Positions 1 through 64,000 of a stretch of DNA of 64,000 bases are shown here, in pieces (positions within the stretch are counted from its first letter, which is position 1; each line of letters starts with the position of its first letter). The stretch is from the NCBI GenBank assembly GCA_022842945.1, contig JALHOO010000001.1, positions 93,830 to 157,829 on the forward strand. Reading direction: 5' to 3'. The position numbers and the translations under genes are program-made. The notes below the pieces were generated by a model that was not told where the DNA came from, did no database searches, and saw only the letters and a program-made list of their open reading frames with translations. The stretch comes from Minisyncoccota bacterium (lineage in GTDB: Bacteria > Patescibacteriota > Minisyncoccia > Phycocordibacterales > Phycocordibacteraceae).

Positions 1-1363
1 TGGATGGAAGACTCAGAACGCGAACTCTATCTCTATCGACAACGGTCTTGGTATCGTTACACCAACCGCAGAGGGATCGATAATTGTTAACCCAACACAA
101 ACCACGACCTACATTGCAACCGTTACAGGTGCAACAGGTTCCGTGAACTGTCAGACAACCGTTACGGTCACCACTATCGTGCAGGGTCCTATGTGCGTGA
201 GCCTTTCGGCAAACCGCACAAGCATCAACGAAGGGGAGTCAGTTATTCTTTCGTGGGTAACCTCAAACGCTTCGTCCGTATCTATCGATAACGGTGTCGG
301 TGTGGTAACGCCAACGTCAAGTGGTTCGGTAACCGTAACTCCTGGTGACGACACTACGTACACCGCAACCGTTCCTAACGCTCCGTTCAACGAGAACTGC
401 CGCGTCTCAATCTCGGTTGATGAAGGTGGTGGTGGAGGCGGAGGTGGTGGTGGGGGCGGTCGCCGCAGTGCACGTGTTGGACTTGAGTCCTTCGTGCCTG
501 AGCTTGAAGAGCCTCTCTCGTTCGTGTACCTCTCTGAGGTCCCGTACACCGGTCTTGAGCTCGGTACCTTCGGAACCGTTCTCTACTGGCTCATGCTTAT
601 CGGATGGAGTGCTGCACTCGCATACCTCGTCCTCTTCAATGCTGTTCCGTTCGCTCTCGCTCGCGCAAAGCGCTTCGGCGGCTCTGTGAAGGAGGCACTA
701 CAGACGGAGGTATCAGCACCTGACAACCATAGTGCTCCCGTAGTACATGCGTCAGCACACGCTGCAGACCATGGACACGATGCACATGCACCAGCTCCCG
801 TACCTACAAAGCCCGAGGGCTACAACGCACACGACGGATTCCGTTCGTTCGCGGCAGGTGCAGGTCTAACCATCGACGACATCGTGAAGGGTCTCTCTCG
901 CGAGATTGAGCAGAAGCACCAGGCTCCGGCACACGCTGAGATACTTGAAGCGGTTCGTGCAGAGGCACCGACTCCAGCTCCAGTAGCTCCTCGCTACGTT
1001 CCAACGCCTGCTGCAGCTCCTGTAGCCGCACCTATGAACGAGGACGTCCGCGACTTTATTGCCGCACTCCTTAACGGAGACCGCGATACCGTCTTCGGCA
1101 TGATCCGCTCTATGGCGCGCCAGGGACAGGACACCGAGGCATTCGTCTCGCATGCCGCTTGCGCACTGGACGACGCATACCGCGCCTGCATCGATGGCAC
1201 CACCTGCCACCCAGACATTGCAGAGCTCACCAACGGATGCCACCCATCCTACCTCGAGCGCCTCGTTGCTTCGCTTACAACAGCGGTAGACGGAAGCTAC
1301 TCAGCAGGTATGACGGGTGTGAAGATGGCCCTTACGCGCGCACTTGGCGTTGTGGCTGGGTAA
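1..1363 (+). CDS. 5'-truncated surface/membrane protein: two ~60-aa Ig-like tandem repeats, poly-Gly linker, one TM helix, His/Pro/Ala-rich cytoplasmic tail
   Basis: The ORF is open to the window edge in the frame beginning at nt 2. Repeats WxTxNAxSxSIDNGxGxVTPT...TTYxATV occur twice. A GGN x12 codon run lies at about 425-460, followed by a hydrophobic helix (LYWLMLIGWSAALAYLVLF). Confidence 0.6.
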   Translation, partial: GWKTQNANSISIDNGLGIVTPTAEGSIIVNPTQTTTYIATVTGATGSVNCQTTVTVTTIVQGPMCVSLSANRTSINEGESVILSWVTSNASSVSIDNGVGVVTPTSSGSVTVTPGDDTTYTATVPNAPFNENCRVSISVDEGGGGGGGGGGGGRRSARVGLESFVPELEEPLSFVYLSEVPYTGLELGTFGTVLYWLMLIGWSAALAYLVLFNAVPFALARAKRFGGSVKEALQTEVSAPDNHSAPVVHASAHAADHGHDAHAPAPVPTKPEGYNAHDGFRSFAAGAGLTIDDIVKGLSREIEQKHQAPAHAEILEAVRAEAPTPAPVAPRYVPTPAAAPVAAPMNEDVRDFIAALLNGDRDTVFGMIRSMARQGQDTEAFVSHAACALDDAYRACIDGTTCHPDIAELTNGCHPSYLERLVASLTTAVDGSYSAGMTGVKMALTRALGVVAG

Positions 1364-1681
1364 TCAGCACTCACGTATACGCAGAAACACCCCGGTCAAA
1401 CTGGGGTGTTTCGCTATACACCATCCAAACACCATCTTCATGGAGGGAGCGTAGAATAGAGGATAGGTAAGGGGCTGTTCCTTGCTGAACTCGATTACGG
1501 AAGGGATTAGCGATGCTGCGTCATTTCCAGGTATTCGTTCCGCGGTATGTGCTCGTCAGTGCTGTCCTCGGCGTGACGGTCATTCTGACTGGCCCGCGCT
1601 GGATCCAATTGATTGATTTCCTGTAGGTCAGCGTAATCAAAAAGGCGCCGGAACTCCGGCGCCTTTCGACGTTTCAAACTC

Positions 1682-3427
1682 TTACGCGCGGTCCTTAATC
1701 TCGGTAGTGATGCGAGAGACGAACTCCTCAACAGATACTGCACCTTCTTGTCCGCGGTCGCGGCTTTCAACAGACACCGCCTTCGCTTCAATCTCCTTGT
1801 CGCCAATAACAAGCATGTAAGGAAGCTTCTCTTGCTTTGCGGCTCTGATGCGCTTGCCGAGCGACTCCTTCGAATCATCAAGCTCAACGCGCACCCCGGC
1901 AGACTTGAGGGTCTTGAAGACCTCTGTCGCGTAGTCTGCTTGCGCGTCTGAGACCGGAAGAACACGGGCCTGTACGGGAGCGAGCCAGGTTGGGAAGGCA
2001 CCTGCGAAGTGTTCGATAAGGAAGCCAATGAAGCGCTCGTGGGTGCCGAGCGGCGCGCGATGGATAACGGCCGGAACCTTCTTCTGCCCATCCTTATCGG
2101 TGTACTCAAGACCGAACCGCTTGCCCATGAAGAGATCGAGCTGGTTTGTTGAGGCCGTGAATGCGCGTCCAATAGTAGAGAAAATCTGGAAGTCCATCTT
2201 TGGTCCATAGAACGCAGCGCCCTCATGAACAACCTTGTACGGCACGCCGGACTTCTCCATGGCCTCAATAGTCATGCGTTCTGCATCCTTCCAGTCCTCT
2301 TCGTCGCCGTGGTACTTCTCCATATTGTTAGGATCTCGAAGCGCGAGCTCCATAACGTAATCCTTGATGCCAAGCGTCTTGTAGTAGTACTCGTGAAGCT
2401 GGATAACGCGCACGAACTCCTCAACGGCCTCTTCCTTCTGAATGTAGATGTGCGCGTCGTTCATCTGCATGCCGCGTACGCGCATGAGTCCAAAGAGACT
2501 GCCGGAGTCTTCGTACCGGTGGCACCAGCCGTACTCTGCGTAGCGGACAGGGAGGTCACGGTAGCTTTTCGGACGAGCCGCGAACGCCTTGTGATGGAAC
2601 GGGCAGTTCATTGGCTTGATGTAGAAGTTTGCGTCCTCAATTTGGATAGGCGCGTACATGCTGTCCTTGTAGAGAGGTAGGTGGCCGGACGTGTAGAACA
2701 GATCCTCCTTGGTGATTATCGGTGTGGTGATGCGCTCATAGCCCCACTCACGCTCTGTCTCCTTTGCCCAGTTCTCAAGTTCCTCTTTGATGATGTTTCC
2801 CTTCGGGAGCCATATAGGGAGTCCTTTGCCGATAGCCTCGTCAAAATGGAACAGATCGAGTGCTTCGCCGATAACACGATGGTCGCGCTTCTTCGCCTCT
2901 TCTTGCTTCGCCTGGTACGCCTCCAGCTCCTTCTTGGTATCAAAGGCAAGGCCGTAGATGCGGGTGAGCATCGCGTTCTTCTCGTCGCCGCGCCAGTATG
3001 CGCCTGCGATGCGCTCAAGGATGAATGAGCCCTTCTTTATGTCGTGCGCAGGCTGTTCTGAGTGTCCGCCACGGCAGAGGTCCGTGAAGTCGCCTGCGGT
3101 GTAGAGCGTGATAGATTCTCCAGCCTCAACAATGCCGTCGATGAGTTCGAGTTTGTAGGGGTTTCCGCTGAAACGGTCGCGTGCGTCCTCCTTAGAAACC
3201 TCAGCACCCGTCATGCTGGTCCATGAGGGAAGTATCTCCTCCATGGAAGCCTGGAGCTTCTCAAGATCAGCCTCCTTGGGAGCCTCGCCTCCTGAGAAAT
3301 CGAAGTCGTAATAAAAGCCATTCTCAACTGCGGGGCCAATAGTTGGCTTTGCGTGCGGATACCGTTCTAGGACCGCGCTTGCGAGTACATGGGCGAGGGT
3401 GTGTCGTTTTTCTTCGAGGGATGCCAT
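1682..3427 (-). CDS. thrS: threonyl-tRNA synthetase, lacking the N-terminal TGS domain
   Basis: Class II aaRS core and anticodon-binding domain; the editing-domain start HTLAHVLA is present; length is 581 aa. Confidence 0.93.
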   Translation of the reverse strand: MASLEEKRHTLAHVLASAVLERYPHAKPTIGPAVENGFYYDFDFSGGEAPKEADLEKLQASMEEILPSWTSMTGAEVSKEDARDRFSGNPYKLELIDGIVEAGESITLYTAGDFTDLCRGGHSEQPAHDIKKGSFILERIAGAYWRGDEKNAMLTRIYGLAFDTKKELEAYQAKQEEAKKRDHRVIGEALDLFHFDEAIGKGLPIWLPKGNIIKEELENWAKETEREWGYERITTPIITKEDLFYTSGHLPLYKDSMYAPIQIEDANFYIKPMNCPFHHKAFAARPKSYRDLPVRYAEYGWCHRYEDSGSLFGLMRVRGMQMNDAHIYIQKEEAVEEFVRVIQLHEYYYKTLGIKDYVMELALRDPNNMEKYHGDEEDWKDAERMTIEAMEKSGVPYKVVHEGAAFYGPKMDFQIFSTIGRAFTASTNQLDLFMGKRFGLEYTDKDGQKKVPAVIHRAPLGTHERFIGFLIEHFAGAFPTWLAPVQARVLPVSDAQADYATEVFKTLKSAGVRVELDDSKESLGKRIRAAKQEKLPYMLVIGDKEIEAKAVSVESRDRGQEGAVSVEEFVSRITTEIKDRA

Positions 3428-3491
3428 ATGCGTACGAGAATAGCATATATAAGGAAAATGGCGGCTCCCGGGGGAGCCGCCACGTTCGTCT

Positions 3492-3785
3492 TCAGGCTGT
3501 ACGAAGTCGTCCGCGCCAGTTGGCGCGCACGAAAGGAGCGGTCATTTCTCGGCTTCGCTGGGCCATGTACGCATTGTGGATGCGCAAACAGAAGTCACGG
3601 ATCCCTTGTTCGGTCTTGGGTCTCTCGAACGCGCTGACGCCGAGAACCGCTCGTTCCTCCGTGCTGAGTTTCTGCCAAATAGGGTGCAGTGCATCCAGAT
3701 GCTCCTTGTTGGGCACGACGATTCCTTTCATCGCGGCCTTGGAGAAACGCTCTGGCGGGAAGCCGATAGCTCCGAAGTCTCTCAT
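3492..3785 (-). CDS. hypothetical protein (97 aa)
   Basis: A start is chosen at the internal Met (MRDFG), which is preceded by AAGGAG at 6-nt spacing. The longer GTG-start version in the track would overlap the upstream terminator hairpin. Confidence 0.4.
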   Translation of the reverse strand: MRDFGAIGFPPERFSKAAMKGIVVPNKEHLDALHPIWQKLSTEERAVLGVSAFERPKTEQGIRDFCLRIHNAYMAQRSREMTAPFVRANWRGRLRTA

Positions 3786-3829
3786 CACACTCTCCTTATG
3801 CTGGTCTGTGTGTACACTATCGCACTTCA

Positions 3830-3873
3830 GTGGTAAGGAAAAGGAAAGTGGCGACTCCTTTAGAGTCGCCACT
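3830..3873 (-). terminator. intrinsic terminator of the small ORF downstream of dnaE
   Basis: Perfect 10-bp stem GTGGCGACTC/GAGTCGCCAC with a 5-nt loop, followed on the minus strand by TTTCCTTTTCC. Confidence 0.45.
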
Positions 3874-3875
3874 CG

Positions 3876-4022
3876 CTACAAAATCGTTGTCGGGTCCTTG
3901 GGTGCTGTGTGAGCGTCTGCTTCAGGATTCACCGGTGCCTTCGGAACATCGATACGGCTACGATCACGACGCATCTCGTTTACGAGCCTCTTAAGCTCTC
4001 GGTCTACATTTCCTTTTTCCAT
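3876..4022 (-). CDS. small hypothetical protein (48 aa, MEKGNVDRELKRLVNEMRRDR...)
   Basis: ATG preceded by GGAGG at 5-nt spacing; the terminator follows immediately. Not in the ORF track because it is shorter than 60 aa. Confidence 0.35.
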   Translation of the reverse strand: MEKGNVDRELKRLVNEMRRDRSRIDVPKAPVNPEADAHTAPKDPTTIL

Positions 4023-4044
4023 GTAATCCTCCGACAGCACCCTA

Positions 4045-7000
4045 TCACAGCAGTTTCAAATTCTCCACGGACAGCGACGTCTCGCCGTTGCGCCCAGACA
4101 CAGCCGCTTTCAAAAGAAGACAATTCCCAGGCACCATAAGCTCCGCTTTCTCCGTGAAGGTCTTCGGGAAGAGTACCCCCTCGATGCTGTCGGTCTTGTC
4201 AGAGACTTTGATGAAGGCCATCTTCTCGCCCTTCTTTGTAAGAAGAGTACGTACTTCGTCTACAAGAACCGGGACGATAACAATCTGGCCAACCTTCGGA
4301 TCGCTCTTAATCTCAGCGATGGTAACACCGGCTTTTGCAGTCTTGTCGGTGTGCGCATCAAGCGGATGGCCTGATACGTAAATACCAAGGAGCTCCTTTT
4401 CCCAGAGGAGCTTGTCCGTTAGGGACGTGTCGCCAATAGCGGAGGGAAGATTGAGAGTGGGTGCGGCAAAACTAAAGAGGGAGTCTTGAGCGGGAGCTGC
4501 GGTTGCTTCTCGGTGGAAGGTAAGGAGCGTCTCAATGTGTGCAAGAAGATGTGCACGGCTTCCGTCTGGTCCCGCAAGTGCGTCCATAGCTCCAGACTTA
4601 ATAAGACTCTCCAGAGACTTCTTGTTCAGGTTCTTTGAGCCTACGCGCGAAAGGAACTCTGAGAGAGATGCGAATGGACCGTGCTCGTTGCGCTCTTTGA
4701 TGATGGCCTGGGAGATACCTTCTCCGAAGTTCTTAATGGACGTGAGACCAAAGCGCACGGTGTCTTTGTTTTCTCCCGCAACCGTAAAGTCCGCACCCGA
4801 CTCGTTAATGTCTGGAGGAAGGACGGGGATATTCAAGCGCTCTGCTTCAGCAACAAGGATAGCTATCTGGTCTGTGTCGCCGGCGTCAGCGGTGAGGAGG
4901 GCGGCCATGTACTCAACCGGATAGTTGGCTTTCATGTACGCGGTCTGGTACGCCACCTTTCCGTAGCAGGCAGCGTGTGCCTTGTTGAATCCGTAGGCCG
5001 CGAACGGCTCAATAAGGGTCCAAATCTTTGCGGCTTTAGCTGGGGAGAGTTTTCCGTATTCTTGGAATCCCTTCATGAGCTTCTCCTTCTGGGCCTCCAT
5101 CTCTGCCGGAATCTTCTTTCCCATCGCCTTGCGGAGCGTGTCCGCCTCAAGCCAGGAGTACCCGCCAAGGGTAATGGCGGTGAGGAGCACGTCGTCCTGG
5201 TACACGAGGAGGCCGTAGGACATGTCGAGGTAGTCCTTCATGCGTTCATCGATGAACGTAATGAGACGAGCGTTCTGCTTTCGCTCAATGTACTGCGGGA
5301 TGGTTTCCATCGGGCCCGGACGATACAACGCAACCATGGCGTTGATGTCGTGGATGGTGGTGGGGCGCAACTCTTTCAGGTACCGCGTCATACCGGAGCC
5401 GTTTAACTGGAAGGTTCCTTCCGTCTCTCCGCGAGCGAGCATGGCAAACGTCTTTGCATCGTCTATGGGAACGTTCTCGATATCAATCCAGATGTCCCTC
5501 GTCTCTTTCACACGCTCAACCGCGTCAGAGAGAATGGCGAGGTTCTTGATGCCGAGGAAGTCGAACTTAAGGAGACCTGCGTCCTCAACCGCATGCATAT
5601 CAAACTGCGTGATGCGCTTCTCTGGGTTCTTCGGATCGAACTGTACCGGTGTCCATTCCCAAAGCGGGGTGGGGGCTATAACCACGCCGGCCGCGTGTAC
5701 GCCCGTGTGGCGTACGCATCCTTCGATGCGCTGCGCGAGGTCGATTATTTCCTTCACGTCGTCATCCTCGTCATAGAGCTGCTTGAGTTCAGGTTCAAGC
5801 TCAAGTGCGTGCTTTATGGTCATAGGGAATCCTTGGCTTCCCATAGGAATGAGTTTGGCGATGCGGTCTCCGGTGCGGTATGCGTGGCCCAAGGCGCGCG
5901 ATACGTCACGCACGGCTGCGCGTGCCATAAGGGTTCCGAAGGTACCAATTTGCGCTACCTTGTCCTCGCCGTACTTCCTGCGTGCATACGCAATCATCTC
6001 GTCTCTTCGGTTGTCGGCGAAGTCCATATCGATATCCGGCGCCTTAGGACGCTCAGGGTTCAAGAAGCGCTCGAACGGGAGCTTGTAGAAAAGGGGATCG
6101 ACGTTGGTTATGCCGTTTAGGTACGAGACAAGCGAGCCTGCTGCAGAACCGCGGGTTGTGGACATAATGCCGGCGGACTTTGCGAACTCAAGGAGATCAG
6201 ACACCGCGAGGAAGTACGGCGCAAATCCCTTGGAGATAATCACGTCGAGTTCGTACTCGATACGCGTCACAACCTCTTCGGTCTTCTCCATGCCGCGCAT
6301 AGAGAGTCCGTCATAGGTCTTCCGGCGCAGTTCGTCTGCATGCGATACGCCTTCCGGGAGGATAACCTCAGGGAAGTTCCAGCTGCCGAGTGTCATCGAT
6401 ACTGTACAGCGGTCTGCAATCTCTCCGGACGCGTCTACCGCTTCCGGTGCATGTGCAAACCATTCGCGCATGTCCTTTTCCGTAACGAAAGAGAAGTTCT
6501 CTTCTTGGTTGGCGTCTCCGCGGTTTCCGTGTCCGATCCGGCGCATAACTTCCGTTGCTTCGCGATCGTCAGGCTTTAGATAGTACACGTCGTGCTGGGC
6601 AACGAGCGGGACGCCTGCTTCTTTGGAAAGTTTCTCAATAGCCCTCATACGCTCTGGGTGTCCCTCAACTTTCGGGTGGTGCGAGATCTCCAGATACACA
6701 TTCTCTTTGCCAAAGATGCTCACGTACTCTGCAAGGGAAGCGGCAGCCCCGTTCGGGTCTCCGGCCTTCAGTGCTTGTGCTACATCTCCGGCAAAGGACG
6801 GGAGTATGGCGATGAGTCCGTCCTTGTGTTCGCGAAGGATTCCTTTGTCCATACGTGGCTTCTCGCAGAAGCCCTCGAGGAAGGAACGCGTAACGAGCTT
6901 CATGAGGTTTTGGTATCCCGTATTGTTCTCTGCCAGAAGCACGAGGCGAGAACGCTTCGTATCGTTCATGTCGGTACGGTCTCTTGAGGCTATGTACGCA

Positions 7001-7203
7001 TCAACACCGAAGACGGGCTTCAATCCAGCTTTCTCTGCTTTCTGGTAGAACTCAACCGCGCCATGCATGTTGCCGGCGTCGGTGAGGCCCAGTGCGTCCA
7101 TGCCCTGCGCCTTCGCTTCTTTAACGAGCTCTGGAACCTTGGGGAGCGCCTCAAGGAAGGAGTAGTGGCTGTGGGTGTGGAGGTGAATGAAGCGGCCGGC
7201 CAT
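4045..7203 (-). CDS. dnaE: DNA polymerase III alpha subunit
   Basis: 1052 aa with an N-terminal PHP domain (HLHTHSHYSFLE), polymerase core and C-terminal OB fold. Confidence 0.95.
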   Translation of the reverse strand: MAGRFIHLHTHSHYSFLEALPKVPELVKEAKAQGMDALGLTDAGNMHGAVEFYQKAEKAGLKPVFGVDAYIASRDRTDMNDTKRSRLVLLAENNTGYQNLMKLVTRSFLEGFCEKPRMDKGILREHKDGLIAILPSFAGDVAQALKAGDPNGAAASLAEYVSIFGKENVYLEISHHPKVEGHPERMRAIEKLSKEAGVPLVAQHDVYYLKPDDREATEVMRRIGHGNRGDANQEENFSFVTEKDMREWFAHAPEAVDASGEIADRCTVSMTLGSWNFPEVILPEGVSHADELRRKTYDGLSMRGMEKTEEVVTRIEYELDVIISKGFAPYFLAVSDLLEFAKSAGIMSTTRGSAAGSLVSYLNGITNVDPLFYKLPFERFLNPERPKAPDIDMDFADNRRDEMIAYARRKYGEDKVAQIGTFGTLMARAAVRDVSRALGHAYRTGDRIAKLIPMGSQGFPMTIKHALELEPELKQLYDEDDDVKEIIDLAQRIEGCVRHTGVHAAGVVIAPTPLWEWTPVQFDPKNPEKRITQFDMHAVEDAGLLKFDFLGIKNLAILSDAVERVKETRDIWIDIENVPIDDAKTFAMLARGETEGTFQLNGSGMTRYLKELRPTTIHDINAMVALYRPGPMETIPQYIERKQNARLITFIDERMKDYLDMSYGLLVYQDDVLLTAITLGGYSWLEADTLRKAMGKKIPAEMEAQKEKLMKGFQEYGKLSPAKAAKIWTLIEPFAAYGFNKAHAACYGKVAYQTAYMKANYPVEYMAALLTADAGDTDQIAILVAEAERLNIPVLPPDINESGADFTVAGENKDTVRFGLTSIKNFGEGISQAIIKERNEHGPFASLSEFLSRVGSKNLNKKSLESLIKSGAMDALAGPDGSRAHLLAHIETLLTFHREATAAPAQDSLFSFAAPTLNLPSAIGDTSLTDKLLWEKELLGIYVSGHPLDAHTDKTAKAGVTIAEIKSDPKVGQIVIVPVLVDEVRTLLTKKGEKMAFIKVSDKTDSIEGVLFPKTFTEKAELMVPGNCLLLKAAVSGRNGETSLSVENLKLL

Positions 7204-7253
7204 TACCCATAGAATACACCCGCGACTTATTCCATGCGAAAAAGGATTCCTGT

Positions 7254-7871
7254 GTGGAATTTGCTATGGTGCATAGCATGCAGTATGTCGTTGGTGTAGA
7301 CGAAGCAGGACGTGGTCCCCTAGCGGGCCCGGTTGCTGTGGGTGTAATCGCCGTTACGGAGGGGTACGACATTCTTTCCATGTTTCTGGGACTCAATGAC
7401 TCAAAGAAACTTTCAGAGAAGAAGCGCGATGCGCTATTTAAGATTCTTCAAGAAGAGATTAAGAACGGAAACGTGTTCGCAACCGTTACGCTCGTTAGTG
7501 CGGCTCGCATCGATGCGAAGGGTATTGCACCTGCCGTTCGGCACGGGGTTGATACGGGCGTACGAAAACTTCTCCCAAATCCTAAAGAAGGGAAGGTGTG
7601 GCTCGACGGATCCTTGAAGGCTCCTGAAGAGTACGAGCAAGAAACCGTTATAGGAGGAGACGGTCTTGTCCCTGCCATTATGCTTGCGTCTATTGCCGCG
7701 AAAGTAACGAGAGACCGAATGATGCTGAAGCTTGATACTGAGTATCCGCTGTACGGATTTGCGGGACACAAAGGATACGGGACCAAAGCGCACACGGAAG
7801 CCATAAAGCTGCATGGTCCATGTGTAGAGCACCGAAGGAGCTTCCTAAGAAATATTCTCAGCCACCTATAG
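7254..7871 (+). CDS. rnhB: ribonuclease HII
   Basis: VGVDEAGRGPLAGPV motif. GTG start with AAGGA 7 nt upstream; an alternative ATG lies at 7278. Confidence 0.9.
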   Translation: MEFAMVHSMQYVVGVDEAGRGPLAGPVAVGVIAVTEGYDILSMFLGLNDSKKLSEKKRDALFKILQEEIKNGNVFATVTLVSAARIDAKGIAPAVRHGVDTGVRKLLPNPKEGKVWLDGSLKAPEEYEQETVIGGDGLVPAIMLASIAAKVTRDRMMLKLDTEYPLYGFAGHKGYGTKAHTEAIKLHGPCVEHRRSFLRNILSHL

Positions 7872-8277
7872 ATAGAGAACGGGCCCGGCGATAGACTGCC
7901 GGACCCGCGAAGCCGCTTAAAGCGACTGAGGGCTTATAGCGAGGTCTGGATTGCTCCTATCCTCGATATGAGCTGAACGCTACATCCCGCGTTCAAAGGG
8001 TTGAGAGATCCTCGATTTCTATCCCCAGGGAAGAGAGACCCTGTTCCGTCTTCGAGGATCCGTCTGGTGCCGCTTTATCATGTCGGTGCCTTTCCTGACA
8101 GCCGAGGTCGAAATTGGGGTCACCCGGCAGGCACGAGCTCTTGCAAGCGCCTAACCGCTACCTCTCGCCGGAAATGGCGGGCGAGGGTAGTACCTCCTCT
8201 ATAGCATTCAGTCTCAGGAAAACCAAGGAGTACGGGCCCTTCCGGAAATAAAGGAGGTGTGGTAGGGTATTCCCACT

Positions 8278-8646
8278 ATGACCGTACGAATGCGCCACAC
8301 CAGTTCGCACACCAAAAACCGCCGCAGTCACCATGCGCTCGTTGAGGGTGCGATCGTAACCGACAAGGAATCCGGAAACCTCCGCCTTCCACACAAGATT
8401 GATGAAGTAACCGGTATGTACCGTGGCAAGCAGATTGCAGCACCACGCCCACTCGTGAAGAAGAGCAAGAAGGAAGGTCGCGGCGAGCGCTCTCAGGTTG
8501 AGATTGCCGACACCAACCCTGTAGCAGTGAAGAATGATGTTGTGGCGATGGAGGCAAAGAAGGAGGTGAAGAAGGGATCTATCCTCGACAAGAGCACCAA
8601 GGGTCGCTCGACAACCCGTTCTGGATTCGGAGGCGGTAGCGCATAA
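8278..8646 (+). CDS. rpmF: 50S ribosomal protein L32 with a ~65-aa basic C-terminal extension
   Basis: N-terminal 56 aa match L32 (RHTSSHTKNRRSHHAL...YRGKQI); the tail is K/E-rich. Confidence 0.8.
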   Translation: MTVRMRHTSSHTKNRRSHHALVEGAIVTDKESGNLRLPHKIDEVTGMYRGKQIAAPRPLVKKSKKEGRGERSQVEIADTNPVAVKNDVVAMEAKKEVKKGSILDKSTKGRSTTRSGFGGGSA

Positions 8647-8663
8647 TCTCTCCACGCGTTTGC

Positions 8664-8699
8664 AAAAGAGCCGGGCACTCCCGGCTCTTTTGCTTTCTT
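8664..8699 (+). terminator. rpmF intrinsic terminator
   Basis: AAAAGAGCCGGG-CACT-CCCGGCTCTTTT followed by GCTTTCTTA. Confidence 0.6.
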
Positions 8700-8767
8700 A
8701 TACACAGCACAGTGCTATAGCGAGATACACTCCTTTACTGCTATGCTGTCCCTACGTTCTTTCCTAT

Positions 8768-9661
8768 ATGGCTAACCGACATCTTGCACGCTCCGTCGTC
8801 CTTCAGACGCTATTCGAGTGGGACACCTCGAATCTCTCTGATGCAGACGCAACCGTTGCGCTCCAGCGTAACGTTGAGGAGTTCGGTGGAGATGATACGG
8901 ATCGGCCCTTTATGGAAACCCTCCTTGCAGGCGTACTCGCTAAGCGCCCTGATCTTGATCTCGTTATAACGAAGGCCGCGCCAGACTGGCCTCTTGAGCG
9001 TATTGCTCCAGTTGATCGCAACATTCTACGTATTGGTCTCTACGAGCTTTTGTTCGCAGACCGCACGCAGGTACCGGCAAAGGTTGCTATTAACGAAGCT
9101 ATTGAGCTCGCGAAGGTATTCGGCGGAGACTCATCCGGCAGGTTTGTGAACGGCGTACTTGGTGCCGTATACAAGGAGCTTGGGGAACCCGGAAAGGAAG
9201 AGACGGGCAAGAAGGAGCGCGTGAAGCGCGAAGACCTTCCAGTTGAAGAGCTCGGAGGTGCCATCGTATACGCGTATCACGAAGGCCAGTACTATCTCGC
9301 ACTCGTACACGACGTATTCGGACACTGGACCCTTTCTAAAGGAAAGATTCCTCAAGGCACAAGCATTGAGGAGGGAACGATAGAGGGTCTTCGAGACGAG
9401 CTTGGTCTTCCGTCCGTCATTAAAGACAAGATTGGCGAGAACGAGTACATCGCAAGCCATCCGGAGAAGGGAAAGATACGCAAGCACGTGTCGTACTTCC
9501 TCGCTGAGGCGCCGTACATGGAGCTCACGCTTGAGAAGAAGGGAGGACTGGACGACGCACGTTGGTTCCGTCTCACGGATATCCTCGAACTCAACTTCTA
9601 CGACGACATGCTTCCTATTGTGACCGAGGCAGTGCAGAAACTCCTCGACAAAGCGCGCTAG
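8768..9661 (+). CDS. nusB: NusB-like antitermination domain fused to a Nudix hydrolase domain
   Basis: N-terminal half LARSVVLQTLFEWD...VDRNILRIGLYELLF is NusB-like. The C-terminal half contains a Nudix-like segment (GKIPQGTSIEEGTIEGLRDELGL). The start is moved to the ATG at 8768 because 8660 overlaps the rpmF terminator. Confidence 0.75.
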   Translation: MANRHLARSVVLQTLFEWDTSNLSDADATVALQRNVEEFGGDDTDRPFMETLLAGVLAKRPDLDLVITKAAPDWPLERIAPVDRNILRIGLYELLFADRTQVPAKVAINEAIELAKVFGGDSSGRFVNGVLGAVYKELGEPGKEETGKKERVKREDLPVEELGGAIVYAYHEGQYYLALVHDVFGHWTLSKGKIPQGTSIEEGTIEGLRDELGLPSVIKDKIGENEYIASHPEKGKIRKHVSYFLAEAPYMELTLEKKGGLDDARWFRLTDILELNFYDDMLPIVTEAVQKLLDKAR

Positions 9662-9695
9662 TTCACATTACGCAATTATCTGGTATAATGCGGTT

Positions 9696-10382
9696 ATGTC
9701 AGACTTCGCCGCACATGCGCAAGCTCTCGGGCTATCATTCAACAACCTCGGTCTCCTAACCGAGGCGTTGACGCATCGCTCGTATCTAAACGAGAACCGC
9801 ACCACCTCCGGCAAGCATAACGAGCGCCTTGAGTTCCTTGGAGATGCGGTGCTTGAGCTTGCGGTTACGCACTTCCTGTTCGAGCGCTTTCCACACAAGC
9901 CTGAGGGAGACCTCACGGCGTTTCGTGCGGCACTCGTAAACACGTACTCGCTAGCAGAGACTGCAGAAGGCCTTGGCGTGAACGACATGCTGCTTCTTTC
10001 TAAGGGAGAGAAGAAGGATGTGGGACGTGCACGCCAGATTATCCTCGCCAACGCATTTGAGGCGATACTCGGTGCCATCTATCTTGATCAAGGGTATGAC
10101 GCGGCTGAAGCCTTTGTTGCAAAGAACCTCTATCCAAAGATTGAGACCGTTATCCAGAACCGCACCTGGCAGGACGCGAAGAGCCAGTTCCAGGAAGTAG
10201 CGCAGGAGAAGAAGAACGTTACCCCAACCTACAAGACCCTCAAGGAATCAGGCCCTGATCACGACAAGCAGTTTACGGTTGGTGTGTTTCTTGCGGACAA
10301 GGAGATTGCGCGCGGAGACGGGAAGAGCAAGCAAGAGGCGGAGCAGGCAGCGGCACAAGGAGCGCTCGAGAAGATTCAATAA
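9696..10382 (+). CDS. rnc: ribonuclease III
   Basis: ERLEFLGDAVLEL signature and a C-terminal dsRBD. Confidence 0.92.
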   Translation: MSDFAAHAQALGLSFNNLGLLTEALTHRSYLNENRTTSGKHNERLEFLGDAVLELAVTHFLFERFPHKPEGDLTAFRAALVNTYSLAETAEGLGVNDMLLLSKGEKKDVGRARQIILANAFEAILGAIYLDQGYDAAEAFVAKNLYPKIETVIQNRTWQDAKSQFQEVAQEKKNVTPTYKTLKESGPDHDKQFTVGVFLADKEIARGDGKSKQEAEQAAAQGALEKIQ

Positions 10383-10398
10383 GAAAGACACGCATATA

Positions 10399-10427
10399 CC
10401 CGCCTCCCTATAGAAGGCGGGCTTTTG
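10399..10427 (+). terminator. rnc intrinsic terminator
   Basis: CCCGCC...GGCGGG stem followed by CTTTT. Confidence 0.55.
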
Positions 10428-10448
10428 CATGCGCTATACTAGACGCAA

Positions 10449-12665
10449 ATGCTGAAGCGGCTTGAGATCGCTGGGTTCAAATCATTCGCGCGGAAGACCG
10501 TGCTTGATTTCTCGTCGTCGGTTACGTCGGTTGTGGGACCAAACGGGTCGGGTAAGTCGAACGTGGCGGAAGCCTTCCGCTTCGCGCTTGGCGAGCAGTC
10601 CATGAAGAGCATGCGCGGCAAGCGTAGCGAAGACCTTATTTGGTCCGGATCTAATATCGCACCCCGTGCTAACCGTGCTGCCGTTACGATTGTGTTCGAC
10701 AACACGAAGCGCATCTTCCCGCAGCTTGAGTTCGATGAGGTGGCAATTGAACGTGCGGTGTTCCGTGACGGCGCAAGCGAGTACGCTATCAATGGTTCGA
10801 AGACGAGACTGCGTGACGTACAGGAGCTTCTCGCAAGCGCGAACATTGGCGAGACCGGACACCACATCATCTCGCAAGGAGAGGCAGACCGTATTCTCTC
10901 GTCCGCGCCCAAAGAGCGCCGTAGCATGCTTGAGGACGCACTTGGTCTTAAGGTATTTGAATTCAAGAAGCAGGAAGCCGAACGAAAGCTCGAGCGCACG
11001 GAGGAGAACGTCCAGCAGGTGGAGGCACTTCGCCGGGAGATTGCACCGCACATCAGATTCCTCGCAAAGCAGGTAGAACGACTGGATCGTGCTGAGGAGC
11101 TTGCGAAAGAACTTCGTGCGCTCTGCCAGACGTACTTTGCTATTGAAGAGGCGTATCTGCGTATTGAGCGCACTGCAACGGAGGAGAAACTCCGTATTGT
11201 TTCTGAGAGTCTCGCAGTACTTGAAGCAGAACTCCGTACCTTCGAAGAGCGTGTAACAGTTGATGTTGAAGGCATCAAGCGGTCTGAAGCCGTGCGCTCT
11301 TGCGAGAAGGAACTCGACCGTCTAACCGGAGAACGTTCTGAGCTTGCGAGAGAGATTGGACGCGTTGAGGGAGCGTTAAACGAAGCAAAGCGCCGCAGTG
11401 TAGCGGTTGCGCACGATCCGTACGTAAAGGTATCTCGCGACGATATGACGGCGCTACGGGATGAGGTGGAGAGTCAGGTGCGCGCGGTTGAGCATGCAGA
11501 CCACGGTGCACTCCATGCAGCTCTTCAGACACTCCGGACCGCTATAACGGCGTTCTTTGAGCGCTACGTATCTGGTTCTGATGACTTCATGCCTGAAGAA
11601 GAGCAGGTAGCGCACGAGCTTGCTGCAAAGCACCTGGAGCTCATGCGCAAAGACACGGAGTTTTCTGAGTCGGTTGCGAAAGCGAGAGAGCTTCTGCGAA
11701 ACGCACGTGAAGCAACTATGGCGTACGAGGAAACCGGACGTGAACAGAATCGTCGCCTTCTTGATTTGGCAGAGGAGAAGGCTACGGCTGAGAGCGAGCG
11801 CTCACGCTTAGCTTCCCGCATGGGCGAGCTCGATTATCTATACGAAGACCTGGAGCAAGGGAAGCGGGAGGCGGTTGCGCTCGTTGGAGTGAACGCACTC
11901 TCGTACGACGCGGTACAGGCGCTTCCGAACGAAGACCGTAGGGCGCAGGAGGACAGGAAGCGCACCATGGAGCGTCTGAAGATTCGCGTTGAAGAGGCGG
12001 GAGGTTCAGGCGAGGATGTCCGCAGCGAATACAAGGAGGCAACAGACCGCGAGGCATTCCTGGCAAGCGAGCTTGAAGACCTGGCGAAGTCCGCAGCAGG
12101 TCTCAAAGAACTTATCGCTGAACTCGATACCGAGCTCCAGAAGAGTTTTGCAGAGGGTCTGCAAAAGGTTAACGCATCGTTCGGCGAGTTCTTCAGTCTT
12201 ATGTTTGGCGGGGGAGGCGCAAGGCTTGTGCTTGAAGAGTTTGCGGCCCCAGACGAAGAGGACGAGGAGTTTGAAGAAGACGCACAGCCAAAGCGTGCGA
12301 AGAATGCAAAGCCAGGTATTGAGATATCGGTTAACCTGCCTAAGAAGCGCGTGCAGGCACTCATGCAGCTCTCTGGAGGAGAGCGTGCACTCACTTCCAT
12401 TGCGCTTATCTTCGCGATGAGTCAGGTGAACCCACCACCGTTCCTTATTCTCGACGAGACGGACGCTGCTCTCGACGAGGCAAACAGCCGCCGCTATGGA
12501 GACATGATTGAGAACCTCTCAAGCAAGTCTCAGCTCATTGTTATCACGCACAACCGCGAGACTATGAGTCGCGCGGGTATTCTGTACGGCGTAACTATGG
12601 GAGCGGACGGTATTTCTAAACTCCTCTCCGTTAAGTTTGAGGAAGCGGTGTCGGTCGCGAAGTAG
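10449..12665 (+). CDS. smc: short SMC-family chromosome segregation ATPase (738 aa)
   Basis: N-terminal Walker A VVGPNGSGKSNV, C-terminal LSGGERALTSIAL signature and LILDETDAALD Walker B. The coiled-coil region is much shorter than in canonical ~1180-aa SMC. Confidence 0.85.
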   Translation: MLKRLEIAGFKSFARKTVLDFSSSVTSVVGPNGSGKSNVAEAFRFALGEQSMKSMRGKRSEDLIWSGSNIAPRANRAAVTIVFDNTKRIFPQLEFDEVAIERAVFRDGASEYAINGSKTRLRDVQELLASANIGETGHHIISQGEADRILSSAPKERRSMLEDALGLKVFEFKKQEAERKLERTEENVQQVEALRREIAPHIRFLAKQVERLDRAEELAKELRALCQTYFAIEEAYLRIERTATEEKLRIVSESLAVLEAELRTFEERVTVDVEGIKRSEAVRSCEKELDRLTGERSELAREIGRVEGALNEAKRRSVAVAHDPYVKVSRDDMTALRDEVESQVRAVEHADHGALHAALQTLRTAITAFFERYVSGSDDFMPEEEQVAHELAAKHLELMRKDTEFSESVAKARELLRNAREATMAYEETGREQNRRLLDLAEEKATAESERSRLASRMGELDYLYEDLEQGKREAVALVGVNALSYDAVQALPNEDRRAQEDRKRTMERLKIRVEEAGGSGEDVRSEYKEATDREAFLASELEDLAKSAAGLKELIAELDTELQKSFAEGLQKVNASFGEFFSLMFGGGGARLVLEEFAAPDEEDEEFEEDAQPKRAKNAKPGIEISVNLPKKRVQALMQLSGGERALTSIALIFAMSQVNPPPFLILDETDAALDEANSRRYGDMIENLSSKSQLIVITHNRETMSRAGILYGVTMGADGISKLLSVKFEEAVSVAK

Positions 12666-13006
12666 GTTGCATTTTTATAGGTGTGTGTTATATTGAAAAC
12701 AGCACTGAACACAAGAAGTACACCTGCATGAGAGACACTGGAAGTATGTGGAATCCGGACAAAGCCTACCTGTCAGGAAATCGAAGCACGGTGGGGTCAG
12801 GCGATGCTATCCCTGGGAGAGCTGGTTTGTACGCAGAGATAGTTTCCTGCTCGCCAAACCGGCCTATCGTACCGCCCACACCCCCGCTTCAGAAATAAGG
12901 AAAGGAGAAAAGAGCTCCACGGCACTTGTGTCCGTGGGGTTTTCTTTATCCCCATAGACGCTTTTTGTAAGAAGCGTATGCTTTCCACACCTAACCAACA
13001 CTATCC

Positions 13007-14233
13007 ATGGCCGCATTCGAATACTTCAAGCACAACGTAGGGAAAGCCGCTGACTTGCTCAAGCTCTCAGAAGAGGAGCGCGCTCTCTTCATGACGCCAG
13101 ACCGTGTCCTTAAGGCTGAGCTCGAGGTCTCCATGGACGACGGGCGCATCGAAACGTTCCCGGCGTACCGTGTGCAGTTCAACAACGCGCGCGGTCCGTA
13201 CAAGGGCGGCATACGCTTCCATAAGGACGCAGATGAGGACGAGGTTATGGCTCTTGCTGCCATGATGGCTATTAAGTGCGCGGTTGTTGATATTCCGTTT
13301 GGAGGCGCTAAGGGCGGGGTAACGGTTGATCCGAAGAAACTGTCCGAAGGAGAGCTGGAGCGTCTCTCACGTGCGTATGTGAGAGCGTTCGCAGACAACC
13401 TCGGACCTGATACAGACGTGCCAGCTCCAGACGTCTACACCAACCCTGAGATCATGAGAATCATGCTCGACGAGTACGAGACTCTAACGGGTACCAAAGC
13501 GCCTGCGATGATAACAGGAAAGCCTCTTGAGAACGGGGGAAGCCTTGGGCGCGATACGGCAACGGCAGACGGTGCTATCTATGTGCTCGAAGCACTCCTT
13601 GAGGACCAGCACCGCAGTCTTGAGGGCGTGGAGGTGGCGGTGCAGGGAGCGGGGAATGCAGGCGCACAGGCGGCACGTCTCGTTGAAGCGCATGGCGGGA
13701 AGGTAGTGGCTCTCGCAGATAGTCATGGCTCGCTCCTTAACCCAGAGGGTATCGATACGAGTGCAGTGCTCGCGCTCAAAGCTAACGGCGCTTCAGTGCA
13801 TGACGCGGTAGATTTTGGAACAGCTGGAAATGCCGAGGCCGTTATTAGTGCTGTCTGCGACGTACTTATTCCCGCGGCTCTTGAAGAGGTTATAACCGCA
13901 AAGAATGCAGGAACGGTTATGGCAACGGTAGTGCTTGAAGTTGCCAACGGTCCGGTTACTCCTGAAGCAGATGAGCTCCTCACCGCACGTGCTATTGGTG
14001 TGGTGCCGGACGTGCTTGCGAACGCAGGCGGTGTAACGGTGTCGTACTTCGAATGGCTTCAGAACCGTGCGGGTGAGGTGTGGACACACGAGCGCGTTAC
14101 GGAGCGCTTGAAGGACACGATGCGTGATGCATACCGTGACGTAGCTGACTTTGCCTACGAGCGCGGTATTACGCTTCGCGAGGCTGCCTACGCACTTGCC
14201 CTTACGCGCATCCTTGCGGCGAGGAAGCTGTAG
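13007..14233 (+). CDS. gdhA: glutamate dehydrogenase (Glu/Leu/Phe/Val dehydrogenase family)
   Basis: KGGIRFH motif, GGAKGG catalytic glycine-rich region and a Rossmann GAGNAG motif. Confidence 0.92.
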   Translation: MAAFEYFKHNVGKAADLLKLSEEERALFMTPDRVLKAELEVSMDDGRIETFPAYRVQFNNARGPYKGGIRFHKDADEDEVMALAAMMAIKCAVVDIPFGGAKGGVTVDPKKLSEGELERLSRAYVRAFADNLGPDTDVPAPDVYTNPEIMRIMLDEYETLTGTKAPAMITGKPLENGGSLGRDTATADGAIYVLEALLEDQHRSLEGVEVAVQGAGNAGAQAARLVEAHGGKVVALADSHGSLLNPEGIDTSAVLALKANGASVHDAVDFGTAGNAEAVISAVCDVLIPAALEEVITAKNAGTVMATVVLEVANGPVTPEADELLTARAIGVVPDVLANAGGVTVSYFEWLQNRAGEVWTHERVTERLKDTMRDAYRDVADFAYERGITLREAAYALALTRILAARKL

Positions 14234-14244
14234 AATAGGAGCAT

Positions 14245-14598
14245 ATGGAAACACTTCAAGGCGCGTGCCACTGCAGGAATATTAGATACGAGGTAGAGCT
14301 CGACCTCATGCAGCCGGTTATTGAGTGCAACTGCTCGCACTGCCAGATGAAGGGATTCCTTCTTCAGTTCACCACCCCTGAGAAGTTTTCGATTCTCCAA
14401 GGAGAGGAGGAATTGAAGACGTATCGCTTCAACAAGCATGTTATCGAGCATATGTTCTGTTCAGACTGCGGTGTAGAACCGTTTGGAAAGGGGAACAATC
14501 CGGACGGAAGTCCTGCGATTGCGATTAACGTGCGTACGATTGATGGGGTCGATGTGCCAGCCTTGAATCGAATGCCGTACGACGGGAAGAATATGTAA
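14245..14598 (+). CDS. GFA-family (glutathione-dependent formaldehyde-activating/CENP-V-like) zinc protein
   Basis: Cys pattern CHC...CNCSHC...CSDCG typical of the GFA fold. Confidence 0.75.
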   Translation: METLQGACHCRNIRYEVELDLMQPVIECNCSHCQMKGFLLQFTTPEKFSILQGEEELKTYRFNKHVIEHMFCSDCGVEPFGKGNNPDGSPAIAINVRTIDGVDVPALNRMPYDGKNM

Positions 14599-14634
14599 AA
14601 GCAAAAGCGCCGCATCTGCGGCGCTTTTGCTTCT
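14597..14634. terminator. bidirectional terminator between the GFA gene (+) and rnr (-)
   Basis: AAAAGCAAAAGCGCCGCA-TCT-GCGGCGCTTTTGCTTTT, with A/T tracts on both sides. Confidence 0.6.
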
Positions 14635-14638
14635 GTCT

Positions 14639-16603
14639 TTACGCTTTCTTTACGATCTCGAAGTCGAGCTCGCGCTCTGCAAGACGCGCATCAACGAGCT
14701 TCACGCGGATTGGGTCTCCAAGCGCATACTCAACCTTTGTCTTCTCGCCAACGAGGCGGTATCGCTTCTCGTCATAGATGAAGTAGTCGTCACCGATGTT
14801 GCGGATACGAATCATGCCCTCAGCACGAGACTCTTGAAGTTCAACAAAGAGTCCACGGTCTGAGACGCCTGAGATAACGGCATCGAACTCTTCTCCCACA
14901 TGCTCCATCATGTACTCAACCTGTTTCATTTTGATAGAGTCGCGCTCCGCTTCAACGGCGGAAACCTCGCGCTCGGAAGAATGCATGGCAAGTTGGTCGA
15001 GCTCTCCCTTCTCTTCGTTTGAGAATGGGGTGCCAACGGTGTAGTGCTTGGTTAGGCGGTGGATGAGGAGGTCTGGATAGCGACGGATAGGGGAGGTGAA
15101 GTGTGTGTAGAACTCAAAGGCAAGCCCGAAGTGTCCGCCGTTCTTTGTGGCGTACACCGCTTTGGACATGGAGCGGAGCGCGGCAACCTTGATGAGATAC
15201 TCCTCAGGCTTTCCAATAACCTGCGAGAGAAGCGCATTAATGTCTGCACCTTTCACTTTGCCAGCAACAACCGGAAGCTCATATCCCATAACTTTTAGGA
15301 ACTGCGAGAGGTTCTCGATGCGATCCTGGTCCGGGGACTCGTGCACGCGGTAGATACTCTGTGACTTTGTCTTCTTCACTTCAGTTGAGAGGAACTCTGC
15401 AACGGCTTCGTTCGCGAGCAACATGAAGTCCTCGATAACAAGCATGGTGTCGATGCGATTCTTGAGAAGAATCTCAACCGGCTTTCCTGTCTCGTCGAGC
15501 AAGATCTTTACCTCAGGGGTATCAAACGCAATAGCGCCCTTGGCAACGCGACGTGCACGAATCTTGTCGGCGAGCATCTTTAGGGTGTTGAGCTCTTCAA
15601 GCATGATGCCGTCTTGCTTGTTGAGTACTTCCTGCGCTTCTTCGTACGTGAAGCGCTTGTCTGAGTGGATAACGGTTGGACCAAACCAGCGAGAGACGAT
15701 ACCCGCTTCCTTGTTGAGCTCGAACACCGCCGACATCGAGAGGCGGTCTTCGTTTGGGTTTAGGGAACAGAGATCCGTTGAGAGGATGTGCGGAAGCATC
15801 GGGATGGTGCGGTCTACGAGGTATACCGACGTAGCGCGCTTCCTTGCCTCGTTATCTATCTGCGTTCCAGGACGCACGAAGTGAGAGACGTCAGCAATGT
15901 GCACACCAATCTCGTAGTTGCCGTTTGGAAGCACCTTTACCGAAAGGGCATCGTCGAAGTCCTTCGCATCGAACGGGTCAATGGTGAAGGTGGTGGTGCC
16001 GCGGAAGTCCTTGCGGGTGCCGGCAGCAACTTCCTGGTCTGCACCGTCTTTCAACATCTGACGTCCGTGAGTCTCCAGGTATTGCGCTTCAGTTTGTACG
16101 CCAGGCGGGAAGTCAGAACGGAATCCTTGCGAGAGTGCGAGTGCACGCATTTCGGTCTCATGTTCTCCAGCAGGACCAATGATCTCCTCGAGTTCTCCCC
16201 ACGGGTATGGCTGGTGCTGGTTCCATCCTTTGAAGCGGATGATTACCTTGTGTCCCAAAGGAAGCGACTCTCCCTTAACCACAAACGGCACGTACATTTT
16301 CTTCCAGTCTGGAATAAGCATGGTGAGGTTCTCCTCTTTGTTCTCAACGAGCTTTCCAACAAAGGTCTCACGAGCGCGGCCGGTTACTTCAACTACTTTT
16401 CCTGCAGCACGCTTCTTGCCGGTGCGCTGGTCGGTGTCGTATCCCGTGAAAGAGACCTTCACCGTGTCGCCAGGGAAGGCACCTCCCAGGTTCTCGCCAG
16501 CGATGAACATGTCCTCCTCGTTGGGGTCGTAGGAGAAGAATCCCTTACCAGTTTTTATGATCGTAATGGGTCCTTCGTAGATAGTGTCTTTCTGTAGGGG
16601 CAT
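14639..16603 (-). CDS. rnr: ribonuclease R (RNB family 3'-5' exoribonuclease with S1 domain)
   Basis: 654 aa with an RNB catalytic core and C-terminal S1 domain. Confidence 0.9.
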   Translation of the reverse strand: MPLQKDTIYEGPITIIKTGKGFFSYDPNEEDMFIAGENLGGAFPGDTVKVSFTGYDTDQRTGKKRAAGKVVEVTGRARETFVGKLVENKEENLTMLIPDWKKMYVPFVVKGESLPLGHKVIIRFKGWNQHQPYPWGELEEIIGPAGEHETEMRALALSQGFRSDFPPGVQTEAQYLETHGRQMLKDGADQEVAAGTRKDFRGTTTFTIDPFDAKDFDDALSVKVLPNGNYEIGVHIADVSHFVRPGTQIDNEARKRATSVYLVDRTIPMLPHILSTDLCSLNPNEDRLSMSAVFELNKEAGIVSRWFGPTVIHSDKRFTYEEAQEVLNKQDGIMLEELNTLKMLADKIRARRVAKGAIAFDTPEVKILLDETGKPVEILLKNRIDTMLVIEDFMLLANEAVAEFLSTEVKKTKSQSIYRVHESPDQDRIENLSQFLKVMGYELPVVAGKVKGADINALLSQVIGKPEEYLIKVAALRSMSKAVYATKNGGHFGLAFEFYTHFTSPIRRYPDLLIHRLTKHYTVGTPFSNEEKGELDQLAMHSSEREVSAVEAERDSIKMKQVEYMMEHVGEEFDAVISGVSDRGLFVELQESRAEGMIRIRNIGDDYFIYDEKRYRLVGEKTKVEYALGDPIRVKLVDARLAERELDFEIVKKA

Positions 16604-16942
16604 AGTGTTTACAACTCTATCAGACGTATCTGTATTTGCTATGATTTATAGGTCGGCTCCGTCGACGATCCTGAGAACCTGGGGCGGCTGTCTTTTCTAG
16701 ACGCCGCCCCTTCTTTACTCTCCTGCGCTCAGGTTTGTTGATTGCATTCTCTACGGATAAGGGTATCGTTAGGATACTGCTCGGTACTGGTGTGTGAGCA
16801 GGGACGCGTCGCGTCCGAGGGTGGCGGGCCTTAGGCCCCTGGGGCCCGCCACCTCTTTTGCGCCCGGTTTCATTCCGGGCGCTCTCTATGTAAAGGCCTT
16901 GTTTGACCCATAACCGTATATCTGGTACGCTTCCCGCTACAT

Positions 16943-17446
16943 ATGTTGATGATCCGATTCCAGAGAATAGGCCGTAGGAACGATGCGTCGTTCCGCATGG
17001 CGGTGCTTGAGAAAACTGCCGGCCCAAAGGCGGGTAAGTACGTCGACCTCGTAGGTAGCTACAACCCAAAGACTAAGCAGATTACGTACAAGGCAGACCG
17101 TATCAAGGACTGGATTGGAAAGGGTGCACAGGTATCTCCAAGCCTTAAGAACCTCCTTATCAAGAACGGCGTTCTCGAAGGATCTATGACCCCGGTTATC
17201 TCAAAGAAGAATCTTGAGAAGAACATTGCGAAGAAGAAGGCTGAGGACGAGGCTGCTGCCCTAAAGGCTGCTGAGGAGAAGGCAAAGGCAGACGCTGCTG
17301 CAGCCGCTGCCGCTGAGGAAGCTGCAAACGCTCCTCAAGAAGAGGCTGCTCCCGAAGAAGCTCCTGTAGCTGAGGAAGCACCTGCTGAGGCTCCTGTAGA
17401 GGAAGCTGCTCCTGAAGAGACAAAGGAAGAAGAGCCAGCTGCGTAA
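16943..17446 (+). CDS. rpsP: 30S ribosomal protein S16 with an ~80-aa Ala/Glu/Pro-rich C-terminal tail
   Basis: MIRFQRIGRRNDASFRMAVLEK...GSYNP matches the S16 core; the tail is AAAAAEEAANAPQEEAAPEEAP... Confidence 0.88.
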   Translation: MLMIRFQRIGRRNDASFRMAVLEKTAGPKAGKYVDLVGSYNPKTKQITYKADRIKDWIGKGAQVSPSLKNLLIKNGVLEGSMTPVISKKNLEKNIAKKKAEDEAAALKAAEEKAKADAAAAAAAEEAANAPQEEAAPEEAPVAEEAPAEAPVEEAAPEETKEEEPAA

Positions 17447-17515
17447 GCAGACCTTCTTTGTGAGCGCTCGCTCGCATTACTCATACTGAATATCCCGTAC
17501 CGCTGACACGATTCT

Positions 17516-17821
17516 ATGGAACAAGACCACGCATACCTCGATTTCACTATCAAAGCCCTCGTCGACAACCCTGACGCGGTTGTTATCAATCGTTCCGTAG
17601 ATGAGATGGGTGTCCTCCTTACCCTCACGGTTTCTCCGGACGACATGGGCAAGATAATCGGCAAGGACGGCAACATTGCGAAAGCCATCCGCACACTCCT
17701 GCGCGTTGTGGGTATGAAGCACAATGCGCGTGTGAACCTAAAGATTAACGAACCTCTAGGAGGAAAGCACTTCGAAGGAGAGAACCGCTCTCTTGATCAG
17801 GTGCTTGGCGACATCGCGTAA
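17516..17821 (+). CDS. KH-domain RNA-binding protein (YlqC/UPF0109 family)
   Basis: Conserved position between rpsP and trmD; GKIIGKDGNIAKAIRTL KH motif. Confidence 0.8.
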   Translation: MEQDHAYLDFTIKALVDNPDAVVINRSVDEMGVLLTLTVSPDDMGKIIGKDGNIAKAIRTLLRVVGMKHNARVNLKINEPLGGKHFEGENRSLDQVLGDIA

Positions 17822-17853
17822 CAGAAAGCGGCTCTGCCGCTTCTTTTCGATCT

Positions 17854-18540
17854 ATGATTCGATTCCATCTCGTAACCTTATTTCCTGAAGCCTGCGAGGC
17901 GTATCTCTCCGCTTCTATCCTTGGACGTGCCCGCGCTGCAAAGAAGATGTCAGTTAGCTATCAGTCTCCTCGCCCGTATGTAACCAACCGCTGGGGAAAG
18001 GTTGATGAGCGTCCGTATGGAGGCGGGCCCGGTATGGTTATGACGGCACTTCCCGTGGTGAAGGCGGTTAAGAAGTCTCTTGGGCGCCGCAAGGGTAAGA
18101 AGGCCATCATCTGGTTCAGTCCAACCGCAAAGCAGTTTACGAACAAAGACGCAGACCTCCTTTCAAAGTACGACGAAGTGCTCTTTGTCTGCGGACGCTA
18201 CGAAGGTATCGACGAGCGCGCCAAGAAGATTGTTGCCACCATGGGAACGCTCAAGACCTATGCGGTTGGGGAGGCAGTGTACACGGGAGGCGAGGTTCCT
18301 GCGCTCGCTATGGTGGACGCTATAACGCGTCGTATACCGGGTGTCCTTGGCAAAGACGAGTCTGTAGAGGAACGACGCACCGCACCACCTGACGTATACA
18401 CCCGCCCTGAAGCTATCGAGTGGGAAGGGAAGACCTACAAGGTGCCGCCAGTCCTCAAGACCGGAGACCACAAGAAGATTGACGCGTTTCGTGCAAAGCA
18501 GCTTTCAGCAACAGCCAAAGCAAAGAAAGCTTCCAAGTAG
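17854..18540 (+). CDS. trmD: tRNA (guanine37-N1)-methyltransferase
   Basis: SPOUT fold with the GRYEGIDER motif. Confidence 0.92.
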   Translation: MIRFHLVTLFPEACEAYLSASILGRARAAKKMSVSYQSPRPYVTNRWGKVDERPYGGGPGMVMTALPVVKAVKKSLGRRKGKKAIIWFSPTAKQFTNKDADLLSKYDEVLFVCGRYEGIDERAKKIVATMGTLKTYAVGEAVYTGGEVPALAMVDAITRRIPGVLGKDESVEERRTAPPDVYTRPEAIEWEGKTYKVPPVLKTGDHKKIDAFRAKQLSATAKAKKASK

Positions 18541-18632
18541 GCAACAGTTTCATACATTGACAATACCGCTGTATGGTGGTATGTTGCTAGACGAGCCTGA
18601 TTTCAGGAAGTCACTATTGGAGGAGACTCTCA

Positions 18633-18983
18633 ATGCCCGTTCTTCTGTTTGGTATCCTCACTGGCGCGGTCTTCATGGTGCAGATCGCAGTTTCGTACCG
18701 GTGGCTTCAGCCCACTGCGAACAGCATCACGTCGTTCGTGGCCGAGCACTTCATCGTGCTCGTCCTGCTTGCACTCTTCATCGACTTCGACCGCGCCGTG
18801 ATCATCGTCGGCTTCATGGCGATCGCCACCGTTGCCGGCTACGCTGCCTACCTGGCGAATTGCCCGAACATCCGGCGCCGGACCAATGTCGAGGCTCTGG
18901 CACGCGACAAGACAGCGTCTGAGCCGGTGATCACACATGTCCGGCCGTACCAGACCGGCCAGATATACGACGGGCACCACTGA
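18633..18983 (+). CDS. hypothetical membrane protein (3 predicted TM helices)
   Basis: Hydrophobic segments; high-GC ORF followed by a strong terminator. Confidence 0.45.
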   Translation: MPVLLFGILTGAVFMVQIAVSYRWLQPTANSITSFVAEHFIVLVLLALFIDFDRAVIIVGFMAIATVAGYAAYLANCPNIRRRTNVEALARDKTASEPVITHVRPYQTGQIYDGHH

Positions 18984-19007
18984 CCAAGTGTCAGGGTGCC
19001 CACATGA

Positions 19008-19037
19008 GGGCGGCTTCTCCGGAAGCCGCCCTTTTCC
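19008..19037 (+). terminator. intrinsic terminator
   Basis: GGGCGGCTTC-TCCG-GAAGCCGCCC followed by TTTT. Confidence 0.55.
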
Positions 19038-19260
19038 ATTGGTTTCTCCCTTCAAACCTCCTATCCACAGCCTATTGACCCTCATACGTCCTTCACGGTA
19101 TAGTATCCCTACGACTGAGTAACGGCCGATACGCGAGAAACGGGCAGGGAAATAGGGCGAACACTTTTTAAAAACAGCGTCTCCATGAACGAGGGGCGCG
19201 GCACGTATGTATACGTGCCCATTCGGCGTTTAGGGAGAGTGCGTAACTATACGAACTGAC

Positions 19261-22437
<3,177 letters not shown>

Positions 22438-22448
22438 CGAAATCATCT

Positions 22449-25400
22449 ATGGCACTACCTAACATGAATTCCGGAAAGCGTCCGATGATGTCTAAGAGTC
22501 GCGATTGGGACGCACTCCGTCTCTCTCTCGCCTCGCCTGAGCGTATCCTCTCTTGGAGCCGTGGCGAGATTACGAAGCCTGAGACCATCAACTACCGTAC
22601 CCAGCGCTCTGAGAAGCACGGGCTCTTCGACGAGAAGATCTTCGGTCCTGAGCGTGACTACGAGTGTTACTGCGGCAAGTACAAGGGTATTCGCTACAAG
22701 GGCATCGTCTGTGACAAGTGTGGTGTGGAAATCACCCGCTCTATCGTGCGCCGTGAGCGCATGGGACACATCGAGCTCGTAACCCCGGTTGCGCACATCT
22801 GGTTCCTTCGCTCGATGCCAAGCCGTATGGCACTTATTCTCGGTATCCCATCTGCGGACCTCGAGAAGGTGGTCTACTTCGCGGGCTACATCGTTACGAA
22901 AGTAAACGAGGACGTGAAGAAGCGCATGCTTGCGGAGCTTGAGAACGAGTACAAGACCAAGCACAAGGCATCAAACACTGACACTGAGCGCGATGCGCTT
23001 AAGGAGAAGATGACTGTTGCGAAGAATGAGATTGAGTCTGTGGTTGTCGGCAAGGTGTTCGACGAGATCATGTACCACCGCTTCTCGGTGCGCTACGGAA
23101 CACTCTTTGAGGCAAAGATTGGTGCAGAGGCTATTTACGACCTCTTCCGCAACTTGAAGCTCGACGACCTCAAGGTAAAGCTCGAAGAGCGCTACCCGAA
23201 GGCTGCCGCTGCTGAGCGCGAGAAGCTCGCAAAGCGCATCTCACTTGTTACCGCTATGATCGCGGCGAATATCCGCCCTGAGTGGATGTTCCTCACGAAG
23301 ATCCCGGTTATCCCGCCAGCGCTCCGCCCTATGGTGGCGCTTGAGGGAGGACGTCATGCGACCTCGGATGTTAACGACCTCTATCGTCGCGTTATCAACC
23401 GCAACAACCGCTTGAAGAAGCTCCTCGATATTCACGCACCGGAGGTTATCCTCCGCAACGAGAAGCGCATTCTTCAGGAGGCTGTGGACGCTCTCATGGA
23501 CAACTCTATCCGCAAGGGTGGAGCAGCCGGAGGCGCGATGACCCCTGCACAGCGTCGTCCACTCAAGTCACTCGCTGACTACCTTAAGGGTAAGCAGGGA
23601 TACTTCCGCCAGAACCTTCTTGGAAAGCGCGTGGACTACTCAGGACGTTCCGTTATTGTGGTCGGTCCTGACCTCGAGCTCGACGAGTGTGGTCTTCCAA
23701 AGCACATGGCGCTTGAGCTTTTCCGCCCATTCGTTATCGCAGGACTCCTTGATCGCGAACTCGCGTTCAACATCCGCGGAGCAGGCCGCCTCATTGAGGA
23801 CGGTGTTGCTGAAGTCTGGGAGATTCTTGAAGAAGCTATCCAGGGCAAGCACGTACTCCTTAACCGCGCCCCTACGCTTCACCGCCAGGGTATCCAGGCA
23901 TTCCGCCCGCGTCTTATTGAGGGCGACGCTATCCAGCTTCACCCACTCGTGTGTCCTGCGTTCAACGCAGACTTCGACGGAGACCAGATGGCTATCCACG
24001 TACCGCTTTCAGAAGAGGCACAGTGGGAGGCAGCGAACGTTATGTCCGCGAACAAGAACATTCTGAAGCCAGGTTCTGGAGAAATGATTGTCATGACCCA
24101 GAAGCCGCTCGACATCGTTCTTGGAACCTACTGGCTTACAAAGATGATGGCAGGTTCAAAGGGAGAGGGAAGCTACTTCCAGTCTCCAAACGCTGCTATC
24201 CTCGCACACGAGTATGGTGCGGTTGATCTTCGCGCATCTATCCACGTGCTTCCGGTTGCCGGAAAGCCGAAGTACGCAGTTATGGGTGACGGTATCTTCG
24301 AGACAACCGTGGGACGCCTTCTCTTTAACACCGTTCTTCCTGCGGACTATCCGTATGTGAACGAGGCTATCTCGAAGAAGGTTATTACGGGCATCATGAG
24401 CGCGTGTATCGACAAGTACGGTATCGACTCTATCCCAGGCATCGTGAACAAGGTGAAGCGTTTCGGATTCGAGTACGCAACCAAGTCTGGTGTTACCTGG
24501 TCTCTGGACGACGTGTCGGTGCCTGAGGGCAAGGACCCAATTGTGGCAGGAGCTCGCACCAAGGTTGCTAAGATTGAAGGCGACTTCAAGGATGGTCTTC
24601 TCTCTGCGGAAGAGAAGCGCCGCATGATCATCGAGGTCTGGCACGCAGCTAAGACTGAGGTTGAAACGCTCGTTGAGGCTGCGCTTGATCCAACCGGATC
24701 GGTGCATGACATGGTGCGCTCTGGCGCTCGTGGTTCCATCGGAAACCTCACGCAGATGGCAGGTATGAAGGGTCTCATCCAGAACACTGCCGGCGAGACT
24801 ATCGAGGTGCCTATCGTGTCCTCGATGACGGAGGGACTCAACCCGGTTGAGTACTTCATGTCCACCCACGGTGCGCGTAAGGGTCTCACCGACACCGCGC
24901 TTGGTACCGCACGTGCCGGATACCTCACACGTCGCTTGTTCGACGTTGCGCAGGACTCCATCATCACGGAGCAGGATTGTGCAACGAAGCGTGGCATCAC
25001 CATCAACCGTGTGTCCGCTTCCGGCATTAAGATCGACTTCGGAGAAGCAGTTCGTGGACGCACACTCGCTGCAGACGTTGCGGGCCTCAAGAAGGGCAAG
25101 TACATCTCAGCAGAAGAGTCACAGCTTATTGCTAGCGACGAGACTATCGCATCTGTATCGGTTCGTTCACCTATGTCCTGCGAGACCCGCTACGGCATCT
25201 GTGCAACCTGTTACGGTATGGATCTCTCAAGCCAGCTCCCGGTTGATCTTGGAGAGGCGGTAGGAACCGTTGCTGCACAGGCTATCGGCGAGCCGGGAAC
25301 TCAGCTCACGATGCGTACCTTCCACGCGGGAGGAACGGCCTCTGTTGGAGGAGACATTACCTCGGGTCTTCCTCGTATTGAGGAGGTGTTCGAGAAGCGT

Positions 25401-26171
25401 TCTCCGAAGAACTCAGCAGCCGTATCGAAGTTCGATGGCGTTATTGTTGAGATGCGTGACCAGGGACGCGACAAGGTACTGGTCGTTACTCCCGAGAAGG
25501 GACAGGGCAAGAAGGACGGCTCGAACACCGAGTACCTCCTCTCCTACCCTCGCCAGGCACTTGTTAAGGAAGGGGACTCTGTTAAGAAGGGCCAGCTCCT
25601 TTCTGACGGATCCGCTGACCTTGATGAGCTCTTCGAGCACGCAGGTCGCGCGATGGTACAGGAGTACATCATTGCGGAGACTTCGAAGATCTACGAGCTT
25701 CAGGGAGCGAGCGTATCCCGCAAGCACCTTGAGGTTATCGTGAAGCGAATGTTTGCTAACGCGAAGATCACGGAGACCGGAGACTCAGACTACTCAGTGG
25801 GCGACGTGGTTGAACACTGGGAGTTCGAGGAAGAGGTGAAGGCTATGGAGGAGGAAGGAAAGATCGCGCCGAAGGCGAAGGAAATGGTACTCGGTATCAA
25901 GACCTCCGCACTCTCACGTCGTTCGTTCCTCTCCGCAGCGTCCTTCGAGCAGACCACAAAGATTCTTATCGACGCATCGCTCCGCGGTTCCGTTGATACG
26001 CTTCGCGGTCTTAAGGAGAACGTTATCCTCGGCCGCCTTATCCCCGCGGGAACAGGCTTCGCAGGATCGAAGAAGTTCGAGGCAATTGCTGCCATGCAGG
26101 CACGTCGCGCTGTTGAACAGCAGCGTGCTGAAGCAGAGCGTCTTGCGCTTGAGGAGCAGGCAACTGCGTAA
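22449..26171 (+). CDS. rpoC: DNA-directed RNA polymerase beta' subunit
   Basis: Zn finger CGKYKGIRYKGIVCDKCG and catalytic NADFDGDQMAIH motif; 1240 aa. Confidence 0.97.
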   Translation: MALPNMNSGKRPMMSKSRDWDALRLSLASPERILSWSRGEITKPETINYRTQRSEKHGLFDEKIFGPERDYECYCGKYKGIRYKGIVCDKCGVEITRSIVRRERMGHIELVTPVAHIWFLRSMPSRMALILGIPSADLEKVVYFAGYIVTKVNEDVKKRMLAELENEYKTKHKASNTDTERDALKEKMTVAKNEIESVVVGKVFDEIMYHRFSVRYGTLFEAKIGAEAIYDLFRNLKLDDLKVKLEERYPKAAAAEREKLAKRISLVTAMIAANIRPEWMFLTKIPVIPPALRPMVALEGGRHATSDVNDLYRRVINRNNRLKKLLDIHAPEVILRNEKRILQEAVDALMDNSIRKGGAAGGAMTPAQRRPLKSLADYLKGKQGYFRQNLLGKRVDYSGRSVIVVGPDLELDECGLPKHMALELFRPFVIAGLLDRELAFNIRGAGRLIEDGVAEVWEILEEAIQGKHVLLNRAPTLHRQGIQAFRPRLIEGDAIQLHPLVCPAFNADFDGDQMAIHVPLSEEAQWEAANVMSANKNILKPGSGEMIVMTQKPLDIVLGTYWLTKMMAGSKGEGSYFQSPNAAILAHEYGAVDLRASIHVLPVAGKPKYAVMGDGIFETTVGRLLFNTVLPADYPYVNEAISKKVITGIMSACIDKYGIDSIPGIVNKVKRFGFEYATKSGVTWSLDDVSVPEGKDPIVAGARTKVAKIEGDFKDGLLSAEEKRRMIIEVWHAAKTEVETLVEAALDPTGSVHDMVRSGARGSIGNLTQMAGMKGLIQNTAGETIEVPIVSSMTEGLNPVEYFMSTHGARKGLTDTALGTARAGYLTRRLFDVAQDSIITEQDCATKRGITINRVSASGIKIDFGEAVRGRTLAADVAGLKKGKYISAEESQLIASDETIASVSVRSPMSCETRYGICATCYGMDLSSQLPVDLGEAVGTVAAQAIGEPGTQLTMRTFHAGGTASVGGDITSGLPRIEEVFEKRSPKNSAAVSKFDGVIVEMRDQGRDKVLVVTPEKGQGKKDGSNTEYLLSYPRQALVKEGDSVKKGQLLSDGSADLDELFEHAGRAMVQEYIIAETSKIYELQGASVSRKHLEVIVKRMFANAKITETGDSDYSVGDVVEHWEFEEEVKAMEEEGKIAPKAKEMVLGIKTSALSRRSFLSAASFEQTTKILIDASLRGSVDTLRGLKENVILGRLIPAGTGFAGSKKFEAIAAMQARRAVEQQRAEAERLALEEQATA

Positions 26172-26187
26172 CCAAAGCGTTTTAGAG

Positions 26188-26226
26188 AAAACACAGCCCG
26201 CTCGAAAGAGCGGGCTGTGTTTGTAT
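26188..26226 (+). terminator. rpoC intrinsic terminator
   Basis: Perfect 13-bp stem ACACAGCCCGCTC / GAGCGGGCTGTGT with a GAAA tetraloop, followed by TTTGTAT. Confidence 0.65.
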
Positions 26227-26235
26227 ATGAAGAAA

Positions 26236-26264
26236 CCCCGCAAGAAGACGGGGCTTCCTGCGGG
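26236..26264 (-). terminator. terminator / conserved inverted repeat after paralog A
   Basis: CCCCGCAAGAAG...CTTCCTGCGGGG hairpin with a minus-strand T-rich tail TTTCTTCATA. Confidence 0.5.
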
Positions 26265-26281
26265 GCCTAGTGTCTGGGGTA

Positions 26282-26677
26282 TTACCCGGGCGGTTTCGGA
26301 AAGTTCCTGGCGATAGCCTCCATTCGTTTTTGTTTCTCGATGTCGCGCCTGAAGTAGTCGACCCAGTTGAGGTACGCGATGCGTGTGCATCGGTCCTCAA
26401 CTGTTTCGGCCCAGGCTTCCAGGGAAGCGACCTTCTGAACGTACTCAGGACTCAGTCGGTTCTCGCTGCCGAAGAAGCTCAGAGGCAGAGAGCGGGCCGC
26501 CGCCGAACTGAGTGCATCTGAATCCGGACAGGTGAACGAGGTCAGTGCATTGAAGGTCGTGCGCGGTGCGTATCCCAGTGACAAGCCACTTCCGGCAATT
26601 ACAAGCATAATCAGAGAACCGACCCCAACCATAAGGCAAGAGGTGTTGATGATAAAGGAACGTAAACCGTTCTTCAT
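26282..26677 (-). CDS. secreted/membrane-anchored hypothetical protein, paralog A (131 aa)
   Basis: N-terminal TM/signal anchor. Conserved LTSFTCPDxDAxSS and ASLEAW..EDRCxR motifs, each with a conserved Cys. AAGGAGG ribosome-binding site. Confidence 0.6.
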   Translation of the reverse strand: MKNGLRSFIINTSCLMVGVGSLIMLVIAGSGLSLGYAPRTTFNALTSFTCPDSDALSSAAARSLPLSFFGSENRLSPEYVQKVASLEAWAETVEDRCTRIAYLNWVDYFRRDIEKQKRMEAIARNFPKPPG

Positions 26678-26805
26678 TGTCGAGGCCCCTCCTTAGGGCG
26701 ATTGAATGATTCCTTTAAAATAATGCACCGAATGCCTGTATTTGTCAATACCTATCGGTCGCGACTACGCTTCTGAGGCAGGTGGCGTGTTCGTACGTGA
26801 CGAAG

Positions 26806-26834
26806 CCCCGCAGGAAGCGAGGCTTCCTGCGGGG
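26806..26834 (-). repeat. near-identical inverted repeat after paralog B (no T-tract)
   Basis: CCCCGCAGGAAGC-GAG-GCTTCCTGCGGGG, a perfect 13-bp stem. Confidence 0.4.
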
Positions 26835-26850
26835 CGAGAGTCCTGTATGG

Positions 26851-27222
26851 CTAGTACGGCGCTCGGGGAGCTGTTTCGGTAAGAACGTTCACACGTTCCT
26901 GTCGGTCGGCTCCTCTGCTGTAGCGGTAGATCTCGGCAAGGTGAGCGGTACGCGCACACCGATCCTCGATAGATGAGGTCCATGCCTCTAAAGAGGCGAG
27001 CCTCTGTCTTCGTTCCTCAGCCGGTAGATACTTGATTGCGTAGAACGGTCGTTGCGCTATCGAGCTATGTGCGTCGTAGTTCGGACAGGTAAACGAGGTC
27101 AGGTGATTCAGAGATTCGCGGGGTGTGTGTCCCATGAGTGCGTGGGCTCCGAAGAACCCGCTCAGCATCAGCAGGAACGCCGCGAAGACATAATCCGAGA
27201 TCAAGAAAACAACTTTCTTCAC
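26851..27222 (-). CDS. secreted/membrane-anchored hypothetical protein, paralog B (123 aa, GTG start)
   Basis: About 40% identical to paralog A across the mature region, with the same two Cys. GAAGGAGG ribosome-binding site; upstream TTGACG + GTGCATTGTCTTTAAGG matches the paralog A promoter architecture. Confidence 0.6.
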   Translation of the reverse strand: MKKVVFLISDYVFAAFLLMLSGFFGAHALMGHTPRESLNHLTSFTCPNYDAHSSIAQRPFYAIKYLPAEERRQRLASLEAWTSSIEDRCARTAHLAEIYRYSRGADRQERVNVLTETAPRAPY

Positions 27223-27300
27223 GGCAGCAGCCCCTCCTTCGGGCGGTTTGGTGGTTCCTTAAAGACAATGCACCCAACTCTTTTTGTCGTCAATAAATGG

Positions 27301-27329
27301 GTAAACAAAAGACCGCGTTCTGCGGTCTT
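27301..27329 (-). terminator. terminator of the small membrane protein gene
   Basis: AAGACCGC-GTTC-TGCGGTCTT followed on the minus strand by TTGTTT. Confidence 0.45.
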
Positions 27330-27337
27330 AAGTTGGA

Positions 27338-27526
27338 TTAGCGATGTGCTGTTTCTTTCTTACGTGCTGTCACGAAGATAGAGAGCAGCACAAGCGCCGC
27401 GAGGATCGAGAGAAAGATATACCCTCGAGCCTCTTTCCACGAGATGTTGTTGTGGAGGAAGTCGAGAGTGTTTCCAAGAAACACAGCGACCGTAACCGCA
27501 ACAGCAATAATAAAGAGCGCACGCAT
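27338..27526 (-). CDS. small membrane protein (62 aa, 2 TM)
   Basis: MRALFIIAVAVTVAVFLG...ILAALVLLSIFV; has its own terminator. Confidence 0.4.
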   Translation of the reverse strand: MRALFIIAVAVTVAVFLGNTLDFLHNNISWKEARGYIFLSILAALVLLSIFVTARKKETAHR

Positions 27527-27607
27527 AGGAAATCCCTTTCTAATGGAGGTGACGTTTCTCTTTCCATATAACCGCGGGCAGGGGAGGAGCGTCAAAGAGT
27601 GCGTGTG

Positions 27608-27657
27608 CATAAGAAAACACCACCCAGAGGACCTAGGTGGGTCTTCTTGGGTGGTGT
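27608..27657 (-). terminator. terminator of the 58-aa membrane protein gene
   Basis: 10-bp stem ACACCACCCA/TGGGTGGTGT followed by TTTCTTATG on the minus strand. Confidence 0.45.
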
Positions 27658-27662
27658 TGTGG

Positions 27663-27839
27663 TCAGCGCTTTCTCCACGGCTGAATCAGGGTGAGGACGC
27701 AGATCACGCCTGCACCTGCGCCCAAAACGCTGGACTGGAATGCGGTGTCCCAGTTCTGGTCTGTCAGGGCGATGATGCCGTAGCAGAGCAAGAAGGGAAT
27801 TCCTATGCCGCCAGCGATGTACAGCAGAGTCTTTAACAT
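27663..27839 (-). CDS. small membrane protein (58 aa, MLKTLLYIAGGIGIPFLLCYGIIALT...)
   Basis: ATG with GGAG 9 nt upstream, a sigma70-like promoter upstream and a terminator downstream. The overlapping 100-aa ORF in another frame looks non-coding. Confidence 0.4.
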   Translation of the reverse strand: MLKTLLYIAGGIGIPFLLCYGIIALTDQNWDTAFQSSVLGAGAGVICVLTLIQPWRKR

Positions 27840-27865
27840 GAAGTAGCTCCAGTTGATCTGTGTAT

Positions 27866-27894
27866 ATCATAGTATATATAATGAGTATTGTCAA
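27866..27894 (-). promoter_or_regulatory. sigma70-like promoter TTGACA-N17-TATGAT for the 58-aa gene, divergent from dnaG
   Basis: Read on the minus strand; a near-consensus -35/-10 pair with 17-nt spacing, about 20 nt upstream of the ATG. Confidence 0.4.
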
Positions 27895-27940
27895 TTAACC
27901 ATACATGATTCTAGATACGCGCTAAAATAGAGAGAAGCAC

Positions 27941-29644
27941 ATGGATACCGTTGAACAGATAAAGGCGAAGCTCTCTATCCTTGAGGTAGTAGCACCCTAC
28001 GTGAAGCTCACGAAGTCAGGTCGCAACTATAAGGGGCTCTCTCCCTTCAATAAGGAGAAGACCCCATCGTTCTACGTGAACGTTGAGCGCGGTACCTACT
28101 ACTGCTTCTCCTCAAGCCAAGGCGGAGACCAGTTCCAGTTCATACAGCAGATGGAGGGCGTGGATTTCAAGGGAGCGCTCAAGATCCTCGCTGAGAAAGC
28201 AGGGGTTGAGATTGTGTATCAAGGGAGTGGCGAGTCAAAAGCAGACAAGGACAAGCGAGATCGTTTGTACGAAGCTATGGCGCGTGCAGAGGCGCTCTAC
28301 GCAGAAGCGCTTCTGCAAGGAAAGGGTATAGAGGGAAGTGCGTACTCCTACGCACTCTCCCGCGGGCTCACAGAGGAAACCATAAAGACCTGGAACCTCG
28401 GCTACGCACCTGATGCATGGCGCACGGTACTTGAGTCTCTCATGTCTGCCGGCTTTACGAATGCAGAACTGGTCCAGGCTGGACTCGTTAAGGAAGCGGA
28501 CGAGAAGAAGGGCACCTGGTACGACCGGTTCCGGAACCGCCTCATGTTCCCGATACGCGATTCGGCCGGACGCACCGTTGCCTTTACGGGTCGCGCTCTA
28601 GACTCTGCGGATCTCGCGAAGTATCTCAACTCTCCAGAGACTGACCTGTACAAGAAGTCAGAGATTCTCTTTGGCATGGACAAGGCGAAGGATGCGATAC
28701 GTCAGAGAGGATTCGCACTTCTTGTTGAGGGACAGATGGATCTTTTGCATTTGCATCAGATAGGGTTCCAGAATACCGTTGCGCTCTCCGGTACTGCGCT
28801 TACGCCCCAGCACCTTTCCTTAATGAAGCGGTACGCAGACAACGTGATGCTTGCGCTCGACTCAGACCGTGCGGGCCTTAACGCATCTATGAAGAGCGCC
28901 ATAGCGGCTCTTCGGGCTGGCATGCGTGTGAAGGCAGTACACCTTCCGCCAGGGAAGGATCCGGCAGACCTCGCTCTTGAGGACCCCAAGGGTTTAACTA
29001 CTCGCATCAAGGACGCTACGCCTATCGTTGAGTTCTTCCTGTCGGTGCTCGCAGAGAACGAGAAGGACTCGCACCGTCTCGTTATCCTCGTTGAGAAGAC
29101 CGTCCTTCCGCTCATAAGTGCCATACAGAGCCCAATGGAGCAGGAGCATTTCGTAGGAGTTGCTGCACGTTCTCTTGGATCAACCCCCGAAGCTATCCGG
29201 GCTGGACTTAACCGCCTTCCAAAGGAAGGGCAGGCGGAGAGGGCTCCTGAGACACCCTTTAAGCCTCAAGTGCGGGTTGAGGTACCCCTTAAAGCCAGCG
29301 AGCGGCACGAGCTTAATTTGAGGGCTGTAGCGGCCTGTTATGCGGGCTCTTCCCTTGCGGCACGGCTTGAAAGTGAGTATAATCGCATTATCGGCGTACC
29401 GTTCCCGGATGTGCCCCCTCCCGAAGACATGATCTTCGAGGCAGGAATAGCTTTTGGCGAGGCCCCCGGAGAAACAGACGCGGACGATCTCATCGTCGCA
29501 TTCGAGAAGGCACTTTTAGCGGAGCAGCTCCAGGCTGCTACCGCTCGCTTGCGCGTTGCAGAGGCGTCCCGCGACGAGACCTCAATCAAAGAGATAGGAC
29601 AGGAGTGCGAAGAACTCCGCAAGAAACTCGCTACCTTTTCATAG
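27941..29644 (+). CDS. dnaG: DNA primase
   Basis: Zinc-ribbon region (CFSSSQGGD), TOPRIM domain (EGQMDLL...DSDRAG) and dnaG-rpoD synteny. Confidence 0.93.
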   Translation: MDTVEQIKAKLSILEVVAPYVKLTKSGRNYKGLSPFNKEKTPSFYVNVERGTYYCFSSSQGGDQFQFIQQMEGVDFKGALKILAEKAGVEIVYQGSGESKADKDKRDRLYEAMARAEALYAEALLQGKGIEGSAYSYALSRGLTEETIKTWNLGYAPDAWRTVLESLMSAGFTNAELVQAGLVKEADEKKGTWYDRFRNRLMFPIRDSAGRTVAFTGRALDSADLAKYLNSPETDLYKKSEILFGMDKAKDAIRQRGFALLVEGQMDLLHLHQIGFQNTVALSGTALTPQHLSLMKRYADNVMLALDSDRAGLNASMKSAIAALRAGMRVKAVHLPPGKDPADLALEDPKGLTTRIKDATPIVEFFLSVLAENEKDSHRLVILVEKTVLPLISAIQSPMEQEHFVGVAARSLGSTPEAIRAGLNRLPKEGQAERAPETPFKPQVRVEVPLKASERHELNLRAVAACYAGSSLAARLESEYNRIIGVPFPDVPPPEDMIFEAGIAFGEAPGETDADDLIVAFEKALLAEQLQAATARLRVAEASRDETSIKEIGQECEELRKKLATFS

Positions 29645-29659
29645 CATTCGATTACTCGT

Positions 29660-30961
29660 TTGAACTCTACTCACATGGCAACCTCAAAGAAGCCAGCCAA
29701 GAAGGCTGTTGTTAAAAAAGCAGTGAAGAAGGCCGCCCCAAAGAAGGTGGTTAAAAAGGCTGTGAAGAAAGTCGCAAAGAAAGCCGCACCTAAGAAGGTG
29801 GTGAAGAAAGTGGCTGCCGCTAAGAAGCCTGCAAAGAAGGTGCTTCTTAAGAACATTGTGCGTGTTGCGGCAACGGGTGCTAAGGCGAAAGCTGCTGCAC
29901 AGAAGATGGACAAGGGCGACATGCTCATCCAGAAGGGAAAGGAGCGCGGATACATCACCTACTCTGAGATCCTTAAGGAGTTCCCGCATGTTGAGGACGA
30001 CATCATGTTCCTCGACGAGCTCTACGAGAAGTTCACCACCGCAGGCATCGACATTCTTGAGGGGGGTATGCTCGCAGACGATACGGACCAGTACCTGGCC
30101 ACCCGCAACATAAAGAGTCGTGACTCTGGTGCATACGACTCCATCCAGATCTACCTTCGCGAGATTGGACAGTACCCGCTTCTAACAGCGTCTGAAGAGC
30201 GCGAGCTCGCCCAGCGCATTGAGCGCGGGGACGACGAAGCGCGCAACATTCTTGCTCGCTCGAACCTTCGTCTCGTTGTGTCTATTGCAAAGAAGTACGT
30301 AGGACGCTCTCCGGACCTAACCCTCCTCGACCTTATCCAGGAAGGAAACCTTGGTCTCTTCAAGGCCGTAGACAAGTTCGACTGGAACAAGGGATTTAAG
30401 TTCTCAACCTACGCTACGTGGTGGATTCGCCAGGCTATAACCCGCGCGCTCGCAGACCAGTCTCGTACCATCCGCATCCCGGTGCACATGGTTGAAACTA
30501 TCGCGAAGTACAAGCAGGTATCCCGCCGCCTCGCTCAGGTGCTCGGACGCGATCCGCAGCCTGAGGAGATAGCTATTGAGATGGGTGTGGAGGTAGACAA
30601 GATCTACCAGATTGAGAAGATCAATCAGGACACGCTCTCTCTTGAGAATCCTATTGGTTCCGATGACGACCAGAACTCAACGCTCGGCGACTTCATCGCG
30701 GACGACAAGATTCCTTCTCCAATCCAGGAGTCTTCGGAGCGTATTCTTGGAGAGCAGGTGCGCGACATTCTTGAAGACCTCTCTCCAAAGGAGCGCAAGA
30801 TTCTTGAGATGCGCCATGGACTCCTAGACGGTGTGTACCACACGCTTGAAGAGGTTGGGAAGGAGTTTGGGGTTACGCGTGAGCGTATCCGCCAGATTGA
30901 GGCGAAGGCGCTTGAGAAGATCAGGACGCATGAGAAGAGTAGGAGGTTGAAGTCCTATTAA
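29660..30961 (+). CDS. rpoD: RNA polymerase sigma-70 factor with a Lys/Ala-rich (histone H1-like) N-terminal repeat region
   Basis: Regions 1.2-4.2 are present (rpoD box [13 protein letters not shown]). The first ~75 aa are [11 protein letters not shown] repeats. Confidence 0.93.
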
Positions 30962-30962
30962 A

Positions 30963-31436
30963 ATGACAGAGAAGGCAAAGAGTACAAAAGAGCTGGAGAA
31001 GACCGTTGATGACGGTGCTTCGATAACCAGTGATTTGCCTGCCGATAAGACAGTTAATAGGTCTAGCTTTTCAAGTTGGAGTCGTGCGATACCGCCTGCA
31101 GAGCTAAAAAAGCCGGACGTAGCTCGTGCGATAGCGAAGATGCTTCTCATGCTCAATGATGACCTTCAACGTGATCTTGAGAAGGCCCATCCATTTGAGG
31201 CTAAATTCTATGAGGCCGATAAGCGTACAGAAGTGCTCAAGGAGAGAATACGTGGCCTGCAAAAATCGGTCGGTGTAAAGGTACTATTCTCCTCTGCGGG
31301 CTTTGGCCTCGTGGGCTTTTCACCGTTCCTTTGGGACAAATATGTTCCACTATTTATACTGGCCATAGCTTTAGGAATCGTACTCATTGTCGTCGGTTAC
31401 TTCATAAAGGATATAAGTGACAAATTCGAAAAGTAA
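30963..31436 (+). CDS. hypothetical protein with C-terminal double TM helix (157 aa)
   Basis: Soluble charged N-terminal region, then VLFSSAGFGLVGFSPFLW...LFILAIALGIVLIVVGYFI. Confidence 0.5.
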   Translation: MTEKAKSTKELEKTVDDGASITSDLPADKTVNRSSFSSWSRAIPPAELKKPDVARAIAKMLLMLNDDLQRDLEKAHPFEAKFYEADKRTEVLKERIRGLQKSVGVKVLFSSAGFGLVGFSPFLWDKYVPLFILAIALGIVLIVVGYFIKDISDKFEK

Positions 31437-31440
31437 ATCT

Positions 31441-31824
31441 ATGCAGATTGAAATTAAGAAAATTGTAGATAGAGATCTCCTGGAGCAAGAAAGAGCAGTT
31501 CTTGGTGTAGTTTCTGATACTTTCTTAGGAAATTTTGCGATATTCCAAACTCACTCAAACTCATCCGGAACTGTATCAACACAGATAAAAAGAACATATT
31601 GGTTTCCAGATCGGGATGTGAAGGCTGGCGATATAATTGTTATTTATACTAAGTCTGGGAAGAATAAAGTGCGTGACAATGACGATGGTACTCAGTCACA
31701 TTTCTTCTATCTTGGAAAGGATGCGCCAATTTGGAAAGACGATTCCTCAGCACTGGCAATAATTAATATCCTTGAGTGGGACTATAAAACGGCTGATGGA
31801 AAAGGAGGGAGAGAAAAGATTTAG
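31441..31824 (+). CDS. hypothetical protein (127 aa)
   Basis: ATG 4 nt after the upstream stop; low-GC codon usage shared with the island. An alternative GTG start lies at 31417. Confidence 0.45.
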   Translation: MQIEIKKIVDRDLLEQERAVLGVVSDTFLGNFAIFQTHSNSSGTVSTQIKRTYWFPDRDVKAGDIIVIYTKSGKNKVRDNDDGTQSHFFYLGKDAPIWKDDSSALAIINILEWDYKTADGKGGREKI

Positions 31825-31964
31825 ACCACATGGGCTATTTTTAGATTGGTATAAGAAACTTGTTAGTCACCCTTAAATAAGGTGGTCGATCACGCCTGCA
31901 TGGACCTTGCGATCTAACTGAGCAAAATCTAAGCCTTAAATACTGTATATATTCTTACAGTCGG

Positions 31965-31985
31965 GAAGTGGGGTAGAATACTGTG
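31965..31985 (+). promoter_or_regulatory. extended -10-like element (TGgggTAGAAT) upstream of the MmeI-family gene
   Basis: AT-rich 200-nt gap; TGnTAGAAT about 45 nt upstream of the ATG at 32031. Confidence 0.3.
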
Positions 31986-32030
31986 ACAAAGACTTAGTAG
32001 GAATGCTGCCAAAAAGACCCCAAGAAATTT

Positions 32031-34709
32031 ATGATCAATCTAGTAAGCCTACAGGAGGATCTTGAGAATCTCAGTCAGAAATTTTCAAAGCAAACGTTTG
32101 TCTTTGATTTGCTGTCCGTGTATGGACTGCCGAAAAGCACCATCTCTTTACTTTTCAAAAACCCCTCAAAGCTATCGGGAAAGGAAGATCAGATCATTTT
32201 AAAAAACAAGGTGCTTTTTCACATAACCAACTTAGAAGAAGACGAGCACGTCGCTATCGATACTCTACAAAAGGATAAGAACTCATATAAATTCAATCCT
32301 CGATTCATTATCGTTACGGACTTTGCAACATTCTTGGCTGTAGATACAAAAACAAAGGAGACTCTTGATATCCAGATTGGGGATCTCGGCAGACATTACG
32401 CATTTTTCTTGCCGTGGTGTGGCATGGAAAAATCACAGCATGTTAATGAGAACCCTGCTGATATTCGTGCTGCCTACAAAATGGACAAGTTGTATCAGGC
32501 AATTGTTAATGACGATCCAGAATACTATAAGAACAATAGTCACGATTTAAACATATTTCTATCACGGCTTCTTTTCTGTTTCTTCGCCGAAGATACCGGA
32601 ATCTTCCCGAAAGCAGGATTATTCACAAACTCAGTAATTTCTCATACTCATGAAAATGGTGAAGAGTTAGATGCACATTTCTCAACGCTGTTTGATCTGT
32701 TGAACACAAAAGATAGCGACCGGTCAAAGTTTGCATCTCACTTTTTGGAATTCCCATATGTAAATGGGGGTCTTTTTGAAGACAAGATTAAGTTACCTGC
32801 ATTTACTGCTAGTTCACGAAAACTGATTATTGAGTGTGGAAAATTGAATTGGGATTCAATCAATCCTGACATCTTCGGGTCTATGATCCAGGCTGTCGTT
32901 CATCCTGGACAGCGAGAGAATCTCGGAATGCACTACACCTCTGTGCCTAACATAATGAAGGTGATTGAACCGCTCTTTCTTAATGATTTGTACGAAGAAT
33001 TAGAAAGGTCGAAAAATGATCCAAAGAAATTAGAAAATCTTCGTGACAGAGTTTCCAAGATCAAGATATTTGATCCAGCCTGTGGATCAGGTAATTTCCT
33101 CATTATCTCGTACAAGGAGTTATCAAAACTAGAATCAAAAATAGTTGCTTACGCCAAAGCCATTGGGCATGACATGGTGCAGTACTCTGGTGTATCTCTA
33201 AACTCTTTCTACGGAATAGAGATAGATGACTTTGCTCATGAAATTGCCAGACTTTCACTTTGGCTAGCTCAACACCAAATGAACCAGTATTTCGATGGAA
33301 TGTTTGGAATTATGAAAGCAACACTCCCGCTTAAAGAAAGCGGAAAGATTGTTTGTGGTAATGCCACGAGAGTCGATTGGGAGGAGGTCTGTCCTCGTAA
33401 AGATAAGGTTGTAGGAGAACATGAAATATATGTAATTGGTAATCCTCCTTACTACGGGGCAAGAAAGCAAGATGACGAACAGAAAGAAGATATCAATAGA
33501 ATTTTTAAGGGGGTCAAGAATGCGAGCAATCTGGATTATATTTCCTGCTGGTTTCTTCTTGGCAAGAACTATATTCAAGGCACAAAGATCAAGCTGGCTT
33601 TTGTTTCAACAAATTCAATTTGCCAGGGCGAGCAGGTCTCTATTCTATGGCCACTAATTTTAAAAGACCAAATCGAAATAGGTTTCGCGTACCAGTCATT
33701 TAAATGGAAGAACAGTGCCAAGGGTAATGCCGGAGTCACTTGCGTTATTGTTGGATTAAGAGCTGAAGCAAAAAATCATAAATATATTTTTAGTGGTCAA
33801 ATTAAGATTTCAGCCAAAAATATATCACCGTATCTTGTAGATACTGATAATCTTTTTGTGCAAAAAAGAAGTAAACCGCTATCACAGATTCCAGAGATGT
33901 GCTTTGGAAGTATGCCTAATGATGGTGGATATCTTTTGATTGACCAGAATGAGTATGTAGAACTTAAAAGTAATAATCCTACTGTTCTTAGTTTTATAAA
34001 ACGATGCTACGGTGGCCAGGAATTTATCAAGGGAATTGTCAGGTATTGTATTTGGATCAGTGATAAAGAAGTTGACAGTGCTATGAAGATTGAATTTATT
34101 AAAAATAGAGTCGAGCTAGTTCAATCATATCGAAGTAAGAGTGACAGGGAAGCAACTAGAAAATTGTCTGCAAAGCCTTACAAATTTGGTGAGATTAGAC
34201 ACCTTGATACCAATTCAATCATTGTTCCTCGAGTTTCGTCCGAATTGCGTGATTACATTCCTGTAGGTTTTCTGACCAAGAACGATATCATCACTGATTC
34301 TGCCCAGGTTATATATAACGCCGAGCCTTATATTTTTGCTGTACTAAATTCACACATGCACATGACCTGGGTGCGTGCTGTTGGAGGAAAATTGAAGACT
34401 GACTTGAGGTACTCGTCCGCACTTTGTTACAACACCTTCCCATTTCCAGAGATTACCCCAAAGCAAAAGGACTCGCTTGCTACTCATGTCTATAATATTC
34501 TCGAAGAGCGCGAGAAATATCCCAATAAAACGATGGCAGACCTGTATGATCCAGTAAAGATGCCGGATAGCTTGAGGGAAGCTCATAAATATTTAGACCT
34601 CGCCATAGACCAAATATATCGAAACAAACCCTTTGAAAGTGATGAAGATCGGTTGGCTCATTTGTTCAAATTCTACGAAGAGATGATTACTAGAGAAACC
34701 AACGGATAA
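32031..34709 (+). CDS. MmeI-family (Type IIL / ISP-like) N6-adenine DNA methyltransferase with C-terminal target-recognition domain and an N-terminal nuclease-like domain of uncertain activity
   Basis: Motif I FDPACGSGNFLI and motif IV NPPY (VIGNPPYYG). MmeI-family signatures RLLFCFFAEDTGIF, FPYVNGGLF, HYTSVPNIMKVIEPLF, FVSTNSICQGEQVSILWPLIL, RYSSALCYNTFPF and the ADLYDP..MP..L..AH..LD C-terminal helix. Confidence 0.85.
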   Translation: MINLVSLQEDLENLSQKFSKQTFVFDLLSVYGLPKSTISLLFKNPSKLSGKEDQIILKNKVLFHITNLEEDEHVAIDTLQKDKNSYKFNPRFIIVTDFATFLAVDTKTKETLDIQIGDLGRHYAFFLPWCGMEKSQHVNENPADIRAAYKMDKLYQAIVNDDPEYYKNNSHDLNIFLSRLLFCFFAEDTGIFPKAGLFTNSVISHTHENGEELDAHFSTLFDLLNTKDSDRSKFASHFLEFPYVNGGLFEDKIKLPAFTASSRKLIIECGKLNWDSINPDIFGSMIQAVVHPGQRENLGMHYTSVPNIMKVIEPLFLNDLYEELERSKNDPKKLENLRDRVSKIKIFDPACGSGNFLIISYKELSKLESKIVAYAKAIGHDMVQYSGVSLNSFYGIEIDDFAHEIARLSLWLAQHQMNQYFDGMFGIMKATLPLKESGKIVCGNATRVDWEEVCPRKDKVVGEHEIYVIGNPPYYGARKQDDEQKEDINRIFKGVKNASNLDYISCWFLLGKNYIQGTKIKLAFVSTNSICQGEQVSILWPLILKDQIEIGFAYQSFKWKNSAKGNAGVTCVIVGLRAEAKNHKYIFSGQIKISAKNISPYLVDTDNLFVQKRSKPLSQIPEMCFGSMPNDGGYLLIDQNEYVELKSNNPTVLSFIKRCYGGQEFIKGIVRYCIWISDKEVDSAMKIEFIKNRVELVQSYRSKSDREATRKLSAKPYKFGEIRHLDTNSIIVPRVSSELRDYIPVGFLTKNDIITDSAQVIYNAEPYIFAVLNSHMHMTWVRAVGGKLKTDLRYSSALCYNTFPFPEITPKQKDSLATHVYNILEEREKYPNKTMADLYDPVKMPDSLREAHKYLDLAIDQIYRNKPFESDEDRLAHLFKFYEEMITRETNG

Positions 34710-34713
34710 TTTT

Positions 34714-36651
34714 ATGAAAACCATTCAAGTCGCCGAAGCAACATACGAACAGACGGGGCAAAGTACCAAGCTTAACGAGCTTGGTATGCGTGAAATGCAA
34801 GCCAAAGCATTCGAAAAAAAGGGTGCTCAGTACCTACTTTTGAAAGCCCCTCCAGCATCTGGAAAGTCCAGAGCATTGATGTTCCTTGCTTTAGATAAAC
34901 TTGCCAATCAAGGCATCAAAAAAGTCATTGTTGCCGTTCCCGAGAGATCTATCGGTGGATCTTTTAGTGAGACCAATCTAACTGAGAGTGGTTTCTTTGC
35001 AGATTGGAAACCAAATGATGACTACAACCTTTGTACTCCTGGTCTAGATAATGCAAAAGGCAAGGTCGAAGCGTTTAAGAATTTTGTGAATAACGATGAG
35101 AAGATCCTCATCTGCACTCATTCAACGCTTCGCTTCGCATGTGAACAAATTGAAGACTCAAAATTCAATGATATGCTCATTGCGATTGACGAATTCCATC
35201 ATGTGTCTGCTGACAAAGAGAGCAGCATTTTAGGGCGCGTTTTGCACGGAATAATGACTAATTCAAACGCGCATATTATTGCGATGACAGGGTCATACTT
35301 CAGGGGAGATGGTGTTGCTGTTCTGTTGCCACAGGATGAGGCAAAGTTTCAGAAAGTGACATACAACTACTACCAGCAGTTGAATGGCTACACCTATTTA
35401 AAGACCCTAGGTATCGGGTACCATTTTTACCAAGGCAGATACACATCAGCGATTACTGAGGTGTTGGATACAAACAAGAAGACGATTCTACATATTCCGA
35501 ACGTGAACTCCGGGGAGTCCACAAAGGATAAGCTCAATGAAGTCGATCTGATCTTGGATATCATCGGAGAAGTAGATCATCAGGATCATGAGACTGGTGT
35601 TATCTATGTAAGACGTGACGGAGACGGAAAGATGCTTAAGGTCGCAAACCTTGTCGACGATTCAGTCGATCGAGACAAGATATCAAACTACCTCCGTACC
35701 ATGAAAAACGAGGATGATATGGATATCATCATTGCTTTGGGTATGGCAAAAGAAGGTTTTGACTGGCCGTACTGCGAACATGCACTGACTGTCGGCTATC
35801 GAAGCTCTCTCACAGAGATCATCCAGATCATCGGCCGCTGCACCCGTGATAGTGCTAACAAGACTCATGCTCAGTTTACAAACCTCATCGCCCAGCCTGA
35901 CGCAAAGGACGGTGAGGTTAAGGTGTCCGTAAACAACATGCTGAAGGCGATTACCTGCTCTCTACTTATGGAGCAAGTCATGGCCCCGCACTACAACTTC
36001 AAGCCTCGATTCCCCAATGACGACAATTCTTTTACTCCGGGCGAGATTAAAGTAAATGGATTTAAGGCACCAAGCACCGAACGGGTGAGAGAAATCATTG
36101 AATCAGATATCAACGATCTCAAGGCATCTATTCTTCAGGACGACCAAATGATTAAGGCGTTGCCTGGAAATGTTGATCCTGAGGTAATAAACAAGGTGAT
36201 GATCCCAAAGATTATCCAAATGAAGTATCCAGATCTTAGCGATCTTGAGGTTGAGGAAGTCCGCCAGCATGTCGTTGTTGACTCTGTAATTAAGAACGGA
36301 GAAATTAAGATTGTAGGAGACAAGAAGTTTGTCAGAATGGCGGGGCAGTTTGTGAATATCGACGATCTTAATATTGATCTCATTGATAGCATCAACCCCT
36401 TCCAGGAAGCCTTTGAAATACTTTCAAAATCCGTGACAACGGGCATCCTCAAGGTCATTCAGGACACAATCGACTCTTCCCGAATCGAGATGACACCAGA
36501 GGAAGTTAAGATTCTATGGCCTAAGGCAAAAGAGTTTACAATCCAGACAGGTCGGAAGCCTGAAGTTACTTCGTCCGATCCGCTTGAGAAAAGGCTAGCC
36601 GAAGCGGTGCTCTATCTGAAGAAACTCAAGGCCGAGCAAATCCAAAATTAA
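34714..36651 (+). CDS. SF2 DExH-box helicase (restriction Res/HsdR-like ATPase core, no nuclease domain)
   Basis: Motif I APPASGKS, motif II DEFH, motif III TGS, motif VI QIIGRCTR. Located 4 nt after the methyltransferase stop. Confidence 0.8.
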   Translation: MKTIQVAEATYEQTGQSTKLNELGMREMQAKAFEKKGAQYLLLKAPPASGKSRALMFLALDKLANQGIKKVIVAVPERSIGGSFSETNLTESGFFADWKPNDDYNLCTPGLDNAKGKVEAFKNFVNNDEKILICTHSTLRFACEQIEDSKFNDMLIAIDEFHHVSADKESSILGRVLHGIMTNSNAHIIAMTGSYFRGDGVAVLLPQDEAKFQKVTYNYYQQLNGYTYLKTLGIGYHFYQGRYTSAITEVLDTNKKTILHIPNVNSGESTKDKLNEVDLILDIIGEVDHQDHETGVIYVRRDGDGKMLKVANLVDDSVDRDKISNYLRTMKNEDDMDIIIALGMAKEGFDWPYCEHALTVGYRSSLTEIIQIIGRCTRDSANKTHAQFTNLIAQPDAKDGEVKVSVNNMLKAITCSLLMEQVMAPHYNFKPRFPNDDNSFTPGEIKVNGFKAPSTERVREIIESDINDLKASILQDDQMIKALPGNVDPEVINKVMIPKIIQMKYPDLSDLEVEEVRQHVVVDSVIKNGEIKIVGDKKFVRMAGQFVNIDDLNIDLIDSINPFQEAFEILSKSVTTGILKVIQDTIDSSRIEMTPEEVKILWPKAKEFTIQTGRKPEVTSSDPLEKRLAEAVLYLKKLKAEQIQN

Positions 36652-36652
36652 T

Positions 36653-37801
36653 ATGGATAGAAACGATTTACTAGATTTGCTAAATGATGACGACCTAGGA
36701 CTTCTCGATATAGAGAAGAAGTCTGTTTCCGTTACGCCAGATGATCGGCTATCAGAATCATTTATGGAAATAAATGAGTTTTTCTTGGCGCATAATAACG
36801 AACCAAAGAGTGGCGGAGATATCCATGAACACAAGCTTGCATCAAGACTTAAGCACATCAGAGAGAATAAAGAGCAAAGAGACTTCCTCAGTAAATACGA
36901 TACTCATAGTCTATTGAAGACTGATGCAAAGGATCTCGATACCGTAAGTGATATTTTTGCAGACGACGATTTGGATCTCCTTTCGCTTGAGGATAGTTCT
37001 GTTTTTAACATAAAGAACGTTCCAGAAATCAGACAAGATCGCTCCAACCCCGACTTCGTTGCACAGAGAGAGATTTGTACTGATTTCGATAAGTATGAGT
37101 ATCTGTTTGCACAGGTTCAAAGGGACCTAAAGAGCGGAACAAAGAAGCTGGCTAGCTTTGTTGAAAGTGAGATGAAAGAAGGCGACTTTTTTGTACTTAG
37201 TGGAGTGCTCATATATCTCGAAAAAATTGATGATCCATACCGAGGTAACAGTCAAAAAATAAACAGGCGAACTCGTTGTATTTATGAGAACGGGACTGAA
37301 TCAAGCGTGCTTCTTCGATCGCTTGGGAAAAGACTTTCTGATGCAGGGTATGCCATAAAGGGTAATTCAGAGATGGTGGCTATTGAAGATGGAGATTCTG
37401 AGACAGGCTATATCTATGTACTTAAGTCCCTAAGTGAGAATCCAAGGATCGCAACTACTAAAAACCTTTTCAAGATTGGTTTCTCAACTACTCGTGTCGA
37501 AGAGCGTATAAGGAACGCAGAACAGGACCCTACGTATCTAATGGCTCCAGTTTCTATTGTCGCTACTTACCGATGTTTCAACATGAATCCTCAGCGGTTC
37601 GAAAGGCTGATACACCGTTTCTTCAGTGAGTCATGTCTGGATCTTGAAATCACCGACAAGGATGGGAGAAGTTATGTTCCAAAGGAGTGGTTCGTAGCAC
37701 CAATAACGGTAATCGGAAATACCATCGAACTAATCATCAAGGGAGAGATCGTCAATTATTCTTATGACAAAGATACTGAGTCAATTGAAAAGATTAGATA
37801 A
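36653..37801 (+). CDS. protein with an acidic N-terminal tandem motif and a C-terminal T5orf172/GIY-YIG-superfamily nuclease-like domain
   Basis: GYIYVLKS...KIGFSTTRVEERIRN...ERLIHRFF...EWFVAP matches the T5orf172 (MUG113) pattern. DDDLGLLDIEKKSVSV and DDDLDLLSLEDSSVFN repeats. Begins 1 nt after the helicase stop. Confidence 0.7.
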   Translation: MDRNDLLDLLNDDDLGLLDIEKKSVSVTPDDRLSESFMEINEFFLAHNNEPKSGGDIHEHKLASRLKHIRENKEQRDFLSKYDTHSLLKTDAKDLDTVSDIFADDDLDLLSLEDSSVFNIKNVPEIRQDRSNPDFVAQREICTDFDKYEYLFAQVQRDLKSGTKKLASFVESEMKEGDFFVLSGVLIYLEKIDDPYRGNSQKINRRTRCIYENGTESSVLLRSLGKRLSDAGYAIKGNSEMVAIEDGDSETGYIYVLKSLSENPRIATTKNLFKIGFSTTRVEERIRNAEQDPTYLMAPVSIVATYRCFNMNPQRFERLIHRFFSESCLDLEITDKDGRSYVPKEWFVAPITVIGNTIELIIKGEIVNYSYDKDTESIEKIR

Positions 37802-37809
37802 TACTTCTC

Positions 37810-38259
37810 TCAAATAGGATTCACAATTTTATTGAAATGCCTAGACGGCACTGGTGTAACCGAAAGCCTCGACCCTTTTTGTAAAATCATCATCCCTAAA
37901 GAAGCATCGGCACGTATATCCGATAGGGTAACGGGCACATCAAACTTCTTTACGAACGCAATATCAACCAAGTCCCATATTGGCCTTGCTTCAGTTGCAC
38001 GCTTGTCGTAGTAGTCGCTCTTCGGATCAAACTGCGTTGGGTCTGGATACGCTTCCGTAACAACCTTTGCAATCCCATACACTCCAGGAACCTTGCAGTT
38101 GGAATGATAGAAGAGAACCTCGTCGCCAACCCGCATCTCACGCATATAGTTCCTCGCTTGAAAGTTCCGCACGCCATTCCATGACGTCTTTCTATCCTTC
38201 TTTAAATGGTCTATCCCGTAGCTCTCGGGCTCTGACTTCATAAGCCAATACTGCTTCAT
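37810..38259 (-). CDS. EVE (PUA-like/YTH-like) domain protein
   Basis: MKQYWLMKSEPESY...WNGVRNFQARNYMREMRVGDEVLFYHS is the canonical EVE N-terminus. Confidence 0.8.
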   Translation of the reverse strand: MKQYWLMKSEPESYGIDHLKKDRKTSWNGVRNFQARNYMREMRVGDEVLFYHSNCKVPGVYGIAKVVTEAYPDPTQFDPKSDYYDKRATEARPIWDLVDIAFVKKFDVPVTLSDIRADASLGMMILQKGSRLSVTPVPSRHFNKIVNPI

Positions 38260-38292
38260 TAGAAACAGTATATAGGATGCTAATCTTAAGGA

Positions 38293-39168
38293 ATGGAACC
38301 AACCCCCGCACCAAGCAAAGCCCCAAAACTCCTCACCCTATTCATCATAGTATTCAGTGCATCTCTCCTGGCTACGAGCACCATCGCTCTGGGCGCCTTC
38401 TCTCTTATGGGAGACACATTTGAAGGCGGTACTGCTGCAGAGTCCTGGGCACCCGCTGCAGGGTGCAATGTTGTGGGTATTGCGGTACATGGCGACATCT
38501 CCATAACACCCTATAGCTACTCCCCGGAAGAATGCGTTGAAGGATGCCCGTCAGGTACGTATTCCGATGATGTGATTCAGTATCTACAGGCAGCCCGGGA
38601 AGATGACTCAATCCTCGGTATACTCCTCGACGTTAGTTCCTACGGAGGAGAGCCAGTTGCCGCAGAAGAGATTGCTGAAGCCGTAAAGAATACTGAGAAG
38701 CCCTCTGTAGCATGGATACGTACGTCAGGGACGTCAGCTGCGTACTGGATAGCGAGCGCTGCCGATACCATTATTGCGTCAGCAAACTCGGATGTGGGTG
38801 GTATTGGTATAACCATGTCCTATCTTGATAACGTCACGGCAAATGAGGACCAGGGACTAACCTACAACAGTCTTTCTTCAGGAAAATACAAAGACGCGGG
38901 GAGCCCGGACAGAATACTCACCGAAGAGGAGGCTGAGATCTTTAAGCGAGATCTTGCAATCATGCATGCAAACTTCATCAAGGCAGTGTCCATACACCGT
39001 TCTCTACCGATCGAGCAGGTAACGGTTATTGCAGACGGTTCAAGCATGCTTGGAGAAATGGCCAAGGAAAATGGACTCGTAGATAGTATTGGAGGCCAGA
39101 AAGAAGCATACGAGACACTCGCAGCAAAGATAGGCGAGGAGCCGGTGATTTGCTGGGGAGGTCTATAG
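38293..39168 (+). CDS. sppA: signal peptide peptidase SppA (36K type), with N-terminal signal/TM
   Basis: ClpP/crotonase-fold S49 peptidase motifs (GGEPVAAEE...SGTSAAYWIASA...SIGGQ). Confidence 0.8.
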   Translation: MEPTPAPSKAPKLLTLFIIVFSASLLATSTIALGAFSLMGDTFEGGTAAESWAPAAGCNVVGIAVHGDISITPYSYSPEECVEGCPSGTYSDDVIQYLQAAREDDSILGILLDVSSYGGEPVAAEEIAEAVKNTEKPSVAWIRTSGTSAAYWIASAADTIIASANSDVGGIGITMSYLDNVTANEDQGLTYNSLSSGKYKDAGSPDRILTEEEAEIFKRDLAIMHANFIKAVSIHRSLPIEQVTVIADGSSMLGEMAKENGLVDSIGGQKEAYETLAAKIGEEPVICWGGL

Positions 39169-39180
39169 TAGCCGACAGGC

Positions 39181-39218
39181 ATATAAGAAAATCGGCCGCC
39201 CTTGAAGAGGCGGCCGAT
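39181..39218 (-). terminator. terminator (minus-strand T-tract) shared by the convergent sppA and hypothetical genes
   Basis: ATCGGCCGCC-CTTGAAGA-GGCGGCCGAT, followed on the minus strand by TTTCTTAT. Confidence 0.5.
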
Positions 39219-39238
39219 GAAGTGTCTGTACGATTGTG

Positions 39239-39574
39239 CTACCGACCCATGAGCATGTTGTAGCCAACCGTTGCCTTCTCTCTGACGTAGGTTCCGTGGT
39301 CACCTTCGGCCTGAATGCCGTGTGCCACCGCCCTCATCAGACAATCGAATGCGCGTGCCTGGGGAATTGACGCCTGAGTGTCAGGCAGACTCAGGGTCAT
39401 CTGCATGGCGTGAGCCATGGCCGCGAGCCTGATGCGCCTCTTCTCAGGATCGGTATCCTGTTCCAGGTCGCGCACGTACTCATCACGAAGCCGTAACATT
39501 TCACGGCGATCAAGCGTTGTAGCCACTGTATATTCTCCAGCGAATGGTTCCACCTGTTTCCAGTATAGCACCAA
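39239..39574 (-). CDS. hypothetical protein (111 aa)
   Basis: ORF with its own terminator. Confidence 0.45.
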   Translation of the reverse strand: MVLYWKQVEPFAGEYTVATTLDRREMLRLRDEYVRDLEQDTDPEKRRIRLAAMAHAMQMTLSLPDTQASIPQARAFDCLMRAVAHGIQAEGDHGTYVREKATVGYNMLMGR

Positions 39575-39737
39575 TTTAGAAGAATGTCAAGTCTACACTA
39601 GAAAACCCGCCTTGTGGCGGGTGCTCTAGTGATGTTTGGGTACAGCTTACCTATAGCCGTGAGAGGGCGAACCCTCCAAACATCTCTGATAGCCTAAGAC
39701 GGAAGAGATTCTTTTGCAATGATGGGCAGAGAGTATA

Positions 39738-39768
39738 CAAAGAAAACCGGCCGCCCATTGGACGACCG
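39738..39768 (-). terminator. intrinsic terminator using G-U wobble pairs only on the minus transcript
   Basis: RNA CGGUCGUCC-AAU-GGGCGGCCG followed by GUUUUCUUUG. The 5' flank closely resembles the 39181 terminator (AAAAyCGGCCGCCC). Confidence 0.5.
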
Positions 39769-39779
39769 ATTGCTTCTTC

Positions 39780-40043
39780 TTAGCGCTTCCGCTCGCGGAC
39801 TTTCCGCTTGCCACACTTCTTCAGCTTCTTCCTGAGTCTGTTGCGCGCCCGGTCCTTCTTCCAGAACCGGTCGCCCTTCTGGTTGTGCAGGCGCTGCGTT
39901 GCCGCATGGATCTCATTCTCCCCAACGTAGTGAGTCACGTAGTTCTCCCTGTTGTGCTCTGCGCACACAGTGCCTTCTAAGCAGGTTTTAGTCAAATGAG
40001 TATAGTAGGGGAATGAACGGGGAGTATGAAGTACGAGAATCAA
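39780..40043 (-). CDS. small hypothetical protein with a Lys/Arg-rich C-terminal tail (87 aa)
   Basis: Strand-specific terminator directly downstream; the basic tail is RLRKKLKKCGKRKVRERKR. Confidence 0.4.
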   Translation of the reverse strand: MILVLHTPRSFPYYTHLTKTCLEGTVCAEHNRENYVTHYVGENEIHAATQRLHNQKGDRFWKKDRARNRLRKKLKKCGKRKVRERKR

Positions 40044-40582
40044 CCCGCGCCAAACGGCTCGGCCTAACCGTACACCCAGACGGAAGGGTAGTTATAACAA
40101 AGCCGGCGCGTACTTCTTTGAAGGCTATGGAGACGTTCGTAGAGAAGCACACACAGTGGATAGCAGACACACAAGAGAAGTTCAGAAAACGCCTTGAGCG
40201 CCAGAAGAAGAGCGGTATAGAGCTTGTTGCACTCCCACGTCCCCGCAAGGGATCAGCGATGTACAAGGAAGCACGTAAAGCTGCCCGCATACTGGTTACG
40301 GAACGACTCGAACACTTCAACCAAGCGTACGGCTTCCGGTACGGCACGCTATCCATACGAGACCAAAAGACCCGGTGGGGAAGCTGTTCAGCTGCGGGAA
40401 ACCTCTCCTTCAACTACCGCATCGTATTCCTTCCCACAGAGCTCCAGGACTACGTAGTTGTCCATGAGCTCTGTCACACCAAGGAGCATAACCACTCGGA
40501 GAAGTTCTGGGCACAGGTTGGGAGAACCCTCCCGAACCACACACAGCTTCGAAAGGAACTCCGTACGCGCTACAGCACTTAG
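40013..40582 (+). CDS. YgjP/DUF45-family (M48-like, SprT-like) zinc metallohydrolase
   Basis: HELCHTKEHNHS HExxH-type motif near the C-terminus, with the typical ~190-aa length. Confidence 0.8.
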   Translation: MNGEYEVRESTRAKRLGLTVHPDGRVVITKPARTSLKAMETFVEKHTQWIADTQEKFRKRLERQKKSGIELVALPRPRKGSAMYKEARKAARILVTERLEHFNQAYGFRYGTLSIRDQKTRWGSCSAAGNLSFNYRIVFLPTELQDYVVVHELCHTKEHNHSEKFWAQVGRTLPNHTQLRKELRTRYST

Positions 40583-40657
40583 TTGCTTTGTTCCTGTTTT
40601 GTACTATAATCCACCCACGTTCTTTCATGCAACAATAATCATCCTTGGGAGGGATAG

Positions 40658-41167
40658 ATGCACCAAACGTTCGCAGACCCCATACTGAACCCCCTTCAGG
40701 AGGGTGGCGGCATCATCCGTCTTTCGCACCTACCGACGCACTTCGATGATTGGAACCGCGCCATTGAGGCCGGGGCACCAGACACGAAGCCCGATTCTTC
40801 CGCGCGCGATATGTGGAAACTCTATCCACCCATCCCGCCCGTGCACGAGCCGCAGCGCTACATTCTTATGTGGGCAGGAGCGAAAAGCGTCACGTCGACG
40901 CACGCAGCACAGTGCTGGGGAAGACAGTATCAATTGATCGAGACCGATCCGTACGAAATCTTCGCTCTGTCTGCCTCGTTTCCGTGTCTGTATGAACGAT
41001 TCGGGATGCGGGGCGGGGGACTGGTTCCTACGCGCTCTGTGCCCTTCAAGACAGAGGCGTTCATCTGCGGACTCTGGCAGTCCCAGTCCGGCGAGCGCCG
41101 AGCAACGATGGTTAACCGGCTGATGAAGTTCCATGATCGGACTATCTTCATCTTCCGTGAAGCGTAA
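40658..41167 (+). CDS. hypothetical protein (169 aa)
   Basis: ORF followed by the terminator at 41178. Confidence 0.45.
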   Translation: MHQTFADPILNPLQEGGGIIRLSHLPTHFDDWNRAIEAGAPDTKPDSSARDMWKLYPPIPPVHEPQRYILMWAGAKSVTSTHAAQCWGRQYQLIETDPYEIFALSASFPCLYERFGMRGGGLVPTRSVPFKTEAFICGLWQSQSGERRATMVNRLMKFHDRTIFIFREA

Positions 41168-41177
41168 GTGATAGAAA

Positions 41178-41209
41178 GGGCCGTATGCACGAGCATACGG
41201 CCTTTATCC
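41178..41209 (+). terminator. intrinsic terminator
   Basis: GGCCGTATGC-ACGAG-CATACGGCC followed by TTTATCC. Confidence 0.5.
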
Positions 41210-41460
41210 TTATATAAAGTTCGTCCGCAACCTTGGGTCGCGGACGAGGTATGGTGGTTACGTTTGCGGTGGGTTATTCGATGGGCCCCCGGTCCAAAGG
41301 GGCAAAAGTGCCCGACCTCATCGTCTCGCGATCACGAAAGCAGTATGCGCGCATCTGATCCTCTGCTTCTCCTGCGAGACCATCCTTTCCGTTTCACCTT
41401 CCAACCCGGTATCCGGCTTCTCCTGTTACGGGACCTTCCTGCGGGACAGGAGTAGTATAC

Positions 41461-41494
41461 CAATCAAAAGGGCCGGCGATACATTCGCCGGCCC
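41461..41494 (-). terminator. terminator of the cold-shock gene
   Basis: GGGCCGGCGA-TACAT-TCGCCGGCCC followed by a minus-strand TTTTGATTG. Confidence 0.5.
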
Positions 41495-41503
41495 CTGTCG
41501 ATG

Positions 41504-41818
41504 TCAGACCGGAATGCCGAGTTTCTGGCACTCAATCCGCACCCAAATCTTGTCCCACGAGTCAGCAAAGCCCCAGGGTTTCGCGCGCGGCTGACCCTTG
41601 TCCATCCTGAGGTTGAAGAAGATTCTCTCGTTCAACTCCGGATGACGATGATACGCAGGACTTCTTCCTTCCGGCTCCGTGCCGTTGTCGAAGAATTCCA
41701 CCTGTTCATTCAGGTGAATGAACACATTGTCGAGGCCGAGCTCAGTGCAGGTGAGGAATCCGTATCCCTTTGCGGGGAAGTAGAGTCTCACGGTACCAAC
41801 GTACGTTTTATCCGCCAT
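41504..41818 (-). CDS. cold-shock domain protein with a C-terminal extension (104 aa)
   Basis: GTVRLYFPAKGYGFLT...NVFIHLN matches the CSD RNP motifs. The start is set at the Met of MADKTYVG, which leaves a divergent promoter region shared with the helicase gene. Confidence 0.75.
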   Translation of the reverse strand: MADKTYVGTVRLYFPAKGYGFLTCTELGLDNVFIHLNEQVEFFDNGTEPEGRSPAYHRHPELNERIFFNLRMDKGQPRAKPWGFADSWDKIWVRIECQKLGIPV

Positions 41819-41900
41819 CACACACTCCTGTTCAGGACGAAACTGTCCAAATATATTGTACAATATTCGCAATATAATGCAAATACCGTAGAATAGATAC

Positions 41901-44735
41901 ATGAAGAACGACACGGCATTCAATACGAGCTACGCGATGCTCGACAGCGCTCAGAAGCTTGCCGTAGACACGGTAGAAGGACCAGTGCTGGTTATCGCGG
42001 GACCGGGCACCGGAAAGACCCACATCCTCACGCTCCGCATCGCAAACATCCTCAAGGAGACTCAGGCAAATGCCTCACAAATCCTCGTCCTCACGTTCAC
42101 CGAGTCAGCGGCGAGAACCGTCCGCCAGCGCCTCGGTACACTCATTGGCGAGAAGACCGCCCGCGAGGTATTCATATCAACCTTCCATGGCTTCGCAAAC
42201 CACATCCTTGAAGAGTACGCAGACTTCTTCCCAGAGTGGGCCGGGAAGCGCCAAGCAGGAGACGTGGAGGCAACGCTTCTCTGGAGAGAGGTGCTTGAGA
42301 ACGAGGAGCTCGTACACCTGCGTACCCCGAAGTCTCCATTCTTCTACCTACGCGATCTTGCACGCCTGCGGGACGAGCTCGCTCGCGAGCGCATAACTCT
42401 CGACGACTACCGCGCCTGGGCAAAGGAAGAAGAGGACCGCCAGCGCAACGACGAGTCTAACTACTACACCCGCGACTCAAAGTACGGAAAGAAGGGAGAC
42501 CTGAAGCCAGACGGCGCAAAGAAGATTGCGCGTCTCGAGAAGGTATACGAAGCCGCACGACTCATAGAAGCGTATGACCGCCTTAAAGACGAGCATGATC
42601 TCTACGACTTCACCGATGTGCTTCGAATCGTAACGGACAGACTCGCTACAGACGAGGCACTGCGCACTACGCTCCAAGAGCAGTACCAGTACGTGCTTGC
42701 AGACGAGCACCAGGACGCAAACGCTCTCCAGCATGCATTCCTCGACAGCCTCGCCTATGACGAGCACCCGAACCTGTTTGTTGTGGGGGATGAGAAGCAG
42801 GCTATATTCCGCTTCCAGGGAGCTGACTCCTCGCACTTCGGCGAGTTCCTTGAGAACTACCCACGCACCACCGTTGTTGAACTCAAGACAAGCTACCGTT
42901 CCCTAGGACCCATCCTTGAGGCCGCACACAGCTTAACCAGTGGCATTCCTACAAGTCGTGGGGAACATCAGACCCTTTCGGCACACCGTGCTGAAGGAAC
43001 CGCACTCCTCAGTCTTCTGCCGGCAGAGGATCCACTCGCTGAGCGGGACCAGGTTAGCGGACTCGTTGAGACTGCTATTAAAGAAGGTGTACGTCCTGAA
43101 GAGATTGCTGTTATAGCTCGTACGAACGCAAACGCTGACGTGTTTGCGGATCATCTCGCCGCACGCAGTATCCCAACCCTTCGTGCAGGAGACGTGTCCC
43201 TCTCCTCGCGCCCTATAATCCGCTCGCTCCAGGCACTCATGCGTGCGGTTGCAGATCCTCTAGACGCGCCGTCTCTTCGAGAAAGCCTCCTTGCTCCGTG
43301 GTGGAGTGCGTCGCTTAAGGAACGGGCACAGTTCCTGCGTGAGACCAGGGACCGCGATCTTCAGACGCTTCTCAAGGAACGATTCCCAGAGATAGAGGAG
43401 GTGGTAGGTACTCTTCAAGAGTCTGTACAGAGACTCGCTCCTCTCGAACTCATATCAAAACTCCTCGAACTCTCAGGAGCGCGTAGCTTCCTTCTTTCGC
43501 ACAAGGAGCACCTCGACGACGTGCTTCTCATCCGTCGCCTCATCATGCACATCGAGGAGTTGGTGCGCCGCGACCCGAACGCCTCGTTCGCAACCGTTAT
43601 TCATGAGCTTAGGAAAGCGCAAGAGCATGGCCTTGAAAGCGTAAAGGCAAGCGTCCTCCAGAAGGAAGGTTTCGTTACGGTTATAACCGCACACAAAGCA
43701 AAGGGTATGGAGTTCGAGCGGGTGTTCCTCGTATCCGCTACAAGCCGCGAGTGGGAGAGCGGAGGACGCTCAGCAACCATACCGTCTCCGCTTGCGCAGA
43801 AGGCACAGGCAGAGGACGCCGTGAAGCTGTTCTATGTAGCGCTCACACGTGCAAAGAACGCCCTCACTATTTCATACGCGACACAGACCGGAGAAGGAAA
43901 GGACCTCTCTCCTTCATCTCTCATTCCAGACGGACTGAACGTTATCACACCAGACGTTGATCTGCTCCCACTCATGCACTCAACGGTAGACGCGTCAGAG
44001 CTGGTCCGCGACCTTACCCGCCACTACCTCACCCATGACGGTCTCTCTCCGTCTGCACTTAACGAGTATCTAGAATCGCCTGCAACCTTCTTCGCCAAGC
44101 GCGTGCTAAAGCTCAGAGAACCAGAAGTCCCGGCCCTAACTATAGGAACCGCCGTACATGCTGGTATCGCATCCTTCCTTGAAGAGAAGAACGAAGAGAA
44201 AGCGTTCCAGGTGCTCGATACAACCATGCGCCGTTCGCTTCTTCCAAGGAACTCAGCCTTTGATCGCATCACGGAACACGCCAGAGAGAGTCTTGCAGCA
44301 TACATTGCATATCGCACCGAGCCCGGAACACTTCTTGCTCCTTCCGCTATTGAGGAGGAATACGAGACCAAACGTGTTGTGAGTGGATGCACGGTACGCT
44401 TGAAGGGACAGATAGACGCCCTGTTTGAAACCTCTCTAGGTATCTGCATCGCCGACTTCAAGACCACGAGTGAGGTGAAGGCGGTAGACGAGAAGTATGT
44501 GCGCCAGCTCGCGTTCTACGACCTTCTGGTCCGCGAGAACGGCGGCAACCCCACAAACGCCGCTATCGTGCAGGTTGGTCCAGACGGTGTAAAAGACCAT
44601 GCCGTACCCCTAACGGAAGAGTCCCGTGCTGAACTCGTAGCGGTGCTCGACGAAGTATTAAACGAGCTTCTAAGCGGGAAGTGGAGAGAGGGAACCGCGG
44701 GAGAATACGACGATCTCCTCAAGCTCTTCGCATAA
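41901..44735 (+). CDS. UvrD/PcrA-family helicase fused to a C-terminal RecB-family PD-(D/E)xK nuclease domain (AddA-like, 944 aa)
   Basis: Walker A AGPGTGKTH and DEHQD motif II. C-terminal IDALFE...IADFKT...YVRQLAFY nuclease motifs. Confidence 0.85.
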   Translation: MKNDTAFNTSYAMLDSAQKLAVDTVEGPVLVIAGPGTGKTHILTLRIANILKETQANASQILVLTFTESAARTVRQRLGTLIGEKTAREVFISTFHGFANHILEEYADFFPEWAGKRQAGDVEATLLWREVLENEELVHLRTPKSPFFYLRDLARLRDELARERITLDDYRAWAKEEEDRQRNDESNYYTRDSKYGKKGDLKPDGAKKIARLEKVYEAARLIEAYDRLKDEHDLYDFTDVLRIVTDRLATDEALRTTLQEQYQYVLADEHQDANALQHAFLDSLAYDEHPNLFVVGDEKQAIFRFQGADSSHFGEFLENYPRTTVVELKTSYRSLGPILEAAHSLTSGIPTSRGEHQTLSAHRAEGTALLSLLPAEDPLAERDQVSGLVETAIKEGVRPEEIAVIARTNANADVFADHLAARSIPTLRAGDVSLSSRPIIRSLQALMRAVADPLDAPSLRESLLAPWWSASLKERAQFLRETRDRDLQTLLKERFPEIEEVVGTLQESVQRLAPLELISKLLELSGARSFLLSHKEHLDDVLLIRRLIMHIEELVRRDPNASFATVIHELRKAQEHGLESVKASVLQKEGFVTVITAHKAKGMEFERVFLVSATSREWESGGRSATIPSPLAQKAQAEDAVKLFYVALTRAKNALTISYATQTGEGKDLSPSSLIPDGLNVITPDVDLLPLMHSTVDASELVRDLTRHYLTHDGLSPSALNEYLESPATFFAKRVLKLREPEVPALTIGTAVHAGIASFLEEKNEEKAFQVLDTTMRRSLLPRNSAFDRITEHARESLAAYIAYRTEPGTLLAPSAIEEEYETKRVVSGCTVRLKGQIDALFETSLGICIADFKTTSEVKAVDEKYVRQLAFYDLLVRENGGNPTNAAIVQVGPDGVKDHAVPLTEESRAELVAVLDEVLNELLSGKWREGTAGEYDDLLKLFA

Positions 44736-44789
44736 GTTGACAATATACACGTAGAGTGCTATATTAATAGCCGGTCTTTGTAAAAGGGT

Positions 44790-45053
44790 TTGGTGATGCG
44801 TGAAGCGCTGGAAGCGAAACAACGGTCCGTAAGGACCATACTCGTATCCCGCGAACGCCTTCCGGGATACGTCACACTCAAGTTGAAAAGGGTCATGCCG
44901 CAATTACAACGGGCAATTCAAAAATTGACTGAAGCCAGCTACGGCTTCTGCGACGATTGTGACGACACTATTCCTGATAAACGGCTTAAAGCCGTTCCTG
45001 GTGCCACGCGCTGCGTGACGTGCCAAACCCTATCTGAAAGGAGAAAACATTAA
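44790..45053 (+). CDS. DksA/TraR-family C4 zinc-finger protein
   Basis: CDDCDD...CVTC four-Cys finger at the C-terminus; 87 aa. Confidence 0.7.
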   Translation: MVMREALEAKQRSVRTILVSRERLPGYVTLKLKRVMPQLQRAIQKLTEASYGFCDDCDDTIPDKRLKAVPGATRCVTCQTLSERRKH

Positions 45054-45709
45054 GCCGCCATCGCAAGATCGGCGGCTTTTTCCTTTGATAAGAATCCTCT
45101 ATATATAAATGCCGGGGACTTCTTTCCCTCCTGCTCCCATTCCCACAGAAGGTCCTTCTCTGTCTCTGTCATATGCGCCTCAGGAAAGTTTCGAATAGGT
45201 ATACGAACGGTAACGAAGCGTATGGCTTCCTTTGGAACAAACCCTGCGCCGCTTCTCACGCGACTTCGCTCTATACCTCCGAATATATGAGTGGATTCAG
45301 GATACTGCTCAAGATAAAAATCATCTGGCTTTTCGAAGCCATAAACGGTAACGATACCGTCCTTATGGCCGTATCCCTCTAGGAATGCATTATCAATACC
45401 TCTGGTGCCGTCCGCTCTTGGGTTCCATACTACCGAGTTTGCGTACGGAAGATTACCCACAAACTGGATTTGTAGTGGCTCGCCCGTGGAGAGTACGCGC
45501 ATAAGCTGCTCAGGGTTCTCGCGACGCACTACGAGGGTTTCCGAAGGTAGTTCACGGTACATGCTCGTAATATCGGTGTACTCATCAAACTCACCACAGT
45601 GTCGTATCTCATTGAGCACCTGCTCTGCAGCTTCAAGTCCCGGTTTCAAAGACTCAGGACTGAACGAATCATCCTTCCTATTCGGAGTTGGGTACTGCTC
45701 TAGACCCAT
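45050..45709 (-). CDS. hypothetical protein (219 aa)
   Basis: ORF beginning 4 nt from the DsbA-like gene end; apparent operon. Confidence 0.5.
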   Translation of the reverse strand: MGLEQYPTPNRKDDSFSPESLKPGLEAAEQVLNEIRHCGEFDEYTDITSMYRELPSETLVVRRENPEQLMRVLSTGEPLQIQFVGNLPYANSVVWNPRADGTRGIDNAFLEGYGHKDGIVTVYGFEKPDDFYLEQYPESTHIFGGIERSRVRSGAGFVPKEAIRFVTVRIPIRNFPEAHMTETEKDLLWEWEQEGKKSPAFIYRGFLSKEKAADLAMAA

Positions 45710-45712
45710 ACG

Positions 45713-46426
45713 TTAGCGTGTCTTCGCAAGCGCCTCGTTAATAACCCGCTTCATATCCTCGTACGGAAGCGCACCCTGTATACCAACAGGTTCCTGTCCC
45801 TCAACCAGTACAACGGTATAGGGCGCACCCTCAGCACCCGCCTCCATAGCGTTGGTGCTGTCGTCATAGACCTTCTTGGTAAAGCGGCCGTTCTGTAGAC
45901 AGGTCTCAAACTCAGCCTGCGGAAGTCCAAGCTGTGCGGCTACGCTTGCATAGCCTTCAATAGGGAACTGGCTCTCTCCAGGAGCGGCAGACTGAAGTGC
46001 ATCAATAAAGCGCCAGAACGCATCATCGTCTCCAAGGAATCCAGCGCACTCAGCTGCTTCAGCATGAGAGGCAGCGGCCGCATGCTGGTCTAGAAGCGGG
46101 AAGTGGCGGTATACCCACGCAACCTCGCCTCCTGCAGCGTACTCGCTCATAAGCTGCTGCATGGTTGCCTGGAACTGCTTGCTGTATTCAGAGTCTATGT
46201 CCGCGTACTCAACCAGCTTTACCTTAGCTTCTGGGTTTCCAATGATACGGTCTACGGGACTAACCGGACGGGTCATTTCAGGGGTACCAGCGCCAAGCTT
46301 TGGTGTAGCCTCAGTACGAATCATAAAGATCGCAAACGAGAGGATAAGTCCGGCAAGAATAATAGCGCCCGGGAGGAAGTAATCGTGACGTAGTTTCTGG
46401 GTGTCCATGGAAAAATGATAGCACAA
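45713..46426 (-). CDS. DsbA-like thioredoxin-fold protein with an N-terminal TM helix; the CxxC motif appears replaced (SEYS)
   Basis: GNPEAKVKLVEYADIDSEYSKQF aligns with the DsbA/BdbD active-site region (..CPxC..), but both Cys are absent. Confidence 0.65.
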   Translation of the reverse strand: MCYHFSMDTQKLRHDYFLPGAIILAGLILSFAIFMIRTEATPKLGAGTPEMTRPVSPVDRIIGNPEAKVKLVEYADIDSEYSKQFQATMQQLMSEYAAGGEVAWVYRHFPLLDQHAAAASHAEAAECAGFLGDDDAFWRFIDALQSAAPGESQFPIEGYASVAAQLGLPQAEFETCLQNGRFTKKVYDDSTNAMEAGAEGAPYTVVLVEGQEPVGIQGALPYEDMKRVINEALAKTR

Positions 46427-46470
46427 GGAGTAATGAGGAACCCCGCGCCATTGCGGACGCGGGGTTTTCT

Positions 46471-46863
46471 TCAGGAAACAAGGGCGACTGGCGGTAAATC
46501 CGCGTGGACGGCGTCCTTCTTGCTGTCTTTCACGATAGCCTTTTTCACCATTGTGGTGTCAGTGATCATGTCACTGACTTCGCGCAGGAGTTTCGCAATT
46601 GCCTCATCGTTGTAGCGGATTCGGACCGGCACCCGATAGAGAGTACACAACATTTGCGAATCGTCCTCCACAAGGGCAACTTCTGCGTTCTTGGAAAACT
46701 GGTGTGTACTGATGTCGAACTGGTTGAGCAGTCGTTTCTTCATCGTCTCAATATCTGAAGGCAACGCAAACCCGTACAGAGTAATCACTGCGAACATGAT
46801 AGCCCCCTCAAAGGTCCAATTGGATACCTGCCATGAAAATAGCACGAAAACCCCAAAAAGCAA
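46471..46863 (-). CDS. hypothetical membrane-anchored protein (130 aa)
   Basis: N-terminal hydrophobic segment; abuts the exonuclease gene. Confidence 0.4.
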   Translation of the reverse strand: MLFGVFVLFSWQVSNWTFEGAIMFAVITLYGFALPSDIETMKKRLLNQFDISTHQFSKNAEVALVEDDSQMLCTLYRVPVRIRYNDEAIAKLLREVSDMITDTTMVKKAIVKDSKKDAVHADLPPVALVS

Positions 46864-47442
46864 CTACAGCCCCAACGTATGCGTAAACGCAGAAGGCTCG
46901 GGCTCAATCTGCCACTTCGACGTATCAATCTTGATGTCTCGGATATCCTTCAGGTCTTTGTACTTCAGGCTGCCCTTGGTTAAAGCTCTGTCGTACAGGT
47001 CACGCGTTATCTTCACGTCCTGAATACAGTACTCTCGCACCTTCTCGTACAGTCCCTCATTCCACCACTTAACCGACTCCAGTCCGTTCCCGCTCTTTCC
47101 AATCTTGAGCGTTGCCTCAGCTAAAGACTGAAGGCGTATACGGCGTCCGAGTACCTTCTGCACCTCAACCATAAGGTCTATGGAGCGGATCTTTGTTAAA
47201 TCTCCCGGATAGTACTTATTCAAAAGAGGAACATCGAACGAGTCTGAGTTGTATCCAATGAGGGTGTCGGCCTTCTCAAGAATAGGCCAGAGCTTTGGGA
47301 GCTCGCTCTGATCATAGGAGGAATACTCTCCAGTCTCGGAGTCATGTATCGCTACAACCGCAAGATCAAGACGCGTAACGTCTTGCCGGGCAAGAGAGGG
47401 AAGAATGTTTGAGGTCTCGATGTCGAACGTTATCTCACGCAT
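46864..47442 (-). CDS. DEDD-family 3'-5' exonuclease
   Basis: Exo I FDIET, Exo II YNSDSFDVPLL, Exo III YCIQDVKITRDLY. Confidence 0.65.
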   Translation of the reverse strand: MREITFDIETSNILPSLARQDVTRLDLAVVAIHDSETGEYSSYDQSELPKLWPILEKADTLIGYNSDSFDVPLLNKYYPGDLTKIRSIDLMVEVQKVLGRRIRLQSLAEATLKIGKSGNGLESVKWWNEGLYEKVREYCIQDVKITRDLYDRALTKGSLKYKDLKDIRDIKIDTSKWQIEPEPSAFTHTLGL

Positions 47443-47444
47443 GT

Positions 47445-48713
47445 CTAGCGAACTATAATGCTTACGAGCTCGTCCTTAGAGACGGCATCCTCCTGTCCGC
47501 TTTCAAGCGTCTTAAGCTTCAGACTGCCGGACGTCGCTTCGTTCTCTCCATAGGCTGCAAAGTACGGAATGCCACGCTTAACCGCCTCCTTAATCTGGTC
47601 TCCGAGGCTCTTTCCCGACACGTTAACCAATACACTCACACCTTGCTTCCTTAGCGAATCTGCAAGCACCTGTGCAGAGGCAATATCGTTCTCGGTTGGG
47701 GTGCCTATAAACAGGCGTGCTCCAGACACTGCCTGTGGAAGGAGATTGTGCGTGGTGAGGAAGTCGATAAGCGTCTCAACACCAATAGCAAACCCAACTG
47801 CCGGTACCTGCTCGCCGCCATAGAGCGCAACCAGTCCGTCATAGCGTCCGCCACCAAGGAGCGCGCGTGGGTTCTCAGGGTTGGTATCAAACACTTCGAA
47901 CACGAGGCCAGTGTAGTAGAGGAAGCCGCGAGCGATGGTGGGATCGAACTCAACGTTATCCATGCCACGCTCCTTAAGGGCCTCGATAAGTTCCATGAAT
48001 TCTTGATACACCGCGTCCACGGATTCGTTGGTGCGAGCTTCAATAAGCTCAAGCGGATCAGTGCCGTTCTTGCGATACACAGCGCGTGCAGTCTCAAAGT
48101 CTTCAGCACTCATCTTGTCCTTGCGATCAATGACAGAGAGGTACTCCGTAACCTCGAGAGGAGAGAGTCCGAGTGCTTCGCCCGCGGCATTAATAAGAGA
48201 ACGGGAGTTCATGCGGATACGGAAGTCCTTGTTCTCTGCACCAAACGCACGCAGTATCTCGTACGCCATAACAACGGCTTCGCCTTCAGCTTTCGCGCCT
48301 TCTATGCCGATAATGTCGACGTCTGCCTGGTAGAACTCGCGGGAACGTCCCTTCTGCGGGCGCTCGTAGCGGAAGCGGTTTCCAATAGAGAACCAGCGAA
48401 GAGGATATACAAGCTCGCGACGGCGTCCAGCAACCATACGTGCCAAGGTTGGGGTCATCTCAGGGCGCAGCGTAACGCGACGGTCCCCACGGTCCGTAAA
48501 GGTATAGGTCTGCTGGCTTACGATCTCTTCTGAGGTCTTGCTCTCGTAGAGCTCTGCGCGCTCAAGGGGAGACGCCTGGTATTCCTCAAACCCGTAGAGA
48601 CGGAGGGTTCTACGGATAGTCTCAAAGACTGAGGACACGCGTGCCCAGTCTAGGGGGTAATAGTCATGTACGCCCTTGTAGGGTTCGGTGGAAAGGGGCT
48701 GCTTGTCGGTCAT
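47445..48713 (-). CDS. hisS: histidyl-tRNA synthetase
   Basis: Class II motifs and a C-terminal anticodon-binding domain; 422 aa. Confidence 0.93.
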   Translation of the reverse strand: MTDKQPLSTEPYKGVHDYYPLDWARVSSVFETIRRTLRLYGFEEYQASPLERAELYESKTSEEIVSQQTYTFTDRGDRRVTLRPEMTPTLARMVAGRRRELVYPLRWFSIGNRFRYERPQKGRSREFYQADVDIIGIEGAKAEGEAVVMAYEILRAFGAENKDFRIRMNSRSLINAAGEALGLSPLEVTEYLSVIDRKDKMSAEDFETARAVYRKNGTDPLELIEARTNESVDAVYQEFMELIEALKERGMDNVEFDPTIARGFLYYTGLVFEVFDTNPENPRALLGGGRYDGLVALYGGEQVPAVGFAIGVETLIDFLTTHNLLPQAVSGARLFIGTPTENDIASAQVLADSLRKQGVSVLVNVSGKSLGDQIKEAVKRGIPYFAAYGENEATSGSLKLKTLESGQEDAVSKDELVSIIVR

Positions 48714-48756
48714 GTCCTGATTCTAGCAAATAAAGAGAAAAGCCCTATCCCAGTAT

Positions 48757-49326
48757 CTAGGGGTTCTTTCGATGCTGAAGCTCCGCTATTTCGCTCATGA
48801 TGAGGTCCCGCATACCGGTTGGGTTGTCCACGCCGTCTATAACGAAGTCCTTCGATTCGGTGCCCGCGGTCTGGACACGTACGGAGCCATACCCAAGCAA
48901 GTCTGCAAAGATGCCGTTCACGTCTGTGGTTACGTCCTGAACGCGGGAGAGGAGGAAGCTCGAGACCTCGCGGTTAAAGAAACCATGCTGACGCACGCGT
49001 ACGATACGGTTCGTTGTAATAACCCAGTGGTTCAAGTAGTACTGGGTGAAGATATTGAAACTTCCAATCCACAAGAACACCCACCACAATCCAAGGAACA
49101 TACGGAACCATGGGTTCTCAGCTGTGAACGCTCCAAAGAGCGAAACCGCGTCAGGACTTGCTGCTGCAAACTTCATAAGGAGAGCTGGTACGAATGTCGG
49201 TAACCACGCAAGCAGAAGGAACGGAATCAAAGAGGTAACAAGCACGAACCAGTGCTTCCTGACGGTCCGAGTTACGCGCTCACCTTGATCTAGCTGGAAT
49301 TCTTCCATATCAGCCGGTGAAGCCAC
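48757..49326 (-). CDS. hypothetical membrane protein (2-3 TM, PH-like C-terminal region)
   Basis: Hydrophobic N-terminal half. Confidence 0.5.
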   Translation of the reverse strand: MASPADMEEFQLDQGERVTRTVRKHWFVLVTSLIPFLLLAWLPTFVPALLMKFAAASPDAVSLFGAFTAENPWFRMFLGLWWVFLWIGSFNIFTQYYLNHWVITTNRIVRVRQHGFFNREVSSFLLSRVQDVTTDVNGIFADLLGYGSVRVQTAGTESKDFVIDGVDNPTGMRDLIMSEIAELQHRKNP

Positions 49327-49552
49327 TAACGGCGTAGAGTGCCAGGTACCCTGACACCACTACGTGGGTAATGAGTGCAGGAATTGCTATGGAGGAACGG
49401 TGTCCGTAGCGGAGCCAGTGGTAGGTGGTAATAAGGGTATAGAGCGCCCAGAGGATGAACAACACCGCAAAGACCACGGCCACCACCTGGTCTGCACTCA
49501 CATTCTGGAGAAATGCGGGGAGGGTAAGCGCTTCAAGCGGCTCGGTCTGCAT
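49310..49552 (-). CDS. small membrane protein (80 aa)
   Basis: Two hydrophobic helices; overlaps neighbouring genes by a few nt. Confidence 0.35.
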   Translation of the reverse strand: MQTEPLEALTLPAFLQNVSADQVVAVVFAVLFILWALYTLITTYHWLRYGHRSSIAIPALITHVVVSGYLALYAVSGFTG

Positions 49553-50304
49553 TAGTCGTAGTATCCCACGACCACCCGTGGCCTGCCATACAGATCAGTG
49601 CGTATCGCGGCCTCTCTCGCACCTCCTTCCAGAAGGAGATTCTTCGCCTCCTCAATGTTGTCTATATCGCACTCCATCCATAGTTCGCCCCTAGGAAGAA
49701 GATGAGAGGGGGTGTCCCGAGCAATGAAGCGCACGAGGTCTAACCCGTCAGTACCTGCAAAGAGTGCCTCGGAAGGTTCGAAGTCTGTAACGCTCTTCTC
49801 AAGTTCTCGCTCAGAGGGAACGTAGGGCGGATTCGTTGCAATAACGTTGAAGCAGACGTCAGGAAGTGCAGAGAATAGATCTCCTTGGTGCAGTTGTGCA
49901 CGCGACACATCAATATCGTTTATTAAAAGGTTCGCTTGAATCTGCGCCACATGCTCGGGGACGAGCTCTGCAAAATGCACTCGCGCATTGGGAAGTGCAC
50001 AGAGCACACTGATGCCTATAGCTCCAGAACCTGCACACAGATCGAGAAGCGTGAACGGGGAATCTCCAAACTTCTCCTTGAGATGTTCTATAAGATCGAG
50101 TGTCCACCATTCCGTCTCAGGACGGGGAATCAAGGGACGCGTGGCAAGCTCAATGCGTACTCCGCAGAAGGGAATCCAGCCTATGACATAAGCAAGGGGC
50201 TCTCCAGAAGAGAGACGCTGAAGATCCTCCGTCAAATCCGCTGTACGATCTCCATTGTATTTGTCTCGTATGAGGAGCTCTCGCTCCTTGGTGTCGGCTT
50301 CCAT
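49552..50304 (-). CDS. prmC: release-factor glutamine N5-methyltransferase (HemK/PrmC)
   Basis: NPPY motif (VIATNPPYVPSE) and SAM motif I LDLCAGSGAIG. Confidence 0.85.
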   Translation of the reverse strand: MEADTKERELLIRDKYNGDRTADLTEDLQRLSSGEPLAYVIGWIPFCGVRIELATRPLIPRPETEWWTLDLIEHLKEKFGDSPFTLLDLCAGSGAIGISVLCALPNARVHFAELVPEHVAQIQANLLINDIDVSRAQLHQGDLFSALPDVCFNVIATNPPYVPSERELEKSVTDFEPSEALFAGTDGLDLVRFIARDTPSHLLPRGELWMECDIDNIEEAKNLLLEGGAREAAIRTDLYGRPRVVVGYYD

Positions 50305-50340
50305 ATATCCACTGTACAGGAAATAGCGCGGTTGCGAGAG

Positions 50341-50799
50341 ATGCTAAGCTTTACCCACATGAAAGCCTTCTACAGCATCCTGTTCTCTGTGTTCTTCCTT
50401 GCACTTGTAGCGTTGAGCTACGTATATCTCTATGACGCAGGACGCCTCGTTACCACTATCCCTTGGACTGACCTCATACTGCTCTCGCTCGCAACCTTCC
50501 GCCTCGTGCGCCTCTTCACGTACGACCACATAACCGCATTTCTGCGGGAGTGGGTGCGTACCTCAAAAGAGGGAACGTTCCTCGGTACAGTCCGCGATCT
50601 TCTCAACTGCCCATGGTGCACGGGTGTATGGTTCGCATTTCTCGCGTATGTAGGATACGCGGTTAGTCGGGACGCGGTTATGCCAGTTATTTTGATCCTC
50701 GCCATTGCAGGACTCGCTTCGTTCTTCCAGGTATTTACGAACCTCGTAGGTTGGAACGCAGAGGACAAGAAGATAGATGTTAAACACAAGGCAGACTAA
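50341..50799 (+). CDS. DUF1360-like integral membrane protein
   Basis: Start set at an internal ATG; four hydrophobic helices; CPWCTGVW motif. Confidence 0.5.
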   Translation: MLSFTHMKAFYSILFSVFFLALVALSYVYLYDAGRLVTTIPWTDLILLSLATFRLVRLFTYDHITAFLREWVRTSKEGTFLGTVRDLLNCPWCTGVWFAFLAYVGYAVSRDAVMPVILILAIAGLASFFQVFTNLVGWNAEDKKIDVKHKAD

Positions 50800-50847
50800 A
50801 TAAGAAAAAGACCCCTCAGTGAGGGGTCTTTTTCTTTCAGGGGCTAA

Positions 50848-51228
50848 TTAGTAGCCGCCCTGGTATCCACCGCTGTTGCCGCCGCCGAAGCCGCCGCCAC
50901 GATTTCCACCACGATCGCCGCCGCCGAAGCCGCCGCGGTTACCGCCACCGAATCCACCCTCGCGAGGAGGACGGTCACCCTGGGGACGAGCCATAGATAC
51001 GGAGAGCATGCGCCCGTCCATCTCCTTGCCATCCCAACGGTCGATAGCAGCCTGGCCTTCAGCCTCAGATGCCATCTCGACGAAGCCGAATCCGCGAGAG
51101 CGGCCGGTCATACGATCGCTGATAATGCTTGCGGATGCTACCTCACCAGCTTCCTGAAAAGCGGTGCGGAGCTCATCCTCGGTCGTGCGGTACGGGATAC
51201 CGCCGACGTATAGTTTGCATGTTGCCAT
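50848..51228 (-). CDS. RRM-type RNA-binding protein with a Gly/Arg-rich C-terminal tail
   Basis: RNP-2 KLYVGGIPY and RNP-1 RGFGFVEM; tail is GGFGGGNRGGFGGGDRGG... Confidence 0.75.
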   Translation of the reverse strand: MATCKLYVGGIPYRTTEDELRTAFQEAGEVASASIISDRMTGRSRGFGFVEMASEAEGQAAIDRWDGKEMDGRMLSVSMARPQGDRPPREGGFGGGNRGGFGGGDRGGNRGGGFGGGNSGGYQGGY

Positions 51229-51422
51229 GTGGCTTGTAGATTCCTGGATAACCTCGCTGATGCCGAACGCTAGGAGCAATTTGGAGTTTCGGCGAGTTAT
51301 TCGCAGTATGCGATAAATTAGGTTTTCACGCAATGAATGCCTAGGTATAACGGGGATAGCGACACCGCTGCATTTGAATAATGCGATAAATGTGTTAGAA
51401 TGTTTCCAGAAAGCCGCAAGGC

Positions 51423-52112
51423 TTGATCATTCATACAGACAAAGGAATTTTCATGACACGAACCGCTTCGCGTCCCAAACTACACCTGAGGCCTATCGAG
51501 GAGCAGCTCAACTCGGTGCTGAAGCTCAGTACCGTGTTCCATCCAGAGCATGCGCTCAACTGGGCAGAGACAAGCGCAACAATCGTCCCTCCCGGTTATG
51601 CCGGATTCCTGGCTGTGCCGCTCTTTAGTAGCTTCGGATTCCTGCGGATTCCGGTGGCGAATGAGGCGTGGGGCAAGAAGACTGGGTGGAAGCTTCACAC
51701 TAGTGTTCCTGGTCTCAAGGGAGAGCACAACAAGCATCGTGCTGACGATTTCGTCGTGAGCCAACGCACCCTCGACGCGTACAAGAGACTCGATGCGCAA
51801 CAGGCAGTCCTTAATGGGCAGTTCGATGCCAATCGACTTCGTGTCTTCCCGGTTCGCTTTAGTGAGGAGGCGGAACCCGAGCTTCTCGAGAACGAGTTCC
51901 ATCTCGATCTCGGTTCGCTCATCTGGTTTCTGGCTACGCACTCGGAATGGAAAGCTCTGCAAGGAGGTCTCCTTCTGCGGTGTCTCGGCGAGACGCATGT
52001 GTCGCATGCCAGTATCCTCGTTGGGTACCAGCACATGGAACGAGTACTGTCGGTGCCCACTTCCTCCATGAAGACCCACGGGCTTGTCGTCATCGGAAGG
52101 GCCCCGGCCTGA
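51423..52112 (+). CDS. hypothetical protein (229 aa)
   Basis: High-GC ORF with no motif recognised. Confidence 0.4.
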   Translation: MIIHTDKGIFMTRTASRPKLHLRPIEEQLNSVLKLSTVFHPEHALNWAETSATIVPPGYAGFLAVPLFSSFGFLRIPVANEAWGKKTGWKLHTSVPGLKGEHNKHRADDFVVSQRTLDAYKRLDAQQAVLNGQFDANRLRVFPVRFSEEAEPELLENEFHLDLGSLIWFLATHSEWKALQGGLLLRCLGETHVSHASILVGYQHMERVLSVPTSSMKTHGLVVIGRAPA

Positions 52113-52148
52113 AAAGAAGCCGTCCACGCGAACGTGGACGGCTTTTCT

Positions 52149-52847
52149 CTATCCCTTCTTCGTCTGAAGCTCCCTAATAGAGCGGTTCCGGTGGATGAGT
52201 TCGTCGTTTCGGATGGACTCAAAGAGTTCGTACTCGCACCGCGCCGTACGGCCGTAGAAGACGAGAAACTCCGAGTACACGGGTGTGTCGCGAAGACGTT
52301 CGCCGTTCTCAACAAGGAACTGCTGGTACTGGTTGTACGCGTGGTTCTCGAAGAGGTAGTTAAGCTCAAGCGCTGAGCGACGCGAGAACATGTAGAGAAG
52401 GTAAATGGTCCAGAAATAGAAGAGCGCAAACACAAGCGGAATGAATACATGGCGGAAGAAGCCTTCGCACTTAAGCCGCTTAACTATTTGAGAGATAACA
52501 ACCACATGCATCGTCTCGTTGTCCTGAGCCTCGCGGGAGAAGGTGCTGGTCTTTGTGAGTTCAATGGCGCGCTCTTCGTTTGAGTAGAGTCCGGTGAGGA
52601 GGGTGTAGGAGGCAACTTCCCAAGACTGGTAGGGAATGCGAGCAATAACCTCTATAGCTTTGAACTTCTCGTAGCTTGGCTTCTTTCCGTACACTAGGGT
52701 GCCGGACCCAACCAATAGGCACCCGAGGACGCGTGCAAGAAATCCTGGACGATAGTTGTCATAGGCGCGCGCATACTCAGCGCGAAGCACAGGATCGTTC
52801 AATTCTTTAACGAGTGCCTCGTGAGCGTTAAACTGTTCTTCGTTCAT
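52149..52847 (-). CDS. alternative oxidase / PTOX-like di-iron carboxylate quinol oxidase (putative)
   Basis: Four Glu/His motifs in the AOX order: IEVIARIP, NETMH, FENHAYNQY, RNDELIH. Membrane-associated hydrophobic segment between motifs 2 and 3. Confidence 0.6.
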   Translation of the reverse strand: MNEEQFNAHEALVKELNDPVLRAEYARAYDNYRPGFLARVLGCLLVGSGTLVYGKKPSYEKFKAIEVIARIPYQSWEVASYTLLTGLYSNEERAIELTKTSTFSREAQDNETMHVVVISQIVKRLKCEGFFRHVFIPLVFALFYFWTIYLLYMFSRRSALELNYLFENHAYNQYQQFLVENGERLRDTPVYSEFLVFYGRTARCEYELFESIRNDELIHRNRSIRELQTKKG

Positions 52848-52866
52848 ACGAATAATCTAGCATGCG

Positions 52867-54522
52867 CTATACGCTCTTGAGCATATCGCGCTCAATGTCT
52901 GCGAACGTACCGTGTACTTTCTTGCCTGGATTAAAGATGTCGGTTGGGTCGAATATGTCTTTGGTCTTCTCAAACAGAGACACCATCTCGTTCCCGAAGA
53001 GCTGAGGCAGATACGGCGTACGGATGATGCCGTCGTTATGCTCGCCGGTGGTGGTACCGCCGTATTTAATAACGAGATCGTACACGCGAGGAGAAAGCTC
53101 AAGGATAACGTCGCGTACCGTGGGATCGGAAAGATCCATAAGAGGAATGATATGGAAGTTCCCGTTCCCGATGTGTCCGGCAATGGTGTAGAGGAGATCA
53201 TACTCCGCAAGAAGACTATTAAGTTCCGGCATGAACTCAGGATATGAGTCAGGGGAGACAACGAAGTCGTCGATAAACGGGGCGGCATAGAGACCCTTTG
53301 CGTTTTTGCGGAGAAGCGCAAAACTCTCGCGACGCACCTTCCAGTATTTCGCTGAAGCTTTCTCGTCTCGCTTTATGCTCATAGGAAGACCAAGGGGCAT
53401 GAGTGCCGCCTTGGCAGCCGTTGCCTTAAACAGTGCCTCCTCATGGGTGTCTTCTGAGAACTCAGCCATAAGAACAAGCTTTGGTACGCCGCCGCGCAGC
53501 ACCATGCCAACCTCAGGAAGGAAGGAGAATCCAAGCTTCGCCGCTTCAACCACACCCATTTGTGAGAGCATCTGTGGGAGGAACTTAATAGCGAGTTCAA
53601 AGGTATGGTCGTCATAAGACTCAAAGCTCTCTGGATTGAAGGGAAGTACCTTCCGCACAATCTCAGGAAGAACCGCAATGTCGTCGAGGAAGATAACGAG
53701 CATGGAGCGGAATCCCTGCTCGCGTACCAGGCTGAGCTTCATCTTCGTGGTAAGGGCAAGCGTACCCTGTGCGCCACAGATAAGCTTCGCAAGGTTCATA
53801 CTGCCGTGTTCCTCCATAACGTCCCAGAGTGCGTACCCGGCTGAGTTCTTGGATACCTTCGGACGTGCCTTCTCGATGAGGGTCTTGTTCTCTGTTATGA
53901 GTGCGCGGAGGTCTCTATATATCCGGCCCTCCAAAGTATCAAGGGCAACCTTTGCGTCCACCTCTTCTTTTGTGAGGGATTTGAATACCGCCTGAGTCCC
54001 GTCTGCAAGCACTACATCTACTTCCTCTACATACTTGCGTGTCTTTCCGTACTCGAGCGTTCGTTCGCCTCCCGAGTCGTTGTTAAGAAGCCCGCCCATG
54101 GCAGCTATTTCGCGGGAAGCCGGGAAGGAGGGAAGTATCTGGCCGCCTTCAGCAAGCGTGGCCTTCTCGAAGTCGCGATAGTAGACGCCAGGCTCGGCTA
54201 CGGCATAGCCCTCGCGCACCTCAATAACGTGGTTCATGTACTTCGTGAACACCGCAACCACCGAGTCCGTAAGCGATCCTCCTGACATACAGGTGCCGGC
54301 AGAGCGTCCGGTAACAGACGCTCTGATACCGTCCTTCTTTGCGCCTGCGATAGTCCGCACCAACGCAGACACATCATCTGCATTCTTGGGATACACCACG
54401 ATCTCCGGGGTACGCGAGAAGATACTGGTATCGCGCGAGAAAAGTGCTCGCGTCTTCGTGTCGTTGAGTACGTCTCCTTTAATGCTTGCACGTATGCGTG
54501 TACTAAGTTCAGTGTCAGCCAT
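52867..54522 (-). CDS. FAD-linked oxidase (GlcD/D-lactate dehydrogenase / PCMH-type FAD-binding family)
   Basis: N-terminal FAD-binding PCMH domain plus C-terminal substrate domain; 551 aa. Confidence 0.85.
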   Translation of the reverse strand: MADTELSTRIRASIKGDVLNDTKTRALFSRDTSIFSRTPEIVVYPKNADDVSALVRTIAGAKKDGIRASVTGRSAGTCMSGGSLTDSVVAVFTKYMNHVIEVREGYAVAEPGVYYRDFEKATLAEGGQILPSFPASREIAAMGGLLNNDSGGERTLEYGKTRKYVEEVDVVLADGTQAVFKSLTKEEVDAKVALDTLEGRIYRDLRALITENKTLIEKARPKVSKNSAGYALWDVMEEHGSMNLAKLICGAQGTLALTTKMKLSLVREQGFRSMLVIFLDDIAVLPEIVRKVLPFNPESFESYDDHTFELAIKFLPQMLSQMGVVEAAKLGFSFLPEVGMVLRGGVPKLVLMAEFSEDTHEEALFKATAAKAALMPLGLPMSIKRDEKASAKYWKVRRESFALLRKNAKGLYAAPFIDDFVVSPDSYPEFMPELNSLLAEYDLLYTIAGHIGNGNFHIIPLMDLSDPTVRDVILELSPRVYDLVIKYGGTTTGEHNDGIIRTPYLPQLFGNEMVSLFEKTKDIFDPTDIFNPGKKVHGTFADIERDMLKSV

Positions 54523-54549
54523 TACGCTCTAGTATACCGTGTGATAGCT

Positions 54550-54990
54550 CTAGGGATGGTGTCCCGCGACACGGAAGTTCACATGGAGATTGAAGAGATA
54601 GTTCGCAAACCCAACTACACACGCAACCAGCACGCGCGCAACTAAGTAGTGAAGCGCAAAGAAGGCAACGAGGAAGGTAACGGCGCCTGTAATAAGGAGC
54701 GCGCCTCCTCCTGCAAACAGGATGAAGTACACATACCCGTGATGTATGCGGCGCTCGGTACCTTTGAATACAAACGTGCGTGAAAGCAGATAGTTAATCG
54801 AGACTGCTATAAGGAAGCCCAGGGCGGTGGAGATTTGGTAGGGCACCCCAAACAGCTCCGTCATGATCCAGATAAGCACAAGATCGAACGCAAATGTTGA
54901 TCCGCCAACAAGGGCATACTTCAGAAACCTTTTATAGGTGGGATTCTGCAGATGCTTCATGGTTCGTATGATAGCCCAGAAAAGGGTCAA
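54550..54990 (-). CDS. GtrA-family membrane protein
   Basis: RFLKYALVGGSTFAFDLVLIWIMTELFG is the GtrA signature; four TM helices. Confidence 0.7.
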   Translation of the reverse strand: MTLFWAIIRTMKHLQNPTYKRFLKYALVGGSTFAFDLVLIWIMTELFGVPYQISTALGFLIAVSINYLLSRTFVFKGTERRIHHGYVYFILFAGGGALLITGAVTFLVAFFALHYLVARVLVACVVGFANYLFNLHVNFRVAGHHP

Positions 54991-55008
54991 TGGTATACTG
55001 CCTCTATT

Positions 55009-55956
55009 ATGGAAGATTCAGTACCCGCACTCCGCATTGAAGACCTTAAGAAACTGTACGCAAAGGATAAGAAGGTAGCGGGGACTGAAGCACTCAAGGG
55101 GGTATCCCTCACTATTCAAAAGGGAGAGTTCTTTGGACTTCTTGGACCCAATGGTGCCGGAAAGACGAGCCTCATTGGTATAGCTTCGGGGCTTGTGGTG
55201 AAGACTTCAGGAACGGTTGAAGTTATGGGTTCTCCTATAGACACGGATCCCGTAACGGCAAAGACCCACATAGGTCTTGTGCCGCAGGAACTCAACTTCG
55301 ATATCTTCGAGACTCCACTCAACATCATCGTTAATCAGGCCGGATACTACGGCATCCCGCGCGCAACCGCTCTTCCGCGTGCAGAGCAGATTCTTAAGGA
55401 CCTTGGCCTCTGGGACAAGAGGGACGTGGCCTCGCAGAAACTCTCAGGAGGCATGAAGCGCCGCCTTCTCATTGCGCGCGCTCTTATTCACGAGCCACGT
55501 ATCCTTCTCCTCGACGAGCCAACAGCGGGAGTGGATGTCGAACTCCGTCGCGGCATGTGGGAGTACTTGAGGAAGATCAACGCGGCAGGCACCACTATTG
55601 TTCTCACGACCCACTATCTTGAAGAAGCAGAACAGCTCTGCAAGCGCGTCGCCATCATCAACAAGGGCGAGATTATCGAACAGGGAAGCGTGAAAGAACT
55701 TATAGGAAAGCTCAGCTTCGCGACCCTGCTTCTGGACACTGTAGAGCCCGTAACACCTGCACAGATTGCACTCATGCGAGATTTGCCTGTTACCGTCATT
55801 GACGACAACACGCTTGAACTTACGCTTAAGCCAAACGAGATCGTAAACGACTCTATCCGTCTCATGACGAAGATTGGTATCAGCATCAAGAACATCCGGA
55901 ACTCCGGAAGCCGTCTTGAGGAAGTGTTCGTTAATCTTATTGAAAAAGGCTCCTAG
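55009..55956 (+). CDS. ABC transporter ATP-binding protein (ABC-2 type)
   Basis: Walker A GPNGAGKTS, signature LSGGMKRRL, Walker B LLLDEPT. Confidence 0.9.
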   Translation: MEDSVPALRIEDLKKLYAKDKKVAGTEALKGVSLTIQKGEFFGLLGPNGAGKTSLIGIASGLVVKTSGTVEVMGSPIDTDPVTAKTHIGLVPQELNFDIFETPLNIIVNQAGYYGIPRATALPRAEQILKDLGLWDKRDVASQKLSGGMKRRLLIARALIHEPRILLLDEPTAGVDVELRRGMWEYLRKINAAGTTIVLTTHYLEEAEQLCKRVAIINKGEIIEQGSVKELIGKLSFATLLLDTVEPVTPAQIALMRDLPVTVIDDNTLELTLKPNEIVNDSIRLMTKIGISIKNIRNSGSRLEEVFVNLIEKGS

Positions 55957-55957
55957 T

Positions 55958-56731
55958 ATGACTACCGCTCCTATCTTCATCGGGTACTACACGATGCTCC
56001 GCAAGGACATCAGGCGCATTCTGCGTATCTGGTCTCAGACCCTGCTTCCTCCAGTTGTTACTACAACCCTGTACTACCTCATCTTCGGTGCCTTTATCGG
56101 AAGCCAGGTACAGCCTATCGACGGGTTTTCGTACATGCAGTTTATTGTGCCGGGCCTCGTTATGATGACGGTTATTACGAGCGCCTACATGAATACGGTC
56201 TCCACCTTCTATTTCGCAAAGTGGGTGCACACGCTCGACGAGCTCTTGGTGTCACCGATGCCGTCGTGGGTAGTTATTGCAGGCTTTGTGTCTGGAGGCG
56301 TTGCGCGTGCGGTTATGGTGGCGGTACTCGTGCTCATCGTCTCCTTGTTCTTCACGCACATGACCATCGTGTCCATTGGCATCGTTATTGCTGCCATCCT
56401 CCTTACGGCTATACTCTTTGCGCTCGCAGGACTCCTGAACGGTATGTTTGCGAAGTCCTTTGATGCCATTAGCATCATTCCAACCTTCGTCCTCACGCCA
56501 CTTACATACCTTGGCGGTGTCTTCTACTCTATAGATCAGCTTCCAGAGTTCTTCCGTATCATCTCGCTCGCAAACCCGGTCCTCTATATGGTTAACGCGT
56601 TCCGCTACGGATTCCTTGGTATTTCAGACGTACCGATTGGTCTCGCGTTCGGTGTGATGATTGGGTTCATCGTTGTCCTTCTCGCAATTGTGCTGTGGCT
56701 CTTCCATAAGGGAGCAGGGCTGAAGAACTAG
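55958..56731 (+). CDS. ABC-2 family transporter permease
   Basis: Six TM helices; starts 2 nt after the ATPase stop. Confidence 0.8.
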   Translation: MTTAPIFIGYYTMLRKDIRRILRIWSQTLLPPVVTTTLYYLIFGAFIGSQVQPIDGFSYMQFIVPGLVMMTVITSAYMNTVSTFYFAKWVHTLDELLVSPMPSWVVIAGFVSGGVARAVMVAVLVLIVSLFFTHMTIVSIGIVIAAILLTAILFALAGLLNGMFAKSFDAISIIPTFVLTPLTYLGGVFYSIDQLPEFFRIISLANPVLYMVNAFRYGFLGISDVPIGLAFGVMIGFIVVLLAIVLWLFHKGAGLKN

Positions 56732-56756
56732 AGGTTCGATCCCTAGTCTGCCACCA

Positions 56757-56789
56757 TAAAAAATACCCTTGCGATTTTGGTCGCAAGGG
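56757..56789 (-). terminator. terminator of the 56808..57233 gene
   Basis: CCCTTGCGA-TTTTGG-TCGCAAGGG followed by a minus-strand TATTTTTTA. Confidence 0.55.
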
Positions 56790-56807
56790 CAAGTGTGAGA
56801 ACAAGTC

Positions 56808-57233
56808 TCAGGGTTTAGGGGCGTACTTCTGACAAATCAGTTCGTCATGGACCTCGGCCGCAACCGCGCTCATGGCGAGCTCGGCGAGCATGGCTCTTGG
56901 CGAAAGCTCGAAGAAGCGTCCCGCGGGTCCTGCCCTGAAGTTGCGTTCGTCCTCTACCCAGTAGACTTCGCATCCCAACACCGTAGCGATGGATGCGCGG
57001 GAGTAATACTGACCGTCTTCGAAGCTCCTTCCCGCAGTTACGATCTTTGCGAGCGTTGCAGTCGTAAACCTCTTCTTCTTGAACCAGGCCTGGAGTTTCT
57101 CCTTCACTGATTTGTAGAACCAGTGCGGATTCATATCAGTGGAGGAGGGCGGATTCTGGAACTCGATCGCATCGGGCCCCAAATTATTTTCCCGAATGAA
57201 CCTCAGGGCAAGGTCTGCAATGTACTTTCCCAT
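56808..57233 (-). CDS. hypothetical protein (141 aa)
   Basis: ORF with a downstream terminator. Confidence 0.5.
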   Translation of the reverse strand: MGKYIADLALRFIRENNLGPDAIEFQNPPSSTDMNPHWFYKSVKEKLQAWFKKKRFTTATLAKIVTAGRSFEDGQYYSRASIATVLGCEVYWVEDERNFRAGPAGRFFELSPRAMLAELAMSAVAAEVHDELICQKYAPKP

Positions 57234-57375
57234 TTCTAGTCTCCTTTAAAGAGATAACCCACCTGGTCTTAATGACGCGTGCCCTGGGAAAGGCAGTATT
57301 GGTGAGTCCAGCTACGAAGTAGTGGCAGTCACAAGATGCTACTTTTGTGCGTAAAAGTCAAGTATAGGCCGGGCT

Positions 57376-57412
57376 ACAAAAGTTCCAACAACGTCCCAGA
57401 CAGCCAGCAATG
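57376..57412 (+). repeat. direct repeat copy 1 (37 nt)
   Basis: ACAAAAGTTCCAACAACGTCCCAGACAGCCAGCAATG; 33/37 identical to copy 2. Confidence 0.7.
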
Positions 57413-57735
57413 TTTTAAAACCTAGTCTGCGCAGATAGACAGAGTGATACTTTGGAACAGGTACCCATATTGACGTTCATATGCTCGGGTATATACTTCT
57501 TTCAGAAGATGTTCCTGGTAGCAGGTAGAGGAGCTTAGCCCACGGGCTGAAATAGCAACTCTAGAAGCTCTGTCCTCCCGCTGGGGGACGGTGTGCTCCG
57601 ACGGAAATCGTTGGATAGGCCGATTAAATTCGGAAAGATTCACAGGGACTTGCGCTGCTGCGCATGCACCACGAATCGGCATCAACATCTTCGCCGCTTT
57701 CTCATTGGGTCCGGACTTGTTCCGGGCCTTTTCTT
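57413..57735 (+). ncRNA. candidate ~300-nt non-coding RNA or regulatory leader bounded by direct repeat 1 and an intrinsic terminator
   Basis: No convincing ORF. GC-rich self-complementary segments, then the GGGTCCGGAC-TTG-TTCCGGGCC hairpin followed by TTTTCTT. Confidence 0.35.
57708..57735 (+). terminator. intrinsic terminator inside the 554-nt intergenic region
   Basis: Stem GTCCGGA/TCCGGGC followed by a T-tract on the plus strand only. Confidence 0.5.
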
Positions 57736-57737
57736 AT

Positions 57738-57774
57738 ACAAAGGTTCCAACATCGTCCCAGACTGCCAGCAACG
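57738..57774 (+). repeat. direct repeat copy 2 (37 nt), overlapping the promoter/-10 (TATACT) of the methyltransferase gene
   Basis: ACAAAGGTTCCAACATCGTCCCAGACTGCCAGCAACG, followed by GTATACT 6 nt before the ATG. Confidence 0.7.
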
Positions 57775-57787
57775 GTATACTTGCAAC

Positions 57788-58375
57788 ATGGAAAAACAAC
57801 CTAAGGGCTGGGGTGCATTCGCGGAACATGTGAAGGAACGAGCACCTGACGAGACACTTCAGGAAGCTATTACCTACGTACAGGATAGGGAGGCGGCTCT
57901 TGATATGGGGGCAGGCGCACTAAACGAAACGAAGCATCTCCTCGCCTCTGGTTTTCAAAGAGTTGTAGCGCTGGACGCAGAGCCAAGCATTGTTGAGAGA
58001 GCAAAGGGTCAAGCGGGCGGCGAACGTCTCGAGGTTATAGTGTCTCGGTTCGAAGACTACGAGTTCCCACCGAATGCCTTCGACCTCGTTAACGCACGAT
58101 ACTCTCTGCCCTTCATGTCACCGGCTTCCTTTGAGGAAGTATTCGCTAAGATAAAGGCATCTCTCAAGTTTGGGGGTATATTCACAGGCCAGATGTTTGG
58201 TCCCAATGATTTCAGAAACAACCAAGAGGGCATGACTATGCATTCTCGTGAGGGGGTAGAAAGTTTGCTTTCCGATATGGAAATTATTGAGCTAGAGGAA
58301 GAGGAGTATGACGGTCCAACGTATAGCCAGGGCACGCAGCACTGGCATGTGTATACCGTTGTAGCGCGCAAGTAA
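57788..58375 (+). CDS. class I SAM-dependent methyltransferase
   Basis: Motif I LDMGAGALNETKHL and motif II VVALD. Confidence 0.75.
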   Translation: MEKQPKGWGAFAEHVKERAPDETLQEAITYVQDREAALDMGAGALNETKHLLASGFQRVVALDAEPSIVERAKGQAGGERLEVIVSRFEDYEFPPNAFDLVNARYSLPFMSPASFEEVFAKIKASLKFGGIFTGQMFGPNDFRNNQEGMTMHSREGVESLLSDMEIIELEEEEYDGPTYSQGTQHWHVYTVVARK

Positions 58376-58656
58376 TTACATATATATACGAGCCGGGCCC
58401 GCCCTACGATTAACGCAGTGCGGGCCCGGCAATCAATCCTTTAGTTTCCGTATCATACAGGCGCTGTGTGATTAGCGTCTCGTAAGGATCTTTCCGTATG
58501 CCGCGCATCTATTCCGTAGCGATACACGGCCTAAAAGTGAGGAAAGAACTATGAGGACTGGTACAGGGGAGCACGTATGCATTCCGTGTGTTCCTCAACA
58601 GTACTCATAGTAGCGAGAAGGCTATGAACCCAGTATGAACGAATTCATGAAGACTT

Positions 58657-59787
58657 CTACGAGAAGTCTACGGATACTTCGTTCGTTCCTTTGCCGTCTT
58701 CACCAAAAGGATCTTCCAGATTCTTATCCGTTGCAGAGGGAAGGCTTATGCGGATTTCTGTACCCACCCCAGGCGTGCTCCGGATGTTAATAGCGCCCTT
58801 ATGCAAACGCACAATCTCGTTCACGATAGCGAGTCCAAGGCCTGACGTACCCGTGCCAATGCCGCGCGCTCTGGAGGTGTCGCCGCGATAGAACGGTTCG
58901 AATATATGGAAGAGGTCTTTCTGGTCTATGCCAATGCCCGTGTCCTTAACCGATAGTATAATCTTGTGCGCAGACTCTTTCTCCACGCGCACGGTTACTG
59001 AACCGTTCTTTCCTTTAGGGGTGTAATTAACGGCATTCTTCACGAGGTTCGTAACAACCTGCTCAAGTGCCACACTGTTGCCGCACACGAAGCAATCCTC
59101 TGCTATCTCATCTATAAGATGTACCTCGCGAGACTTTGCGAGTGCCTCATGGCGAACAAGCGCTGTGCGAGCAATGTCGCCCAGGTCCGTTGCCTCAAAC
59201 TGCATACGACGAGGGCGGGTAAGGGTGTCGAAGGAAAGGAGATTGTTTATGGTCTCTGAGATACGGTCGAGCTCAAGGATGGTGTCGTCAAAGGTCTCGC
59301 GGACACTCTCTGGAAGCTTTGGATCAAACAGTGCAACCTCGGTATTGGTCTTTATGATAGCGAGCGGGGTGCGAATCTCGTGCGCAATATTCCCGATGAA
59401 GCGCTTCTGGAACTGCAGGCTGTTGCGGGTAGGCCAGAGGGCGTAGCGCGCAATAAGGATGCCGAACAGAATGTTCAAGAAGAGTACGATGATAGACGAG
59501 TAGAGATAGGTCTCGTCGCTCACGCGCGCAACTGCCTCAGAAAGACTTTGCGTACTTGCCGGAGAGTCAGCGAAGATGCCTGCAACGATTCCTTCACCTA
59601 CGGTTTCAATGGTGCGTTCCTGCGCATACTGAATGCTCCATGCCACCACAATGATGGACATAAGGGCGAGCGCCACCTGAAGCGCTACGACGTGAGTCGC
59701 AGTCTTGTAGAAGAGGTTGAACCGATACTTATCGGTTAAGTCGGTAACCAACGCCGCGTACGGTTTCAAATAGGGGGGCATCGTCAT
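58657..59787 (-). CDS. sensor histidine kinase (2 TM, HisKA + HATPase_c)
   Basis: H-box IAHEIRTPL; N, G1 and G2 boxes (GIGTGTSGLGLAIV). Overlaps the response-regulator stop by 59 nt. Confidence 0.88.
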   Translation of the reverse strand: MTMPPYLKPYAALVTDLTDKYRFNLFYKTATHVVALQVALALMSIIVVAWSIQYAQERTIETVGEGIVAGIFADSPASTQSLSEAVARVSDETYLYSSIIVLFLNILFGILIARYALWPTRNSLQFQKRFIGNIAHEIRTPLAIIKTNTEVALFDPKLPESVRETFDDTILELDRISETINNLLSFDTLTRPRRMQFEATDLGDIARTALVRHEALAKSREVHLIDEIAEDCFVCGNSVALEQVVTNLVKNAVNYTPKGKNGSVTVRVEKESAHKIILSVKDTGIGIDQKDLFHIFEPFYRGDTSRARGIGTGTSGLGLAIVNEIVRLHKGAINIRSTPGVGTEIRISLPSATDKNLEDPFGEDGKGTNEVSVDFS

Positions 59788-60403
59788 AGGTATCGAGTTT
59801 CTTGCGAAGGTTCTTCATGTGTACATCAAGAACGTTCGAGAAGCCAGGGAAGTCAAAACTCCACACATGGTCGAGAATGCTCTCGCGGGTAAGAGCCTCG
59901 TCTGGGTGTCGCATGAAGTACTCAAGCAAGGAATACTCCTTAAGCGTGAGTTGCATAGGTTTGCCGCCCTTGGTAACGGTGCGGGCTCCTGCATCGAGCA
60001 CGATGTCGCGGACCTCCATCTTTGAAAGCACCGTTTGTTCCGGACGGCGTAGCACGGCATTGATGCGTGCAACGAGTTCCTCGAAGGAGAAGGGCTTAGC
60101 CAGGTAGTCGTCAGCGCCTGAGTTGAGGAGTTCAACCTTGTACTCAGTTTCGTCACGTGCCGTAAGGATGATGATAGGTGTCGTTACACCTTCCTTGCGT
60201 GCCTCACGCGTGATGGTGGCACCGTCTATGCCGGGGAGCATGAGATCAAGCAGAATGAGATCGTACTCATCCCTATAGAGGAGGATGCGTGTCTTCGCCT
60301 TTTCGCTCTCCGCAATCCAGTCAACGGCAAAGCCCTTGGACTCCAGTCCACGCTTCAAGCCCTCGGCAAGTTTCGCTTCGTCTTCAACGATGAGTATGCG
60401 CAT
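59729..60403 (-). CDS. OmpR-family response regulator
   Basis: Receiver Asp in LILLDLMLPGIDG; C-terminal winged helix (RLNR end). Confidence 0.9.
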   Translation of the reverse strand: MRILIVEDEAKLAEGLKRGLESKGFAVDWIAESEKAKTRILLYRDEYDLILLDLMLPGIDGATITREARKEGVTTPIIILTARDETEYKVELLNSGADDYLAKPFSFEELVARINAVLRRPEQTVLSKMEVRDIVLDAGARTVTKGGKPMQLTLKEYSLLEYFMRHPDEALTRESILDHVWSFDFPGFSNVLDVHMKNLRKKLDTYDDAPLFETVRGVGYRLNR

Positions 60404-60933
60404 ACGTACAGCAGTTAATGGCTAAAATCAGTACTGTAACTGTAGCTATTAGACCATGAAGCCTTCATGAACGAAGAAAACCCGCACTATGCGGGTCTTC
60501 GAGAAAGAGCGAAACTGGCGCAGGAGTGGGGTTTATGCGGGTCCGCTCCCATCCTGTGCCAGCCGATTCGTCACCTGGATGGTGCGAGCCTCTTCCATTG
60601 GACTTGCTCCGGCATTGGTCGCCGGAGCTCCTCCGTTAGCTCCAGAAGTGTAGCGCAAAACGCGAAAAAGGGCACCCATTTCACGGCCCATTCTCTAGCT
60701 TTTAGAAGTTGTGTCTTGAATGCTTTCAGGAATGTTTCGTACTGGTTTATCCACGCTGAGATTTCGATGAAGGCGGGTATCATACAGAGACAAACCAGCC
60801 GAATGCAGTTGGAAAGAGCGGAAGATAGCGCCACGGCGTCCTCACCGCAGTCCAAAGTGGAGAGAAATCCCTGCCAGCGTTTAGAGCCAAGGCTGTCTTA
60901 TAAACGTTCTGAGTAACCTACGGGATTATCTCT

Positions 60934-63813
60934 ATGATGCAGGTCAAAAAGCGCGACGGGAGCATTGTCGACTTCGAGGAGGGAAAGATTACTAATGCCA
61001 TGCGCAAAGCGTTTGCGCATGCAGAAGTTGAAGCAGGCGAGGAACTCCTCGAAACACTCACCAAGAGCGTTATCGACGATATCGCGGCGAAGTTCGGCGA
61101 AGAGCTCACACCTTCTGTGGAGCATGTGCAGGACTTAGTAGAGCTCGCGCTCATGGAGGCGGGACAGCTTAGAGTTGCTAAGTTCTACATCGTCTATCGC
61201 TACGAGCATGCGAAGGTTCGCGAAGAGAAGAAGCAGGAGACTCTCGAGAAGATTGAGGAGGAAGGTCTCCTCATTACGACCGCATCAGGAAAACAGGAAC
61301 GTTTTAACGAAGTGAAGCTACGCCAGACGCTTGAGCGTCTCGCAAAGGAAGATCAGGTAGGTTCGTTTGATATCGAACACATCCTCTCTCAGCTCAAGTA
61401 CGAGCTCTATGAGGGCATGACCACCGCTGAAGTTGGAAAGGCACTCATTATGGTAGTGCGTTCGATGATCGAGCGTGATCCCGCATACTCCCGTCTTGCG
61501 GCGCGTCTCCTCTTGAATCGTCTGTACGCCGAAGTATTCGGTGCAGAGTTCGATAGCAAGAATCCGCTTGAGGCGCATGAGCGTGTGTTCACCGAGAACA
61601 TGCAACGACTTGTTGCTGAAGGGAACCTCGACGAGCGCATGGCAGAGTTCGATCTCTCAAAGATGGCGCGCGCCATGAAGGTGGAGAACGACATGCTGTT
61701 CGAGTACATGGGTCTTGAGATCATGATCAGCCGGTACTGCATGGAGGACCCGAAGGCGAAGAAGACACTTGAGACTCCGCAGATGTTCTGGATGCGTGTG
61801 GCTATGGGTCTCGCCATCGCTGAGAAGCCAGAAGACCGCGAGAAGACTGCGCTTGAGTTCTACGACGCACTCTCAAACTTCTACTACACGCCGGGAGGAC
61901 GCACGCTCTTCCAGGCTGGCTTCAAGAAGGCACAGATGAGTAACTGTTTCTTGAACACCGTTCCAGACTCCCTCGACGGTATCTTCAAGGCTATCTCAGA
62001 CAATGCGCAGTACCTTAAGTGGTCTGGAGGCACCGGAACAGACTGGACTCCGGTTCGCGCTATGGGCTCCTTCATTAAGGGAACCGGCGTACCGAGCCAA
62101 GGTATCGTGCCGTTCCTTAAGATTGCGAACGACGTGAACCTCGCTATTAACCGCTCAGGCAAGCGCCGTGGTGCAGGCTGTGTGTACCTCGAGAGCTGGC
62201 ACCTTGATCTTGAGGACTTCCTCGAGCTCCGTAAGAACACGGGAGATGAGCGAAGGCGCACCCACGACATCAACACCGCGAACTGGATTCCCGACCTATT
62301 CATGAAGCGTGTGCGTGATGGTGGACAGTGGACACTGTTCTCTCCAAGTGACGTACCGGATCTCCATGAGATCTATGGTGCAAAGTTTGAGGCTGCATAC
62401 ATCGAGTACGAGGCAATGGCAGACCGTGGAGAGATTGAAGTCTTCAAGCGATACCCAGCCGCTGACCTCTGGAAGAAGATGATTGGTATGTTGTTCGAGA
62501 CAGGACACCCATGGATTACTTGGAAGGACCCATCAAACGTTCGCTCTCCACAGGATCATGCAGGTGTGGTGCACAACTCAAACCTCTGCACCGAGATTAC
62601 ACTCAACACCAGCAAGGACGAGACGGCGGTGTGTACGCTTGGATCACTCAACTTCGCGAAGTTCGTAACCCCAGACGAGAATGGAGTACTTCGCTTTGAC
62701 CATGAGATGGTTGCGCGCGTAACGCGCTCAGCAATGCGCATGCTCGACAACGTTATCGATCTCAACTTCTATCCAACGATAGACGCTGAGAACGGAAACA
62801 CCCGTCACCGTCCGGTTGGTCTTGGTGTCCGCGGATACCATGATGCGCTCTACATGCTCGGCATTCAGTTCGACTCTCCAGAGGCACTTAACTTCGCAGA
62901 CGAGAGTATGGAAGTTGTTGCGTACTACACCGTGCTTGCTTCAAGCGAGCTCGCAAAGGAACGTGGCACGTACTCTACCTACAAGGGCTCGAAGTGGGAT
63001 CGCGATATCTTCCCGCAAGATACGCTCGACCTTCTTGAGAGTGAGCGTGGGGAGAAGATCAACGTGAAGCGTGGCGGCAAGCTCGACTGGACTCCAGTCC
63101 GCGAACACGTGAAGGCGCACGGTATGCGTAACTCGAACACCATGGCTATCGCGCCAACGGCGAGTACTGCAAACCTCGTAGGCTGCATCCCATGCGTAGA
63201 GCCGATCTATAAGAACATCTACGTAAAGAGCAACAAGGAAGGAGAGTTCGTTGTGGTGAACAAGTACCTCGTTGAGGACTTGAAGAAGGCGGGACTGTGG
63301 AGTGCTGGCATGTTGAACCGCATTAAGTATGCGGACGGAAGCATTCAGAACATCGATGAGATCCCACGCGTGCTCAAGGAGAAGTACAAGGAGGTGTTCG
63401 AGATCGACGGCAAGTGGCTCGTTGAGGCGGCAGCACGTCGCGGAAAGTGGATCGACCAGTCCCAGTCTCTTAACATCTTCTACAACGGTACTTCTGGAAA
63501 AGATCTCTCGGATATCTACTTCCTTGCCTGGTCCATGGGTCTTAAGACCACCTACTACCTCCGCACCCTTGGAGCCAGCCAGGTAGAGAAGGCAACGGTT
63601 TCAACCGCAGAGTATGGGGCAACCCATAACCGTGTTGCTGGAGGAAACTTCGCCGCTCCTACGGTTGTAGAGACAGTAGAGGTGGTAGCAACCGTCGAAG
63701 AAGTGCCAGCTGTAAGTGTCCCGAGCGGATTCTCGCCAGACGAGTGGAAGGCGAAGATGGCACGAGTTGCCGCAGGTGAAGAGGCAGGTGTGTGCGAGAG
63801 CTGTGAGTCATAG
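60934..63813 (+). CDS. nrdA: class I ribonucleotide reductase large (alpha) subunit with N-terminal ATP cone
   Basis: ATP-cone VKKRDGSIVDFEEGKI; active site NLCTEI...CTLGSLN; C-terminal CESCES redox pair; followed by nrdB. Confidence 0.93.
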   Translation: MMQVKKRDGSIVDFEEGKITNAMRKAFAHAEVEAGEELLETLTKSVIDDIAAKFGEELTPSVEHVQDLVELALMEAGQLRVAKFYIVYRYEHAKVREEKKQETLEKIEEEGLLITTASGKQERFNEVKLRQTLERLAKEDQVGSFDIEHILSQLKYELYEGMTTAEVGKALIMVVRSMIERDPAYSRLAARLLLNRLYAEVFGAEFDSKNPLEAHERVFTENMQRLVAEGNLDERMAEFDLSKMARAMKVENDMLFEYMGLEIMISRYCMEDPKAKKTLETPQMFWMRVAMGLAIAEKPEDREKTALEFYDALSNFYYTPGGRTLFQAGFKKAQMSNCFLNTVPDSLDGIFKAISDNAQYLKWSGGTGTDWTPVRAMGSFIKGTGVPSQGIVPFLKIANDVNLAINRSGKRRGAGCVYLESWHLDLEDFLELRKNTGDERRRTHDINTANWIPDLFMKRVRDGGQWTLFSPSDVPDLHEIYGAKFEAAYIEYEAMADRGEIEVFKRYPAADLWKKMIGMLFETGHPWITWKDPSNVRSPQDHAGVVHNSNLCTEITLNTSKDETAVCTLGSLNFAKFVTPDENGVLRFDHEMVARVTRSAMRMLDNVIDLNFYPTIDAENGNTRHRPVGLGVRGYHDALYMLGIQFDSPEALNFADESMEVVAYYTVLASSELAKERGTYSTYKGSKWDRDIFPQDTLDLLESERGEKINVKRGGKLDWTPVREHVKAHGMRNSNTMAIAPTASTANLVGCIPCVEPIYKNIYVKSNKEGEFVVVNKYLVEDLKKAGLWSAGMLNRIKYADGSIQNIDEIPRVLKEKYKEVFEIDGKWLVEAAARRGKWIDQSQSLNIFYNGTSGKDLSDIYFLAWSMGLKTTYYLRTLGASQVEKATVSTAEYGATHNRVAGGNFAAPTVVETVEVVATVEEVPAVSVPSGFSPDEWKAKMARVAAGEEAGVCESCES

Positions 63814-63851
63814 TCTTGGCTTCAGAAAGTCGAATTATAGGAATCCCTAAC

Positions 63852-64000
63852 GAAGAACTAGTATGCCCATCAACAAAGGTGCCGCTCCCGTGAACATCAA
63901 CAACCGTAAGATTATTAACGGCGGAGACGCTGACGTGATGCAGCTGTATCCGATGAAGCATACCTTCGCGTGGGATGCGTACATGGCTGGAAACAGTAAC
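63852..64000 (+). CDS. nrdB: class I ribonucleotide reductase small (beta) subunit, 3'-truncated by the window edge
   Basis: N-terminus MPINKGAAPVNINNRKIINGGDADVMQLYPMKHTFAWDAYMAGN resembles the beta-subunit start (..PMKY..AW..Y..). Confidence 0.6.

What the first reader, a model, noticed from the sequence alone, without database searches (positions are those of the whole stretch)
26236..27300. Tandem paralogous secreted two-Cys proteins with a duplicated promoter, RBS and terminator module downstream of rpoC
The two minus-strand genes (131 and 123 aa) share an N-terminal signal anchor and the motifs LTSFTCP[DN]xDAxSS and ASLEAW…EDRC[TA]R, with two invariant Cys.

The regulatory context is duplicated as well. 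Each gene is preceded by TTGAC[AG]-N-GTGCATT[AG]T[CT]TT[TA]AAGG and an (A)AGGAGG ribosome-binding site. Each is followed by the same ~13-bp-stem inverted repeat CCCCGCA[AG]GAAG…CTTCCTGCGGGG.

This looks like a recent local duplication of an unknown-function surface or secreted protein family.
Basis: seen in the sequence. Interest (0 to 1): 0.55.

Follow-up and report, generated by a model that had tools for sequence, protein, structure and literature searches.

The report
Paired envelope-protein cassettes beside rpoC
Two old copies of a very rare, unnamed small cell-surface protein gene, each with its own on and off signals, sit in a fast-changing gap between two essential genes of an ultra-small (CPR) bacterium; their only distant relatives lie in virus-like DNA, and their function is unknown.

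Summary
Genes A (26851-27222, 123 aa) and B (26282-26677, 131 aa) on the minus strand are 38% identical (E 5e-25). Each has a TTGAC-N17-CATTRT promoter-like site, a conserved leader with an AAGGAGG ribosome-binding site, and a 12-14 bp GC-rich hairpin. These motifs occur nowhere else in the window.

The "recent duplication" reading fails. dS between A and B is about 1.4, and A-only, B-only and third-type (lipoprotein) versions occur in sister species. The flanks are 59-83% identical while synonymous sites are only 22-37% identical, which points to selection on the regulatory signals.

The host is a Paceibacteria/Kaiserbacteria-like CPR bacterium. rpoC-dnaG-rpoD order is conserved, but the rpoC-dnaG gap is a variable islet (about 90 bp to 6 kb).

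The protein family has no Pfam, NCBIfam, PHROG or PADLOC match. About 20 members turned up in searches of roughly 15 billion proteins. The predicted ectodomain is three helices (pLDDT 89) with no structural neighbour. It carries two conserved Cys, a W-A-x2-[LI]-x-D-x-C-x-R-x-A-Y-L-x-W-x-D motif and a C-terminal PxPP.

Every distant member with readable context sits in phage- or prophage-like accessory regions, and most have lipoboxes.

Best guess, at low confidence: membrane-tethered, moron-like accessory envelope proteins that may act in phage exclusion.

The parts
26282..26677 (-). Gene B, 131 aa. It has an N-terminal hydrophobic helix (residues about 8-34; signal anchor or long signal peptide) and a three-helix ectodomain with C50 and C97, the motif WAETVEDRCTRIAYLNWVDYF and the C-terminal FPKPPG.
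   Evidence: ORF. The identical protein is in NCBI and Logan. An orthologue at 66% identity gives dN/dS 0.48 overall and 0.32 for the ectodomain. AlphaFold2 gives pLDDT 81.8 for the full length and 89.3 for the ectodomain.
26851..27222 (-). Gene A, 123 aa, GTG start. It is a paralogue of B, with C46 and C89. Its N-terminal signal carries a conserved G(A/T)HA motif, a possible signal peptidase I site.
   Evidence: ORF. BLASTP against B gives E 5e-25. Three orthologues are 73-86% identical, with dN/dS 0.14-0.30 overall and 0.08-0.25 for the ectodomain.
26720..26748 (-). Promoter-like site of B: TTGACA, 17 nt, CATTAT, with TG directly upstream of the second hexamer.
   Evidence: Consensus scan, 10 of 12 matches. 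It is conserved in the cassettes of L003, L091 and L094.
27265..27293 (-). Promoter-like site of A: TTGACG, 17 nt, CATTGT.
   Evidence: It aligns with the B promoter in repeat D1 and was read from the sequence. It is conserved in the A cassettes of L091 and L092, whose upstream regions are 88-94% identical.
26678..26719 (-). Conserved leader of B, AGGAATCATTCAATCGCCCTAAGGAGGGGC, including the ribosome-binding site AAGGAGG (26688-26694).
   Evidence: No significant RNA fold (z -0.86).
27223..27264 (-). Conserved leader of A, AGGAACCACCAAACCGCCCGAAGGAGGGGC, including the ribosome-binding site AAGGAGG (27233-27239).
   Evidence: No significant RNA fold (z +1.24).
26234..26267 (-). Hairpin after B, a terminator candidate: a 12-15 bp stem and 6-nt loop followed by UUUCUUCAU.
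   Evidence: Inverted repeat I9. Fold energy -24.6 kcal/mol, z -4.88.
26805..26835 (-). Hairpin after A, a terminator candidate that separates the two units: a 14-bp perfect stem and 3-nt loop followed by CUUCGUCAC.
   Evidence: Inverted repeat I3. Fold energy -35.1 kcal/mol, z -5.73. Two of 14 pairs show compensatory changes among 7 homologous cassettes, and L094 shows a third.
26189..26222 (.). 15-bp perfect inverted repeat between the ends of rpoC and B. It is probably a two-way terminator shared by the convergent genes.
   Evidence: Inverted repeat I2. Part of it is listed as terminator-like on the + strand. It is conserved in L003, L091 and L094.
27338..27526 (-). Islet neighbour: a 62-aa protein with two membrane helices, with its own promoter-like region and a terminator-like hairpin (27309-27329).
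   Evidence: The exact protein is in NCBI and Logan. Orthologues in L091 and L092 are 63% and 39% identical.
27663..27839 (-). Islet neighbour: a 58-aa protein with two membrane helices, with a promoter-like site (TTGACA-17-TATGAT, 27866-27894) and a terminator-like hairpin (27620-27640).
   Evidence: The genes at the same position in L091 and L092 are only 25-34% identical.
22449..26171 (+). rpoC, the left boundary of the islet, convergent with genes A and B.
   Evidence: ORF of 1240 aa. Its C-terminal part is 72-94% identical to the matching region at 80 Patescibacteria loci.
27941..29644 (+). dnaG, the right boundary of the islet, followed by rpoD (29660-30961).
   Evidence: ORFs. tblastn shows the same gene order in relatives. 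Pfam DnaG domains are recorded for the L094 orthologue.

Best explanation
Shown:
- A and B are two long-diverged paralogues of a very rare, unnamed protein family.
- Each lies in a self-contained unit: a sigma-70-type promoter, a conserved leader with a strong ribosome-binding site, the ORF, and a stable GC-rich hairpin.
- The units sit in an islet between rpoC and dnaG of a Paceibacteria/Kaiserbacteria-like CPR bacterium, and the islet's gene content differs between sister species.
- Both genes are under purifying selection.

Inferred from sequence and model:
- The N-terminal hydrophobic segment exports the protein. In relatives this segment is a lipobox signal.
- A ~90-residue three-helix domain then stays tethered on, or is released at, the outer face of the cell membrane.
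- The two conserved Cys probably form one internal disulfide that pins the N-terminal TCP segment to the start of the long last helix.
- The conserved W/R/Y/W face of that helix and the C-terminal PxPP tail are the likely contact surface for a partner.

Inferred from context (the weakest step): the family is a moron-like accessory envelope factor that moves between phages or prophages and chromosomes. In this bacterium it most probably binds an envelope component and so limits phage adsorption or DNA entry. That would resemble superinfection or entry exclusion by small tethered proteins such as Llp or Cor.

Confidence is about 0.9 for the anatomy and about 0.3 for the exclusion function. The figure entered refers to the function.
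For: - Paralogy and duplicated signals.
- Real genes under selection: dN/dS is 0.14-0.30 for A orthologues (0.08-0.25 for the ectodomain) and 0.48 for B (0.32 for the ectodomain).
- Signals under selection: between cassette types the flanks are 59-83% identical while synonymous sites are 22-37% identical. The hairpin stem shows compensatory changes.
- Variable islet:
  - rpoC-dnaG-rpoD order holds wherever the contig reaches past rpoC, at 73 of 80 loci.
  - The gap ranges from about 90 bp to 6 kb, and L006 (RpoC 90% identical) has no gene there.
  - Sister species carry A+B, A plus a B-like pseudogene, A plus an unrelated 57-aa membrane protein, B next to a different membrane protein (short fragment), or a lipoprotein type alone.
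- Export and tethering: AlphaFold2 predicts helix 2-33 followed by the three-helix domain. Lipobox-type signals are present in L094, P0006, P0008, L089, L090 and P0014.
- Cysteine pair present in 14 of 14 members.
- Phage link. All eight distant members whose surroundings could be read lie in phage-like DNA:
  - Two are IMG/VR viral contigs.
  - The neighbours include DNA methyltransferases, transposases, a helicase and DUF1064.
  - P0008 lies in an element with integrase, excisionase-type HTH_17, T5orf172 and recombination genes.
  - P0014 lies beside an HTH_17 gene.
- Analogy: Llp and Cor are small phage lipoproteins with one internal disulfide that mediate superinfection exclusion (PMC9586334).
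Against: - No sequence or fold similarity to any known exclusion or defence protein.
  - PADLOC gives none.
  - The PHROG Cor and Rz hits are at noise level, E 0.07-0.09 in one member each.
  - Foldseek against PDB and BFVD gives best E 0.28-1.7.
  - The PDB sequence profile finds nothing.
- Pairwise dN/dS is below 1 everywhere. A is under fairly tight constraint, which is not what an arms-race gene usually shows.
- There is no prophage around the window copies, and the local GC content matches the genome.
- The hosts of the phage-like contigs are unknown, and their lipoboxes suggest envelopes unlike that of a CPR cell.
- No expression or phenotype data exist.
- The disulfide is inferred only from conservation. 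The model coordinates could not be inspected.
Confidence: 0.3

Rival explanations
1. A lineage-specific envelope helper with no role in phage biology. The tethered helical domain would assist assembly or stability of a cell-surface structure (wall, S-layer or pili), or contact with the host cell on which the CPR bacterium lives. The paralogues would serve different partners.
For: - The genes are chromosomal with native GC content.
- The promoter and ribosome-binding site are strong and conserved.
- Selection is purifying, especially on A.
- A is inherited vertically, with dS similar to dnaG: 0.71 against 0.55.
Against: - The family is absent from close relatives, including L006 and all 80 GTDB loci.
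- Gain, loss and pseudogenisation occur within one genus.
- All distant relatives with readable context sit in phage-like accessory regions.
Confidence: 0.25
2. A secreted small protein (toxin or signal) paired with small membrane immunity proteins. A and B would be released after signal cleavage, and the neighbouring 58-62 aa two-helix proteins would protect the producer, as in bacteriocin loci.
For: - The islet mixes exported disulfide proteins with fast-evolving two-helix mini-proteins, each separately transcribed.
- A has a conserved AxA-type cleavage motif.
- Gene content differs from strain to strain.
Against: - In L094 the family member stands alone between dnaG and rpoC, with no membrane partner.
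- Many members are lipoproteins and so stay anchored.
- No leader-cleaving exporter gene lies inside the islet or is called in the related loci.
- The mature size of about 95 aa and the helical fold match no known bacteriocin class (own knowledge).
Confidence: 0.1
3. A remnant of a phage lysis module. A and B would be Rz-like spanin or antiholin-like proteins (N-terminal membrane helix, helical periplasmic domain with Cys), and the two-helix mini-proteins would be holin-like.
For: - The architecture resembles i-spanins and T4 RI (own knowledge of those families).
- The neighbours are 58-62 aa two-helix proteins with charged C-termini.
- One member gave a noise-level PHROG Rz-like hit, E 0.09.
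Against: - No lysin-type product is called beside any member, and none of the neighbours tested matched a lysis family.
- Every islet gene has its own promoter and hairpin rather than forming one late operon.
- The phage homologues lie among methyltransferase, recombination and integrase genes, not in lysis cassettes.
- Purifying selection and conserved expression signals argue against a decaying remnant.
- CPR cells are not known to have an outer membrane for spanins to act on (own knowledge).
Confidence: 0.07
4. Chance ORFs or a non-coding repeat: the similarity would reflect a duplicated intergenic or RNA element rather than proteins.
For: - The proteins are short and no database family matches them.
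- The flanks are as well conserved as parts of the ORFs.
Against: - dN/dS is well below 1 in the ectodomain.
- The reading frames are intact in 8 cassettes from 6 contigs.
- A profile built from the two paralogues and the B orthologue recovers distant proteins with the same motif and the same cysteines.
- The AlphaFold2 model is confident.
- No Rfam family reaches its threshold.
Confidence: 0.02

Closest known systems
Llp (phage T5) and Cor (T1, phi80, N15) superinfection-exclusion lipoproteins
   Same: - Small proteins carried by mobile elements.
- Tethered to a membrane by a lipid anchor; most distant members and the L094 type have lipoboxes.
- One conserved cysteine pair. Llp has a Cys11-Cys58 disulfide (PMC9586334).
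- Encoded as accessory genes.
   Different: - No detectable sequence similarity; the only PHROG Cor hit is E 0.07 in one member.
- The mature domain is larger (about 90-150 aa against about 60) and predicted all-helical.
- The window copies use a hydrophobic helix instead of a lipobox.
- The host is a CPR bacterium, which has no known outer-membrane receptor of the FhuA type.
- The function is untested.
Phage morons (for example lambda bor and lom, or the HK97 morons)
   Same: - A single gene carrying its own promoter and terminator.
- Inserted between genes that are adjacent in relatives (rpoC and dnaG adjoin in L006).
- Variable presence.
- The products are envelope proteins.
   Different: - The insertion is in a bacterial chromosome between housekeeping genes, not inside a prophage.
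- GC content is not deviant.
- The units are duplicated in tandem and have been kept for a long time.
Rz-type i-spanins and the T4 antiholin RI
   Same: - An N-terminal membrane helix followed by a helical periplasmic domain of about 100 aa with conserved cysteines.
   Different: - Not in lysis cassettes.
- No partner o-spanin, holin or endolysin was found.
- No significant profile hit.
- The lipobox variants lack the C-terminal membrane helix of unimolecular spanins. Only P0012 has an extra C-terminal helix.
Intrinsic (factor-independent) terminators
   Same: - A stable GC-rich stem of 12-15 bp directly after the stop codon, with stem pairing kept by compensatory changes.
   Different: - The U-tract is short and interrupted, especially after A (CUUCGUCAC).
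- The consensus scan did not list either hairpin.
- Termination has not been shown.

Membership tests
Any curated protein family (Pfam-A, NCBIfam, PHROGs, PADLOC) | A profile-HMM match above the curated or a significant threshold. | tested here: not met
   - Pfam and NCBIfam give only sub-threshold hits to the hydrophobic segment.
- The best PHROG E-value is 0.03.
- PADLOC gives none.
Llp/Cor superinfection-exclusion lipoproteins | Sequence similarity to Llp or Cor. | tested here: not met
   PHROG Cor (phrog_1119) matched one of 11 members at E 0.071. The PDB profile search did not return Llp, and Foldseek against PDB did not return it either.
Llp/Cor superinfection-exclusion lipoproteins | Lipoprotein signal (lipobox Cys). 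| tested here: inconclusive
   Present in the L094 type (LVAC) and in P0006, P0008, L089, L090 and P0014. Absent from the window genes A and B, which have a plain hydrophobic helix.
Llp/Cor superinfection-exclusion lipoproteins | One internal disulfide. | not testable with these tools
   The cysteine pair is conserved in 14 of 14 members.
Llp/Cor superinfection-exclusion lipoproteins | Blocks a phage receptor or DNA entry. | not testable with these tools
   This needs a phage-host system.
Phage moron | A gene flanked by its own promoter and terminator. | tested here: met
   Promoter-like sites and stable hairpins flank each ORF and are conserved across 8 cassettes. Activity has not been shown.
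Phage moron | Inserted between genes that are adjacent in related genomes. | tested here: met
   rpoC and dnaG are about 100 bp apart in L006 and many other loci. The window has a 1.77-kb insert there.
Phage moron | Located within a phage or prophage genome. | tested here: not met
   The window copies lie between rpoC and dnaG with no phage genes beside them. Only the distant homologues are in phage-like contigs.
Rz-type i-spanin | Lies in a lysis cassette with an o-spanin, holin and endolysin. | tested here: not met
   No such neighbours were found in the window, in related loci, or around the phage-borne homologues examined.
Rz-type i-spanin | An N-terminal membrane helix plus a periplasmic coiled-coil with Cys. 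| tested here: inconclusive
   The membrane helix and a helical Cys-containing ectodomain are present. The model is a compact three-helix unit, and most homologues are lipoproteins instead.
Intrinsic terminator | A GC-rich stem-loop followed by a U-run. | tested here: inconclusive
   The stems are strong. The U-run is 5 of 8 after B and 3 of 8 after A, and the scan did not list them.

The most novel reading that the evidence does not exclude
The cassettes would be phage-derived envelope exclusion determinants domesticated by a CPR bacterium. The rpoC-dnaG gap would act as a dedicated swap site, where the conserved promoter/leader and hairpin frames let alleles of surface-protection genes (types A, B and the lipoprotein type) be exchanged by homologous recombination between strains. 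That would be an envelope-level anti-phage locus in Patescibacteria, a group that carries few classical defence systems.
Probability: 0.15. Interest if true: 0.55.

Novelty: new member of a known kind. Interest (0 to 1): 0.3.

Why it matters
If the reading is right, this is an undescribed family of tethered two-Cys helical envelope proteins shared between phage-like elements and CPR chromosomes. It also marks a concrete, easily recognised variable site (the rpoC-dnaG gap) where ultra-small bacteria keep fast-turning surface genes.

CPR bacteria have small genomes and few known defences, and their phage biology is only beginning to be studied experimentally (PMC13578794, PMC12911398). Candidate surface-level protection genes are therefore useful leads.

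The family is extremely rare, about 20 members in roughly 15 billion proteins, and nothing here demonstrates a function. The practical value for now is a clean annotation and a testable hypothesis, not a discovery.

Tried and rejected
- Searches with A, B and profiles built from them returned no relative or no significant match:
  - GTDB representative genomes and JGI metagenome contigs, by peptide pattern.
  - GenBank phages and PLSDB plasmids, by tblastn.
  - PDB sequences, by profile.
  - Foldseek against PDB twice and BFVD once.
  - PADLOC.
  - PHROGs for the islet mini-proteins and for the secreted partner proteins in phage contigs.
- A relaxed DNA motif scan of IMG/VR gave only chance hits beyond the two true viral contigs.
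- The idea that the conserved leader forms a regulatory RNA structure is rejected for now. The fold z-scores are -0.86, +1.24 and -0.59, and no Rfam hit reached threshold. The Rfam hits at 26187-26270 are only the terminator hairpins.
- The idea that the hairpin belongs to a dispersed repeat family is rejected. It has no other copy in the window, only one near-match with a single mismatch at 41435.
- Pairwise dN/dS gave no evidence of positive selection.
- The comparisons labelled 'L094C' used a start that was off by one base and are void.
- Hosts of the phage-like contigs could not be assigned. The only tRNA found was one tRNA-His in L089.
Full report
**What is there**

On the minus strand, between the 3' end of rpoC (22449-26171, +) and the start of dnaG (27941-29644, +), lie four short genes:
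- a 58-aa ORF (27663-27839)
- a 62-aa ORF (27338-27526)
- gene A (26851-27222, GTG start, 123 aa)
- gene B (26282-26677, ATG start, 131 aa)

A and B align over 110 residues at 38% identity, E 5e-25.

An 81-nt upstream block is 72% identical between the two genes. It contains:
- TTGACA/TTGACG, a 17-nt spacer, then CATTAT/CATTGT (for B; read for A)
- a conserved leader
- the ribosome-binding site AAGGAGG, 7-10 nt before the start codon

Each stop codon is followed within about 15 nt by a GC-rich hairpin. The stems are 12-15 bp and 14 bp, with fold energies of -24.6 and -35.1 kcal/mol and z-scores of -4.9 and -5.7. The three motif classes occur in the window only at these two genes, against chance expectations of 0.03-0.31.

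**Organism and locus**

The C-terminal 499 residues of RpoC match 80 species-representative genomes at 72-94% identity. All are Patescibacteria MAGs, labelled Paceibacterota, Kaiserbacteria or Parcubacteria, with some mislabelled.

The order rpoC-dnaG-rpoD holds in every locus where the contig reaches that far. The rpoC-dnaG gap varies from about 90 bp to about 6 kb. L006 (RpoC 90% identical) has no gene there, and other lineages hold unrelated small ORFs, many of them hydrophobic. None of the 80 loci encodes a relative of A or B. GC content across the islet (0.49-0.58) is close to the genome's.

**Close relatives show rapid turnover at this site**

Exact and near matches come only from Logan assemblies and one NCBI record. 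The configurations seen, all antiparallel to rpoC and dnaG, are:
- Window, L001 and L002: 58 | 62 | A | B.
- L091: 138 aa | 61 | 62 | A (80% identical) | a B-position gene 38-44% identical to B, depending on the alignment, with an in-frame TAA at codon 11. DnaG is 98% identical to the window's, with dS 0.55.
- L092: 57 | 61 | A (86%) | an unrelated 57-aa membrane protein.
- L093, a fragment: A (73%) | a 98-aa membrane protein.
- L003 and L004, fragments: a 96-aa membrane protein | B (66%) | rpoC.
- L094 (RpoC 96.6%, DnaG 81%): a single gene, P0007.

The called start of P0007 lies inside the promoter. The GTG at L094:2815 gives MKNILVIGVVVLSLVAC, a lipoprotein signal. This third type is 28-34% identical to A and B. 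It nevertheless keeps the same promoter, leader and hairpin.

**Age of the duplication and selection**

| Comparison | dS | dN/dS |
|---|---|---|
| A vs B | 1.44 | 0.44 overall, 0.35 ectodomain |
| B vs its L003 orthologue | 0.51 | 0.48 overall, 0.32 ectodomain |
| A orthologue pairs | 0.58-1.08 | 0.14-0.30 overall, 0.08-0.25 ectodomain |
| dnaG, window vs L091 | 0.55 | 0.03 |

The duplication therefore predates the species splits sampled here, A is inherited vertically, and both genes are constrained, A more than B.

Between cassette types, synonymous sites are 22-37% identical, while the 80 nt upstream and 60 nt downstream are 59-83% identical. The expression signals therefore look maintained by selection and are not residue of a fresh copy. 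Gene conversion confined to the flanks is the alternative and was not tested.

In the hairpin, 98% of cells pair. Two of 14 pairs show compensatory double changes among seven cassettes, and L094 adds a third (CCCCGC/GCGGGG to CCCAGC/GCTGGG). The shuffle control is weak, with 72 of 500 shuffles reaching the observed value. The leader has no significant fold, and no Rfam family reaches threshold.

**The protein family**

No Pfam, NCBIfam, PHROG or PADLOC model matches. An exhaustive profile search of 1.84 billion cluster representatives found 11 proteins at E below 1e-3.

Aligned with the orthologues, 14 members share the following features:
- an N-terminal signal, which is a lipobox in six members
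- a first Cys near a (T)CP-D-x-DA...AL segment
- the motif W-A-x2-[LI]-x-D-x-C-x-R-x-A-Y-L-x-W-x-D-x-[YF]
- a helical stretch of variable length, rich in charged residues
- P-x-P-P within ten residues of the C-terminus

AlphaFold2 gives helix 2-33 plus a helical domain for full-length B (pLDDT 81.8). For the ectodomain it gives three helices, at B residues 53-63, 77-90 and 96-125 (pLDDT 89.3, pTM 0.74). Foldseek found nothing better than E 0.28 in BFVD or E 1.2 in the PDB.

**Context of the distant members**

Each distant member whose surroundings could be read lies in phage-like DNA:
- L085 and a Logan twin: runs of small overlapping ORFs, DNA methyltransferases, a helicase, RlaP and WDGH.
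- L086 and L087.
- L088: DUF1064 and HTH_3.
- L089 and L090: two IMG/VR viral contigs found with a degenerate motif, with transposases, methyltransferases and a radical-SAM protein nearby.
- L095 and L096: integrase, HTH_17, T5orf172, AAA_24, DUF3799, an SbcC-like ATPase and HNH.
- L097: beside an HTH_17 gene.

No lysis genes were seen next to any of them. Cultured phages and plasmids have no match.

**Interpretation**

The anatomy points to an exported domain that is tethered to the membrane or released at its outer face. The domain is probably stapled by one disulfide, and the gene is expressed as a stand-alone unit. These points are shown or directly inferred.

The variable chromosomal site, the moron-like gene structure and the phage-borne relatives make an accessory envelope role the best reading. 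Within that reading, exclusion of phage adsorption or DNA entry is the most specific hypothesis. It rests on analogy with small tethered disulfide proteins such as Llp and Cor (PMC9586334). I put it at about 0.3.

The rivals, in order of weight:
- An endogenous surface-assembly or attachment helper (0.25). The purifying selection on A and its vertical descent fit this well.
- A secreted protein with membrane immunity partners (0.1). L094 weakens this, because the gene stands alone there.
- A lysis-module remnant (0.07).
- Non-coding or chance ORFs (0.02).

**Verdict**

The feature is real and cleanly delimited.

This is a new, very rare protein family of a familiar general kind: small accessory envelope proteins in a variable islet. 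No function has been demonstrated. Interest is modest.

Noticed in passing
window 26172-27940; loci L005-L084: The rpoC-dnaG gap is a variable islet across Paceibacteria, ranging from about 90 bp to 6 kb. Its contents are unrelated between lineages and often consist of small hydrophobic ORFs on the strand opposite to rpoC and dnaG.
   Followed up: partly
window 27338-27526(-) and 27663-27839(-): Two mini-proteins with two membrane helices (62 and 58 aa), each with its own promoter-like site and terminator-like hairpin. The genes at the 58-aa position are only 25-34% identical between strains whose DnaG is 98% identical. They match no family.
   Followed up: partly
L091 3266-3643: The B-position gene of a sister strain has an in-frame TAA at codon 11, while its promoter, ribosome-binding site and hairpin are intact. 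It is either a pseudogene or a sequencing error.
   Followed up: partly
window 26695-26719 and 27240-27264; the same block in L003, L091, L092, L093 and L094: A leader block (AGGAAYCAYY.AA.CGCCC) between the -10 box and the ribosome-binding site is conserved in all three cassette types, although synonymous sites are saturated. It has no significant RNA fold. It could be an operator or a translational element.
   Followed up: partly
window 30963-34709: Downstream of rpoD there is a low-GC stretch (0.37-0.40 at 31200-32000, against about 0.55 elsewhere) with two ORFs that match no Pfam family. It is followed by a complete MmeI-type (type IIL) restriction-modification enzyme at 32031-34709.
   Followed up: partly
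L085 7534-8004 and L086 806-1396: In two phage-like contigs the family gene overlaps by 4 nt with a gene for another signal-peptide protein of 156 or 196 aa. This suggests translational coupling with a secreted partner. The partner proteins match no family.
   Followed up: partly
L094 2770-3216: The public gene call for P0007 starts inside the promoter. The likely true start is the GTG at 2815, which makes the product a 133-aa lipoprotein precursor with an LVAC lipobox.
   Followed up: yes
window 1-64000: ARAGORN found no tRNA gene in the whole 64-kb window.
   Followed up: no

What the first reader, a model, noticed from the sequence alone, without database searches (positions are those of the whole stretch)
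30962..37805. Low-GC island encoding an MmeI-family methyltransferase-TRD, a DExH helicase and a T5orf172/GIY-YIG-like nuclease: a candidate split Type ISP/III-like defence system
Five co-directional genes sit in a ~6.8-kb block at about 38-46% GC, against ~55% for the flanks. The block begins 1 nt after the rpoD stop codon.

The three large genes are separated by gaps of 4 nt and 1 nt, which suggests translational coupling. They are an 892-aa MmeI-family gamma-class N6-adenine methyltransferase with a C-terminal TRD, a 645-aa SF2 helicase carrying DEFH motif II (as in restriction Res/HsdR motors) but no nuclease domain, and a 382-aa protein whose C-terminal domain fits the T5orf172 (GIY-YIG superfamily) pattern.

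Known Type ISP enzymes such as LlaGI combine Mrr nuclease, SF2 motor, MmeI-like methyltransferase and TRD in one polypeptide. Type III systems pair a Mod methyltransferase with a Res motor-nuclease. BREX uses an MmeI-like PglX but requires PglZ/BrxC/BrxL, which are absent here.

I do not recognise an arrangement in which an MmeI-like methyltransferase-TRD, a stand-alone DExH motor and a separate GIY-YIG-type nuclease are three ORFs. This is consistent with a new modular RM/defence architecture, or with a decayed ISP system carrying a recruited nuclease.
Basis: partly seen in the sequence, partly recalled or inferred. Interest (0 to 1): 0.88.

Follow-up and report, generated by a model that had tools for sequence, protein, structure and literature searches.

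The report
Known YeeA-YeeB-YeeC restriction-like defence island
The low-GC island after rpoD is real, but its three big genes are an intact copy of the DnmA(YeeA)-YeeB-YeeC methyltransferase, helicase and GIY-YIG nuclease cluster first described in 2009, so it is a new member of a known but poorly understood defence system, not a new architecture.

Summary
Five co-directional genes form a 41% GC island (rest of window 54%) starting 1 nt after the rpoD stop.

The novelty claim is refuted. The three large genes are orthologues of DnmA(YeeA)-YeeB-YeeC. The helicase is 64% identical to B. subtilis YeeB and 52% to V. crassostreae YeeB. The third protein is 38% and 33% identical to the respective YeeC proteins.

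- The window's MmeI-like protein keeps an MmeI_N-homologous domain but lacks the nuclease residues.
- Methyltransferase, helicase and GIY-YIG motifs are intact.
- Gene order was the same in every fetched genome locus with enough contig (29 complete triads), across many phyla.
- YeeB is under very strong purifying selection, while the target-recognition domain is hypervariable.

orf1 and orf2 are a separate two-gene cassette. The rpoD-EVE junction is a defence hotspot, with empty sites and other defence cargo in close relatives.

Function is inferred, not shown: yeeAB protects V. crassostreae, while the B. subtilis locus is inactive.

The parts
30962..37809 (+). Low-GC island inserted between the rpoD stop codon and the stop codon of the convergent EVE-domain gene
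   Evidence: GC is 0.410 against 0.539; tetranucleotide distance is 0.496 against at most 0.165. Empty sites L052 and L053 have rpoD, a 46-95 nt spacer with a terminator-like hairpin, then EVE. No flanking direct repeats, tRNA or integrase were found.
32031..34709 (+). YeeA/DnmA-like protein: an MmeI-family gamma-class N6-adenine methyltransferase with TRD, and an N-terminal MmeI_N-homologous domain that lacks the PD-ExK residues
   Evidence: All five MmeI Pfam domains match. PDB 5HR4 MmeI matches at E = 3.5e-186, but only from residue 89. FDPACGSGNFL and NPPY are conserved.
32031..32510 (+). N-terminal domain (residues 1-160), homologous to the MmeI nuclease domain but catalytically dead; the proposed docking module for YeeB and YeeC
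   Evidence: In 33 of 33 YeeA-like proteins, MmeI D70 falls in a deletion, E80 aligns with H/K/Q/R and K82 aligns with T/V/L/I. The stand-alone MmeI-family enzyme of L054 keeps all five residues. Pairwise identities of this domain track those of YeeB (Spearman 0.895).
33843..34454 (+). Target-recognition domain (residues 605-808), the hypervariable specificity module
   Evidence: It is 38-53% identical in relatives whose N and C domains are about 70-90% identical. DNA homology is lost over about 33755-34300. pN is 0.35-0.44. Spearman correlation with YeeB is only 0.35.
34714..36651 (+). YeeB-like SF2 DExH ATPase/helicase with no recognisable nuclease domain
   Evidence: 64% identical over its full length to B. 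subtilis YeeB and 52% to V. crassostreae YeeB. Motifs I APPASGKS, II DEFHH, III MTGS and VI QIIGRCTRD are invariant. pN is 0.03-0.065 with saturated pS. It keeps the C-terminal tail found in Vibrio YeeB and missing from B. subtilis YeeB.
36653..37801 (+). YeeC-like protein with a C-terminal T5orf172/GIY-YIG-type nuclease domain (residues 252-360, nt 37406-37732)
   Evidence: T5orf172 E = 4e-12 and MUG113 E = 1e-11. All 29 family members match both. G252, Y255, K274-I275-G276, R285 and E345 are invariant. 38% identical to B. subtilis YeeC and 33% to V. crassostreae YeeC.
30963..31436 (+). orf1: 157-aa protein with a hydrophobic C-terminus; first gene of a separate two-gene cassette, not part of the triad
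   Evidence: Only two relatives were found by the word-indexed search. A 53% identical homologue in L045 sits next to an orf2 homologue, in a context without rpoD or yeeABC. It is absent from all 40 triad loci.
31441..31824 (+). orf2: 127-aa member of an uncharacterised ~120-aa family; second gene of the cassette
   Evidence: 49% identical to the L045 neighbour. Exhaustive HMMER finds 675 cluster representatives, 304 at E <= 1e-10. There is no Pfam family; 9 of 48 members show weak Lamin Tail Domain similarity.
31825..32030 (+). 206-nt spacer between the cassette and the triad; DNA homology with triads in other genomes starts at about 32022
   Evidence: blastn against the loci. Promoter-like matches are no more frequent than in shuffled sequence.

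Best explanation
Window 32031-37801 encodes an intact member of the DnmA(YeeA)-YeeB-YeeC system. This is the 'second group' of MmeI homologues described by Morgan et al. in 2009. It sits in a horizontally acquired island at a defence-gene hotspot just downstream of rpoD.

Proposed mechanism:
1. The YeeA-like subunit reads an asymmetric DNA site through its hypervariable TRD and protects host DNA by m6A methylation. m6A methylation at GACGAG has been shown for B. subtilis DnmA; here it is inferred from intact motifs.
2. Its N-terminal domain derives from the MmeI nuclease domain but has lost the PD-ExK residues. It serves as the docking and communication module for the two partner proteins. This is inferred from its co-variation with YeeB.
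3. YeeB is an SF2 DExH ATPase that supplies ATP-driven translocation or remodelling from unmodified sites. This is inferred.
4. YeeC supplies DNA cleavage through its T5orf172/GIY-YIG domain. This is inferred.

The result would be a Type I-like, three-subunit restriction-modification defence with MmeI-type specificity and modification. orf1 and orf2 are a separate cassette that shares the hotspot.
For: Identity:
- YeeB and YeeC orthology: 64%/52% and 38%/33% identity over full length to the B. subtilis and V. crassostreae proteins (sequences from Fig. S5 of PMC9973331).
- The family definition in PMC2731913 is met. The protein is a full-length MmeI homologue without PD-ExK, followed by a helicase and then a GIY-YIG protein.
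- Synteny: same order and tight spacing in every one of the 40 fetched genome loci where the contig allows (29 complete triads; the rest are contig-truncated or interrupted), across Patescibacteria, Bacteroidota, Pelagibacterales, Actinomycetota and others. The same arrangement is annotated on a Bacillus plasmid.

Likely to be active:
- Catalytic motifs of all three proteins are invariant.
- YeeB pN is 0.03-0.065 with saturated pS.
- The window's YeeB keeps the C-terminal tail present in the protective Vibrio protein and absent from the inactive B. subtilis one.

R-M-like behaviour:
- The TRD is hypervariable and decoupled from the conserved chassis.

Defence role:
- Only yeeAB mediated resistance to one phage group in V. 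crassostreae.
- The same rpoD-EVE site carries a Schlafen-type helicase, a Mrr-STAND NTPase plus an MmeI-family enzyme, or a DNA methylase in close relatives, and is empty in others.
- The helicase occurs on 265 plasmids but on almost no phages.
Against: - No biochemical demonstration of restriction by any YeeABC system was found in the searchable literature.
- The B. subtilis locus does not restrict plasmids or three phages, and its authors regard it as an R-M relic.
- YeeA and MslORFHP alone showed no endonuclease activity.
- The roles of YeeB (translocase or switch) and YeeC (nuclease), and the docking role of the N-domain, are inferences from motifs and co-variation.
- Structure predictions were too poor to help.
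- The MmeI residues 1-106 used were recalled from memory. They passed six numbering checks and were corroborated by the tool-derived L054 comparator.
- The YeeB and YeeC reference sequences are machine-read from a figure and may contain errors.
Confidence: 0.72

Rival explanations
1. Relic system. Only the methyltransferase is functional and acts as an orphan epigenetic regulator, as proposed for B. subtilis DnmA. YeeB and YeeC no longer restrict DNA.
For: The B. subtilis dnmA-yeeB-yeeC locus gave no protection against three phages and no restriction of plasmid transformation. DnmA methylation affects promoter activity there.
Against: All three ORFs are intact with invariant catalytic motifs. 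YeeB and YeeC are under strong purifying selection across phyla. The window's YeeB keeps the C-terminal tail that B. subtilis YeeB lacks and Vibrio YeeB has. The locus sits in a defence hotspot.
Confidence: 0.15
2. One reading: a previously unrecognised modular R-M architecture, or a decayed Type ISP enzyme that recruited a nuclease.
For: PADLOC v2.0.0 and NCBIfam have no dedicated models. The triad is only hit as 'Type IIG REase-MTase' plus weak PbeA, Cas3 and PDC-S57 matches, so automated tools would not name it.
Against: The arrangement was described in 2009 and revisited in 2020-2023, and orthology was shown directly. No Mrr or SF2 remnant is fused to the methyltransferase. Its N-domain is MmeI_N-like. 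The triad is conserved in many genomes rather than being a one-off decay product.
Confidence: 0.03
3. A stand-alone MmeI-type Type IIL/IIG restriction-modification enzyme, as PADLOC would call it, with two unrelated neighbouring genes.
For: Full-length match to PADLOC REase_MTase_IIG (1030 bits) and to all five MmeI Pfam domains.
Against: The PD-ExK residues needed for MmeI cleavage are absent in this and in all 33 YeeA-like proteins. A stand-alone MmeI-family enzyme in a related genome keeps them. The helicase and the GIY-YIG gene follow it in every locus that is long enough. YeeA alone had no endonuclease activity.
Confidence: 0.02
4. All five island genes form one functional system, with orf1 and orf2 as obligatory components such as a membrane effector or sensor.
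For: The genes are co-directional and share a low-GC island. The gap between orf1 and orf2 is 4 nt. No terminator-like site separates orf2 from yeeA beyond chance expectation.
Against: orf1 and orf2 are absent from all 40 triad loci. DNA homology with other triads starts only at about 32022. The orf1-orf2 pair occurs without the triad in L045.
Confidence: 0.05

Closest known systems
DnmA(YeeA)-YeeB-YeeC cluster of Bacillus subtilis and Vibrio crassostreae; the 'second group' of MmeI homologues (Morgan et al. 2009, PMC2731913; Nye et al. 2020, PMC7261158; Fernandez et al. 2023, PMC9973331; Piel et al. preprint 10.1101/2021.05.05.442762)
   Same: Same three proteins in the same order with tight spacing. 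The MmeI homologue lacks PD-ExK. The YeeB orthologue is 64%/52% identical and the YeeC orthologue 38%/33% identical. The locus lies in a low-GC, horizontally acquired region.
   Different: Different host (probably a Rectinemataceae-like spirochaete) and a different TRD, so presumably a different recognition sequence. YeeB has the C-terminal tail that B. subtilis YeeB lacks. The locus sits at an rpoD-flank hotspot alongside an unrelated orf1-orf2 cassette.
MmeI and the Type IIL/IIG single-chain R-M enzymes (PDB 5HR4)
   Same: Homologous over the whole length (E = 3.5e-186 from residue 89). Same domain order: N, helical spacer, gamma-class methyltransferase, TRD, C-terminal domain. Modification is probably on one strand of an asymmetric site.
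   Different: The N-terminal domain lacks D70, E80 and K82, so it cannot cleave in the way MmeI does. Cleavage is presumably delegated to separate YeeB and YeeC subunits and is likely ATP-dependent.
Type I R-M systems (HsdM/HsdS/HsdR) and Type ISP enzymes (LlaGI, LlaBIII)
   Same: Specificity and modification are combined with an SF2 ATPase motor. The methyltransferase is a gamma-class enzyme related to HsdM. Accessory defence genes embedded in the operon in some relatives (L024, L026) resemble those in Type I loci.
   Different: There is no separate HsdS. The motor has no fused PD-(D/E)XK or Mrr nuclease. The nuclease is a separate GIY-YIG/T5orf172 protein. It is not a single polypeptide as in Type ISP.
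BREX (PglX) and DISARM (DrmMI), which use methyltransferases related to the MmeI family
   Same: Distant similarity of the methyltransferase region to PglX and DrmMI models.
   Different: The scores are far below the family cut-offs (37.6 bits against 500 for BREX-1 PglX). No PglZ, BrxC, BrxL or DrmA, DrmB, DrmC is present in the island.

Membership tests
DnmA/YeeA-YeeB-YeeC system (MmeI-family group 2) | Full-length MmeI homologue with gamma-class N6-adenine methyltransferase motifs and a C-terminal TRD | tested here: met
   MmeI_N, MmeI_hel, MmeI_Mtase, MmeI_TRD and MmeI_C all score above their cut-offs. PDB MmeI matches at E = 3.5e-186. FDPACGSGNFL and NPPY are conserved.
DnmA/YeeA-YeeB-YeeC system (MmeI-family group 2) | The N-terminal ~100 residues differ from MmeI and lack the PD-ExK motif (D70, E80, K82) | tested here: met
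   HMMER does not align residues 41-88 with MmeI 50-106. D70 falls in a deletion, E80 aligns with H/K/Q/R and K82 with T/V/L/I in 33 of 33 proteins. The stand-alone L054 enzyme keeps all the residues.
DnmA/YeeA-YeeB-YeeC system (MmeI-family group 2) | Immediately downstream DEAD/DExH helicase orthologous to YeeB | tested here: met
   64% identity to B. subtilis YeeB over residues 6-605 and 52% to V. crassostreae YeeB over 6-643. The gap to yeeA is 4 nt.
DnmA/YeeA-YeeB-YeeC system (MmeI-family group 2) | Followed by a YeeC-like protein with GIY-YIG/T5orf172 motifs | tested here: met
   38% and 33% identity to B. subtilis and V. crassostreae YeeC. T5orf172 scores 46.9 bits against a cut-off of 20. 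The GIY, YIG, Arg and Glu residues are invariant.
DnmA/YeeA-YeeB-YeeC system (MmeI-family group 2) | Conserved three-gene synteny across genomes | tested here: met
   Same order in every locus with enough contig, with gaps or overlaps of a few nucleotides. Also annotated this way on plasmid pBTBD59S1.
DnmA/YeeA-YeeB-YeeC system (MmeI-family group 2) | m6A methylation of an asymmetric site, and YeeB/YeeC-dependent restriction | not testable with these tools
   Needs a methylome and phage or plasmid assays. Literature: DnmA methylates GACGAG. yeeAB protects V. crassostreae. B. subtilis shows no protection.
MmeI-type Type IIL/IIG single-chain R-M enzyme | Conserved PD-ExK catalytic residues in the N-terminal endonuclease domain | tested here: not met
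Type ISP R-M enzyme | Single polypeptide: Mrr-like nuclease, SF2 motor, gamma-class methyltransferase and TRD | tested here: not met
   There are three separate ORFs. No Mrr_cat or helicase domain occurs in the 892-aa protein.
Type III R-M system | Mod methyltransferase paired with a Res subunit carrying an SF2 motor plus a PD-(D/E)XK nuclease | tested here: not met
   The methyltransferase is MmeI-family. The helicase has only weak ResIII and DEAD matches and no detectable nuclease domain. The nuclease is a separate GIY-YIG-type protein.
BREX | PglX together with PglZ, BrxC and BrxL | tested here: not met
   PglX models score 15.7-37.6 bits against cut-offs of 400-900. No PglZ, BrxC or BrxL match occurs among the island or flanking proteins.
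DISARM | DrmMI with DrmA, DrmB (DUF1998) and DrmC or DrmD | tested here: not met
   Only partial DrmMI matches (best 128 bits against 1030 for the Type IIG model). There are no DrmA, DrmB or DrmC matches.

The most novel reading that the evidence does not exclude
The YeeABC triad may be a mechanistically distinct R-M class whose biochemistry has never been worked out. In it, a hemimethylating MmeI-type reader uses its dead nuclease domain to dock an ultra-conserved SF2 motor and a GIY-YIG nuclease. This intact copy, with the full YeeB tail, would be a good representative to solve it with. In addition, the neighbouring orf1-orf2 cassette may be a new defence or abortive-infection module. It pairs a membrane protein with a member of an unannotated ~120-aa family that has 675 cluster representatives. 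It shares a hitherto undescribed rpoD-flank defence hotspot.
Probability: 0.3. Interest if true: 0.55.

Novelty: new member of a known kind. Interest (0 to 1): 0.25.

Why it matters
The main value is corrective. An apparently new 'split Type ISP/III-like' system is the YeeA-YeeB-YeeC cluster, known since 2009.

It still matters modestly, for three reasons.

- The system is very widespread. The helicase has more than 8000 homologues, occurs on 265 plasmids and spans many phyla.
- The anti-phage and annotation libraries tested here have no dedicated model for it. PADLOC matches it only to its Type IIG model, so annotation pipelines probably mislabel it.
- Its mechanism is unsolved. There is conflicting functional evidence: it protects in Vibrio and is inactive in B. 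subtilis.

The comparative data gathered here give concrete hypotheses for experiments. These data are the dead MmeI_N domain co-varying with YeeB, extreme purifying selection on YeeB, TRD shuffling, and the YeeB C-terminal tail missing in the inactive B. subtilis protein.

Tried and rejected
- **AlphaFold2 of the YeeC-like protein.** A single sequence was the only input allowed. Mean pLDDT was 33, so the model is unusable.
- **AlphaFold2 of YeeB.** The 36-sequence alignment was shallow. Mean pLDDT was 52 and pTM 0.32. Foldseek against the PDB gave no hit at E <= 0.001, only generic SF2 helicases.
- **Profile searches against PDB sequences.** YeeB matched only DHX58 at E = 0.009. YeeC gave nothing meaningful. 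The orf2 family gave nothing.
- **Mobility signatures.** No att-like direct repeats, tRNA genes or integrase were found.
- **Promoter and terminator scan.** Counts were no higher than in shuffled sequence.
- **Recent cross-phylum transfer as the reason for 93-96% YeeB identity.** Rejected, because synonymous sites are saturated.
- **orf2 as an orphan.** The word-indexed search suggested this. Exhaustive HMMER overturned it.
- **Acidic DDLGLLD repeats in the YeeC N-terminus as a family-wide motif.** Only 14 of 33 members have two or more copies.
- **BREX, DISARM, Type III and Type ISP membership.** All rejected.
- **Literature searches for a newer name or a solved mechanism.** None found.

Full report
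**1. The observation**

The five co-directional ORFs exist as described:
- 30963-31436 (157 aa)
- 31417 or 31441-31824 (135 or 127 aa)
- 32031-34709 (892 aa)
- 34714-36651 (645 aa)
- 36653-37801 (382 aa)

The gaps between the three large genes are 4 nt and 1 nt. The upstream gene is rpoD, preceded by dnaG. Its TAA stop lies 1 nt before the orf1 ATG.

The block is a compositional outlier. Its GC is 0.410, against 0.539 for the rest of the window. No 1-kb window outside it falls below 0.498, and none inside exceeds 0.453. Its tetranucleotide distance from the rest is 0.496, against at most 0.165 for 30 same-size control segments.

**2. What the proteins are**

The 892-aa protein matches all five MmeI Pfam domains: MmeI_N, MmeI_hel, MmeI_Mtase, MmeI_TRD and MmeI_C. 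It matches the solved MmeI structure sequence at E = 3.5e-186. PADLOC's only strong match is to a 'Type IIG REase-MTase' model, at 1030 bits over the full length.

The alignment with MmeI starts only at residue 89, so residues 41-88 do not align with MmeI 50-106, which carry D70, E80 and K82. I aligned 33 YeeA-like proteins with the MmeI N-terminus. MmeI residues 1-106 were recalled from memory; they pass six numbering checks. In that alignment D70 falls in a deletion, E80 aligns with H/K/Q/R, and K82 aligns with T/V/L/I.

A comparator derived from the tools confirms this. A stand-alone MmeI-family enzyme found downstream of rpoD in a related contig (L054) keeps all five conserved nuclease-domain residues. 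None of the 33 YeeA-like proteins does. Methyltransferase motifs I (FDPACGSGNFL) and IV (NPPY) are conserved.

The 645-aa protein is an SF2 ATPase. Motifs I (APPASGKS), II (DEFHH), III (MTGS) and VI (QIIGRCTRD) are invariant, and no nuclease domain is recognisable.

The 382-aa protein has a C-terminal T5orf172/MUG113 domain. To my knowledge both are GIY-YIG-clan families. All 29 relatives tested match both families. G252, Y255, K274-I275-G276, R285 and E345 are invariant.

**3. It is a known system**

A literature search led to B. subtilis dnmA(yeeA)-yeeB-yeeC. Morgan et al. 2009 (PMC2731913) split the MmeI homologues into two groups. One group has PD-ExK. The second group lacks it, differs in the first ~100 residues, and is 'invariably' flanked by a DEAD helicase (YeeB-like) and a protein with GIY-YIG motifs (YeeC-like).

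They proposed that the MmeI-like subunit gives specificity and protective modification, while the helicase and the endonuclease subunits cut. YeeA and MslORFHP alone did not cleave DNA.

Later work added the following:
- Nye et al. 2020 showed that DnmA makes m6A at GACGAG, and found no restriction of transformation.
- Fernandez et al. 2023 confirmed the synteny and found no phage protection in B. subtilis.
- In V. crassostreae, only yeeAB mediated resistance to one phage group.

I tested orthology directly, using the machine-read sequences in Fig. S5 of PMC9973331. The window's helicase is 64% identical to B. subtilis YeeB over 600 residues, and 52% identical to V. crassostreae YeeB. The third protein is 38% and 33% identical to the two YeeC proteins.

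**4. Comparative evidence**

The helicase has at least 8000 homologues. In the 40 genome loci fetched with it, the order MmeI-like, helicase, T5orf172 is kept wherever the contig is long enough. Spacing is a few nucleotides or a short overlap. orf1, orf2, rpoD and EVE never co-occur with the triad. The helicase is on 265 plasmids, 120 of them conjugative (an annotated example is). Only 3 of 50,697 phage records carry partial copies.

DNA homology with other triads spans window ~32022-37803, which is exactly the three genes.

Conservation is uneven along the system:
- YeeB is 93-96% identical at the protein level to copies in Patescibacteria, Izemoplasmatales and Bdellovibrionales, but only about 80% at the DNA level.
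- Synonymous sites are saturated (pS 0.7-0.8), while YeeB pN is 0.03-0.065. This reflects long-term purifying selection, not recent transfer.
- In the closest relatives (L001-L007, L011, L013, L036) the YeeA N-domain is 82-90% identical and the C-domain 79-91%.
- The TRD is only 38-53% identical, with pN of 0.35-0.44.
- Pairwise identities of the N-domain track YeeB (Spearman 0.895). Those of the TRD do not (0.35).

This fits a conserved chassis in which the dead nuclease domain co-evolves with the motor, and a specificity module that is shuffled. That is typical R-M behaviour.

The window's YeeB also keeps a ~40-residue C-terminal tail. The protective Vibrio protein shares it, and the inactive B. 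subtilis protein lacks it.

**5. The island and its site**

Close rpoD relatives in metagenomes show that the rpoD-EVE junction is variable.

| Locus | rpoD identity | What follows rpoD |
|---|---|---|
| L052, L053 | 94%, 92% | Empty site: a 46-95 nt spacer with a terminator-like hairpin, then convergent EVE |
| L051 | 97% | Schlafen-group-3 helicase fused to Peptidase_S24 |
| L054 | 94% | Mrr-STAND NTPase plus a stand-alone MmeI-family enzyme |
| L062 | 91% | N6_N4 DNA methylase |
| L059 | 94% | UvrD fused to PD-(D/E)XK (may be housekeeping rather than defence) |

rpoD is native up to its stop codon. The hairpin is missing in the window. Six independent Logan assemblies of this locus all break 71-82 nt upstream of orf1. 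That is consistent with co-existing strains carrying different cargo. No repeats, tRNA or integrase mark the borders.

**6. orf1 and orf2**

These two genes form a separate cassette. A pair 53% and 49% identical, with the same order and spacing, occurs in an unrelated context in L045. orf1 has a hydrophobic C-terminus.

The word-indexed search made orf2 look like an orphan. Exhaustive HMMER then found 675 cluster representatives of a ~120-aa family with no Pfam model. That family shows only weak Lamin Tail Domain similarity.

**7. Verdict**

The functional idea is reasonable: MmeI-like specificity and modification, a separate motor, and a separate GIY-YIG nuclease. It is already published.

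The claims that do not hold are:
- novelty;
- a decayed Type ISP enzyme;
- a five-gene system;
- membership of Type IIL, Type ISP, Type III, BREX or DISARM.

This is a new, apparently intact member of a known but biochemically unsolved system. Restriction activity here is inferred, not shown.

Noticed in passing
window 30962 and 37802-37830; loci L051-L054, L059, L062: The junction between rpoD and the convergent EVE-domain gene is a variable defence hotspot in this lineage. Close relatives have empty sites, a Schlafen-helicase fused to Peptidase_S24, a Mrr-STAND NTPase plus a stand-alone MmeI-family enzyme, a DNA methylase, or a UvrD-PD-(D/E)XK fusion (which could be housekeeping). The terminator-like hairpin after rpoD in those relatives is missing in the window, where orf1 starts 1 nt after the rpoD stop, so read-through from rpoD is possible.
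   Followed up: partly
window 30963-31824; L045:2952-3790: orf1 (a 157-aa protein with a hydrophobic C-terminus) and orf2 (127 aa) form a conserved two-gene cassette that is independent of the triad. orf2 belongs to an unannotated ~120-aa family with 675 cluster representatives, no Pfam model and only weak Lamin Tail Domain similarity. Its function is unknown, and it may be another defence module.
   Followed up: partly
L024:3443-7973; L026:6240-7868 (also L015 and L020, between yeeA and yeeB): Some relatives carry extra genes inserted between yeeA and yeeB. L024 has an SMC/AAA_21 ATPase (872 aa), a membrane protein and a Bro-N protein. L026 has a Schlafen AlbA_2 plus HATPase_c_4 protein. This resembles the accessory defence genes embedded in Type I R-M operons.
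   Followed up: partly
window 34714-36651 compared with L001-L013: YeeB is unusually conserved for a defence-associated protein. It is 93-96% identical at the protein level across distant phyla while synonymous sites are saturated (pS 0.7-0.8, pN 0.03-0.065). The C-terminal 245 residues, of unknown function, are as conserved as the ATPase core.
   Followed up: yes
window 36653-36985 (YeeC residues 12-19 and 104-111): The YeeC N-terminal region carries two acidic DDLGLLD/DDLDLLS motifs. They are also present in the protective V. crassostreae YeeC and mostly absent from B. subtilis YeeC. Only 14 of 33 family members have two or more, so the feature is clade-level. It may be a partner-binding peptide.
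   Followed up: partly
L041-L043 and L046-L050 (Logan assemblies SRR28154520-32): Six independent assemblies of the same locus all begin 71-82 nt upstream of orf1, inside the rpoD 3' end. This suggests an assembly-graph branch caused by co-occurring strains with different cargo at this site.
   Followed up: partly
window 37810-38259 (- strand): The gene abutting the island is a stand-alone EVE (PUA-like) domain protein. Its cluster includes a Rectinemataceae MAG, which hints at the host lineage. EVE domains are linked elsewhere to reading modified bases, but here the gene is also present at the empty sites, so it appears to be native rather than island cargo.
   Followed up: partly

What the first reader, a model, noticed from the sequence alone, without database searches (positions are those of the whole stretch)
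32031..32500. N-terminal nuclease-like domain of the MmeI-family protein may be catalytically degenerate
In MmeI the N-terminal PD-(D/E)xK-like domain carries D70, E80 and K82, and is responsible for cleavage. Here the equivalent region (…KEDQIILKNKVLFHITNLEEDEH…RFIIVTDFATFLAVDTKTKE) conserves the downstream VLVCDF / TD…TKE block, but I cannot place an E-x-K triad at the expected register.

If the domain is inactive, the protein is a modification and specificity subunit only, and cleavage would have to be supplied in trans. That matches the presence of the downstream T5orf172 nuclease gene.
Basis: inference. Interest (0 to 1): 0.55.

Follow-up and report, generated by a model that had tools for sequence, protein, structure and literature searches.

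The report
MmeI-like methylase with dead nuclease domain

Summary
Observation confirmed. The 892-aa protein at 32031-34709 has the full MmeI architecture, and its N-terminal domain is homologous to MmeI's nuclease domain (hhalign 98.9%, E 2e-16). Four independent alignments put Q54, H64 and T66 where MmeI has the catalytic D70, E80 and K82. All 121 MmeI-type sequences sampled keep D/E/K. None of the 116 close homologues, 77 species-level relatives or 128 database-wide representatives has E-x-K at that register.

Morgan et al. 2009 (PMC2731913) described this second set of MmeI homologues (YeeA of B. subtilis). It lacks the PD-ExK motif, shows no endonuclease activity alone, and is always flanked by a DEAD-type helicase (YeeB) and a GIY-YIG-like protein (YeeC). 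The trio here is tightly packed, and the same gene order recurs in 65-73 of 80 related genomes.

I add two points. The degenerate domain is well conserved, and it co-varies with the helicase more than any other part of the methylase (rho 0.83), which fits a docking or coupling role. The proposed 5HR4 superposition is impossible because that domain is disordered in 5HR4. The locus sits in a low-GC island in a Patescibacteria genome. Cleavage remains unproven.

The parts
32031..34709 (+). MmeI-family (YeeA/DnmA-type) DNA methyltransferase and specificity protein, 892 aa
   Evidence: Pfam MmeI_N, MmeI_hel, MmeI_Mtase, MmeI_TRD and MmeI_C. phmmer against MmeI 5HR4: E 3.5e-186 over residues 89-886.
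32031..32525 (+). N-terminal domain (residues 1-165): degenerate homologue of the MmeI PD-(D/E)xK nuclease domain
   Evidence: hhalign 98.9%, E 2e-16. hmmsearch of the clade profile hits only MmeI 26-177, E 3e-10. AF2 pLDDT 80.9, with the same order of helices and strands as an MmeI-type control.
32190..32192 (+). Codon Q54, at the position of MmeI D70
   Evidence: HMMER alignments. Q in 97/116 close homologues. E/D in 66/77 wider relatives.
32220..32228 (+). Codons H64-I65-T66, at the position of MmeI E80-M81-K82
   Evidence: all agree. H in 91/116 and T in 95/116. No [DE]-x-K in 0/128 representatives.
32319..32351 (+). Clade-wide conserved D97...D105-T-K107 on the strand pair 92-96/100-105; role unknown
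   Evidence: D105 in 78/78 and 144/146. D97 (or N) and K107 (or R) nearly invariant. MmeI-type sequences keep only the first Asp, D115.
33069..33098 (+). SAM-binding motif I, FDPACGSGNF (residues 347-356)
   Evidence: Read from the translation. Invariant in alignment A1.
33441..33452 (+). Catalytic NPPY motif (residues 471-474) of the N6-adenine methyltransferase
   Evidence: N471, P472 and P473 are invariant and Y474 is at least 90% conserved in A1. The equivalent Y465 is needed for DnmA activity (PMC7261158).
34714..36651 (+). YeeB-type SF2 helicase/translocase, 645 aa
   Evidence: Pfam ResIII, DEAD and Helicase_C. PPASGKSRA, DEFHH, MTGS and QIIGRxTRD are at least 95% conserved in 66 relatives. 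50-74% identical across phyla.
36653..37801 (+). YeeC-type T5orf172 (GIY-YIG superfamily) protein, 382 aa; presumed nuclease
   Evidence: Pfam T5orf172 E 4e-12 and MUG113. RefSeq names a plasmid homologue 'GIY-YIG nuclease family protein'.
37406..37732 (+). T5orf172 domain (residues 252-360) with conserved G252, Y255, K274-I-G276, R285, N310, E316, H321 and E-W-F
   Evidence: Conservation over 57 relatives.
31000..38000 (.). Low-GC island (37-45% GC against about 54-57% on both sides) that carries the operon

Best explanation
This is a three-gene, YeeA/DnmA-YeeB-YeeC-type restriction-modification-like operon, acquired horizontally by a Patescibacteria (CPR) bacterium.

Shown here: the MmeI-like protein keeps an intact N6-adenine methyltransferase, target-recognition domain and helical spacer. 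Its N-terminal domain, although homologous to MmeI's PD-(D/E)xK nuclease, has Q54/H64/T66 in place of D70/E80/K82, so it cannot cut DNA by the MmeI chemistry.

Inferred, following Morgan et al. 2009: the MmeI-like protein recognises an asymmetric site and methylates one strand of it. At unmethylated sites it engages the SF2 helicase, an ATP-driven translocase, and the T5orf172/GIY-YIG-like protein, which supplies cleavage in trans.

Inferred from conservation and co-variation: the degenerate N domain is retained as the docking or coupling module for the helicase (and nuclease) and is not a decaying remnant.
For: - Domain architecture.
- Register of the catalytic residues by four alignments.
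- D/E/K invariant in 121/121 MmeI-type sequences but absent from 116 + 77 + 128 relatives of the window protein.
- AF2 models of the window domain and of an MmeI-type control have the same order of secondary-structure elements, with H64 and T66 at the end of the second hairpin strand, where the control has E85 and K87.
- Operon packing with 4-bp and 1-bp gaps.
- M-helicase-T5orf172 synteny in 73 and 65 of 80 species-level loci from many phyla, and on plasmids.
- Helicase and T5orf172 motifs conserved.
- The N domain is 86% identical (median) among close homologues, more than the MTase (67%) or TRD (49%).
- N-domain distances track the helicase (rho 0.83) and T5orf172 (0.75) better than any other M domain. 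Partial rho given the MTase domain is 0.74 for N, against 0.44 (spacer), 0.25 (C) and 0.00 (TRD). In bootstrap resampling over taxa, the difference between the N domain's rho with the helicase and that of the spacer, MTase or C domain stayed above zero in at least 99.8% of replicates.
- Literature: YeeA and MslORFHP lack endonuclease activity alone and are always flanked by YeeB and YeeC homologues (PMC2731913). DnmA methylates GACGAG on one strand (PMC7261158). yeeAB is needed for resistance to some phages in V. crassostreae (10.1101/2021.05.05.442762). A T5orf172 protein (ICP1 Gp88) belongs to the GIY-YIG superfamily and acts as an origin-directed nuclease (PMC8263062).
Against: - No member has been shown to cleave DNA, and no physical M-helicase-nuclease complex has been shown.
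- B. subtilis dnmA-yeeB-yeeC gives no restriction of plasmid uptake and no defence against three phages (PMC7261158, PMC9973331).
- Foldseek gives no significant PDB match for the N domain, so the fold assignment rests on profile alignments. The bona fide MmeI-type control also gave none.
- Mirror-tree correlations can be inflated by shared phylogeny and by differences in evolutionary rate between domains.
- The recognition sequence and activity of this particular copy are unknown.
Confidence: 0.75

Rival explanations
1. Relic system. The operon no longer restricts anything, and the methylase works as an orphan, epigenetic methyltransferase, as concluded for B. subtilis DnmA.
For: In B. subtilis, deleting dnmA, yeeB or yeeC affects neither plasmid transformation nor infection by three phages (PMC7261158; PMC9973331). 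Nothing here tests the activity of this copy.
Against: All three ORFs are intact and tightly packed. The helicase ATPase motifs, the T5orf172 motifs and NPPY/motif I are conserved. The trio is kept in the same order across many phyla and on 308 plasmids. Homologues in V. crassostreae are required for phage resistance. The locus lies in a low-GC island, which points to horizontal acquisition.
Confidence: 0.15
2. The N domain is still a nuclease (or nickase) that uses a non-canonical or relocated active site, for example the clade-invariant D97...D105-x-K107, possibly only when the helicase activates it.
For: D105 is invariant (78/78 and 144/146). D97 (or N) and K107 (or R) are nearly invariant, and position 54 is acidic in most wider relatives. 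The domain is under strong constraint.
Against: YeeA and MslORFHP showed no endonuclease activity when expressed alone (PMC2731913). In the AF2 strand pairing (92-96 with 100-105), D97 lies next to the hairpin turn and D105/K107 at the far end, unlike the PD...ExK geometry (inference; no coordinates available). The first Asp (D115) is also invariant in true MmeI enzymes, where it is not one of the three assigned catalytic residues (D70, E80, K82). The window's own subclade has Q, not E/D, at position 54. A dedicated nuclease-family gene is always present.
Confidence: 0.07
3. An ordinary bifunctional Type IIG/IIL restriction enzyme-methyltransferase like MmeI, as automatic annotation suggests; the neighbouring helicase and T5orf172 genes are unrelated.
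For: PADLOC model REase_MTase_IIG (PDLC03598) matches end to end with 1030 bits. Pfam MmeI_N matches.
Against: All three catalytic residues are replaced. True MmeI-type sequences never vary them (121/121). The neighbours are conserved partners in 65-73 of 80 loci. Morgan et al. found no conserved flanking genes for the motif-bearing enzymes (PMC2731913).
Confidence: 0.03

Closest known systems
YeeA (DnmA)-YeeB-YeeC of Bacillus subtilis and the 'second set' of MmeI homologues (Morgan et al. 2009, PMC2731913; Nye et al. 2020, PMC7261158; PMC9973331)
   Same: MmeI-like methylase similar to MmeI everywhere except the N-terminal ~100 residues. No PD-ExK motif. Followed by a DEAD-type helicase and a GIY-YIG/T5orf172 protein in the same order. 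Lies in a low-GC, horizontally acquired region.
   Different: The host is a Patescibacteria (CPR) bacterium. The window's subclade has Q54/H64/T66, where most relatives have E54/K64/variable. I did not compare it directly with the B. subtilis sequences because they were not available in the tools; the relatives compared include Bacillus, Moraxella and Vibrio species at 46-48% identity.
MmeI and the Type IIL/IIG enzymes (MmeI 5HR4, DrdV 7LO5, BpuSI)
   Same: Same five-domain architecture. About 40% identity over residues 89-886. The N domain is homologous (E 2e-16).
   Different: MmeI cuts with its own D70/E80/K82 site and has no conserved partner genes. Here all three residues are replaced, and helicase and nuclease genes follow.
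Type I, Type III and Type ISP ATP-dependent restriction-modification systems
   Same: Specificity and methylation are combined with an SF2 ATPase/translocase and a nuclease. Cleavage is expected to depend on the methylase component.
   Different: There is no HsdS subunit. The TRD is fused as in MmeI. The nuclease is a separate T5orf172/GIY-YIG-type protein, not a PD-(D/E)xK domain fused to the motor. Single-strand methylation is expected.
BREX PglX/BrxX and DISARM DrmMI methyltransferases
   Same: MmeI-related methyltransferases that mark self DNA within multi-gene defence systems and have no nuclease activity of their own. Weak PADLOC and NCBIfam matches over the MTase core.
   Different: The matches are far below family cut-offs (37.6 bits against 500). 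None of the other BREX or DISARM genes is present.

Membership tests
YeeA/DnmA-type MmeI homologues (three-gene YeeABC-type system) | Similarity to MmeI throughout the spacer, MTase, TRD and C-terminal domains | tested here: met
   phmmer against MmeI: E 3.5e-186 over residues 89-886. All five Pfam MmeI domains found.
YeeA/DnmA-type MmeI homologues (three-gene YeeABC-type system) | No PD-ExK motif aligned with MmeI D70/E80/K82 | tested here: met
   Q54/H64/T66 at those positions by four alignments.
YeeA/DnmA-type MmeI homologues (three-gene YeeABC-type system) | Immediately followed by a YeeB-like DEAD-type helicase and a YeeC-like GIY-YIG/T5orf172 protein | tested here: met
   ORFs 34714-36651 and 36653-37801. 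Same order in 73 and 65 of 80 related loci. A plasmid homologue is annotated the same way.
YeeA/DnmA-type MmeI homologues (three-gene YeeABC-type system) | Direct sequence relationship to B. subtilis YeeA, YeeB and YeeC | not tested
Relatives in Bacillus mediterraneensis (L069), Bacillus sp. BD59S (H1), Moraxella (L049) and Vibrio (L067) are 46-48% identical with the same synteny.
YeeA/DnmA-type MmeI homologues (three-gene YeeABC-type system) | No endonuclease activity of the methylase alone; single-strand m6A methylation of an asymmetric site | not testable with these tools
   Biochemical property, shown for YeeA and MslORFHP (PMC2731913) and for DnmA (PMC7261158).
MmeI family proper (Type IIL bifunctional restriction-modification enzymes) | Conserved PD-(D/E)xK residues D70, E80 and K82 in the N-terminal domain | tested here: not met
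   Invariant in 121/121 MmeI-type sequences. Replaced by Q/H/T here.
MmeI family proper (Type IIL bifunctional restriction-modification enzymes) | Stand-alone gene with no conserved partner genes | tested here: not met
   Conserved helicase and T5orf172 partners.
BREX (PglX) / DISARM (DrmMI) | Score above the family cut-off, and the other system genes present | tested here: not met
   NCBIfam BREX_1_MTaseX scores 37.6 bits against a cut-off of 500. PADLOC matches are confined to the MTase core or the C-terminal region. Pfam scans of nine ORFs across 27941-39168 found no BREX or DISARM gene.
GIY-YIG superfamily / T5orf172 (third gene) | T5orf172 domain with conserved G-x-x-Y, K-I-G, Arg, Glu and E-W-F residues | tested here: met
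   Pfam T5orf172 46.9 bits (cut-off 20). G252, Y255, K274-I-G276, R285, E316, H321 and EWF are at least 95% conserved in 57 relatives. Nuclease activity itself was not tested.

The most novel reading that the evidence does not exclude
The degenerate PD-(D/E)xK domain is more than a dead scaffold. It may be a repurposed module whose clade-invariant D97...D105-x-K107 residues form a second, helicase-dependent catalytic or sensing centre. In that case the methylase subunit would itself take part in strand cleavage or in triggering, and would not only dock the helicase and the T5orf172 nuclease.
Probability: 0.07. Interest if true: 0.55.

Novelty: new member of a known kind. Interest (0 to 1): 0.2.

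Why it matters
For this locus, very little. It is a typical member of a class whose loss of the nuclease motif, and whose helicase and GIY-YIG partners, were reported in 2009.

Three practical points are worth keeping.
- Automatic defence-system annotation (PADLOC REase_MTase_IIG, 1030 bits) would call this protein a bifunctional restriction enzyme, which the catalytic positions contradict.
- The class is widespread: many phyla, 308 plasmid records, and 417 representative clusters. It still has no solved structure for the helicase or nuclease, no demonstrated cleavage mechanism, and conflicting phenotypes (none in B. subtilis, defence in Vibrio). It therefore remains an open mechanistic problem, and the N-domain/helicase co-variation found here gives a concrete interface hypothesis to test.
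- It is an example of a horizontally acquired restriction-like island in a small CPR genome.

Tried and rejected
- Foldseek of the AF2 model of residues 1-165 against the PDB: no match with E <= 0.001, only weak HisRS-like hits.
- Positive control with a bona fide MmeI-type N domain (P0121): equally uninformative. The top hit was DrdV 7LO5 at E 0.03, followed by the same HisRS-like hits. Foldseek therefore cannot decide the fold here. I used the strand register from DSSP instead.
- phmmer of the helicase and the T5orf172 protein against PDB sequences: no hits.
- NCBIfam: no specific family for any of the three proteins.
- Sporadic [DE]-x-K matches 1-2 residues off register in 10 of 77 relatives: inconsistent positions, so I treated them as chance.
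- EVE-domain gene next to the operon as a fourth component: rejected, because it is found near the system in only 1 of 80 related loci.
- The two small ORFs upstream: no relatives in the related loci.
- Promoter and terminator scan of the operon: nothing above the shuffled expectation.
- Literature searches for a newer name or a solved mechanism for the system: none found.
- My first hmmalign read-out had an off-by-one index error caused by trimming. It is corrected.
Full report
**What is at the coordinates**

Window 32031-32500 is the first 157 codons of an 892-aa ORF (32031-34709, + strand). Pfam finds all five MmeI domains: MmeI_N (residues 16-160, E 1e-22), MmeI_hel, MmeI_Mtase (E 2e-108), MmeI_TRD and MmeI_C.

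A 645-aa SF2 helicase follows after a 4-bp gap (34714-36651; ResIII, DEAD, Helicase_C). A 382-aa T5orf172/MUG113 protein follows after a 1-bp gap (36653-37801).

**Checking the observation**

phmmer against the MmeI sequence of PDB 5HR4 aligns only residues 89-886 with MmeI 107-903 (E 3.5e-186). The catalytic region (MmeI D70, E80, K82) therefore falls in the part a simple search does not align.

I confirmed the MmeI N-terminal sequence against the PDB copy. I then collected 116 full-length close homologues of the window protein and 120 MmeI-type N-termini.

Four alignments give the same register:
- MAFFT with MmeI.
- hhalign of the two groups: probability 98.9%, E 2e-16, 155 columns.
- hmmsearch of a 26-sequence, multi-phylum profile of the window's clade against every PDB sequence. 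The only significant hit is MmeI residues 26-177, E 3e-10.
- hmmalign of MmeI onto the clade HMM.

All four place MmeI E80 on H64 and K82 on T66. The two HMMER alignments place D70 on Q54, with an ungapped hairpin and the same 10- and 12-residue spacing. hhalign shifts D70 to I56, and MAFFT puts it in a gap beside D53/Q54. None of these options restores an E-x-K.

Conservation at these positions:

| Set | Position 54 (D70) | Position 64 (E80) | Position 66 (K82) |
|---|---|---|---|
| MmeI-type sequences (121) | D in 121 | E in 121 | K in 121 |
| Close homologues of the window protein (116) | Q in 97 | H in 91 | T in 95 |
| Species-level relatives from GTDB genomes (77) | E/D in 66 | K/R in 68 | variable |

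Among the best hits of an exhaustive phmmer search of 1.84 billion representatives (417 hits at E <= 1e-3), none of the 128 that cover the columns has [D/E]-x-K at positions 64/66.

**Structure**

Residues 1-155 of MmeI are disordered in that crystal (PMC4833311).

An AF2 model of residues 1-165 has pLDDT 80.9 and pTM 0.65. Its elements are H4-16, H23-30, H35-43, E54-57, E61-65, H72-81, H83-86, E92-96, E100-105, E111-115, H116-130 and H142-161.

A control model of a bona fide MmeI-type N domain (P0121, 75% identical to MmeI) has pLDDT 83.9. It shows the same order of elements, with D75 just before the first hairpin strand (76-78) and E85/K87 at the end of the second (82-86). In the window protein the equivalent places are Q54 and H64/T66.

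Foldseek against the PDB gave no significant match for either model. Both returned the same weak HisRS-like hits, and the control's best hit was the Type IIL enzyme DrdV (7LO5) at E 0.03. The fold comparison is therefore uninformative and not contradictory. Homology rests on the profile alignments.

**The domain is degenerate but not decaying**

| Domain of the methylase | Median identity to window protein, 115 close homologues | Median identity to window protein, 72 species-level loci |
|---|---|---|
| N (1-165) | 86% | 38% |
| Spacer (166-320) | 88% | 58% |
| MTase (321-600) | 67% | 55% |
| TRD (601-808) | 49% | 45% |
| C (809-892) | 82% | 51% |

Across the wider clade the N domain is the most divergent part, but it keeps its own nearly invariant residues: F63, R91, T96, D97 (or N), D105 (78/78 and 144/146) and K107 (or R).

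Over 54 species-level loci that hold all three proteins, I compared pairwise distances:

| Domain of the methylase | Spearman rho vs helicase | Partial rho given MTase |
|---|---|---|
| N | 0.83 | 0.74 |
| Spacer | 0.66 | 0.44 |
| MTase | 0.64 | - |
| C | 0.58 | 0.25 |
| TRD | 0.12 | 0.00 |

The N domain's rho with the T5orf172 protein is 0.75. Bootstrapping over taxa keeps the N-domain advantage above zero in at least 99.8% of replicates. Shared phylogeny and rate differences can inflate such correlations. Even so, the contrast between domains of one protein fits a docking or coupling role for the N domain.

**The partners**

The helicase keeps PPASGKSRA (Walker A), DEFHH, MTGS and QIIGRxTRD at 95% or more across 66 relatives. 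It is the most conserved of the three proteins (50-74% identity).

The T5orf172 protein keeps G252, Y255, K274-I-G276, R285, N310, E316, H321 and E-W-F. T5orf172 belongs to the GIY-YIG superfamily, and one member (ICP1 Gp88) acts as an origin-directed nuclease (PMC8263062).

In the methylase, motif I (FDPACGSGNF) and NPPY are intact and conserved.

Of 80 related loci, 73 have the helicase and 65 the T5orf172 gene, downstream on the same strand and in the same order. Most misses are contig ends. Only L023, L034 and L074 lack them with sequence to spare.

On plasmids, 308 records carry a relative. In Bacillus sp. BD59S plasmid pBTBD59S1 the three genes are annotated DNA methyltransferase, DEAD/DEAH box helicase and GIY-YIG nuclease family protein.

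**What is already known**

Morgan et al. 2009 (PMC2731913) split MmeI homologues into two sets.
- One set has the PD-ExK residues and no conserved neighbours.
- The second set, typified by B. subtilis YeeA, lacks the motif and differs from MmeI in the first ~100 residues. It is 'invariably' flanked by a DEAD-type helicase (YeeB) and a GIY-YIG-motif protein (YeeC).

YeeA and MslORFHP showed no endonuclease activity. The authors proposed that the MmeI-like subunit supplies specificity and protective methylation, while a substituted N-terminal domain interacts with the separate helicase and endonuclease.

Later work:
- YeeA was renamed DnmA and shown to make m6A at GACGAG. No restriction was found in B. 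subtilis (PMC7261158).
- The synteny was confirmed across bacteria, with no defence against three phages (PMC9973331).
- In Vibrio crassostreae, inactivating yeeAB abolished resistance to one phage group (10.1101/2021.05.05.442762).
- I found no paper that solves the mechanism or gives the system another name.

**Setting**

The operon lies in a stretch of 37-45% GC (about 31.0-38.0 kb), between flanks of 54-57% GC and just downstream of dnaG-rpoD. The DnaG protein's best named relatives are from Patescibacteria/Paceibacterota, and the closest relatives of the methylase are also from that group. The island is therefore a horizontally acquired element in a CPR genome.

**Verdict**

The finding is a rediscovery of the YeeA/DnmA-YeeB-YeeC class, of which this is a new member.

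PADLOC's top label, Type IIG restriction enzyme-methyltransferase, is misleading for this protein.

Noticed in passing
window 31000-38000: A low-GC island (37-45% GC against 54-57% on both sides) holds the three-gene operon and two small ORFs of unknown function (30963-31436, 31417-31824). It lies directly downstream of dnaG-rpoD in a Patescibacteria-type genome.
   Followed up: partly
window 37810-38259 (-): A stand-alone EVE-domain protein (Pfam E 1.6e-56), convergent with the end of the operon at the right edge of the island. An EVE homologue lies near the system in only 1 of 80 related loci (L063), so it is probably not part of it.
   Followed up: partly
L073 10708-13656; L035 11747-12733; L044 2830-8683; L027 10725-15495; L005 10659-11558: In several relatives, other defence-type genes are inserted between the methylase and helicase genes: DUF4435 + AAA_21 ATPase, RhuM, SLFN_AlbA_2/HATPase_c_4, HTH_3 + Peptidase_M78, DUF4238, and large proteins with no Pfam match. 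This resembles cargo embedded inside Type I R-M operons.
   Followed up: partly
L023 3275-6034; L034; L074 and L077: A few YeeA-type methylase genes have no helicase or T5orf172 gene nearby. L023 is followed by a 919-aa AAA_23/AAA_21 protein. Actinotignum timonense has two copies, and only one (L077) has the partners.
   Followed up: no
window 32319-32351 (residues 97-107): A clade-wide invariant D97...D105-x-K107 sits on the second beta-hairpin of the degenerate domain. MmeI-type enzymes conserve only the first Asp (D115). Its role is unknown; it may be an interface or something else.
   Followed up: partly
window 32190-32228: The window's own subclade (mostly Patescibacteria) has Q54/H64/T66 plus invariant H73 and D77, whereas most relatives in other phyla have E54/K64/variable. 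The D70-equivalent acidic residue is usually kept in the class but is lost here.
   Followed up: partly
window 32031-34709, whole protein: Among close homologues the N domain, spacer and C-terminal bundle are 82-88% identical, but the MTase is 67% and the TRD 49%. TRD distances do not correlate with any other part (rho 0.07-0.18). This points to frequent swapping of the specificity module.
   Followed up: partly
window 36653-37000 (T5orf172 protein residues 1-115): The N-terminal part of the T5orf172 protein has two acidic D-D-L-x-L-L-like stretches (residues 5-19 and 101-111) that are partly conserved in relatives. They could be short docking motifs.
   Followed up: no
window 29660-30961: The RpoD homologue has a long lysine/alanine-rich N-terminal extension (AKKAVKK repeats) before region 1.1.
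   Followed up: no

Follow-up and report, generated by a model that had tools for sequence, protein, structure and literature searches.

In a 64,000-nucleotide stretch of a Minisyncoccota genome, analysed as a whole and called the window here, a gene for a predicted GIY-YIG nuclease follows genes for a DNA methyltransferase and a helicase, which raises the question of what kind of system the three genes form and what role the repeated motif in the N-terminal region of the nuclease plays in it. We consider it fairly probable that the gene provides the YeeC-type nuclease of a restriction-modification-like system, which has three genes, derives from MmeI, depends on its helicase and is carried on a horizontally acquired low-GC island, and that the N-terminal 125 aa of the protein act as an adaptor. 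The system itself is already known; the architecture of a triple motif combined with a shared module appears to be undescribed, and the searchable literature on the system contains no mention of the N-terminal motifs or of the module common to the helicase tail.

The YeeC-family gene (36653–37801, on the + strand, as are the other genes, domains and motifs located below) starts with ATG and encodes 382 aa, comprising a putative N-terminal adaptor region, a middle beta-barrel domain and a C-terminal T5orf172 nuclease domain. The helicase ORF ends at 36651 with its stop codon included, and these coordinates bear out the statement in the preliminary description that the gene begins 1 nt past the helicase stop. 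The trio is co-directional, with spacers of 4 nt between methyltransferase and helicase and 1 nt between helicase and YeeC. The cluster has a GC content of 38-45% against 52-56% in the flanks, forming a low-GC island that lies in the window between rpoD and a convergent EVE-domain gene. A role of the EVE gene as a fourth component was rejected because no EVE gene adjoins YeeC in 80 other genome loci, and the ORFs at 30963–31436 and 31417–31824 were excluded as system members because they are missing from related loci. Promoter and terminator scans gave site numbers below those of shuffled controls.

The first gene of the trio (32031–34709, 892 aa) encodes a predicted YeeA/DnmA-type, MmeI-like N6-adenine methyltransferase with a target-recognition domain, in which all five MmeI Pfam domains are present and both the SAM-binding FDPACGSG motif (347) and the catalytic NPPY motif (471) are intact. 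It matches the MmeI structure 5hr4 (E = 3.5e-186) over residues 89-886 only. Its aa 1-100 gave no PDB match and contain no PD-ExK/ExK motif; in 49 homologs this N-terminus is a conserved but different domain, with iiwKkKlfF in place of the MmeI catalytic motif, whose PD-ExK nuclease residues are D70, E80 and K82 (PMC2731913). The protein does not carry the N-terminal PD-ExK residues expected of Type IIL/IIG enzymes, and PADLOC labels it REase_MTase_IIG despite their absence. It thus shares the helical spacer, methyltransferase, target-recognition and C-terminal domains with MmeI (Type IIL/IIG, 5hr4), whereas an unrelated conserved domain stands where MmeI has its N-terminal PD-ExK nuclease. 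A separate helicase and GIY-YIG protein presumably take over cleavage, unlike in MmeI, and modification is probably single-strand, as in MmeI.

The second gene (34714–36651, 645 aa) encodes a YeeB-type SF2 helicase with ResIII/DEAD/Helicase_C domains and intact motifs (GKS 50, DEFH 159, TGS 192, QIIGR 371), which is the best conserved protein of the trio. PADLOC v2 assigned the helicase and YeeC to no named multi-gene system, matching YeeC only to PDC-S57 (E = 2.6e-5) and the helicase only weakly to PbeA/Cas3.

The C-terminus of the third protein (37400–37798) is, on its Pfam matches, conserved residues and predicted structures, a T5orf172/MUG113 domain of the GIY-YIG clan and a predicted nuclease. 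Pfam identifies T5orf172 (PF10544, E = 4.1e-12) at aa 252-360 and MUG113 (PF13455, E = 1e-11), and the residues G252, Y255, K274, G276, R285, E317, H321, E345 and W346 show invariance or conservation of 90% or more across 80-127 homologs, a level that extends to the GIY/YIG elements G252-Y253-I254-Y255 and K274-I275-G276 and to the catalytic residues Y255, R285 and E345. The preliminary description had placed this region in T5orf172/MUG113, an assignment upheld by these Pfam matches and by conservation of the GxIY…KIG…R…H…EWF residues. The C-terminal part of the model matches predicted viral structures (BFVD) of T5orf172/GIY-YIG proteins (best E = 9.3e-6, TM 0.80). A Foldseek search of the full model against solved structures returned no GIY-YIG enzyme among the best 50 matches, and the fold assignment therefore rests on Pfam, the conserved Y255, K274, G276, R285 and E345, and the predicted viral structures. 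The phage protein ICP1 Gp88, which has a T5orf172 domain, is reported to be a GIY-YIG-superfamily member and an origin-directed nuclease, and it retains the catalytic Arg and Glu (PMC8263062). The C-terminal T5orf172 fold is common to YeeC and such phage nucleases (ICP1 Gp88/Odn and homing-endonuclease-like genes; BFVD E = 9.3e-6 to 1e-3), whereas their N-terminal targeting domains differ from that of YeeC.

The combination of these three proteins has been described before. MmeI homologs without PD-ExK, such as Bacillus subtilis YeeA, were reported to be 'invariably' flanked by the DEAD helicase YeeB and the GIY-YIG protein YeeC, and joint action of the three was proposed (Morgan et al. 2009, PMC2731913). 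YeeA by itself showed no endonuclease activity (PMC9973331; PMC2731913). It has been renamed DnmA, in a study that confirmed the synteny and found neither restriction nor phage protection by the B. subtilis cluster (PMC9973331), and in Vibrio crassostreae yeeAB gives resistance to P1b_red phages, one phage group (bioRxiv 10.1101/2021.05.05.442762). The gene in the window agrees with the YeeC family in its C-terminal T5orf172/GIY-YIG domain within a protein of ~380 aa, in the gene order, and in its association with an MmeI homolog that lacks PD-ExK and differs in its first ~100 aa. These features, with B. subtilis YeeC compared by description, identify it at the sequence level as a likely YeeC-type nuclease subunit of the already described YeeA(DnmA)–YeeB–YeeC cluster. 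The preliminary description had not recognised the trio as this cluster. Like the locus studied here, B. subtilis dnmA(yeeA)–yeeB–yeeC and V. crassostreae yeeAB combine a nuclease-less MmeI-like methyltransferase, an SF2 helicase and a protein of ~380 aa with C-terminal T5orf172/GIY-YIG, and the B. subtilis cluster is also a horizontally acquired low-GC island; the host differs from those of both systems.

The YeeC family comprises 3063 proteins at E ≤ 1e-5 in a 90%-clustered collection and 1677 representatives at E ≤ 1e-3 at 50% clustering, with the closest relatives, 81-89% identical, derived mostly from Patescibacteria metagenome bins. At least 526 relatives were confirmed in species-representative genomes of many bacterial phyla and some archaea, and the best 80 of these at least 526 belong to Patescibacteria, Bacteroidota, Proteobacteria, Firmicutes, Spirochaetes, Chlamydiae, Verrucomicrobia and two methanogenic archaea. 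In the best ~80 genomes YeeC directly follows the helicase, which in turn follows the methyltransferase, at nearly every locus with enough upstream DNA, and this order shows tight linkage of the gene to its helicase and methyltransferase partners. Across the related loci the helicases are 59-96% identical, the methyltransferases 46-76% and the YeeC proteins 41-87%. YeeC homologs are also present on 233 plasmids, including a Bacillus sp. plasmid that encodes a 'GIY-YIG nuclease family protein' 43% identical to the query across 94% of the query sequence. A search of 50,697 phage records gave no full-length YeeC-like protein.

The N-terminal region of YeeC contains a short repeat, of which the preliminary description had listed two copies. 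Both are present, the first at aa 12-27 (DDDLGLLDIEKKSVSV) as given there and the second at aa 104-119 (DDDLDLLSLEDSSVFN) rather than at 105-120. Within the query sequence the two copies are identical at 7 of 10 and 9 of 16 positions; in composition-preserving shuffles (n=300) the 7/10 level was reached three times and the 9/16 level never. The motifs stayed unaligned when the two N-terminal halves were compared by BLASTP, a method for which the repeat is too short. Both copies are conserved in an alignment of 127 full-length homologs that share 34-70% identity with the query, and this holds down to 34%, so the motif pair passes the test of conservation that had been set for it.

The alignment also redefines the motif. 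It had been described as an acidic DDDLxLLxxE element, and while the repeat is real, the conserved core in the 127 homologs is ΦΦxxDxΦGΦL rather than the DDD run. Motif 1 (36668–36706, aa 6-18, LLDLLNDDDLGLL; family consensus LxxΦΦxxDxΦGΦL) has the columns L-x-x-[IL]-[FLI]-x-x-D13-x-[LF]-G16-[LI]-L18, with D13 in 102, G16 in 92 and L18 in 97 of the 127 sequences. Motif 2 (36944–36982, aa 98-110, VSDIFADDDLDLL), which lies in the linker joining the N-terminal module to the middle domain, follows [LIV]-[DE]-[DE]-[IL]-[LF]-x-x-D105-x-[LF]-G108-[LI]-L110 (D105 101/127, G108 73/127, L110 97/127). The acidic positions beside the conserved Asp (12, 14, 104 and 106) are variable; positions 12 and 14 are acidic in about half of the homologs, and position 14 is D30/P29/E27. 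A third, cryptic copy, overlooked in the preliminary description, is present at 36887–36916 (aa 79-88, LSKYDTHSLL; family consensus LxxYDxΦ[GN]LL), with the columns L79-x-x-[YF]-D83-x-[HYF]-[GN]-L87-L88. Its core, DTHSLL in the window, takes the form DKYGLL or DEFGLL in many homologs; L87 is conserved in 109 and L88 in 117 of 127, and D83 (127/127) is one of only four invariant residues in the whole protein family. A loose form of the motif (D.[LFIMVY][GND][LIVM][LF]) has a frequency of 1.05 per 100 aa in the first 125 residues, compared with 0.022 in shuffled N-termini, a ~47-fold enrichment, and is nearly absent elsewhere in the protein (0.003). This loose expression finds no copy in 27 of the 127 homologs. 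The archaeal loci L049 and L078 (Methanosarcinaceae, Methanococcoides) retain all three copies.

The motifs surround a module that is shared with the helicase. The pattern F-x4-GRxP-x8-E-x2-LA is common to the C-terminus of the helicase (36517–36624, helicase aa 602-637, WPKAKEFTIQTGRKPEVTSSDPLEKRLAEAVLYLKK) and to a helix-loop-helix at aa 37-71 of YeeC (36761–36865, FMEINEFF…EP…EHKLASRLKHIRE), which sits between motif copies and in which P51 is invariant and E59 nearly invariant. Compared by hhalign with the alignment of YeeC N-termini, a profile of 72 helicase tails reached a probability of 88-89%, E = 2-3e-6 and a score of 38.5 over 35 columns, against at most 18.7 for 60 column-shuffled controls and 11.9 for the reversed alignment; by this profile comparison, YeeC aa 37-71 is homologous to the helicase C-terminal tail. 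The module was also searched for in the methyltransferase and is absent from it. Pfam searches with E up to 10 gave no match, UVR domain included, in the helicase tail or the YeeC helical core. PMBR was rejected as a family assignment: its Pfam matches are weak, affect 18 of 80 members (best E = 7.9e-5), and the one that was located maps to the FxxxxGRxP hairpin.

An AlphaFold2 monomer was built on the 127-sequence alignment (mean pLDDT 91.6, pTM 0.55), together with a second model of the N-terminal 132 aa alone. The full-length model begins with a helix (3-11) followed by an extended segment across motif 1 (pLDDT about 85), continues with a three-helix core (29-82, pLDDT 94-97, the range also found for the shared module) that has motif 3 at its end (about 95), and then enters a linker (90-130, pLDDT 64-80) that holds the helix 98-103 and motif 2; the C-terminal α/β domain reaches about 97. 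In the model of the N-terminus alone, pLDDT is about 76 at motif 1, 84-90 in the core and 61-70 around motif 2, which across both models is a low-confidence linker (61-72). The N-terminal model matched no PDB fold, and PDB profile searches with the family alignments returned nothing significant. With the pLDDT values they have beside the three-helix core, motifs 1 and 3 seem to belong to a folded module instead of being free linear peptides, and their monomer pLDDT of 76-95 is compatible both with a structural role inside the protein and with docking. The reading of the motifs as free docking peptides is thus only partly supported by the models, with motif 2, in the predicted flexible linker, being the best candidate for such a peptide.

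The domain identities, motif conservation, module homology and synteny were computed here, and we infer the interactions and the order of events as follows. The MmeI-like subunit, having lost the PD-ExK nuclease and kept the methyltransferase and target-recognition domains, would read an asymmetric site and mark host DNA. Unmodified DNA would lead to engagement of the SF2 helicase and YeeC in ATP-dependent processing and cleavage, the cut being made by the C-terminal T5orf172 (GIY-YIG) domain. The N-terminal region of YeeC is probably an adaptor, made up of the module at aa 37-71 flanked by three helix-capped DxΦGΦL motifs (6-18, 79-88 and 98-110), that would tether the nuclease to the helicase, with motifs 1 and 3 held in the folded module and motif 2 available for docking.

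In the UvrB–UvrC pair, a homotypic helix-loop-helix pairing between the UvrB C-terminus and a module of UvrC recruits the GIY-YIG nuclease. The likeness of the present system is one of analogy only: an SF2-type ATPase has a C-terminal helix-loop-helix homologous to a module in its GIY-YIG nuclease partner, whereas UvrC has its nuclease domain at the N-terminus and YeeC at the C-terminus, and the module here has no Pfam UVR match. By this analogy, homotypic pairing of the shared module is one option for the tether. A more elaborate form of the adaptor, in which the N-terminus is an assembly code, with the module pairing helicase tail and nuclease head as in UvrB–UvrC, up to three DxΦGΦL peptides making multivalent contact with the helicase and/or the novel N-terminal domain of the methyltransferase, and cleavage licensed only in the full complex, is put forward tentatively.

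The adaptor has to be weighed against a possible, if less than probable, arrangement in which the three DxΦGΦL motifs have a structural role only, each forming a helix C-cap and hydrophobic staple on the three-helix core, so that the N-terminal 125 aa would be one folded domain, perhaps DNA-binding or regulatory, without docking peptides. Every copy directly follows a helix (H3-11, H73-82 and H98-103), a conserved Gly with paired Leu is typical of capping and packing elements, the invariant D83 lies within motif 3, and pLDDT is about 95 at motif 3 and about 85 at motif 1, falling to about 76 there in the N-terminus alone. A single folded domain is less consistent with the position of motif 2 in the least confident stretch of both models (pLDDT 61-72), with a pTM of only 0.50-0.55 and with the lack of a structural relative of the N-terminal model in the PDB, and high monomer pLDDT in short amphipathic segments can also stem from co-evolution with a partner.

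DLGLL superficially resembles the pentapeptides by which proteins bind the beta clamp, such as QLGLF. Recruitment of a host replication or repair factor, through variants of the beta-clamp-binding motif (QLxLF; QL[SD]LF / QLxLxL) or of the acidic SSB tip, would send the nuclease to replication forks, and B. subtilis DnmA is found preferentially near the replisome (PMC9973331). This is nevertheless very improbable, as Asp takes the place of the motif's Gln in 101-127 of 127 sequences, the SSB tip must be C-terminal and the motifs are not, and the same three motifs occur in the two archaeal loci, whose hosts have PCNA and not the beta clamp, and on broad-host plasmids. The beta-clamp-binding and SSB-tip readings were accordingly rejected on sequence, with Asp in place of Gln, and on host range. 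Bacteria, archaea and plasmids all retain the motifs, so any partner they bind must be carried along with the system, which speaks against host factors such as the β-clamp. There is similarly little chance that the acidic stretches imitate DNA and keep the nuclease or helicase auto-inhibited until an unmodified site is met: a free nuclease needs some restraint, and net negative charge is present near all copies ([DE][DE] at aa 7-8 and 99-100, and D/E after the motif), but the best conserved positions are hydrophobic (Φ, Gly, Leu-Leu) together with a single Asp, and the DDD run is variable, as the residues at position 14 illustrate.

The system resembles Type I and Type ISP enzymes (HsdR; LlaGI/LlaBIII) in combining a gamma-class adenine methyltransferase/target-recognition unit with an SF2 motor and a nuclease, and the YeeABC group has been proposed as a link to Type I systems (Morgan et al., PMC2731913). 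It differs from them in that the nuclease is GIY-YIG and not PD-(D/E)XK or Mrr, in that the three functions reside on three separate polypeptides, and in its probable single-strand modification. The YeeA–YeeB–YeeC trio occurs widely, and its activity is a matter of dispute, the cluster being protective in Vibrio and silent in B. subtilis; the literature searched holds no study of how the three proteins assemble or cut DNA. The finding leaves the range of known kinds of defence system unchanged, and the triple motif, the invariant D83 and the helicase-tail module provide concrete and cheap mutational targets for nuclease recruitment or restraint.

The middle domain of YeeC (37088–37372, aa 146-240) consists of one helix and a small beta-barrel like domain I of eIF5A/EF-P (SH3/KOW-like). 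The best PDB matches of the full model in Foldseek are eIF5A/EF-P proteins and fall on this barrel (E = 7.5e-3; 5wxk_B, TM 0.60, rmsd 2.6, 53 columns), with a weak profile match to 1bkb. The mosaic identity pattern among close relatives indicates that this domain is swapped between them.

The C-terminal tail of the YeeB-type helicase and the N-terminal core of YeeC, the T5orf172-domain protein, share a homologous helix-loop-helix module of ~35 aa, located at 36517-36624 in the helicase (aa 602-637) and at 36761-36865 in YeeC (aa 37-71). The relationship was recovered by hhalign with a probability of 88-89%, an E-value of 2-3e-6 and a score of 38.5, compared with scores of at most 18.7 for shuffled controls, and the module has no match in Pfam.

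The middle region of YeeC (37025-37399; aa 125-249) differs in conservation among close relatives from the rest of the protein. Identity in this domain is only 28-42% in 13 of the 23 close-relative sequences, whereas the N- and C-terminal thirds retain 67-89%; this fall in identity between two conserved flanks suggests cassette-like replacement of the predicted SH3/KOW-like middle domain.

Some YeeC homologs are incomplete or annotated in pieces. In the Morganella morganii plasmid pDZa (locus L086, 6941-8146), the homolog is annotated as two ORFs in the same frame, the first encoding the N-terminal module (95 aa) and the second a GIY-YIG protein of 304 aa, and an IS4-family transposase lies between the methyltransferase and helicase genes. 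YeeC homologs of Acinetobacter plasmids are likewise annotated in two pieces, which may reflect either decay or a functional split. A Patescibacteria locus (L013:7079-7705) encodes a 208-aa remnant, 80% identical to YeeC, which comprises the middle and nuclease domains but not the N-terminal region; neither a helicase nor a methyltransferase gene lies close to it.

The three-gene cluster of methyltransferase, helicase and YeeC forms a low-GC island (~31000-37900) of 38-45% GC within surrounding DNA of 52-56% GC, bounded by dnaG-rpoD on one side and a convergent EVE gene on the other. Most of the closest protein relatives derive from Patescibacteria bins, and the whole window contains no tRNA genes. 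At the edge of the GC drop are two overlapping ORFs of 157 aa (30963-31436, +) and 135 aa (31417-31824, +), which have no Pfam, NCBIfam or PADLOC match and no counterpart in any of the 80 related loci (the best 80 of at least 526). The 157-aa product ends in a hydrophobic stretch, which possibly spans the membrane.

The EVE-domain gene (37810-38259, -), whose product is PUA-like, converges with YeeC and ends 8 nt past its stop codon. EVE adjoins YeeC in none of the 80 other genome loci (the best 80 of at least 526 relatives). Some YeeC homologs carry another PUA-like domain, ASCH, either fused at the C-terminus or encoded just downstream (proteins P0126 and P0266; loci L034:8177-8485 and L064:3119-3424).

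Elsewhere in the window, a gene at 41901-44735 (+) encodes a UvrD-helicase of 944 aa that ends in a PD-(D/E)XK nuclease at its C-terminus and strongly matches the GajB models of PADLOC (E 4.9e-64). The housekeeping genes rpoD (29660-30961, +) and dnaG (27941-29644, +) match the MzaA (E 2.6e-59) and RT_UG29 (E 9.9e-42) models, respectively, because of shared sigma-70 and primase domains, and would be false positives in automated defence annotation.
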